Positions 1 through 32,000 of a stretch of 32,000 nucleotides of DNA are shown here, in pieces. The translations under genes were made by a program, and so were the position numbers. Below the pieces are notes generated by a model that saw nothing but the letters and a program-made list of their open reading frames with translations, was not told where the DNA came from and made no database searches. The DNA is from Opitutia bacterium KCR 482 (GTDB lineage Bacteria; Verrucomicrobiota; Verrucomicrobiia; Opitutales; Intestinicryptomonadaceae): contig CP149973.1 of NCBI GenBank assembly GCA_029269845.2, positions 60,001 through 92,000 on the forward strand. The letters run 5' to 3'. The first letter of the stretch is position 1. Each line of letters begins with the position of its first letter.

Positions 1-1218
1 CATCTGCGGGCCGAGCATGTCGAGGCGCGGGCGCGTTTTTGCGCCGTTGACTGCCGCTTCGAGCCGCGCGAGCGAGTTTATTTCGCGCCCGTCGAGCGCG
101 TAGAGCGTGTCGCCTACCGCGAATTTGTCGAAGACTTCCGCGCCGCGCTTTACCGAAAACACTTTGAGAAGCCCCGTGTCCGACTTCGGGTTTTTCCTGT
201 TCGAAACCATGAACGAAACCGAGCCTTTTTCGTCGGGAATTTCAAGCGTTGCGAGGCTTTTTGTAAGCTTCACCCTTTGGGGCTTCGCCGAAATTTCCGT
301 TTTCGCGCCGCCGCGCAGAATTTCGAGCTTCACGGTAGCCCCGTCTTTGAGGGAGTCGAGGTATGCGCCGAGTTGCGCGTTCGAGAAAATCCTGCGGCCG
401 TCTATTCCGACAACTTCGTCTCCGACCTTTATTCCCGCCTTTCCCGCGGGCGAGTTCGGCATGATTTTCCCGACCGTCATCGGCGCGGCGGGCGACACCC
501 CTATCATGCGGATTTCGTCGCCCGTGGAGACGTTTGTTTTTATTAGAATTGGATTGATTTTGACATTCAGTATTTTGCCATCGCGCCCGATTTCTAGGCT
601 TGCCGACGGCTTTCCGTCGGCGTCGCGCCCAGAGCCGATTGCCACAAGTTCCACGATTTGCGAGAAGTCGCCTACTTTGCGGCCGTCGATTGAAACGATT
701 TTGTCGCCCTCGCGCAGTCCAGCGAGTTTTGCGGGAGACTCGTGCTTGTTCCCGTCCACGTCGGTAATTTCGTTCGCCACAAAGCCCACCGTTGTGGACT
801 CCATCGCCGCGCTCTGCTTTATTCCCATTACCCAGACTATCGCCGCCAACGCCGCCGCGAACAGCAGGTTGAAAAACGCCCCCGCCGCGCTCACTATGAT
901 TTTGTCGGCGCACGACGCCTTGGGGAGTTTTTCGGTTTCGCCGCCTTTGCCGCCTTCGAGCGCGCCCATGTCGGCAAGCTGGGGCAGGGCGACGTATCCG
1001 CCGAACGGCAGAAGCGAAATTATGTATTCGCAGCCGTCCCTGCCTTTTGCCGAAAAGAGTTTGGGCCCGAAGCCGATTGAAAAGCGCAGTATTTTCAGCC
1101 CGCGCATGCGCGCGGCGAGAAAGTGTCCGAGTTCGTGGACGAAAATCGAACCGCCGAAAAACAGCATCACGAGGGCGAATGCCCAAGTGTTCGAAAAAAT
1201 GTCGGCAAACTCTCCCAT
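1..1218 (-). CDS. rseP: RIP/site-2 zinc metalloprotease RseP, N-terminal 406 codons (C-terminus lies beyond window start)
   Basis: Own translation of the minus strand: ATG at 1218-1216, 1 nt after the dxr stop, and the frame stays open to base 1. It is absent from the ORF track because it runs off the edge. N-terminus MGEFADIFSNTWAFALVMLFFGGSIFVHELGHFLAARMRG carries the HExxH zinc motif after a TM helix. PDZ-like segments follow (LREGDKIVSIDGRKV, GIKVGDEVVGIDGRRI). The conserved uppS-cdsA-dxr-rseP neighbourhood supports the call. Confidence 0.85.
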   Translation of the reverse strand, partial: MGEFADIFSNTWAFALVMLFFGGSIFVHELGHFLAARMRGLKILRFSIGFGPKLFSAKGRDGCEYIISLLPFGGYVALPQLADMGALEGGKGGETEKLPKASCADKIIVSAAGAFFNLLFAAALAAIVWVMGIKQSAAMESTTVGFVANEITDVDGNKHESPAKLAGLREGDKIVSIDGRKVGDFSQIVELVAIGSGRDADGKPSASLEIGRDGKILNVKINPILIKTNVSTGDEIRMIGVSPAAPMTVGKIMPNSPAGKAGIKVGDEVVGIDGRRIFSNAQLGAYLDSLKDGATVKLEILRGGAKTEISAKPQRVKLTKSLATLEIPDEKGSVSFMVSNRKNPKSDTGLLKVFSVKRGAEVFDKFAVGDTLYALDGREINSLARLEAAVNGAKTRPRLDMLGPQM

Positions 1219-1219
1219 G

Positions 1220-2383
1220 CTAAACAAGCGATGCTGCCGCTTCGCGCGCCTTTGCCCGCGCTTCGGCGTCCGCGGCGAGAACGTCGCCGAGTTCGGCGGG
1301 GTCTATTGCCGCCGTGGATTCGAGCGTCTTTTCAATCACCTGCGGAATTTTTATCCACGGCAGTTTTCCCGCGATGAAATTTTCAACCGCGACTTCGTTC
1401 GACGCGTTGAAAACGGTCGTCGCCGTGCCGCCCGCGCGGAGCGCAGCAAACGCGTGTTTGAGGCAGGGGAAGCGGTCGGTGTCTGGCGGGCGGAAGTCTA
1501 CGACGAACGGCTTTGTGAAGTCGAGCGGCGGGCGCACGAAGTTTCCGCGTTCGGGGTAGAGCAGGCTGTGCGAAATTGCAAACGTCATCGACGGCGGCGA
1601 CAAGTGCGCAATCACCGAGCCGTCCACGAACTGCACCATCGAGTGCACAAGGCTGTCCTTTTGGACGACCACCTGAATTTGGTCGGGCGAGACGCCGAAG
1701 AGCCACTTCGCCTCGATAACCTCCAAGCCCTTGTTCGCGAGCGTTGACGAGTCTATCGTAACTTTCGGGCCCATTTTCCAGTTGGGGTGTTTGAGCGCCT
1801 GTTCGGGGGTGATTGTGAGCATTTGCTCGCGCGTGTAGTCGCGGAACATGCCTCCCGACGCGGTGATGAGCAGCTTAGCGATGTCGCGCTTGCGCTCGCC
1901 GTTTATGCACTGGAAAATTGCGTTGTGTTCGGAGTCGAGCGGCAGCATTTGCACGCCCTTGCGCTCCGCGCCGCCCATCACGAATTTGCCCGCCATCACG
2001 AGCAGCTCCTTGTTTGCGAGCGCGATGTCCTTGCCCGCCTCTATTGCCGCGAGCGTGGGTTTGAGGGCGGTAGTGCCGACCACCGCCGCGACCGTCGTGT
2101 CGGCTTCCGAAAGGGTCGCGATTTCCGTAAGCCCCCCGATTCCGCCGTAGAGCTTGCGCCCCTTGAACAGCCCCGATTCCCGCGCTTCGGCGAGAGCCGC
2201 GTCGTCGAAAATTCCGACGTGCTTTACGTCGAACTCGTCGGCGATTTTCGCGAGTTTGCGGAAGTTCTTTTTGCCCGCGATTCCCACCACGTTGAGCCTG
2301 TCGCGGTTGCCCCTTACGACTTCGAGCGTGTTGTCTCCGATTGAGCCGGTCGCGCCGAGTATTGCCAAATTTTTTGCTTTCAT
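1220..2383 (-). CDS. dxr: 1-deoxy-D-xylulose-5-phosphate reductoisomerase
   Basis: ORF 1220..2686(-); the credible start is the internal ATG at 2383 (MKAKNLAILGATGSIGDNTLEV, a GxTGSIG NADPH fold). The 101 upstream codons are Arg/Gly-rich junk overlapping cdsA. Dxr motifs are present: LPLDSEHNAIFQC, LANKGLEVIEA, VHSMVQFVDGSV. Confidence 0.95.
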   Translation of the reverse strand: MKAKNLAILGATGSIGDNTLEVVRGNRDRLNVVGIAGKKNFRKLAKIADEFDVKHVGIFDDAALAEARESGLFKGRKLYGGIGGLTEIATLSEADTTVAAVVGTTALKPTLAAIEAGKDIALANKELLVMAGKFVMGGAERKGVQMLPLDSEHNAIFQCINGERKRDIAKLLITASGGMFRDYTREQMLTITPEQALKHPNWKMGPKVTIDSSTLANKGLEVIEAKWLFGVSPDQIQVVVQKDSLVHSMVQFVDGSVIAHLSPPSMTFAISHSLLYPERGNFVRPPLDFTKPFVVDFRPPDTDRFPCLKHAFAALRAGGTATTVFNASNEVAVENFIAGKLPWIKIPQVIEKTLESTAAIDPAELGDVLAADAEARAKAREAAASLV

Positions 2384-2391
2384 TGTGCCTG

Positions 2392-3234
2392 TTATAAAAT
2401 GATTGCCAAAATCAAAACGCCGAAAGGCGCGGAGAGCAGAAGCGAGTCCGCAAGGTCGAGCGCGCCTCCGATTCCCGGAATGAATTTGCCCGAATCCTTG
2501 ACGTCCGCGCGTCTTTTGAGCACCGATTCGAGCAGGTCGGAAACAATCGCGACCGCCCCGATTAGCGTGCCCGCCGTCGCCGCGAGAATCGGCGTAAAGT
2601 TCTGCGGAAGAATCGGCGCGAAGCCCCGCGCGATTGCCGCCGACACCGCCGCCGACGAGAACAGTCCGCCGACCGCGCCCTCCCAAGTTTTGTTCGGGCT
2701 GATGTCGGGCGACATTTTGTGCCGTCCGAACGCCGCTCCTATGACGTATGCGCCGATGTCAGAGAATTTCGCCGCCGCCACAATCCAGACCGAGAGCACT
2801 ACTCCCGTGTAGCGCGACGCCTCCGTCGCCGCCTCAACCCCCACGACCGCCAGCAGGTTCAGCGGGAGGGACACCGCAAACAGCGCGGCAATCGTCGGCA
2901 GAACCGTTTTCGCCGCGAAGTCGTCGTAGGGCGAGCGCACCGTGAGCATCGCAAAAAACGCCGCGAAGCACGCAAGCACAATCGCGCCGCCCGCGTTGTG
3001 GAGTATTCCGAAGTGCGGGAACGCCCACGCCGCCGCGAATGCCGCCGCCGCCGCCGCTTGCGCCGCGCCTTTCATGGGCTTCATTCCTAGCTTTTCGAGA
3101 AGTCCGAAAGTTTCGCGCAACGCGCCGCCCGCGAGAACCGCAAGCAGAGCCGTCCAGCCCGCCGCGCCGAAATAAATTACCGCGAGTATCGTGATTGTCC
3201 AAAGTGCGAGCGTGCTGAAAATGCGTGCGTACAT
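2392..3234 (-). CDS. cdsA: phosphatidate cytidylyltransferase (CDP-diglyceride synthase)
   Basis: 280-aa polytopic membrane protein with a CdsA signature region (SDIGAYVIGAAFGRHKMSPDISPNKTWEGAVGG ... KDSGKFIPGIGGALD). It sits between uppS and dxr, as in many bacteria. Confidence 0.9.
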   Translation of the reverse strand: MYARIFSTLALWTITILAVIYFGAAGWTALLAVLAGGALRETFGLLEKLGMKPMKGAAQAAAAAAFAAAWAFPHFGILHNAGGAIVLACFAAFFAMLTVRSPYDDFAAKTVLPTIAALFAVSLPLNLLAVVGVEAATEASRYTGVVLSVWIVAAAKFSDIGAYVIGAAFGRHKMSPDISPNKTWEGAVGGLFSSAAVSAAIARGFAPILPQNFTPILAATAGTLIGAVAIVSDLLESVLKRRADVKDSGKFIPGIGGALDLADSLLLSAPFGVLILAIIL

Positions 3235-3238
3235 AAAA

Positions 3239-3979
3239 TTATTTGAGTTGGTCGCCCGTGAGTCCGTAGCGGCGTTCGCGGCGTTTGAATTCGTCTATCG
3301 CCTTGGCGAATTCGTCGCGCCCGAAGTCGGGCCAGTATGTTTTTGTAAAGTACAGTTCCGCGTATGACGACTGCATCATGAGGTAGTTGCTCAGCCGCAT
3401 TTCGCCGGAGGTGCGCACAAGCAAGTCTGGGTCGGGAATGTCGGCGGTGTCGAGGTTTTCGGCAATCGTATCCCAAGTGATTTTGTCGATTTCGCCGTCG
3501 CGGAATTTTTTTGCAATTTTATTTACCGCCCTCGCAAGCTCGTCGCGCGAGCCGTAGTTGAGCGCGAGCACAAGCGTGCGTTCGCCGAAATTTTCGGTGA
3601 GTTTTTCGAGCCTGCGAATGTCGGCAATGCAGGCTGGGGGCAGGGCGTCGATGTCGCCTATCGTGCGGAAGCGGATTTTGTTTTTCGAAAAGTGTTTTTC
3701 GTTTTGCCTAATCGACGCCGACAGCAACGCCATCAGCGCGTCGACCTCCTCTTTGGGTCTGTTCCAGTTTTCCGAAGAAAACGCGTAGAGGGTGATGTAT
3801 TGCACGCCGAATTCACGCGCGGCTTCGAGCACTTTTTCTATCTGCTTCGCCCCCTGTTTGTGCCCCTCTATTCTCGGCAGCCCGCGCTCTTTTGCCCACC
3901 TGCCGTTGCCGTCCATTATGATTGCCACGTGTCGCGGATTTTTGTCTTTCGGGGGATTTATGGCTGACGGTTCTGGCAT
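3239..3979 (-). CDS. uppS: undecaprenyl (isoprenyl) diphosphate synthase
   Basis: 246 aa with PRHVAIIMDGNGRWAKERGLPRIEGHKQG, YITLYAFSSENWNRP and DLLVRTSGEMRLSNYLMMQSSYAELYF, all classical cis-prenyltransferase motifs. Confidence 0.95.
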   Translation of the reverse strand: MPEPSAINPPKDKNPRHVAIIMDGNGRWAKERGLPRIEGHKQGAKQIEKVLEAAREFGVQYITLYAFSSENWNRPKEEVDALMALLSASIRQNEKHFSKNKIRFRTIGDIDALPPACIADIRRLEKLTENFGERTLVLALNYGSRDELARAVNKIAKKFRDGEIDKITWDTIAENLDTADIPDPDLLVRTSGEMRLSNYLMMQSSYAELYFTKTYWPDFGRDEFAKAIDEFKRRERRYGLTGDQLK

Positions 3980-3994
3980 AGGAAATTATAAAAA

Positions 3995-4098
3995 GGGGTC
4001 AGGCTTCCCACGGCACAGATGTCGTTTCACTACCGTTGCTTTCTTCCGAATCTGGCGGGGTTCGCGAACGGCAAATTGCATGGGGCCCGACCTTCCCC
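3995..4098 (-). ncRNA. ffs: signal recognition particle RNA (small bacterial SRP / 4.5S RNA)
   Basis: Minus-strand read: GGGGAAGGUCGGGCCCCAUGCAAUUUGCCGUUCGCGAACCCCGCCAGAUUCGGAAGAAAGCAACGGUAGUGAAACGACAUCUGUGCCGUGGGAAGCCUGACCCC followed by UUUUU. It carries the domain IV hallmark: a GGAA tetraloop closed by UUC/GAA, AGA opposite AGCA, and a 4-nt AACC asymmetric loop. From memory it parallels the B. subtilis scRNA segment GAACCAUGUCAGGUCCGGAAGGAAGCAGCAUUAAGUGAAAC. Terminal helix GGUCGGGC/GCCUGACC (8 bp) plus CCCAUG/CGUGGG give one about 100-nt rod. Ends are approximate by a few nt. Confidence 0.8.
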
Positions 4099-4210
4099 TT
4101 ATTCCCTCAAATTTCCCCCGCCATTGCAAGACAAAAACGAAAAAATAGGGCGTTTCGTTTCGGGTTTTTTACGCCGTCTGTTCCGCCCTGCGCACGACTT
4201 TGCCGAAACC

Positions 4211-4241
4211 AAAAACCGCTCCCGAATTGGGAACGGTTTTT
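4211..4241 (-). terminator. rho-independent terminator after tpiA (bidirectional shape)
   Basis: The plus strand reads aaaaa-CCGCTCCC-gaatt-GGGAACGG-ttttt. On the minus strand this is an 8-bp stem whose single C/A opposition becomes G-U, followed by a U-run. It lies 25 nt downstream of the tpiA stop. Confidence 0.7.
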
Positions 4242-4265
4242 GAAGCGTTCTTCGAATGCGTCGGA

Positions 4266-5039
4266 CTACGCTTGCGCCGCCTTTTTCGCGCTTTCGACGA
4301 GAGCCGCGAAAGAGTCGGCTTTGAGAGCCGCGCCGCCGATAAGGCCGCCGTCGATGTCTTTTTCAGCCAAGAGGGCGTCGGCGTTTTCGGGCTTCATCGA
4401 GCCGCCGTAGAGAATCTGGATTTTCTGCGAAACTTCTTCACCGAAGAGCTTTGCGAGAATCTTTCGGATTTCGGCGTGGACTTCCTGCGCCATTGCGGGA
4501 GTCGCCGTTTTGCCCGTGCCGATAGCCCAAACGGGTTCGTAGGCAACGACAACCTTTTCGGCGTCTTCCTTCGAGAGGCCTTCGAGCCCGCCGACGGTCT
4601 GCGTCGAAACGACGTCGATTGTCTTGTTGGCTTCGCGGTCTTCAAGTTTTTCGCCTACGCAGAGAATGGGCTTCATGCCGTTAGCCAAGACAGCCTTGAC
4701 TTTCCGGTTGATGAGGGCGTCGTCTTCCTTGAAGTACTGGCGGCGTTCGCTGTGGCCGAGAATGACGTATGTGCAGTCGAATTCTTTGAGCATGTCGGCG
4801 GCGATTTCGCCCGTGAACGCGCCCTTTGCTTCGAAGTACATGTTCTGCGCGCCGAGCTTTACGGTCGAGCCTTTGAGGGCTTTGCTTGCCGCGTCGAGAG
4901 CCGTGAATGTGGGGCAAACCGCGACGTCAACCGAAGTTTCGCCGCCGATTTTCGCCTTGATTCCGTCGATGAGTTCGACGGCTTTCGCCGCCGTGTTGTT
5001 CATTTTCCAATTACCCGCGATGAAATATCTGCGTGCCAT
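4266..5039 (-). CDS. tpiA: triosephosphate isomerase
   Basis: 257 aa: MARRYFIAGNWKMNNT, VILGHSERR, AYEPVWAIGTGKTA, ILYGGSMKPENA. Confidence 0.95.
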   Translation of the reverse strand: MARRYFIAGNWKMNNTAAKAVELIDGIKAKIGGETSVDVAVCPTFTALDAASKALKGSTVKLGAQNMYFEAKGAFTGEIAADMLKEFDCTYVILGHSERRQYFKEDDALINRKVKAVLANGMKPILCVGEKLEDREANKTIDVVSTQTVGGLEGLSKEDAEKVVVAYEPVWAIGTGKTATPAMAQEVHAEIRKILAKLFGEEVSQKIQILYGGSMKPENADALLAEKDIDGGLIGGAALKADSFAALVESAKKAAQA

Positions 5040-5064
5040 TTTTATATCCTTTTTTATTTTGAAG

Positions 5065-6273
5065 TTAGCATTTTTTGTCGAGAACCGCGACGCCGGGGAG
5101 TTCCTTGCCTTCGAGGAATTCGAGGGACGCTCCGCCGCCCGTGGAGATGAAGCTTACGTCTTTGGCAAAGCCGCTCTTCTTGATTGCCTTTACCGAGTCG
5201 CCGCCGCCGATGATGCTGATTGCGCCCGACTTCGCCACAGCTTCCGCGATTGCGAACGTGCCCTTTGCGCAGTCCTTGATTTCGAAGATGCCCATGGGGC
5301 CGTTCCAGAGGATTGTCTTGCTCTTGGCGATTTGTTCTTTGTAAAGCTCGACCGTCTTCGGACCGATGTCTACACCCGCCCAGCCGTCGGCGATGTTGCC
5401 GTCCATGACTTCCATCGGGCCGACTTTGCCGCCCGCGAAATCGATGGACTGCGTAACCGCGTTGTCGATGGGAAGCAGGAACTTTACGCCCTTCTTTTCC
5501 GCCTTCGCCAAAGCCGCCTTTGCGAGGTCGATTTTATCGGGTTCGACAAGGCTTGTGCCCGTCGTGCGACCCTGCGCGAGCGCGAAGGTGTACGCCATTG
5601 CGCCGCCGATGAGCATTGCGTCGCACTTGTCGAGGAGCGAGTCGATAACCGTGATTTTGTCGGAAACTTTAGAGCCGCCCAAGATTACCGTGAACGGACG
5701 GACGGGGGTTTCGGTCTTCGAACCGAGGAATTCGAGTTCCTTTTCGATGAGAAGACCCGCAACCTTAATCGGCAGGTAAGCAGCCACGCCCGCTGTTGTG
5801 GCGTGCGCTCTGTGCGCCGTGCCGAAAGCGTCGTTTACATAGGCTTCCGCGCCCGTGTCTTCGACAAGCTTCTTTGCAAATTCGGGGTCGTTCTTCTTTT
5901 CTTCGGGGTAGAAGCGCGAGTTTTCGAGGAGAACTACGTCGCCCGCTTTCATTTTCGAGCAGGCTTCCTTTACCTTTTCGCCGATGCAGTCGTCCACGAA
6001 AACGACGGGCTTGCCGAGCTTTTCGGACAGCGCCTTCGCCACGGGAGCGAGCGAGAACTGCGTGTCGGCCTTGCTTTTCGGGCGGCCGAGGTGGCTCGTG
6101 AGAACGACCATTGCGCCTTCGTCGAGAAGGTACTGGATTGTGGGCAACGCCGCCACAATGCGGGTGTCGTCGCTGATATTGCCCTGCGCGTCAAAGGGCA
6201 CGTTGAAATCGACGCGAACGAAAACTTTCTTTCCCTTCAAGTCGACGTCTTTGATGGTCTTGATATTTGCCAT
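5065..6273 (-). CDS. pgk: phosphoglycerate kinase
   Basis: 402 aa: [58 protein letters not shown] 25-nt gap to tpiA suggests a pgk-tpiA operon. Confidence 0.95.
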
Positions 6274-6315
6274 AGTTCTTACCTATTGAGTTTTTTTGGA
6301 AAATTAAGCCTCCCA

Positions 6316-6343
6316 TATTTATGCCCGCGCAAAAAATTGCAAG
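6316..6343 (-). promoter_or_regulatory. candidate sigma70-type promoter for pgk-tpiA
   Basis: The minus strand reads CTTGCA-16 nt-TAAATA, ending about 43 nt upstream of the pgk ATG. This is a pattern match only. Confidence 0.3.
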
Positions 6344-6611
6344 TTTTTTTAAACGCTTCGAATTTGCGCAAAATTGCCGCGCAGGGCGCGTGAAACACAA
6401 CCATATCCGCCGCGCGAAAAAAAATCCGAATTTTTCCTCAAACGCTTGACTTTTTGCGGGAAAAACCGCCCAAAACGCCAAAACTTTCCTCAAACCGCCC
6501 CGTGCGCTTTTTCTTATTCTCCTGCGCAACGCGCGTCTATTCAAACCCGTTTCTTGCAAAACATCGCATACCCCAACGCGAGTAATTGCCGCAGGCAATA
6601 CGAACTAAAAC

Positions 6612-6637
6612 AAAAAAGGCGCGGTTATAGCCGCGCC
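6612..6637 (-). terminator. rho-independent terminator closing the guaB transcript
   Basis: Minus strand: GGCGCGG-CUAUAA-CCGCGCC, a 7-bp GC stem, followed by UUUUUUGUUUU. Confidence 0.75.
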
Positions 6638-6652
6638 GCATAATCACCATGA

Positions 6653-6840
6653 GGAACGAAGTTCCGTCGGGAGGCGCACCTTGCGCCCAGCCTTTTGGGG
6701 GCGGCAAGCCCCCTCCGTTTGCGTCAAGTAGCCTTGGGGGGAGCGGGTGGTGAATTTCGCAGAGCGAAATCCACCCCTGGGGGCACAGCCCCCAAGTTTC
6801 GAGTGGCGCGGCTCGCGCCCCGTGCAGACTGCTAGTCTGC
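6653..6840. other. array of seven consecutive short GC hairpins between the guaB stop and its terminator (function unknown)
   Basis: Hairpins read directly from the sequence:
- 6653-6665 ggaac/gaa/gttcc
- 6673-6687 ggcgca/cct/tgcgcc
- 6697-6713 gggggc/ggcaa/gccccc
- 6745-6776 gggtgg(tga)atttcg/cagag/cgaaatccaccc
- 6778-6794 tgggggc/aca/gccccca
- 6805-6819 ggcgcg/gct/cgcgcc
- 6824-6840 gcagact/gct/agtctgc
Each has a different sequence, and five have 3-nt loops. Confidence 0.6.
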
Positions 6841-8397
6841 TTATTTGGAGGGTTGTTTGATTTCGATGATGTCGTGGGGAGCGCTTTCTTTTTGACCCGC
6901 GCCAGTGAGACGGGTGAAACGCGCATTTTTGCGAAGCTCGGGGAGAGTCTTCGCGCCGAGATAGCCCATGCCGCTCTGAATGCCGCCGACAAAAATCTTC
7001 AAAGCTTCGTCGAGAGAGGAGGAGACTTCTTTGAGAGCCTCGACACCCTCGGCGGTAATTTTGTCGCTCTTGACTTTAAGGTCGTGCCCATAACGCGCGG
7101 CACTGCCTGCTTTCATCGCCGCAAGACTGCCCATGCCGCGGTATTGCTTGTACATCTTGCCGTTGATTTCCATAACCTGACCGGGGGCTTCGGGGCAACC
7201 AGCAAGGAGACCGCCGCAAATCATGGCGTCGGCGAGGGTGAGAGCCTTGACCATGTCGCCGCTCTTTGTAATGCCGCCGTCGGCAATGATTCTAACGCCG
7301 CATTTCTGGGCGGCTTTCGAGCAGACATAGAGGGCTGTGAGCTGGGGAATGCCTACGCCCGCAACAATGCGCGTCGTGCAAATCGAGCCTGGACCTTGCC
7401 CGATTTTGATGGCGTCCGCGCCGCATTCGGCGAGATACTCAACCCCCGCGCCGTTCGTTACGTTGCCGCCGATGAGCGTGAGTTCGGGGAAAGCCTTGCG
7501 GAGAGCCTTGACCGTAGAGCCGACGCCCTCGGTGAAGCCGTGCGCAGTCGAGACCGCGGCGACGTCCAAGCCCTCGTCTACGAGCGCGCCGACGTGGTTT
7601 ATGATGTTTTCGAAATCGACCGAGCCGTCCTTGTTGCGCATCATCGCAATGGACGCGCCGCAGAGAAGCCTGAACTTGGAGTCGCGGGCGTTCTTTTGGG
7701 GAGCTCCGCGCTCTTCGGAAATTCTTTCGATGTCGGAGAGCGTGAAGAGCCCTCGGAGCGTATCGTTGTCGTCTACAACAAGGAGCTTGTGGACGCCGAA
7801 ATGCTCGTCAAAGAAAGCGTCGGCAACGGCGATGGGATCCGCGCCGAGTTCCTTCTGGTTGACCGTGAAAACGTCCTTGCGGGGCGTCATGGTCTTGGCG
7901 ACCGAAAGCGCTGCGTAGCGTTCCTTTACAATGCTTCCTGGGAGAAGCCCCACAAGCTTGTTTTGCCCGTCGACGACGGGGAAAGTGCGGAATCTGAAAT
8001 TGCGGTCGGTTACGATTTTGAGGACGTCGCCGATATGCATTTCGGGCGAAACCTTGATTGGCTCTTGAATCAGACCGTGAATGTAGTTCTTGACGCGGGC
8101 AACTTCTACAAGCTGCTCCTTTTGGCTCATGTTGCAGTGGAGAAGTCCGAGACCGCCGTTGCGCGCCATGCCGATTGCCATTTGCGATTCGGTAACGGTG
8201 TCCATGTCCGAGGAGATCATGGGCAGGGAAAGCTTGATAGAGTCGGAGAGGGAGGTGTCGAGCCTCGTTTCGCGGGGGAGAACGTCGGAGTACTGGGTGG
8301 CGAGCGAAACGTCGTCGTAAGTCAGACCGTAGCCCGCGTTGGAGGTGAAGAACGCGTCGGCGTCCAGAAAGAATTTGTCGTCAATATTATTGCTCAT
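6841..8397 (-). CDS. guaB: IMP dehydrogenase (with CBS pair)
   Basis: ORF 6841..8433(-). Motifs: [21 protein letters not shown], a CBS region ([24 protein letters not shown]), [23 protein letters not shown] and GGITKSGD. The start is ambiguous: ATG 8397 ([10 protein letters not shown]) is preferred over ATG 8433, because a TTGACA-like box sits only 11 nt upstream of 8433. Confidence 0.9.
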
Positions 8398-8532
8398 AGC
8401 TAGATGATTTACCCTCACGGTAGTTAGAAGCATTTTTTTTGCCTGTCAAACAATTTTTCGCAAAATTCTGCGAAACTCCGCTCTACAAAAATAGCCTTTA
8501 CAAAAAAATCCCGCTTGTTAATCGTTTGAGAC

Positions 8533-10619
8533 ATGAAGAAAATACACATTTATGGGAAATATACGCTAATCGCGCTGTCGTTTGCGGCGTGTCAAGTTTT
8601 CGCAAAACCCTACGCGACGCTCGACGGCGACACGCTTAAAATCGGCAACGACGAAATCGAAAGAACCTTCGAGTACAACGGCGGCGATTTGCGCACGCTC
8701 TCGGTTCTCGATAAAAAGTCGGGAATTTCCACTCGCTCTACGGCAAAATCGCCGACTTGGCGATACCGTCGCAAAACGGCGACGCGCGGGACGGCTACTT
8801 CAAAACGCGCGACGTGGCGGATTCGGACGTAGAGGCGGGGCGGCTCGAATGCGAAATCGGCTTCCGCAAGGGAAATTTGGAAGTAAAGAGGATTTTCAGA
8901 ATATACGAAAAATCGCCCGCAATCGCATGCCAAATATATTTCAGGGGAAAGCCCGACGCGCGGGACTGGATAGGCTCGCGCGCGTCGTCGGCTGACATGC
9001 AGAATATAGAGACAATCACGGCGCGGGGCTTCGGACAGTCCGCGCTTGCGCTCGACACGCTGTCGTTTGCGGGTCGCCAGTGGAATCTGCTCGCCGCCGA
9101 GTTTTTCGACGTTACCGACCACCACAACAACCTCGTCCGCGAAGTCTCCGCGTTGTCCTACCGCAAAATGCCCCTGAGGGGCAACATTCTGTTCATGGAA
9201 AACAAGGAGACGGGCGCGGGCTTTTTCTGGCTTAAAGAGTCGCCGGTGTCGCTCGTGCAGCTGGCGTACCCCGCGGCGGACTTCTTCGCCGAGTGGGGAA
9301 AGTTTCTGCTCGTGGGCGCGGGCGTCGACGCCTCCGACATCTCCGCCGACAAATGGACGCCCGCATACGGCTATGTCTTCGGCGTCTGGAACGGCGGCGA
9401 GCGCGAACGCCTGCTCGCGCTGAGGTCGTACCAAAAGAACCTCCGCCGCTTGAAGGAGGGGCGCGACGAAATGGTCATGCTCAACACTTGGGGCGACAGA
9501 GGGCAGGACACGAAAGTAAACGAGGCGTTTTGCAAAGAGGAAATCGCCCGCGCAAAAAAAATGGGCATAACGCACTTCCAAATCGACGACGGCTGGCAGG
9601 CGGGCAAGAGCGGCAATTCGGCGTATGGCGGCTCGTTCCTGAACATATGGGCGAACCCCGACTACTGGAAACCCTCGCCCGAAAAATACCCCAACGGCTT
9701 GCAGACGGTCGTAGACGCTGCCCGCAACGCGGGAATCGAGCTTTGCCTGTGGTTCAATCCGAGCTGGCCAGACGACTTCGCCGACTGGCAAAAGGACGTC
9801 GCCGCCCTTACTTCGCTCTACGACAAATTCGGAATCCGCACGTTTAAAATCGACGGAATGAAAATCCGCACAAAGCTCGCCGAAGAGCGCGTCCGCGCCA
9901 TGTTCGACGCCGTTTTGGCGCACACAAAGGGCCGCGCCGTGCTGAACCTCGACGTCACCGCGGGGCGCAGGGGCGGGTATTTCTCGTACTCGAAATACGG
10001 CAACATATTTTTGGAAAACCGCTATACCGACTGGCAAAACTACTACCCGTACTGGACGCTCCGCAACATCTGGACAATCTCGAAATACGTTCCCGCCGAG
10101 CGTCTTCAAATAGAATTCCTCAACAACGACCGCAACACCGAAAAGTACGGCGACGACCCGTTCGCGCCCGCAAAGTACGATATCCGCTACCTCTTCGCAA
10201 CGACAATGGCGGCGCAGCCCTTGGCATGGATGGAGGCTACGGGGCTGTCGGACGAAAACATCGAAAAGCTCGCGCCGCTCGTGCGCGACTATAAAAAAGT
10301 GTCGCACGATTTCCACACGGGGACAATCATGCCGATTGGCGAAGAGCCGTCGGGACGCTCGTGGACGGGCTTCCAGTCGGTGAAGTCGCCGACTTCGGGG
10401 TACGTAATCGCCTACCGCGAGTTCAATCCCGCAGCGTCAAAGAAAATGGCGACGCGCTTCGATGCGGGCGCGGAAGTTTCGTTCGAGCCGGTGCTGGGAA
10501 GCGCAAAGGCGTTCAGGGCGGAAGTCGACGCCGATTCGCGCGTCGAATTTTCGCTTCCCGAAGAAAATTCCTTCGGCATGTGGAAATACACGGTGCTTAA
10601 AAACCCGTCCAAGAAATAG
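8533..10619 (+). pseudogene. secreted GH36/clan-D alpha-galactosidase-like glycoside hydrolase, interrupted by a 1-nt frameshift near 8713-8724
   Basis: ORF 8533..8832 supplies a signal peptide (MKKIHIYGKYTLIALSFAACQVFA/KP) and a sensible N-terminus up to ..LSVLDKK, then turns Arg-rich. ORF 8757..10619 in the -1 frame carries the catalytic core: NTWGDRG, THFQIDDGWQ, IRTFKIDGM, ENRYTD. That frame reads sensibly back to 8715 (KVGNFHSLYGKIADLAIP). Confidence 0.7.
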
Positions 10620-10644
10620 GGGTAGGGCTTCCCCGAACGCGAAC

Positions 10645-10667
10645 CGCGCCGAACTGGCGCGTTTTTT
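10645..10667 (+). terminator. rho-independent terminator after the GH36-like gene
   Basis: CGCGCC-gaact-GGCGCG followed by TTTTTT, 26 nt after the stop codon. Confidence 0.7.
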
Positions 10668-10813
10668 GCGCGGGCGGATACGCCGCAAAAAACGAAAAAA
10701 AAGTGTGGCGGTTTCCGTTTTTTGGGTTCATTATGTTTTCCCGATGTGCGTTCTCGCGGCGTTCGGAGGCCGGGGGGGGCGCGCAACGCATAAATTTAAC
10801 AAATCGCAGCACT

Positions 10814-13078
10814 ATGAATATCGAAAACCTAAACGTTTTGGCGGCGTCGGCGTCGCCCGAAATAAACCCCGTCTTTTGGCTCGTGCCGACGGCGTCGATT
10901 ATCGCGCTCGGCTTCGCGCTGGCGTTCTACAAAGGCATGAAAAAAGAGGAGGAGGGCACCGAAATCATGCGGAAAATCGCCCTGCACGTCCGACACGGCG
11001 CGCTTGCGTATTTGAAGCAGCAATACAAAATAGTGGGGCTTGTGTTCGTCCTGCTGTTCTTTTTCTTCGCGTTCTTGGCGTACGGTCTGAACGTCCAAAA
11101 CGGCTGGGTTCCGTTCGCGTTCATCACGGGCGGCTTCTTCTCCGGGCTTGCGGGCTTCTTCGGCATGAAAACCGCAACATACGCTTCGAACAGGGCGGCA
11201 AACGCCGCAAAAAATTCGCTCGACCACGGGCTGCGCGTCGCGTTCCGTTCGGGCGCGGTCATGGGGCTTGTGGTCGTGGGGCTTGCGCTGCTCGACATCT
11301 CGGTATGGTTTTTCGTTCTCAACTATTTTATAGAAGACATTTCGCAAACGCATAAAATGGTCGTGATTACGACCACAATGCTTACTTTCGGCATGGGTGC
11401 AAGCTTGCAGGCTCTCTTCGCGCGCGTCGGCGGCGGCATCTTCACGAAAGCCGCGGACGTCGGCGCAGACCTCGTCGGCAAGGTCGAAGCGGGCATTCCC
11501 GAAGACGATCCCCGCAACCCCGCGACAATCGCCGACAACGTGGGCGACAACGTAGGCGACGTTGCGGGCATGGGCGCGGACTTGTACGAATCATACTGCG
11601 GCTCGATTCTTGCGACTGCGGCTCTCGGCGCGGCGGCATACATGACAGACCCAATCACGCAGATGAAGGCGGTTCTCGCGCCGATGGTAATCGGGGCGAT
11701 TGGCGTTGTGCTTTCGGTTGTGGGGATATTTTTCGTGCGCGTCAAAAAGGGCGCGTCGAGCAAAGAGCTTCTGGACGCTCTGGGGCTCGGCGTAAACGCA
11801 AGCTCCGTGTTCATCGCGCTGGCGTCGGCTGGCATTCTCTATTTGCTCGGTCTTGAAAACTGGCTCGGCAACTGGGGCTCGATTATGGTGGGGCTTTTCA
11901 CGGGCATTTTTATCGGCAAAATTACGGAGTACTTCACGTCGGAGGCGTACGCGCCCACGCGCGGCATTGCCGAACAGTCCAAGACGGGCCCCGCAACCGT
12001 TATAATCGGCGGCATTGGCACGGGCATGGTCTCCACGTTCTATCCCGTGGTGGCAATCGTAGTGGGCACGGCGTTGGCGTACGCGTTCTCGGCGGGCGGC
12101 GAATTCTCGAACATGAGCCAGGGGCTTTACGGAATCGGAATCGCCGCGGTCGGCATGCTCTCGACCCTCGGCATTACCCTCGCGACCGACGCCTACGGGC
12201 CTATCGCCGACAACGCGGGCGGCAACGCCGAAATGTCCGGCTTGGGCAAAGAGGTAAGACGCCGCACCGATATGCTCGACTCTCTCGGCAACACGACCGC
12301 CGCAACGGGCAAGGGCTTCGCAATCGGCTCGGCGGCGTTGACCGCGCTCGCCCTGCTTGCCTCCTACGTCGAAGAGCTTAGAATAGGGCTTGTGAGAATC
12401 AAGGACAGCTCCGCGCTTTCCGACTACGCGCAAAGCACTATCGACGCTTTCGAAAAGCTCGGCGGAAAAATCGAAACAGCCTCCCTTGCCGATTTCATGC
12501 AGGTCTATCAGGTGAACCTCATGAATCCGAAAGTTCTGATGGGCATGTTCGTCGGCTCGATGATGTCCTTCCTTTTCTGCGGTCTCACGATGAACGCCGT
12601 CGGCAGGGCTGCGAACCAGATGGTGAACGAAGTCCGCAGGCAGTTCCGCGAAAATTCGGGAATCATGGAGGGCAAGTCCGACCCCGACTACGCGCGTTGC
12701 GTGTCGATTTCCACAAAGGCGGCACAGCGCGAAATGCTCTTCCCCGCGCTTTTGGCGGTTGCGGCTCCCGTGATTATGGGGCTTATTTGCGGCGTTGCGG
12801 GCGTGCTCGGTCTGCTCGGCGGCGCGTTGGCTTCGGGCTTTGTGCTGGCGGTGTTCATGGCCAACAGCGGCGGCGCGTGGGACAACGCAAAGAAATACAT
12901 AGAGCAGGGCAATTTCGGCGGAAAGGGTTCCGACGCCCACAAGGCGGCGGTAATCGGCGACACGGTCGGAGACCCGTTCAAGGACACGTCGGGGCCGTCG
13001 CTGAACATTCTGATTAAGCTGATGAGCATGGTAGCCATAGTAATGGCAGGGCTAACCGTAAGCTATTCCCTCTTTTAG
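10814..13078 (+). CDS. hppA: membrane-bound proton/sodium-translocating pyrophosphatase
   Basis: ORF 10703..13078; the credible start is ATG 10814 ([12 protein letters not shown]...). Motifs: [69 protein letters not shown] (the Ala form is usually linked to K+-dependent enzymes), [25 protein letters not shown]. Confidence 0.95.
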
Positions 13079-13080
13079 AC

Positions 13081-13236
13081 GGCGCGTGAAAGTACTTCCC
13101 TAAGGGCGTTTCCCTGTGCACCCAGACCGCTCGCGTACATAAGTACGCCACGCGCCCTGTGTGCACAGGAAAGCCACCCTTATGAAAGCACTTTGACGCG
13201 CCTAAATAGTGAGTGCTGGCGCACGAAGATTTTTAG
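13081..13236. repeat. structured intergenic element, copy A (rod hairpin 13081-13202 plus conserved 24-nt tail 13213-13236)
   Basis: It begins 2 nt after the hppA stop. The outer stem pairs 13081-13106 with 13177-13202 (22/26 Watson-Crick). The inner stem pairs 13113-13125 with 13157-13169 (12/13). The apical hairpin is gcgtac-ataa-gtacgc. The strand of any transcript is unresolved. Confidence 0.75.
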
Positions 13237-13260
13237 GTTGTTTTTTGATAAAAGTGTAGT

Positions 13261-13370
13261 AGGGCGTTTCGTCAGCTGGCTAATATTTGTGGAAATCCGC
13301 GTACGCCACGCATCCCGCAAGCGCGTGAAAGCCACCGCCTGAACGGCACTCTAACGCGCCTAAAATTACA
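13261..13370. repeat. decayed middle copy of the same element (no 5' arm, apical hairpin deleted)
   Basis: It is collinear with the full unit from agggcgtttc onward. The core is reduced to cgcgtac-gccacgcatccc, then aaagccac, then a 3' arm cgcctgaacggcactctaacgcgcc and taaaattaca. The 24-nt tail is missing. Confidence 0.5.
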
Positions 13371-13371
13371 C

Positions 13372-13527
13372 GGGGCGTGAAAACGCCCCTCTAAGAGCGT
13401 TTCGCGAGTGTCTCAGACTGCTCGCGTACATAAGTACGCCACGCACCCTGAGCCACTCGCAAAGCCACTCTTATAGGGGCATTTTGACACCCCTAAAATT
13501 ACAGTGCTGGCGCACGAAGATTTTTAG
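13372..13527. repeat. structured intergenic element, copy B (rod hairpin 13372-13493 plus identical 24-nt tail 13504-13527)
   Basis: Same 156-nt architecture as copy A. The outer stem pairs 13372-13397 with 13468-13493 (22/26). The inner stem pairs 13404-13416 with 13448-13460 (12/13). The apical hairpin and tail are identical to copy A, while the stems differ from A by paired substitutions. Confidence 0.75.
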
Positions 13528-13666
13528 CGGGCTTTGGGAGAAAAGTTTAGTAATTGTTTAGCGGAGATTCCAAGATTTTGGGGTTTCCGTTTTTTATTTT
13601 TTCCGTGCAAAGTGGTTTATATAGGGTTGCAATTATCTATGTGGGGTGTTTGAGTTTTCGGTGTGT

Positions 13667-14716
13667 ATGGAAAGTAAAAAGACGACACTTGCGGACATTG
13701 CTAAGAAGTTGAAGATATCCAAGAGCGCGGTTTCGCTGGCTTTGAAGGATTCGCCCATGGTATCCAAGCGTACGCGCGACAGGGTCGCGAAAGCGGCGCG
13801 TTCCATGGGTTATGTCCGCAATGAGCTTGTTTCCTCGATGATGTCGAGCATGAAGAAGAACGCCTTCGGCGCGTTTGCCGAGTCTGTTGCCCTCATCAAC
13901 GGCAACATTGACGAGTATGCCCTCACCAACCACCCGACGCTTCCCAAGTACTACGTCGGAATCAAGGAGGAGGCAAAGCGTCTTGGGTACAGCATAAATG
14001 AATTTTGGCTTCACGACCCGCGCCTGAATGCCGAAATTCTCGCAAAGACTTTCCGTTCGCGCGGCATACGCGGCGGCGTGATAATCGGGCACTCCGCCGA
14101 CAACGTTTTTCCCGCCGAGTACGAGTCTGTTTGGCGCGACTTCTATTTCATTTCCGTCGGCATTCAGACATTCAATCCGACCCTCGAAATGGTTTCCGCC
14201 GACCAGTATGCCGTCGCCTACGGGGCGACAAAAAAGGCGGTGGAACTCGGCTACAAACGCCCCGCGCTCGTGATAGAAAAGCACATCGACGAAATCGTCG
14301 GCGGGCGGTTTGTCGGCGGCTTTCTGCGCGCGCAGTTCGACCTGCCCGCGGCCGACAGAATCGCGCCGTTCACATATTCCGACACGCTTTCGGGCTATGT
14401 AGACAAACTCTATTCGTGGCTCGACAAGCGCAAGCCCGACGTCGTTTTGTACCTGCTCGACTCCACCCGGGAAATTATCGCCGACAAGCCCAGAAACGGC
14501 GGGTGCATACCGCTTATCCAGCTGGAGCGGCGCGGCTACGTTCCAGAATGGACGGGCATGGAACAGAACAACGACCTCGTCGGGCGCGTCGCCCTCAGGC
14601 GTCTTTGCGACATGCTAAACCGCAATCCCGCGCGCGGCGGCGAGGCGTCAAATCTCCTGACGCTCGTCCCGCCGACGTGGATAGGCTCTTCGTCTGACTT
14701 GGAGCAGAAGATGTAG
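13667..14716 (+). CDS. LacI/GalR-family transcriptional regulator
   Basis: N-terminal HTH TLADIAKKLKISKSAVSLALKDSPMVSKRTRDRVAKAARSMGYVRNE, followed by a periplasmic-binding-protein-like body. ATG 13667 is preferred over the GTG at 13646. It lies directly upstream of the sugar operon. Confidence 0.8.
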   Translation: MESKKTTLADIAKKLKISKSAVSLALKDSPMVSKRTRDRVAKAARSMGYVRNELVSSMMSSMKKNAFGAFAESVALINGNIDEYALTNHPTLPKYYVGIKEEAKRLGYSINEFWLHDPRLNAEILAKTFRSRGIRGGVIIGHSADNVFPAEYESVWRDFYFISVGIQTFNPTLEMVSADQYAVAYGATKKAVELGYKRPALVIEKHIDEIVGGRFVGGFLRAQFDLPAADRIAPFTYSDTLSGYVDKLYSWLDKRKPDVVLYLLDSTREIIADKPRNGGCIPLIQLERRGYVPEWTGMEQNNDLVGRVALRRLCDMLNRNPARGGEASNLLTLVPPTWIGSSSDLEQKM

Positions 14717-14995
14717 CGCGCGCTTCCGCGGCACGCGCGCCGCGCCGGGCGGGAGGCTCGGTGCAATGCATAGCGGCTTTTACTCAACTGTACAGTAAAA
14801 ACGTTCTAAATTTTGGTTGAAGTCCGCGGGGCTTTCGAAATATTCGGTTTCTGTTGACGGGGGCGAACGCCGTCGGCGGAAATACCACTTTTGCGCGGGC
14901 ATACCACAAATATGGATTGCGGAAAACCGGTTTTTAGCCTAAGATGCGGGCGTCCCGAAAACGCTTCGGCACAACATTCAAACACGGCGATAATT

Positions 14996-15901
14996 ATGAA
15001 ACAATGCGACTTTGTGGGACTCGGCTTTTGCAGCAACGACGACCTTTCCCTCCTGCCAGAAATCCCCTTCGACTCGAAGGTGAAAATCATAACCCACACA
15101 ATTCAGGGCGGAGGCCCCGCCGCAACCTCGACGGTCGCCGCCGCGCGATTGGGCATGAGCGCGGGCTTCATCGGGGTTGTCGGCGACGACGACGCGGGAA
15201 AACGCATTCTATCCGACTTCGAGTCGGAAAAAGTCTCCACAGAGGCGATGGTCGTCCGACGCGGCAAAACCTCCGCCGTCGCCTACTGCTGGATTGACCA
15301 GCCCACGGGCAAGCGCAGCGTTGCGTGGGAGCGCGGCGACGCCCCCGAATTGGAAGCGTCCGACGTTTCGCTCGACCTCGTCGCAAAGGCGAAGATTCTG
15401 CACATAGACGGGCACAACCCCGTCGGCGCGCTTGCCGCCGCAAAGAAAGCGCGGGAGTGCGGCGTGCTTGTGAATTTCGACGCGGGCACAATGCGCGACG
15501 GCGTCGCCGAGCTTCTTCCGTACGCCGACATTTTGATAGCCTCCGAGGCGTTTGCGCGGGGCTGGACAAAGCGCGAAAATTTGGAGGACGCCCTCAAAGT
15601 CCTCGCCGAATACGGGGCGAAAGTCGTGGGTTGCACGATGGGCGCGGAAGGCTCGATGGTCTACGCGGACGGCGGGTTCATAAAGTGCCCAACGTTCAAC
15701 CACATCAAGCCCGTCGATACCACGGGTTGCGGCGACGTCTTCCACACGGGCTTCGCCGTGCGCTACCTTGAAACGCGCGATTTGTACGAGTGCCAGCGGT
15801 TCGGCGCGGCGGTGTCGAGCCTCAAATGCCTGAAACTCGGCGGCAGGGCGGGAATCCCCACGAGGGCGCAGGTTGACGAATTTTTGGAAAACAACAAATA
15901 A
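14996..15901 (+). CDS. PfkB-family carbohydrate kinase (ribokinase fold; IolC / tagatose-6-P-kinase-like)
   Basis: Start at ATG 14996 (MKQCDFVGLGF...). Motifs: GGGPAATSTVAAARLG, and the C-terminal anion hole/catalytic motif VDTTGCGDVFHTGFA. The substrate cannot be read from the sequence. Confidence 0.8.
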   Translation: MKQCDFVGLGFCSNDDLSLLPEIPFDSKVKIITHTIQGGGPAATSTVAAARLGMSAGFIGVVGDDDAGKRILSDFESEKVSTEAMVVRRGKTSAVAYCWIDQPTGKRSVAWERGDAPELEASDVSLDLVAKAKILHIDGHNPVGALAAAKKARECGVLVNFDAGTMRDGVAELLPYADILIASEAFARGWTKRENLEDALKVLAEYGAKVVGCTMGAEGSMVYADGGFIKCPTFNHIKPVDTTGCGDVFHTGFAVRYLETRDLYECQRFGAAVSSLKCLKLGGRAGIPTRAQVDEFLENNK

Positions 15902-15919
15902 CAAAACAGGAGCGTAATT

Positions 15920-17278
15920 ATGAAAAAGAAGTTTAAAATAGGGTTTCTTCCCCTCACGAAGGCGAACTGGACAAACGACGTAATGGAAGCGCAGCGCGCA
16001 AAGGCTCGCGAAATGCTCCAAGCCATTCCCGATGTCGAAGTCGTCGGCGGAGAGGCTATGATAGACGTCGAGCCGAAGGCGATGCGCGAATACGAAATTT
16101 TCGAAAGGGAGCGTCCCGACATCATTGTAGCGTTTTACGCCACGTTTGCGCTCGGCGTGATTGTTCCGCGCTTTGCGAAAAATCTGAAAACGCCCGTAAT
16201 CCTCTGGTCGATACCCGAACCCGACCCCGCGGGCGGACGCTTGCAGGCAAATTCGTTCTGCGCGACAAACATGAACGCGCACTTCCTCTGGCGTTTCCAC
16301 GTTCCGTATTTCCACGTCCACGGCGCGATAGACTCGGCCGAGGCGCAAAAGGGATTGGAACGCGCGGTAAGGATTGCGCGCGCGGCCGACACTGTTTCCA
16401 AAATGCGAATCGGGGTAATCGGCGGGCGCGTCCCCGGCTTCTACACGTCGTGCTGTTCGGAAATGCTTTTGCGCGACAAAATCGGGCCGGAAGTGAAATA
16501 CATCACCATGCTCGAAGTCGTAAACGCCGCAAAGAACATGCCCGAAGAGCGCGTGGTTGAGGCTCTGAAAATAATAGAGTCGGACACTTGCTGCGCGCCG
16601 ACCGCGTCGGCTGGCGACGTCCGCAAGTCCGCCGCGCTTTTTGCCGCCATTGCCGAAATGAAGGAAAAATTCCTTGTGGACAATTTCACGCTCCGCTGCT
16701 GGCCCGAAGTCATTTCGGAAGACCTCTACGGAATCACCGCATGCTCGACAATCGGACACCTCAACAACCACGGGCTTCTCACCGTCTGCGAGGGCGACGT
16801 CTACGCCGCCGTCATGCTGCGCTTGGAAAAGGAGCTTTCGGGGCAGGACCCGTTCTTCTGCGACATGATTGTCTGCGAGGGCGACCACGCCGTTCTCTGG
16901 CACTGCGGCGCGGCTCCGTGCTCTCTGCGCAAGGAGGGCTTCAAGAGCAAACTCACAAACAGCTCTACCGTCGTAAAGTGCGGCGTCACGCACGAGTTCC
17001 CGCTCAAAGCGGGGCGCATAACGCTTGCGCGTCTGGGCGAAACGCGCGACGGCAGCCGTTTCAGAATGTTCATCGCAACGGGCACGGGGCTTGATACCGA
17101 CCTGTTTGTGCGCGGAAATCCGCTCAAAGTCAAATTCGACGCGGGTTGCGAAAAAATCCGCGACGTCGTGTTCAATCAGGGCTTCGAGCACCACTTCTCG
17201 ATGGCGTACGGCGACATCTCCAAGGAGCTTCTGGAATACTGCCGCATAATGGACATCGAGCCCGTTCTTGTTCAATAA
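15920..17278 (+). CDS. L-fucose/L-arabinose-isomerase-superfamily sugar isomerase (short, about 450 aa form)
   Basis: AGGAG RBS, 452 aa. The N-terminal KIGFLPLTKANW... layout and the C-terminal block RCWPE...ACSTIGHLNNHGLLTVCEGDVYAAVM...WHCG resemble COG2407-type isomerases. This is assigned from recalled family features, not from a search. Confidence 0.5.
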   Translation: MKKKFKIGFLPLTKANWTNDVMEAQRAKAREMLQAIPDVEVVGGEAMIDVEPKAMREYEIFERERPDIIVAFYATFALGVIVPRFAKNLKTPVILWSIPEPDPAGGRLQANSFCATNMNAHFLWRFHVPYFHVHGAIDSAEAQKGLERAVRIARAADTVSKMRIGVIGGRVPGFYTSCCSEMLLRDKIGPEVKYITMLEVVNAAKNMPEERVVEALKIIESDTCCAPTASAGDVRKSAALFAAIAEMKEKFLVDNFTLRCWPEVISEDLYGITACSTIGHLNNHGLLTVCEGDVYAAVMLRLEKELSGQDPFFCDMIVCEGDHAVLWHCGAAPCSLRKEGFKSKLTNSSTVVKCGVTHEFPLKAGRITLARLGETRDGSRFRMFIATGTGLDTDLFVRGNPLKVKFDAGCEKIRDVVFNQGFEHHFSMAYGDISKELLEYCRIMDIEPVLVQ

Positions 17279-17307
17279 ATTCGGTTAATTTAAACTAAAA
17301 ATACATT

Positions 17308-18114
17308 ATGAGCAAGGGAAAATACCTTATCAATCTTGCGCCCAAACAGGGCTACAATAAAATCTTTGACGTAGGCGAATACGGCATGAACCTCACGTCG
17401 TTCGGGCTGATAAAGCTCGCGGCGGGAACATCGTACAGGGGCGACACGGGCGGCTTTGAAGTCGCGCTGGTGGTGCTCGGCGGCAAGTGCTCGGCGAAGG
17501 GCGACGGCTTCGAATTCGCGGAGGTCGGCGGACGCAAAAATCCCTTCGACGGCGCGCCGCACACGCTCTACCTGCCGCGCAACACGAAGTACGAGCTTAC
17601 CGCGACAACCGACATCGAGATTGCCTACAACGCGTCTCCCGCCTCGCGCGACACCGCAAAGCCTACTCTCATCACGCCCGACATGACGTGCTCGTTCGAG
17701 CTTGGCCGCGAAAACTTCACGCGCCGCGCGACCGTCATTTTGGACGAAAAATTCGAGTCGGAGCACTTCTATATCGGCGAGGGCATGATACCGTCGGGCA
17801 ACTGGTCGGGCTATCCGCCGCACCGCCACGACATCGACAATCCGCCCGACGAAATCGACATGGAGGAAACCTACTTCTACATGTTCGATCCCGCGCAGGG
17901 CTTCGGAATCCAGAAGATTTACACGCCCGACGGGCGAATCGACGAAACCTACACCGTCAAGAACTACGACACCGTCGCAATCGCGGAGGGATTCCACCCG
18001 CTGTGCGGCGCGCCTGGGTACTCCATGTACTACCTTTGGACGATGGCGGGCAAAAACAACCGCGGTTTGATTTCGTCGCTCGACCCCGAACACAAATGGG
18101 TTGTCGGAAAATAA
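17308..18114 (+). CDS. iolB: 5-deoxy-glucuronate isomerase (IolB, KduI/IolB cupin family)
   Basis: 268 aa. SGNWSGYPPHRHDIDNPPDEIDMEETYFYMFDPAQGFGIQKIYTPDGRIDETYTV..GFHPLCGAPGYSMYYLWTMAG closely parallels B. subtilis IolB (SGNWSSYPPHKHDQDNLPEESFLEETYYHELDPGQGFVFQRVYTDDRSIDETMTV). Confidence 0.85.
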   Translation: MSKGKYLINLAPKQGYNKIFDVGEYGMNLTSFGLIKLAAGTSYRGDTGGFEVALVVLGGKCSAKGDGFEFAEVGGRKNPFDGAPHTLYLPRNTKYELTATTDIEIAYNASPASRDTAKPTLITPDMTCSFELGRENFTRRATVILDEKFESEHFYIGEGMIPSGNWSGYPPHRHDIDNPPDEIDMEETYFYMFDPAQGFGIQKIYTPDGRIDETYTVKNYDTVAIAEGFHPLCGAPGYSMYYLWTMAGKNNRGLISSLDPEHKWVVGK

Positions 18115-19637
18115 TGGACGGAGTTCGCGACATCTTGCTCGGCGTCGATTTCGGCACGGGAGGCTGCAAGGTCTCGGCGTTGTCGGCGGCGGACGGGCGT
18201 TTGCTGGGCGACGCGTCGGTCGAATACGCAACCGAGTACGCGCATGCGGGCTGGTCGGAGCAGAACCCCGACGATTGGTATGCGGCGATGCGCGGGGCAA
18301 TCCGCGCGGTTGCGGCGAAGGGTGTCGATTTGTCGAAAGTGCGCGCGCTCGCGTTCGACGGCTCGACCCACAACGCGGTTCTCATGGACGCCGGCTACAA
18401 GCCAATCCGCAAGACAATCATGTGGACCGACCAGCGCAGCGTCGCCGAGTGCGCCCTGTTGCGCGAAAAGTACGGCGAGACGATTTTAAAAACCGCATAC
18501 CAGTCGCCCAGCCCGACGTGGACGCTGCCGCAAATGATGTGGCTTAAAAACAACGAGCCTGAAATTCTAAAAAAGACAAAGCGCGTGCTCTTCGTGAAAG
18601 ACTACGTTCGCTACCTGCTCACGGGAGTCGCCGTAAGCGACTACATCGAGGCGCAGGGCACGCTGTTTTTCGACATGAAAACCATGTCGTGGAGCAGGGA
18701 GCTTGTGGAGCTTTCGGGGCTTGATTTCGACGCCCTGCCGAAGCTCGTCAAGCCCACCGACGCCGTCGGGCGCGTCGGCGCAAAGGCGGCAGCCGACACG
18801 GGGCTTCCCGAGGGCGCTCTCGTAGTCTGCGGCACGAGCGATTCCGCCGTGGAAGACTACGGCGCGGGTGCGGTAGAAGTAGGCGACTGCATCGTAAAGC
18901 TCGCCACCGCGGGCAACGTGAACGTCATGACCGCCGAACCGCACCCGTTCAAAACCACGCTCACATACTCGCACGTCGTTGAGGGCATGTGGTACACTGT
19001 GTCGGCGACAAACGCCGCCGCGCTCTGCCAACGCTGGTTTAGGGACGCGTTCTGCGGGCTTGAAAAAATCGAGGCGGAAAAGTCGGGCGGGCGCGTTTTC
19101 GCGATGATGGACGCCGCCGCGGCGGAGTCTCCCGTAGGCGCAAACGGCGTAATGTTCCATCCCTACTTGCAGGGCGAGCGTTCGCCGTATTGGGACGCAA
19201 ACTTGCGGGCGAGCTTCACGGGAGTTTCGATTTCGTCCACAAAGGGCGATTTTATCCGCGCGCTTCTCGAAGGCGTGGCGTTTTCGCTCAAAGACTGCTA
19301 CGGGGTAATCGCCGAAATGGGGCTTCCTGTCGGGCGCATATTTCTCATCGGCGGCGGGGCGCGGAGCGCGTTGTGGAGCGAAATAGTCGCTGACGTTTTC
19401 AATGTCGAAGTCGCGGTGCCGTCCCCTGGGGACGCGTCGTTCGGCGCGGCGCTGCTTGCGGGCGTCGGCGCGGGATTCTTCGCCGACGCGAAGTCGGCGG
19501 TCGCCAAGTGCCTTAAAATCGACAGGACCGTAAAACCCGACCCCGCGCGCGCGGCAAAGTACGCGGCGCTTTTCGAAAAATACAAGGCGGTGCACGACGC
19601 CCTCGCGCCCGTCTACAATTCAAATTTCCAAAAATAA
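18114..19637 (+). CDS. FGGY-family carbohydrate kinase (xylulokinase-like)
   Basis: Its ATG overlaps the iolB stop (ATAATGG). Motifs: ILLGVDFGTGGCKVS, GWSEQNPDDWY, HPYLQGERSPYWD, GGGARSALWSEIVADVF. Confidence 0.85.
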   Translation: MDGVRDILLGVDFGTGGCKVSALSAADGRLLGDASVEYATEYAHAGWSEQNPDDWYAAMRGAIRAVAAKGVDLSKVRALAFDGSTHNAVLMDAGYKPIRKTIMWTDQRSVAECALLREKYGETILKTAYQSPSPTWTLPQMMWLKNNEPEILKKTKRVLFVKDYVRYLLTGVAVSDYIEAQGTLFFDMKTMSWSRELVELSGLDFDALPKLVKPTDAVGRVGAKAAADTGLPEGALVVCGTSDSAVEDYGAGAVEVGDCIVKLATAGNVNVMTAEPHPFKTTLTYSHVVEGMWYTVSATNAAALCQRWFRDAFCGLEKIEAEKSGGRVFAMMDAAAAESPVGANGVMFHPYLQGERSPYWDANLRASFTGVSISSTKGDFIRALLEGVAFSLKDCYGVIAEMGLPVGRIFLIGGGARSALWSEIVADVFNVEVAVPSPGDASFGAALLAGVGAGFFADAKSAVAKCLKIDRTVKPDPARAAKYAALFEKYKAVHDALAPVYNSNFQK

Positions 19638-19654
19638 AAAGGAGAAAAACAGAA

Positions 19655-21100
19655 ATGTTCGTATCAAAAGACAGCTATATGTTCGAAATGATTAGAACGG
19701 AACTCGCCGACGCCGTCGGCGCGGATTTCGTCAGCACGGGAGATTCCGACAAGTTCGGGCACTCCATTGACTACTACTGGATTCCCGAAATGTGGCACGA
19801 CCGCGGACTCCCAACTCCGAAGCCCGATTTCGTCGTCCACCCCGGAAGCGCGGAGGAAGTGGCGAAAGTCATGAAAATCGCCAACCAGTATAAAATTCCC
19901 GTCGTTACATGGGGCGGCGGTTCGGGCTCGCAGGGCGGCGCGTTGCCCGTCGCGGGCGGAATCGTCCTCGACACGAAACGCATGAACAGGGTTTTGGCAA
20001 TCGACGAGGAGTCGCTGACTGTTACCGCGGAAACCGGCATCATCATGCGCCAGCTCGAATGGGCGGTCAACAAAAAGGGCTATTCGACAATGCACCTTCC
20101 AGCCTCAATCGCGTGCGCTACAATCGGCGGATTCCTCGCGCACAGGGGTACGGGCGTCCTCTCCACAAAGTGGGGTAAAATAGAAGACATGGTTATGAGC
20201 CTCGAAGTCGTGACGCCGACTGGCGAAATTATCAACACGCTTCCCGTGCCGCGCCACGCGTCGGGTCCCGACCTTACGATGATGTTCCTCGGCAGCGAGG
20301 GCACGCTTGGAGTAATCACGAAAGTCTGCCTGAAAATCCACCCCAAGCCCGAAGAACGCCAGTTCCGCGCGTATCTCTTCAAGGACTTCCACACCGCCAT
20401 GAGCGCGGGCGCAGACCTCATGCGCAGCCGCCTGCGCCCCTGCGCCGTGCGCCTCTACGACGAAACCGAAACCCTCACGCACGTCAAAAAAGTGTTCGGA
20501 ATCGACATCGGCTCGGGCGCGTATCTGGTCTTCGGTTTCGACGGCAACAAGGACATCGTCGAATTGCAGATGAAGCACGCCCGCGAAATCATGGAGGGCA
20601 AGTACAAGGGTACCGACCTCGGCAGCAAGGGCGGAGACCTCTGGTGGAAGAACAAGTACAAATTCTTCTACCCAGGCTACATGTTCCACCTGCCGCAGGC
20701 GTTCGGCACGCTCGACACGGTCGCCGACTTCGCCCACATCGAAAAGGTCTATTGGGCGATGAAAAAAGTGGTCAACGAAAAGTTCCCGAAGGCGCGTTTC
20801 ATCGGGCACTTCTCGCACTGGTACGAGTGGGGCTGCATGCTCTACGCCCGCTTCATTTTCGAGGGCAAGGACGTTCCGCAGGATCCCCGCGAGGCGGCGG
20901 CTCTCTACAACGCCGTTTGGGACGCCGCAATCCGCGCGGCAATCGAAAACGGCGGCGTAATCAACGAACACCACGGCGTGGGCTTGAAGCTCGGCAGGTA
21001 CATGAAAGACCTGTACAAAAACAGCTTCCCGATTCTCGAAGGAATCAAGAACACGCTCGACCCCAACCACATTATGAACCCAGGGAAAATGGGACTCTAA
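19655..21100 (+). CDS. FAD-linked oxidase/dehydrogenase (GlcD / alkyl-DHAP-synthase-like, FAD_binding_4 type)
   Basis: AAAGGAG RBS. Motifs: HPGSAEEVAKVMKIANQYKIPVVTWGGGSGSQGGALPVAGGIVLD, and C-terminal NEHHGVGLKLGRYM ... LDPNHIMNPGK. Confidence 0.8.
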   Translation: MFVSKDSYMFEMIRTELADAVGADFVSTGDSDKFGHSIDYYWIPEMWHDRGLPTPKPDFVVHPGSAEEVAKVMKIANQYKIPVVTWGGGSGSQGGALPVAGGIVLDTKRMNRVLAIDEESLTVTAETGIIMRQLEWAVNKKGYSTMHLPASIACATIGGFLAHRGTGVLSTKWGKIEDMVMSLEVVTPTGEIINTLPVPRHASGPDLTMMFLGSEGTLGVITKVCLKIHPKPEERQFRAYLFKDFHTAMSAGADLMRSRLRPCAVRLYDETETLTHVKKVFGIDIGSGAYLVFGFDGNKDIVELQMKHAREIMEGKYKGTDLGSKGGDLWWKNKYKFFYPGYMFHLPQAFGTLDTVADFAHIEKVYWAMKKVVNEKFPKARFIGHFSHWYEWGCMLYARFIFEGKDVPQDPREAAALYNAVWDAAIRAAIENGGVINEHHGVGLKLGRYMKDLYKNSFPILEGIKNTLDPNHIMNPGKMGL

Positions 21101-21119
21101 TAAGGAAGGATATTTTAAC

Positions 21120-22202
21120 ATGAATATTGACAATTTTGTAGAAGACGTAAAAAAGTGCCGTTTCTGCTTCATGTGCCGCCACCTTTCGGGCGTGGCAAAC
21201 GTGAGCTTCCGCGAGGCCGACACTCCCAGAATCCGAAGCTCCATGGTTTGGGGCGCAATGCTCGACAACTCGAAGCTCGCCAACCCCGACTTCATCGACA
21301 CGATTTACTCGTCCGACATGTCGGCGGCGTGCCGCTTCCACTGCGTCAACAAGTGGGACGAAAACGGCATAGTGCTCGCCGCCCGCCGCGACATCGTGGA
21401 GGCCGGTCTTGCGCCTGCGGAGGTCGCAAAGCTTGCAAAGAAGCTTGCGGCAACCCCCGCCGCCCCGAAAATTTCGGGCAAGGCGGAGCTGCTCTACTAC
21501 GTCGATTCCGACACCGCAGCTCTTGCGACGGAATCGGCGGCGTTCGAAAAACTCGCAAAAGCCGCGGGCGTTAAGTTCGCCACGGCAAGCGAAGGCAATT
21601 GCGGCAAGGCGCTCAAAGTTTTGGGATATGCCGAAGACGCAAATAAGAAGCTTGCCGAATTCGTCGAAGCCCTGAACGCGTCGGGCGCGAAGAAAATAGT
21701 GGTGTCAAGCCCCTATGTCTACGACGCTCTTGTAAACGACACGACTGAATGCGGACTTAAACTTTCGGCGAAAGTAATGCACGTCTCCGAATTTGCGGCG
21801 ACAGCGAAAATCAAGTACGCAAAAAAGGCCGGCGCGCTCTACTACCTCGAAAGCGACTACCTCAAAAACTACAACGACAACCTCAAATTCCCCCGCGCGC
21901 TCCTCGCGAAAATCAAGGCGAAAAGCCCGCAGGAATTCACCACCGACATTCAGGAAACGCCGATAGACTTCATGTTCGGCACGAACAACGAAGAGTCGTA
22001 CACATGCGGCGAGGGCGCGGTTGTGCTCAACATAATCCGCCCGAAGCTTGTCCGCAAAATGGCGAAGTATGTCGAGTCGAAAGCCGACGACGTCAAGAAC
22101 GACGTGATTGCCGTCGCAAGTCCGTACACGAAAAGCCAACTTGCCAAGTACACCAAGCTGAAAGTTCTCACGCTTGCGGAACTCGCGGCGCAATGCCTGT
22201 AA
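21120..22202 (+). CDS. putative Fe-S partner subunit (GlcF/GlpC/HdrD-like, degenerate)
   Basis: AAGGAAGGA RBS, 19 nt after the oxidase gene. The N-terminus has CRFCFMC (CxxCxxC) plus CRFHC. Two C-terminal repeats have only xCG (GNCGKA, YTCGEGA) where the CCG motif would be expected. The assignment rests on context plus cysteine pattern only. Confidence 0.4.
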   Translation: MNIDNFVEDVKKCRFCFMCRHLSGVANVSFREADTPRIRSSMVWGAMLDNSKLANPDFIDTIYSSDMSAACRFHCVNKWDENGIVLAARRDIVEAGLAPAEVAKLAKKLAATPAAPKISGKAELLYYVDSDTAALATESAAFEKLAKAAGVKFATASEGNCGKALKVLGYAEDANKKLAEFVEALNASGAKKIVVSSPYVYDALVNDTTECGLKLSAKVMHVSEFAATAKIKYAKKAGALYYLESDYLKNYNDNLKFPRALLAKIKAKSPQEFTTDIQETPIDFMFGTNNEESYTCGEGAVVLNIIRPKLVRKMAKYVESKADDVKNDVIAVASPYTKSQLAKYTKLKVLTLAELAAQCL

Positions 22203-22206
22203 TGCC

Positions 22207-23034
22207 ATGCCGCTTGTATCGTTAAGGGAAATTCTGCCCGAAGCGCGCCGCCAAAAGCGCGCCGTCGGGGCGTTCAATGTGGCGAACTACGAGTGCGCGC
22301 TCGGCGTTATCAGAGCCGCCGAGGGAGAAAAGTCGCCCGTGATAATTCAGGTGTTCCAGCGTCTGTTCCGCTCCGAAAAAGGCGCGGACTTGGCGGGAAC
22401 GCTGCTGCGCATGGCGCACAGGTGCTCGCAGCCCGTCGCCGTCCACCTCGACCACGGCGCGGAGGCATCGCAGGTTCGCGACGCCCTCGCGGCGGGATTC
22501 TCGTCGGTGATGTTCGACGGCTCGAAGCTTCCGTTCGACGAAAACGCCGCTCTCACGAAATACTCCGCCGACTACGCGCACGCCGTCGGCGCGAGCTGCG
22601 AGGGCGAAATAGGGCACGTCGCCATGGGCGACGAAAGCGCGATTACGACCGTTGAGGACGCCGTGAAATTCTACGACGCCACAAAGGTGGACGCCCTCGC
22701 GGTGTCGGTCGGCACCGTCCACGGCTTCTACACCGCAGAGCCTAAAATCGAGGTCGGGCGTTGCCGCGAAATCGCCGACGCCCTTCCCGAAGTTCCGCTC
22801 GTGCTCCACGGCGGTTCGGGAACTCCCCCGCAGGACGTCCGCGCACTCATCGAAAACGGCGTTTCCAAAATCAACATCGCAACCGAGTACATGGACACTT
22901 TCCTGAAATCGGTAAAAAAACAGCTCGATTTGCTCGACGGAAAATTCAGGCCAATCGACCTGTTCATGGACCCCGTAGTCGACGACTGCGCCGCACACGT
23001 TTCGCGGCTGATTCGCTTCTTCGCGGGAAAATAG
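22207..23034 (+). CDS. class II (metal-dependent, FBA/tagatose-bisphosphate/IolJ-type) ketose-bisphosphate aldolase
   Basis: Start at ATG 22207 (MPLVSLREIL...). Motifs: GAFNVANYE, PVAVHLDHG, SVMFDGS, EGEIGHV, LAVSVGTVHG, LVLHGGSG, KINIATE. Confidence 0.85.
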   Translation: MPLVSLREILPEARRQKRAVGAFNVANYECALGVIRAAEGEKSPVIIQVFQRLFRSEKGADLAGTLLRMAHRCSQPVAVHLDHGAEASQVRDALAAGFSSVMFDGSKLPFDENAALTKYSADYAHAVGASCEGEIGHVAMGDESAITTVEDAVKFYDATKVDALAVSVGTVHGFYTAEPKIEVGRCREIADALPEVPLVLHGGSGTPPQDVRALIENGVSKINIATEYMDTFLKSVKKQLDLLDGKFRPIDLFMDPVVDDCAAHVSRLIRFFAGK

Positions 23035-23041
23035 GGCATGC

Positions 23042-23080
23042 GGGGCGTCCGTCCGCGACTGCGGACGCCCCGATTTTTTT
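23042..23080 (+). terminator. rho-independent terminator/attenuator between the aldolase and MFS genes
   Basis: GGGGCG(tccg)TCCGC-gact-GCGGACGCCCC followed by gaTTTTTTT. Confidence 0.7.
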
Positions 23081-23104
23081 CGAAACTCAAACCACGGCGT
23101 TATT

Positions 23105-24361
23105 ATGAACAGGGAAAAAAGCAACGAGATTTACAAATGGGTTCTGCTCGGACTTCTATGGGTGGCGTACTTTTTGCAGCAGGGCACGCGGCAGATTTAC
23201 AACGCCGTAATTCCGCAGATACAGTCGGACTTCGGCGTAGATTCCGTGCACATCGGGCTTGTGGCGACGGTCTTCACTTTCACCTACGGAATCTGCGTGC
23301 CGCTGGCGGGAATCGCAAGCGACATTTTCAGGCGCAAATGGGTAATCGTAATCGGGGTGGGGCTGTTCAGTTTGGGGATATTCTTTTCGTCGTTCGCAAG
23401 CTCAATCGGCATTCTTCTTATCACATACGGCCTGCTGAACGGAATGGGGCAGAGCTTCTACTTCCCGCCCGCGTCGTCGCTGATGGGGCAGCTTCACAGC
23501 GAACGCCGCTCGACGGCGTTTTCGATACACCAAACCGCACAGTATTTGGGCGTCGTGATTTGCAGCTGCGTGGCGGGCTATTTGGGAATGCTAAAACCCG
23601 TGGCGGGCTTTTCGGGCTGGCAGTTGCCGTTTCTGCTCTTCGGCGGAATCGGCATAGTCTGGGCGTTGATTCTTGCGTTCACGATGCGCTATTCGCGCCC
23701 GACGCCGCCGACGGTCTCGCGCGTGGAAATCGCTAAATCCTTCAAGGAGGCGTCGCTGATGATGGTTCGCAAGCCGTCCGCGCTAATACTTTCGCTCGCG
23801 TTCGGCTTCATGGTCTACGTGGACATAGGCTTCAAAACGTGGATGCCGACATACCTCTTCGAGACCTACGGAATGTCAATCGGCGAGGCGGCGTTCAACG
23901 CCGTGATTTGGCACTACGCGGGCGCGTTCCTCGGCGTAATGATAGGCAGCAGGGTTATCGACAGGCTCGTTATGCGGAAAATCCACACGGCGCGTTTCGA
24001 CGCCGACATCGCGGGCTACTTCTTCGCCGCGCCGTTCATATACCTGATGGCGAACGCGTCGGGGCTGCCGATATGCATTCTGGCTCTCTTCCTTTTCGGC
24101 GTGTTCAAGGGCGTTTGCGACGCGGGCATTTTTGCGTCGTTCCTCGACGTCATCGTTCCGCAGTACAGGGCGTCGGCGATGGGAATCATGCTCTGCGTGG
24201 GCTTTGTGATTGGCTCGACGGCGTCAACGGTGCTCGGCTTCATGCGCGACCACTTGGGGCTGACCGCGGGGATTTCCTCGCTTGCGCTGCTCTATTTTGT
24301 AAACGCCGCGATGATTTTTGCCGCAAGAAAATTTTTCTTCCGCCGCGACTACGAAGGTTAG
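23105..24361 (+). CDS. MFS transporter (anion:cation-symporter/hexuronate-like)
   Basis: 418 aa with 12 predicted hydrophobic segments. An MFS loop motif is present (GIASDIFRRKWVIVIG). Confidence 0.8.
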   Translation: MNREKSNEIYKWVLLGLLWVAYFLQQGTRQIYNAVIPQIQSDFGVDSVHIGLVATVFTFTYGICVPLAGIASDIFRRKWVIVIGVGLFSLGIFFSSFASSIGILLITYGLLNGMGQSFYFPPASSLMGQLHSERRSTAFSIHQTAQYLGVVICSCVAGYLGMLKPVAGFSGWQLPFLLFGGIGIVWALILAFTMRYSRPTPPTVSRVEIAKSFKEASLMMVRKPSALILSLAFGFMVYVDIGFKTWMPTYLFETYGMSIGEAAFNAVIWHYAGAFLGVMIGSRVIDRLVMRKIHTARFDADIAGYFFAAPFIYLMANASGLPICILALFLFGVFKGVCDAGIFASFLDVIVPQYRASAMGIMLCVGFVIGSTASTVLGFMRDHLGLTAGISSLALLYFVNAAMIFAARKFFFRRDYEG

Positions 24362-24378
24362 GCGGGATAGTGTTGGTG

Positions 24379-24422
24379 AAAAACGCCCGACGTTCCCTTG
24401 CGGAGCGTCGGGTCTTTTTTTT
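24379..24422. terminator. bidirectional terminator between the convergent MFS and galM genes
   Basis: aaaaa-cg-CCCGACGTTCC-cttgc-GGAGCGTCGGG-tc-TTTTTTTT. The stem is 11 bp including one T-G pair. Confidence 0.75.
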
Positions 24423-24452
24423 GCGGGTTCGATTGCGGCGCGTTGCGCGGTT

Positions 24453-25529
24453 TTATTCGCGCACTCCGAATTTGTAAACGCAGGCGTGCCTGTATTCGCC
24501 GCCCGCGCGGAGGACGGGCGACGGAAAATTCGGCTTGTTCGGCGCGTCGGGGAAGTTTTGCGTTTCGAGGGCGATTCCCGCAAAACGCGCGTAGGGAAGC
24601 CCGTTCTTGCCGTTTTCGCGCGAGGCGAACGTTCCGCCCGCAAAAAATTGCAGCCCCGGCTGGTCGGTGAACACTTGCAGCTCGCGTCCCGACTGCGGGT
24701 CGTACAGCGCCGCCGCAAGCTCCGCCTTGCCCGATGCGCCAGCGTTCAGAACCCAGTTGTGGTCGTAGCCGCAGCCGCGTTTGAGCTGCTCGTTTTCGTC
24801 GCCGATTCGTTCGCCGATACGCGCGGGATTGCGGAAATCGAAAGGAGTGCCGCGCACGCCGGCAAGCTCGCCCGTCGGTACGAGGTTTTCGTTCACGGGG
24901 GTGTATCTGTCGGCGAAAATTTGCAGAATGTGGTCGGAGGTGTCGCCGATTCCCTCGCCGTGCAGATTGAAGAACGAGTGGTTGGTGAGGTTTACGATTG
25001 TGTCGGCGTCGCTTTCGGCGCGGTAGGAAATTTTCAGCGCGTCGTCGTCGCCGAGTTCGTAGCGCATGTCGACGGTCAGAGTCGCGGGGTAGCCCGCGTC
25101 GCCGTCGGGAGATACAAGGCGCATGTCGATTTTCCCTTCGTCGGCGTCGAGCACGTCCCAAACCCGCATGTCGAAGCCGCGCGAGCCGCCGTGGAGGGCG
25201 TTCGAGCCGTTGTTTTTTTCGAGCAGGTATGTTTTGCCGTTAAGCTCAAATTCGCCGTTTGCGATTCTGTTTGCGAAGCGTCCGACCGCCGCGCCGAAAA
25301 ACCGTGCCGCCTTGAAATTCACATATTCGCCGAGCGTTTTGTGCCCGAGAACGACGTCGGCAAAACCGCCGCGCCTGTCCCGCGCGAACAGCTCGACGAT
25401 TCTTCCGCCGAAGTTCGTTATGGACACTTCCGTGCCGTTTTTGTTTTTGAGTGTGTAAAGCGACGTTTTTTTCGAATCTACCGTCGATTCGAAGTCGGAT
25501 TTTTCGATAGCGGAGAGCAACTTTTTCAC
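24453..25529 (-). CDS. galM: aldose 1-epimerase (galactose mutarotase)
   Basis: Motifs: FGAAVGRFANRIANGEFELNGKTYLLEKNNGSNALHGGSRGFD, LTNHSFFNL, ALETQNFPDAPN. There is no in-frame ATG near the N-terminus, and the track start at 25634 lies inside the typA terminator. I therefore place the start at GTG 25529 (VKKLLSAIEK); this start is uncertain. Confidence 0.85.
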   Translation of the reverse strand: MKKLLSAIEKSDFESTVDSKKTSLYTLKNKNGTEVSITNFGGRIVELFARDRRGGFADVVLGHKTLGEYVNFKAARFFGAAVGRFANRIANGEFELNGKTYLLEKNNGSNALHGGSRGFDMRVWDVLDADEGKIDMRLVSPDGDAGYPATLTVDMRYELGDDDALKISYRAESDADTIVNLTNHSFFNLHGEGIGDTSDHILQIFADRYTPVNENLVPTGELAGVRGTPFDFRNPARIGERIGDENEQLKRGCGYDHNWVLNAGASGKAELAAALYDPQSGRELQVFTDQPGLQFFAGGTFASRENGKNGLPYARFAGIALETQNFPDAPNKPNFPSPVLRAGGEYRHACVYKFGVRE

Positions 25530-25633
25530 GCCTAAAATTAAACGCGTTTCGCGCGCGGAAGTCGAGCCGAAAACGCCGTCTCCGCCGAATTTTCCGCGCC
25601 GCGTTTTCCGTTCGCTGCGAAGGGCAGACCGCA

Positions 25634-25670
25634 AAAAAAAATCCCGACGGGGCGCGTCGGGATTTTTTTG
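25634..25670 (-). terminator. rho-independent terminator after typA (bidirectional shape)
   Basis: A9-TCCCGACG-gggcg-CGTCGGGA-T7, 28 nt downstream of the typA stop. Confidence 0.8.
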
Positions 25671-25697
25671 ATTTAAAATGCGCGGATTTGTCAGTTT

Positions 25698-27536
<1,839 letters not shown>

Positions 27537-27635
27537 ATTGAATTGGCGCATATCCAAGTACCATTCAAGAGTATAGTCAAGAATTATGCGCGTTTGCCCT
27601 CCGCCGCGCCCGCCGCAAAAAAAGCGAAAAAAAAT

Positions 27636-27688
27636 TTGACAAAGCCGCCGATTCAAACATTTGATTGAAACATATGATTGAATGCGGT
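27636..27688 (+). promoter_or_regulatory. candidate promoter plus operator region of the TetR-efflux operon
   Basis: TTGACA at 27636-27641, then 18 nt, then TTTGAT. This overlaps the imperfect palindrome TTCAAaCAttTGaTTGAA (27652-27669, 14/18 self-complementary). It also overlaps three 13-nt-phased GATT[C/G]AA repeats starting at 27650, 27663 and 27676. Confidence 0.35.
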
Positions 27689-27715
27689 CTGATACAAAAA
27701 GTGGCGTCGGGCGAC

Positions 27716-28339
27716 ATGTCCGACCCGAAAGTGCGCATAGCCCGCGCCGCGATAGAGGAGTTTGCCATGCGCTCGCTCGACGGCGCGAGGATTAGGGAAA
27801 TCGCAAAAAAATCGGGCGCGAACGTCGCGGCAATCAGCTACCATTTCGGCGGCAAAAAGGCTCTGTACAATGCGGTTGTGGAGGGCGTTTCCGACTATTT
27901 TGAAGACTCGGTGAAGCCCTTTTACGACAGGGGAGAGGCGGTTTTCGAAAAAAACGACTCCGCCGCCGCCACGAACCTCGCACGCGAATTTCTCATCGGC
28001 ACAATCCGCAAATTTTCGGAGGTGGACATAGTTCCCGCGTTCTGCCTGATAATGGCGCGCGAAACGGCGTCGCCCTCCGAGTCTTTTCGGCGCGTTTACG
28101 ACTCCATTTTCCGCAAGCCCGTAGACTTCCTCTCGCGGCTTTTGCAGGTTGCCTCAAAGGGGCGGCTCGCCCGCGATGTGGGGGTAGTTTTCGCGCAGGC
28201 ATTGTGGTCCAACGTGCGCTCGTATTCGTCGAAAAGCGGCGCGATTCTTAAACTACACTCGTGGAAAAATTTCGGAGACGCCGAGCTTGAATTGCTCGAT
28301 TCCGCGCTCTCGAAAGTGCTTTCAAAAACGCTGAAATAA
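27716..28339 (+). CDS. TetR/AcrR-family transcriptional regulator
   Basis: RIARAAIEEFAMRSLDGARIREIAKKSGANVAAISYHFGGKKALYNAV is a typical TetR HTH. The start is uncertain: ATG 27716 is preferred, with ATG 27674 or TTG 27665 as alternatives. Confidence 0.8.
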   Translation: MSDPKVRIARAAIEEFAMRSLDGARIREIAKKSGANVAAISYHFGGKKALYNAVVEGVSDYFEDSVKPFYDRGEAVFEKNDSAAATNLAREFLIGTIRKFSEVDIVPAFCLIMARETASPSESFRRVYDSIFRKPVDFLSRLLQVASKGRLARDVGVVFAQALWSNVRSYSSKSGAILKLHSWKNFGDAELELLDSALSKVLSKTLK

Positions 28340-28359
28340 ATTTAAAAAAAGGAAAAACA

Positions 28360-29475
28360 ATGAATATAAAATACGCATTCGCCGCATTGCTTGCGGCGTC
28401 AACCCTAGCGGGTTGCGGAAAAAAACAGCAGCCCGCACAACACTCGGCGGAGCTTCCGTCGGAGGTCGTCGTGTCGCGTCCGATTGTCCGCGATTTCGAA
28501 AAAAACGCCTCGTATTCCGCGAAAATCGGCGCGAACGAGTATGTTGAAATCCGCGCGCGCGTGGGCGGCTATCTCGATTCCGTCGAATTTAAAAAAGGCG
28601 CGAATGTCAAAAAGGGCGACGTGCTTTTCAGGATAGACAGCCGTCCCTACGCCGCCGCTCTTGCCGCCGCCGAGGCGAACGTCAAGGCGGTTGAGTCTAA
28701 AATAAAACTCGCCGAGGAAAACGCCTTGCGCGCGCGCGGGCTTTTCAAGCGCAACGCGATTTCGAAAGAGGCGTACCAGACCCGCGAGACCGAGCTTCTT
28801 GTGGCAAACGCCAAGCTCTTGGAGGCTAAGGCGGCCGAGCGCAACGCGCGTCTGAACATGGAGTTTACCGAGGTTGTCGCGCCCGTGTCGGGCAGGGTGG
28901 GCGAGAATTTTGTGGACGCGGGAAATCTGGTCGCCGCCCACGCCACGAAGCTTGCGCGGATTGTGGACAATTCCGTGGCGAAAGTCTATTTCGAGCTAAA
29001 CAGCGCGGACGCCGTCCGCTATAAAAATTCGGGACTGCTCGCCGACATCGACGCGGGCAGGGGCGCGAAAGTTTCGGTCGTCATGAAGGGCGACAGCCGC
29101 GCCTACAAGGGCGTTCTGTGCTACTACGACAACGCGCTCGGCGCGGGCACGGCGTCGCTCGTTCTCCGTGCCGACATTCCCAACGCCGACGGCGCGCTGA
29201 TGGCGGGCGCGTTCGCCGACATCACGGTTTCGGAGGGCGTGGCGAAGAACGCGCTTCTCGTGCCGGAGGACGCAATCGGAACCGACATGGTCGGACGCTT
29301 CGTCTGGGTTGTGGACGAAGCCGACACCGTGCGCCAGACTCCCGTCGTGCTCGGCGCGGCGGACGGCAATCTGCGCGTTGTCGAAAGCGGTCTCGACGCA
29401 AATTCGCGCGTCGTGGTAAAGGGGATACAGCGTGCGTCGTCGGGGCGCAAGGTCAAGCCCGTCGAGGAAAAATAG
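28360..29475 (+). CDS. RND efflux periplasmic adaptor (membrane fusion protein, lipoprotein)
   Basis: AAGGAAAA RBS and the lipobox LAGC in MNIKYAFAALLAASTLAGCGKK. HlyD/AcrA-type features: IRARVGGYLDSVEFKKGANVKKGDVLFRID, a coiled-coil region, FTEVVAPVSGRVG. Confidence 0.9.
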   Translation: MNIKYAFAALLAASTLAGCGKKQQPAQHSAELPSEVVVSRPIVRDFEKNASYSAKIGANEYVEIRARVGGYLDSVEFKKGANVKKGDVLFRIDSRPYAAALAAAEANVKAVESKIKLAEENALRARGLFKRNAISKEAYQTRETELLVANAKLLEAKAAERNARLNMEFTEVVAPVSGRVGENFVDAGNLVAAHATKLARIVDNSVAKVYFELNSADAVRYKNSGLLADIDAGRGAKVSVVMKGDSRAYKGVLCYYDNALGAGTASLVLRADIPNADGALMAGAFADITVSEGVAKNALLVPEDAIGTDMVGRFVWVVDEADTVRQTPVVLGAADGNLRVVESGLDANSRVVVKGIQRASSGRKVKPVEEK

Positions 29476-29478
29476 GCA

Positions 29479-32000
29479 ATGAAAAACTTCTGCAACTTTT
29501 TCATCGACAGACCGATTTTCGCGACGGTCGTGTCGGTCGTCATAGTGCTTCTTGGCGCGATAGGCTTTTCGCGCCTGCCGATTTCGCAGTACCCCGACAT
29601 CGTTCCGCCGACAATCGCAATCGACGCCGCGTACCCTGGGGCGTCGCCCGAAGTTCTCATGGAAAACGTCGTGACCCCGATAGAGCAGGAGGTCAACGGC
29701 GTTGAGCGCATGATGTACATCACAAGCAGGTGCAATTCCGACGGCACGGTAAGCATTGAAATCGCCTTCGAGCTTGGAACCGACATCAACGCCGCGCAGG
29801 TGCTTGTGCAGAATAGGGTGGAGGTCGCAAAGCCGCTTCTGCCCGAAGAGGTGCGCAATATCGGCGTGCGCGTTGTGAAGCGTTCGCCTAGCCTTCTCTT
29901 GGGGCTTGCCATTTACTCGCCCGACAAATCGCGCGACACAACCTACATAACCAACTACTACCTCACGCAAATGCGCGACAGAATTCTGCGCGTCGACGGC
30001 GTCGGCGACCTCGTCGCGTACGGCTCGCGCGAGTACAGCATGCGCGTGTGGCTCGACCCCGACAAGCTCGCCGACTTGGGCATATCGCCGCTCGAAGTCT
30101 ACGCCGCCGTGCGCAACCAGAACAGGCAGGTTGCCGCGGGCAAAATCAACCAGTCGCCGATTTTCGACAAATCCGCCGCCCACGAGCTTCTCATCGAGAC
30201 AAAGGGCAGGCTCGCCGACGTGTCGGACTTCGGAAACATCGTCGTGCGCAAGCTCGGAGACGGGCGCATTGTGAAGCTTCGCGACGTTGCGCGGCTCGAA
30301 CTCGGCGCGTACTCGTACTCGAACGCCGCGTTTTACAAGGGCGGCGACGCCGTCGCGCTGCTCGTCTACCAGACCCCGGGCTCGAACGCGTCGAACACCG
30401 CAGGCAACGTGCTAAAACTCTTCGAGGAAATGAAAAAGGACTTCCCCGCGGGCTTGGACTACGACGTCGGCATGGACAACACCGTCTACATTGCCGACTC
30501 AATCATGGCGGTTTTCCGCACGATATTCGAGGCAATCGTGCTCGTGGTTTTCGTGATGATGCTGTTTTTGCAGAACTGGCGCGCGGCGGTGATTCCGCTT
30601 TTTGCGATTCCGATTTCGCTAATCGGCACGTTCTTTTTCATGCACCTTTTCGGCTTTACAATCAACAACCTCACGCTTTTCGGGCTTGTCTTGGCAATCG
30701 GGATTGTCGTTGACGACGCAATCGTGGTGGTCGAAAACGTGGAGCGCAACATGCGCGGCGGGCTCGACGCAAAGGAGGCGACGAAAAAGGCGATGGCGCA
30801 GGTTGCTGGCGCGCTTGTGGCAATCGTGCTCGTGCTATGCGCGGTGTTCGTGCCGACGGCGTTTGTGGAGGGCATTACGGGCGAATTTTACAGGCAGTTT
30901 GCGCTGACAATCGCGGCTTCGACGATAGTTTCGGGTCTTGTGTCGCTGACTCTCACCCCCGCGCTTTCCGCGCTTTTCCTGCGTCGCGCCGAGCGTCCCG
31001 ACCTCTTCACACGCTGCTACGACTTCATACTCGGACGCCTGTTCTCTGCGTTCGACAGATGCTTTGAATGCGCCGCCGACCTTTACGGGCGTTTTGTGCG
31101 GGCAATCCTGAAATGGTCGTGGGCGTTGCTCGCGTTGTTTGTCGCGCTCATCGCGCTGACCGTCGTGGTTTTCAGGATGACTCCGAAAGGGTTTATTCCC
31201 GCGCAGGACACCTGCTACTTCTACATAGCCGTGCAGCTGCCCGACGGCGCGACGCTCGAACGCACGGCGGAGGTCATGCAAAAGGCGGAAAAAATCGTCG
31301 GCGAAACGCTTCCCGAAGCGCGGAAATACATGAGCTTGGCGGGGCTTAACATCGCAAACTTGGGGCGCATGTCGAACGGCGGCACGATGTTCATTCAGCT
31401 TGAAGGCAAGGAAAGCCGCGTCGCAAAGGGCATTCCGCTCGACGACAGTATCGGACGCCTCATGGACGCGTTCAATATGCGGATTCCCGAAGCGCAGTTT
31501 TTTGCGGTGAAGCCGCCCGTAGTGTCGGGCATAGGCATGGGCGGCGACTTCAAGGGATACGTTCAGGACAGGAAGTCGCTCGGTCTTGCGGCGGTAGAAC
31601 GCAAGGTTTCGGAGGCGGTTGATTCCGCCCGCACGGAGGATTCCATATCGACCGCGCTTACCATGTTTTCAATAAAAAGTCCGCGCCTGAAACTCGACAT
31701 CGACCGCGAGGAGGCGGAGCGGCTCGGCGTCGGCGCAAGCCCGATTTTCGACGCCCTTCGCTTCAACTTGGGCTCGACCTACATCAACGACTTCAACATT
31801 CTCAACCGCTCTTACAGGGTTGTCGCGCAGGCGGAAAGCCGCAACCGCGCCGCGCCCGAAGACGTTCTGAAACTGCGCATTCCCGCGCGCGGCGGCTCTT
31901 CCGTCCAAGTGGGGAGCGTCGCAAAACTGCGCCGCACGGTGGGGCCCGAAGTCATCACGCGCTACAATCTGTATCCCGCCGCCGAAATCATGGGCAACGT
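29479..32000 (+). CDS. RND (AcrB/MexB-type) inner-membrane efflux pump, N-terminal about 840 codons (continues past window end)
   Basis: Own translation from ATG 29479, 3 nt after the MFP stop: MKNFCNFFIDRPIFATVVSVVIVLLGAIGFSRLPISQYPDIVPPTIAIDAAYPGASPEV. Further downstream: ...NNLTLFGLVLAIGIVVDDAIVVVENVERNM. The frame is open to base 32000, and the ORF is not in the track because it runs off the edge. Confidence 0.92.
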   Translation, partial: MKNFCNFFIDRPIFATVVSVVIVLLGAIGFSRLPISQYPDIVPPTIAIDAAYPGASPEVLMENVVTPIEQEVNGVERMMYITSRCNSDGTVSIEIAFELGTDINAAQVLVQNRVEVAKPLLPEEVRNIGVRVVKRSPSLLLGLAIYSPDKSRDTTYITNYYLTQMRDRILRVDGVGDLVAYGSREYSMRVWLDPDKLADLGISPLEVYAAVRNQNRQVAAGKINQSPIFDKSAAHELLIETKGRLADVSDFGNIVVRKLGDGRIVKLRDVARLELGAYSYSNAAFYKGGDAVALLVYQTPGSNASNTAGNVLKLFEEMKKDFPAGLDYDVGMDNTVYIADSIMAVFRTIFEAIVLVVFVMMLFLQNWRAAVIPLFAIPISLIGTFFFMHLFGFTINNLTLFGLVLAIGIVVDDAIVVVENVERNMRGGLDAKEATKKAMAQVAGALVAIVLVLCAVFVPTAFVEGITGEFYRQFALTIAASTIVSGLVSLTLTPALSALFLRRAERPDLFTRCYDFILGRLFSAFDRCFECAADLYGRFVRAILKWSWALLALFVALIALTVVVFRMTPKGFIPAQDTCYFYIAVQLPDGATLERTAEVMQKAEKIVGETLPEARKYMSLAGLNIANLGRMSNGGTMFIQLEGKESRVAKGIPLDDSIGRLMDAFNMRIPEAQFFAVKPPVVSGIGMGGDFKGYVQDRKSLGLAAVERKVSEAVDSARTEDSISTALTMFSIKSPRLKLDIDREEAERLGVGASPIFDALRFNLGSTYINDFNILNRSYRVVAQAESRNRAAPEDVLKLRIPARGGSSVQVGSVAKLRRTVGPEVITRYNLYPAAEIMGN

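Follow-up and report, generated by a model that had tools for sequence, protein, structure and literature searches.

Two hairpin subtypes behind hppA and a mosaic repeat family at gene ends in a human-gut Opitutia lineage

Two long hairpins stand in tandem directly behind the membrane pyrophosphatase gene hppA in the 32,000-nucleotide stretch of DNA analysed here (the window), and their stems differ by exchanges on both arms that largely leave the pairing intact. Does such a pattern report selection on an RNA structure at this very place, as the first-pass annotation had proposed in preference to a copied repeat, or can two neighbouring hairpins come to look compensatory in another way? The host is an uncultured human-gut lineage of the class Opitutia related to Coraliomargarita sp. 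CAG:312, and the question is addressed below from the anatomy of the locus, the pairing and turnover of related copies and their position relative to flanking genes.

The hppA-lacI spacer and its hairpins

The gene hppA encodes a protein of 754 aa on the plus strand (10814-13078; open reading frame list, with PF03030 in identical contigs), and its stop codon TAG at 13076-13078 adjoins the array, the paired stem beginning at 13081 and thus two nucleotides further on, as originally described. Rod hairpin A (subtype A; 13079-13203, plus strand) is paired over 13081-13202 around an apical loop at 13139-13142 according to its folds, and is scored by the covariance model at 137.6 bits in minus versus 68.5 bits in plus orientation. 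It is followed by a tail (13204-13236, plus strand), in which a small GC hairpin (GTGC TGGC GCAC) sits within an A/U-rich outer stem and which ends with GAAGATTTTTAG. Rod hairpin B (subtype B; 13370-13494, plus strand, paired over 13372-13493 in its folds) reaches 133.8 bits in minus orientation and carries its own tail at 13495-13527 (plus strand). The 33-nt tails, up to 13236 and 13527, respectively, are part of the repeat unit and fold into a small hairpin of their own; starting at 13213 they have the same sequence in A and B (21 of 24 compared tail bases), and they recur after most units at other loci, where co-varying small stems such as GCGC..GCGC and GCGTAGC..GCTACGC are present. A sigma-54-like reading of the tail (CTGGCGCACGAAGATTT) was dropped by eye, as the tail has no -12 element and its other variants come without TGGC.

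Between the two units lies a degenerate half unit without tail (13247-13369, plus strand), the left part of which (GATAAAAGTGTAGTAGGGCGTTTCG...) only loosely resembles a 5' arm and is followed by an intact subtype-C 3' arm at 13301-13369. This third copy, partial in that only the 3' arm is kept, is absent from the first-pass annotation; it is supported by the repeat families of the window, by an nhmmer match at 13301-13370 and by the same kind of unit at at least 10 other loci. An intrinsic terminator recovered by the terminator scan (13560-13601, plus strand), with a 14-pair stem AGCGGAGATTCC..GGGGTTTCCGTT and then TTTTATTTTT, closes the array and, because the same hairpin closes arrays at many other loci, is part of the repeat module rather than of hppA. 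Further downstream, a LacI-family regulator (13667-14716, plus strand) is the first gene of a sugar-utilisation cluster.

The tandem pair itself is real, as rods A and B align without gaps and are identical at 91 of 125 positions in a pair-by-pair comparison, while a repeat search of the window places them in a 187-nt direct repeat of 74% identity (13075-13261 and 13366-13552). In the stems, 34 of the 52 pairs are unchanged and 14 differ on both sides, 13 of these 14 keeping Watson-Crick pairing, which agrees with the approximately 13 compensatory swaps counted before; all swaps listed individually were found again, for example C-G to G-C at stem position 3, G-C to A-T at position 12 and the apical exchange of C-G at 13128/13154 versus T-A at 13419/13445. 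The sole both-side change without pairing is 13120/13162, which is T/C in B, and the four pairs changed on one side alternate without exception between Watson-Crick and A.C on the plus strand, equivalent to G.U on the minus strand. Folding of both copies on both strands equally gave the single long imperfect hairpin that had been claimed for each, with -73.8 (A) and -77.3 kcal/mol (B) on the plus strand (z -7.7 and -9.1) and -92.8 and -92.9 kcal/mol on the minus strand (z -10.6 and -10.3). None of the shuffled sequences folds as well as rod A or B on either strand.

Rods A and B are followed by TAAATAG and TAAAATT, respectively, with no immediate U-run. The terminator scan gave a single terminator-like match on the minus strand, situated inside rod B and not after a rod, and no sigma-70-like promoter was found on either strand of 12900-13800, a consensus that may not suit the host phylum. 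Equally, no transposase or integrase, RAYT included, is encoded within 10 kb of the array.

A multi-copy family: pairing, strand and turnover

Rather than a one-off RNA gene, rods A and B represent two subtypes within a repeat family of many copies. Searches with nhmmer and a covariance model retrieved about 50 full or cut copies of the same 125-nt rod, in at least five subtypes, from the related metagenome-assembled genome Opitutia UBA4654 and from gut metagenomes, besides many half units. A 19-base core pattern occurs at about 30 places on 27 contigs of UBA4654 and matches 21 metagenome loci, with chance matches elsewhere differing in spacing. The unit of about 150 nt is composed of the 125-nt imperfect rod and the 33-nt tail; one to four units, head to tail, are interspersed with degenerate half units, linkers and other hairpin modules in arrays within which unit orientation is uniform at each locus. 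Copies are 70-100% alike, with the subtype A stems recurring in L033 and L053, the subtype B stems in L041 and L052, more distant subtypes being represented by E (L060, L065) and F (L075), and chimeras with non-matching arms occurring in L022 and L066. In 42 copies the rod ends read ACGG[C/G]GCG ... CGC[G/C]CCT, the inner helix exists in 24 versions, all of them paired, and the apical loop is hypervariable with 18 versions. The occurrence of the same structure in 42 distinct copies elsewhere excludes chance as its origin.

The search of Rfam proposed in the first-pass annotation returned no family match. Nothing relevant emerged from a permissive scan of 12500-14200 or from a gathering-score scan of the whole window, the best matches to the rod region being eukaryotic miRNA models at 16-20 bits versus gathering scores of 84-100; the only match in the window to reach its gathering score is the SRP RNA. 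Viral contigs, plasmids and E. coli genomes with their ERIC and REP elements contained no match to the family. Small REP-like hairpins with GTAG and CGTC tags are also present in the same genome. As evidence against novelty, dissemination as a repeat with near-identical copies and target-site duplications had been named; the family is indeed a dispersed repeat (about 50 rods, at least 27 contigs), but near-identical copies with such duplications were not found. The designation as an ordinary MITE does not seem to fit on the same grounds, the copies apparently not being near-identical as a set, no target-site duplication being consistent and the units forming direct tandem arrays; terminal inverted repeats are trivially present, as the whole unit is one inverted repeat.

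Maintenance of pairing is evident throughout the family. Pairing holds in 97.1% of stem cells over the 42 distinct rods, 26 of 47 pairs have changed on both sides, and a covariation score of 0.421 compares with 0.167 in shuffles (0 of 500 as high) and at most 0.14 in slid controls; every measure of pairing or covariation exceeded all 500 shuffles and all slid controls in this test of paralogous repeats, which disregards relatedness among copies. RNAalifold on 20 rods predicts 47 pairs, 20 of them with double changes, at a consensus energy of -56 kcal/mol for the plus versus -80 kcal/mol for the minus strand. Of the cells that deviate from Watson-Crick pairing, 238 are G.U when read on the minus strand but only 9 when read on the plus strand; counted by column pairs, the figures are 24 versus 7. 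Wobbles are conserved at columns 48/80 in 42 of 42 and at columns 34/94 in 41 of 42 rods, and internal loops, non-pairs and wobble positions are fixed across all subtypes, so that the non-pairs previously described as conserved in A and B recur across the whole family. The asymmetry of the wobbles points to the minus strand as the strand whose pairing is kept. Mutational bias was rejected as the cause of the asymmetry, since the plus strand is mostly the leading strand by GC skew, which is positive in array orientation at 32 of 40 loci, and a C-to-T bias on the coding or leading strand predicts the opposite.

On the other hand, the composition of the arrays is fluid. Strains with identical LacI carry four alleles of the hppA-lacI spacer (454, 589, 613/614 and 748 nt), distinguished by whole units in number and make-up, and the more divergent locus of UBA4654 represents a fifth allele; gain, loss and swapping of units between strains are rapid. 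A and B have come to stand side by side through reshuffling of the array; the same locus is occupied by different sets of units in strains whose LacI is identical. The original proposal of selection on structure instead of a copied repeat divides into two: compensatory maintenance holds for the 42 rods, but A and B did not co-evolve in place and are pre-existing subtypes. Pairwise covariation can thus stem from two repeat subtypes that happen to be neighbours, which calls for caution in RNA discovery by eye. As they differ between strains with identical flanking proteins, the arrays could serve as strain markers.

Between the species compared, occupancy is stable. UBA4654 and the metagenome species both carry the element at each of 12 orthologous sites, while the rod interior has been swapped on both arms at once between these species at L034/L051, L041/L057 and L030/L066. 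No unoccupied orthologous site was found within the genus, and only more distant relatives are devoid of the element, as seen at hppA.

Gene ends and competing explanations

The arrays are placed with precision behind genes. At approximately 26 of 28 independent sites, the end of a long co-oriented open reading frame falls in the interval from -9 to +14 relative to the first rod or a remnant of its 5' arm, with the stop ending at 0 or +1 at 14 sites and lying inside the rod, as TGA at +11 or TAG at +14, at about 10. Upstream reading frames, the ends of which were determined by frame-by-frame stop analysis and checked with NCBIfam, terminate no further than 14 nt into the first rod, and none runs on through the units. 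Their products, among them AhcY, Rho, HemB, MetY, PyrD, HisB, GpsA and a TrpB-like enzyme, are full-length and matched to the profile ends. Most arrays seen whole are closed by the terminator common to the loci, and subtype E rods have a T-run directly after them. Relatives at 85-88% HppA identity come without a rod at hppA and possess a canonical terminator 22-25 nt after the stop; comparison with these sequences indicates that the array at hppA replaces their short spacer and ordinary terminator. No consistent target-site duplication is seen in the tabulated flanks of 28 sites, the two bases before ACGG varying (TA, TG, TT, AG, AA, GC and others); the T[A/G]A frequent before the rod is the stop codon itself and not a duplication, and the TAA behind the rod belongs to the unit.

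The arrays are probably mosaic palindromic repeats of the REP/BIME/ERIC kind that constitute a 3'-UTR module of hairpins and terminator, are reshuffled by recombination and may play a role as RNA. The transcript of the upstream gene would include the array as its 3' UTR, where the rods together with the terminal terminator would define and protect the mRNA 3' end and may modulate translation termination, in the manner of REP/BIME, ERIC and bcr1. Homologous recombination and gene conversion among copies would drive the evolution of the arrays, one conversion tract across the apex being able to swap both arms simultaneously; as such a tract replaces both arms, neighbouring units of different subtype would look compensatory. 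Pairing might be kept by the loss of unpaired variants, either because selection acts on the folded single strand or because one arm corrects the other at the DNA level. Some observations speak against a 3'-UTR module. The plus strand, which corresponds to the mRNA, is the worse folder, and the wobbles favour the minus strand; rods A-D have no U-run directly behind them; strong selection on each unit sits uneasily with the persistence of half units that have no matching 5' arm; and a generic role as stabiliser does not explain the exact abutment on stop codons.

If, alternatively, the rods were selfish or neutral palindromic DNA without an RNA role, with arms kept complementary by template switching, hairpin mismatch correction or gene conversion, the covariation would say nothing on function. 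Template switching can in fact create multi-base compensatory changes in one event (PMC8794818), and the simultaneous replacement of both arms at orthologous sites, the hypervariability of the apical loop, which the centre of an extruding palindrome should show, the minisatellite-like behaviour of the arrays and the tolerance of chimeric and half units all agree with such an origin. Arm-to-arm correction should, however, erase mismatches, yet the same non-pairs and wobbles are conserved in all subtypes. Equally, the strand asymmetry of the wobbles is unexpected for double-stranded processes, and the strict position and orientation at stop codons with replacement of the native terminator suggest that the module does a job. 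A selfish or neutral origin appears rather unlikely.

An improbable reading sees in the rods a structure-specific site of single-stranded DNA recombination or transposition, similar to attC or to the hairpins of IS200/IS605 and RAYT systems, with an enzyme that would read the folded minus strand and its conserved unpaired bases and insert or exchange units beside stop codons. Variable sequence combined with conserved structure and fixed non-pairs, as well as the strong strand asymmetry of fold stability, would suit such a site, but by GC skew the best-folding strand would be the leading-strand template and not the exposed strand. VCR-type attC sites have a length similar to that of the 125-nt rod, and the place directly after open reading frame stops recalls attC in cassettes; the upstream genes are, however, core housekeeping genes and not cassettes, no aligned rod has the R''/R' core boxes (RYYYAAC ... 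GTTRRRY) on either strand, the rod foot is free of GTAG and CGTC tags in 42 copies, and the 10 kb around the array are free of integrase and transposase genes. The 5'-arm remnants, the junctions after ...TTAC/TNA and the tagged REP-like hairpins elsewhere in the genome can be added in favour, as can the fast change of array content, although allele differences are explicable by unequal homologous recombination and occupancy persists across species. Similarly slim is the prospect that the rods serve an undescribed strand-specific, structure-reading process, based on DNA or RNA-templated, that places and exchanges 3'-UTR modules at stop codons in the manner of an attC for gene ends; pairing kept on the minus strand only, fixed non-pairs in all subtypes, a spacing of 0-1 nt from the native stop and fast swapping of units between near-identical strains would fit. 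Free-standing genes for structured sRNAs, read from the minus strand and antisense to the upstream gene's 3' end, the novel RNA family that the first-pass annotation had in mind, can hardly be credited, since significant covariation, the concentration of G.U pairs on the minus strand and a minus-strand fold better by about 19 (A) and 16 kcal/mol (B) are met by the lack of a sigma-70-like promoter and of a properly placed minus-strand terminator in the stretches scanned, by a multi-copy, mosaic and tandem organisation with truncated and chimeric members, by unit numbers that vary between strains with identical flanks and by the absence of an Rfam relative.

To return to the 3'-UTR module, dozens of housekeeping genes with a rod that starts at the stop codon, together with wobbles that lie opposite the mRNA strand, are features that invite experiments. 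If a hairpin at the stop codon affects translation termination or mRNA decay, the family would give this lineage a level of expression control that spans the genome.

Comparison with known systems

The attC sites of integrons, in particular the Vibrio cholerae repeats of 123-126 nt, are imperfect hairpins of similar length with conserved structure and fixed unpaired bases, of which one strand folds better, and they directly follow the stop of the preceding open reading frame. The rods differ by the missing R and L core boxes and nearby integrase, by their dissemination behind housekeeping genes throughout the genome and by a spacing of 0-70 nt that is not that of a cassette.

Among MITE-like repeats, the bcr1 element of about 155 bp from the Bacillus cereus group is transcribed, and compensatory changes preserve its RNA structure (PMC3184786). 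With bcr1, ERIC/IRU, Correia/NEMIS and the Rickettsia RPE, which are co-transcribed, the rods share a size of 100-160 nt, one long imperfect hairpin and intergenic dispersal. On the other hand, bcr1, ERIC, Correia and RPE are single insertions that are flanked by short target duplications (TA, or 5 bp in bcr1) and vary in presence or absence, whereas the rods display no consistent duplication, tandem arrays, abutment on stop codons and occupancy conserved between species.

Head-to-tail intergenic units oriented with the flanking genes and of strain-variable number are likewise found in mycobacterial MIRU-VNTR and Neisseria NIMEs. NIMEs, in contrast to rods, consist of units bounded by 20-bp dRS3 repeats; like BIMEs they are mosaic arrays, and they have been linked to recombination (PMC3184786). 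MIRUs differ from rods in being 46-101 bp long with small open reading frames and no long hairpin, and no reading frame continues from the upstream gene through the rod units. The ends of MIRU units overlap the stop and start codons of the flanking genes.

Intrinsic terminators are carried by repeats also in the case of uptake-sequence inverted repeats and the TRIT of Mycobacterium, where, as in the module described here, a conserved hairpin is repeated in terminator position behind many unrelated genes. The rod module resembles these in ending with a canonical terminator and in the T-run after subtype E; rods A-D, however, are far longer than terminator stems and come without an adjacent U-run.

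REP and BIME elements, finally, are high-copy extragenic palindromic units in mosaic arrays with linker motifs, as are the rods. Ribosomes are reportedly stalled, and expression lowered, by REPs that lie up to about 15 nt from a stop codon, a finding ascribed to Liang, Rudd and Deutscher in Mol Cell in 2015. REP/BIME elements are situated at gene 3' ends, are co-transcribed and affect mRNA stability (PMC3184786, PMC3733652), and Opitutus terrae is rich in REPs (PMC3733652). REPs measure 20-40 nt, carry a GTAG/CGTC tag and alternate in orientation within BIMEs, whereas rods are 125 nt long, untagged and all in direct orientation. Among the relatives of REP, BIME and ERIC, this undescribed family from a common uncultured Verrucomicrobium of the human gut is unusually elaborate.

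The rod family and its repeat units

Two full copies of a 125-nt imperfect hairpin, here called a rod (A, 13079-13203; B, 13370-13494), lie head to tail between hppA (10814-13078, plus strand) and a LacI-family gene (13667-14716), rod A directly following the hppA stop codon (13076-13078). They belong to a 187-nt direct repeat of 74% identity recovered by a repeat search of the window (13075-13261 and 13366-13552), with a partial third copy, comprising the 3' arm only, between them (13301-13369). Each full copy forms a single long imperfect hairpin, far more stable than shuffled sequence, with -73.8 (A) and -77.3 (B) kcal/mol on the plus strand (z -7.7 and -9.1) and -92.8 (A) and -92.9 (B) kcal/mol on the minus strand (z about -10). 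In a pair-by-pair comparison of the two rods, 91 of 125 bases are shared and 34 of the 52 stem pairs are identical; both sides are changed in 14 pairs, 13 of which keep Watson-Crick pairing, and one side is changed in four, all of which switch between Watson-Crick and A.C on the plus strand, that is, G.U on the minus strand. The first-pass annotation had described the two hairpins, their paired swaps and the hppA stop accurately; its reading of a maintained structure in an undescribed family stands, but not that of a unique element, as A and B are repeat units. Stems identical to those of rod A occur at three other loci from assemblies and metagenomes (L033, L053, L059) and those of rod B at L041, L052 and L069, so that the compensatory swaps are differences between two old subtypes and did not originate at the hppA-lacI locus.

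A core pattern common to the three window copies (GTACGCCACGC, 16 bases, AAAGCCAC) matches about 30 positions, spread over 27 contigs, in a single MAG, Opitutia bacterium UBA4654 (class Opitutia, Verrucomicrobiota), as well as 21 metagenome loci; the remaining matches have other spacings and are ascribed to chance. The window is 91-97% identical to the orthologous UBA4654 region (L010), its flanks are >99% identical to OGFM01000091.1 (L059), and an identical LacI protein occurs in 48 blocks of public assemblies, often from human-gut projects; its HppA shares 85% identity with that of Coraliomargarita sp. CAG:312. Searches with nhmmer and a covariance model built on 20 rods recovered about 50 full or contig-cut rods, along with many 'half' units, the rods scoring 85-139 bits in minus and 50-69 bits in plus orientation. 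Nothing resembling the rods came from Rfam, from viral contigs, or from E. coli genomes and plasmids; the family is undescribed. The sole Rfam match at gathering score in the window is the bacterial small SRP RNA (RF00169; 3994-4092, minus strand; 62.7 bits).

A unit consists of the rod, with the ends ACGG[C/G]GCG ... CGC[G/C]CCT, and a tail of TAAAATTACAG, a small GC hairpin and GAAGATTTTTAG, the stem of the small hairpin co-varying as well (GTGC/GCAC, GCGC/GCGC, GCGTAGC/GCTACGC). The tail is followed 3' by GGGATAAAAGT and then by another unit, a half unit with a normal 3' arm and a different left part, or the array end, usually a conserved intrinsic terminator (13560-13601 in the window); all units within a locus share one orientation. 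Rods sort into discrete subtypes, with A, B, C and D within the genus, E (AAAGGCGTGAAATTGG...; L060 9459-9582, L065 10405-10519, L050 2933-3004) in a more distant organism and F (L075 3834-3994), distinguished by its apex and by a novel inner helix (ACATTTCGGCGG/CCGCCGAAATGT), in a species whose HppA is 90% identical; the occurrence of E and F in more distant organisms argues that the family is older than the genus. Outer, middle and inner stem segments combine in nested fashion (for example in L006, L007, L034 and L069).

Maintenance of pairing and its strand asymmetry

Rod structure is maintained across the family. RNAalifold gave 47 pairs for 20 rods, with both-side changes in 20 of them; among 42 distinct rods, 97.1% of stem cells are paired, both-side changes affect 26 of the 47 pairs and 294 cells (101 in shuffles), and the covariation score is 0.421 (0.167 in shuffles). 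All measures exceeded 500 of 500 shuffles, a control that ignores relatedness among rods that are paralogues, and structures slid by 1-3 columns reached a covariation score of at most 0.14. Variability is greatest in the inner helix, which occurs in 24 versions among the 42 rods with pairing kept; 18 versions of the apical loop are seen. Internal loops and several wobble positions are the same in every subtype, and a few chimeras carry non-matching arms (L022, L066). In many inner-helix versions, at 13115-13121/13161-13167 and at other loci, a single arm includes a self-palindrome of 6-10 bp (GTGCAC, GCATGC, TGCGCA, GCGCGC), so that each arm could fold back on its own as well.

For the consensus, the folding energy is -80 kcal/mol on the minus and -56 kcal/mol on the plus strand, and the stem cells of the 42 rods hold 238 G.U on the minus versus 9 on the plus strand (24 versus 7 counted by column pairs). 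The strand on which pairing is protected seems to be minus, as RNA or single-stranded DNA, and this asymmetry is the main observation at odds with a simple sense-mRNA role. Rival readings are that the rods may represent minus-strand sRNA genes or may act in strand-specific recombination as a single-stranded-DNA site, or that the arms may be functionless, their complementarity being kept by DNA-level template switching or conversion (PMC8794818). Cytosine deamination is rejected as the cause of the wobble asymmetry, since GC skew is positive in array orientation at 32 of 40 loci and the plus strand is also the coding strand of the upstream gene, so that deamination of the exposed strand would give G.T on the plus strand, the reverse of what is seen.

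Gene ends and turnover of the arrays

The best-supported interpretation of the rods is that of a dispersed mosaic palindromic repeat, putatively acting as, or at least occupying, the 3'-UTR/terminator slot of many genes. Of 28 independent sites, about 26 have a long co-oriented ORF whose end lies -9 to +14 nt from the first rod or a short 5'-arm remnant, the exceptions being an array after a terminator (L042) and one with no ORF before it (L061). At 14 sites the end of the stop codon lies at 0 or +1 (TAG before ACGG in the window, TAA or TGA before CGG elsewhere), and at about 10 sites the ORF runs 2-4 codons into the rod, stopping at its TGA (+11) or TAG (+14) with C-termini such as -GA or -NGAL. 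Upstream lie housekeeping genes with no relation to one another, encoding adenosylhomocysteinase, Rho, porphobilinogen synthase, O-acetylhomoserine sulfhydrylase, PyrD, HisB, GpsA and a TrpB-like enzyme. All but one of these eight proteins reach the NCBIfam profile end within three positions, and their genes are therefore not truncated; porphobilinogen synthase stops eight positions short, its final residues being rod-encoded. In three relatives (L076, L077, L078; HppA 85-88% identical), a spacer of 22-25 nt separates hppA from a canonical short terminator and no rod is present, so that at hppA the module takes the position of the native 3' UTR and terminator. Subtype E rods start right after TAA and have a T-run directly 3'. 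At the 5' edge of six arrays (L007, L010, L022, L030, L011, L055), short rod 5'-arm remnants separate the stop codon from the first intact rod (for example TGA, CGGCGCA, ACGGCGCG; or GACGAGGCGTGAAAGCACCTCTCTAACGGCGTTTCTG before ACGG), the octamer ACGGCGCG being found in the tail and at the rod start; this has the appearance of units being added 3' of an older, truncated one.

Hairpins at stop codons also occur beyond the rod family (6822-6843, 10617-10640, 14714-14740). The stop TAA (6841-6843) of the IMPDH gene (6841-8433, minus strand) is followed at 0 nt spacing by the hairpin GCAGACT-AGC-AGTCTGC, and GC hairpins immediately follow the stop TAG of LacI (CGCGCGCTTCCGCGGCACGCGCG) and of a melibiase-like gene (GGGTAGGGCTTCCCC); such hairpins may be a general habit of this genome. 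A second repeat block (6505-6840, and several loci among L005-L043) consists of small GC hairpins strung one after another, some of them tagged GTAG or CGTC (for example CCGTCGGGAGGCGCACCTTGCGCC), preceded by a conserved stretch of GCGCGTCTATTCAAAC, GTTTCTT, about 20 variable nt, CCCAAC, CAGTAATTGCCGCAGGCAATACG and the hairpin GGCGCGGTTATAGCCGCGCC. This block, laid out as a variable stretch and a conserved scaffold, also lies 3' of rod arrays in at least 13 UBA4654 loci.

In strains with identical LacI the hppA-lacI spacer measures 454, 589 (window), 613/614 or 748 nt, alleles differing by whole units and by subtype at each place: full A and a half unit (L070), full A, half unit and full B (window), full A and two half units (L059 and L071), or a mosaic full rod, two half units and full B (L069), next to full C and a half unit in the more divergent UBA4654 (L010). 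Several of these differences may reflect unequal recombination between homologous 3' arms, and recombination among copies would reshuffle the repeat units. All 12 sites orthologous between UBA4654 and the metagenome species are occupied in both, with the rod conserved nearly base for base in L018/L049 and its interior replaced on both arms together in L034/L051, L041/L057 and L030/L066. Between L009 (1350-1900) and L052 (8130-8560) the downstream flanks are orthologous (93% identity), the upstream flanks are unrelated and synteny breaks at the array, so that a rearrangement breakpoint coincides with it; within 10 kb of the window array there is neither a transposase nor an integrase. The hppA end (13064-13078, compared with L069 and L010) encodes the same residues SYSLF and stop, with five synonymous positions differing in the last four sense codons and stop (TCC CTC TTT TAG versus TCT TTA TTC TAA), and the rest of hppA is 97-99% identical between these alleles, which suggests that recombination tracts extend from the array into the hppA end.

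Comparison with known repeats

The rods lack defining features of each named relative: they differ from REPs in having no GTAG or CGTC tag, a length of 125 nt and direct orientation, from classical MITEs in having no consistent target duplication, and from attC sites in having neither core boxes nor, within 10 kb of the window array, an integrase, with housekeeping genes in front. REPs near stop codons have been reported to stall ribosomes. Opitutus terrae is rich in REPs (PMC3733652). By analogy, the rod family may be likened to REP/BIME, ERIC, Correia or bcr1 elements, of which bcr1 is about 155 bp long, transcribed and marked by compensatory changes (PMC3184786).
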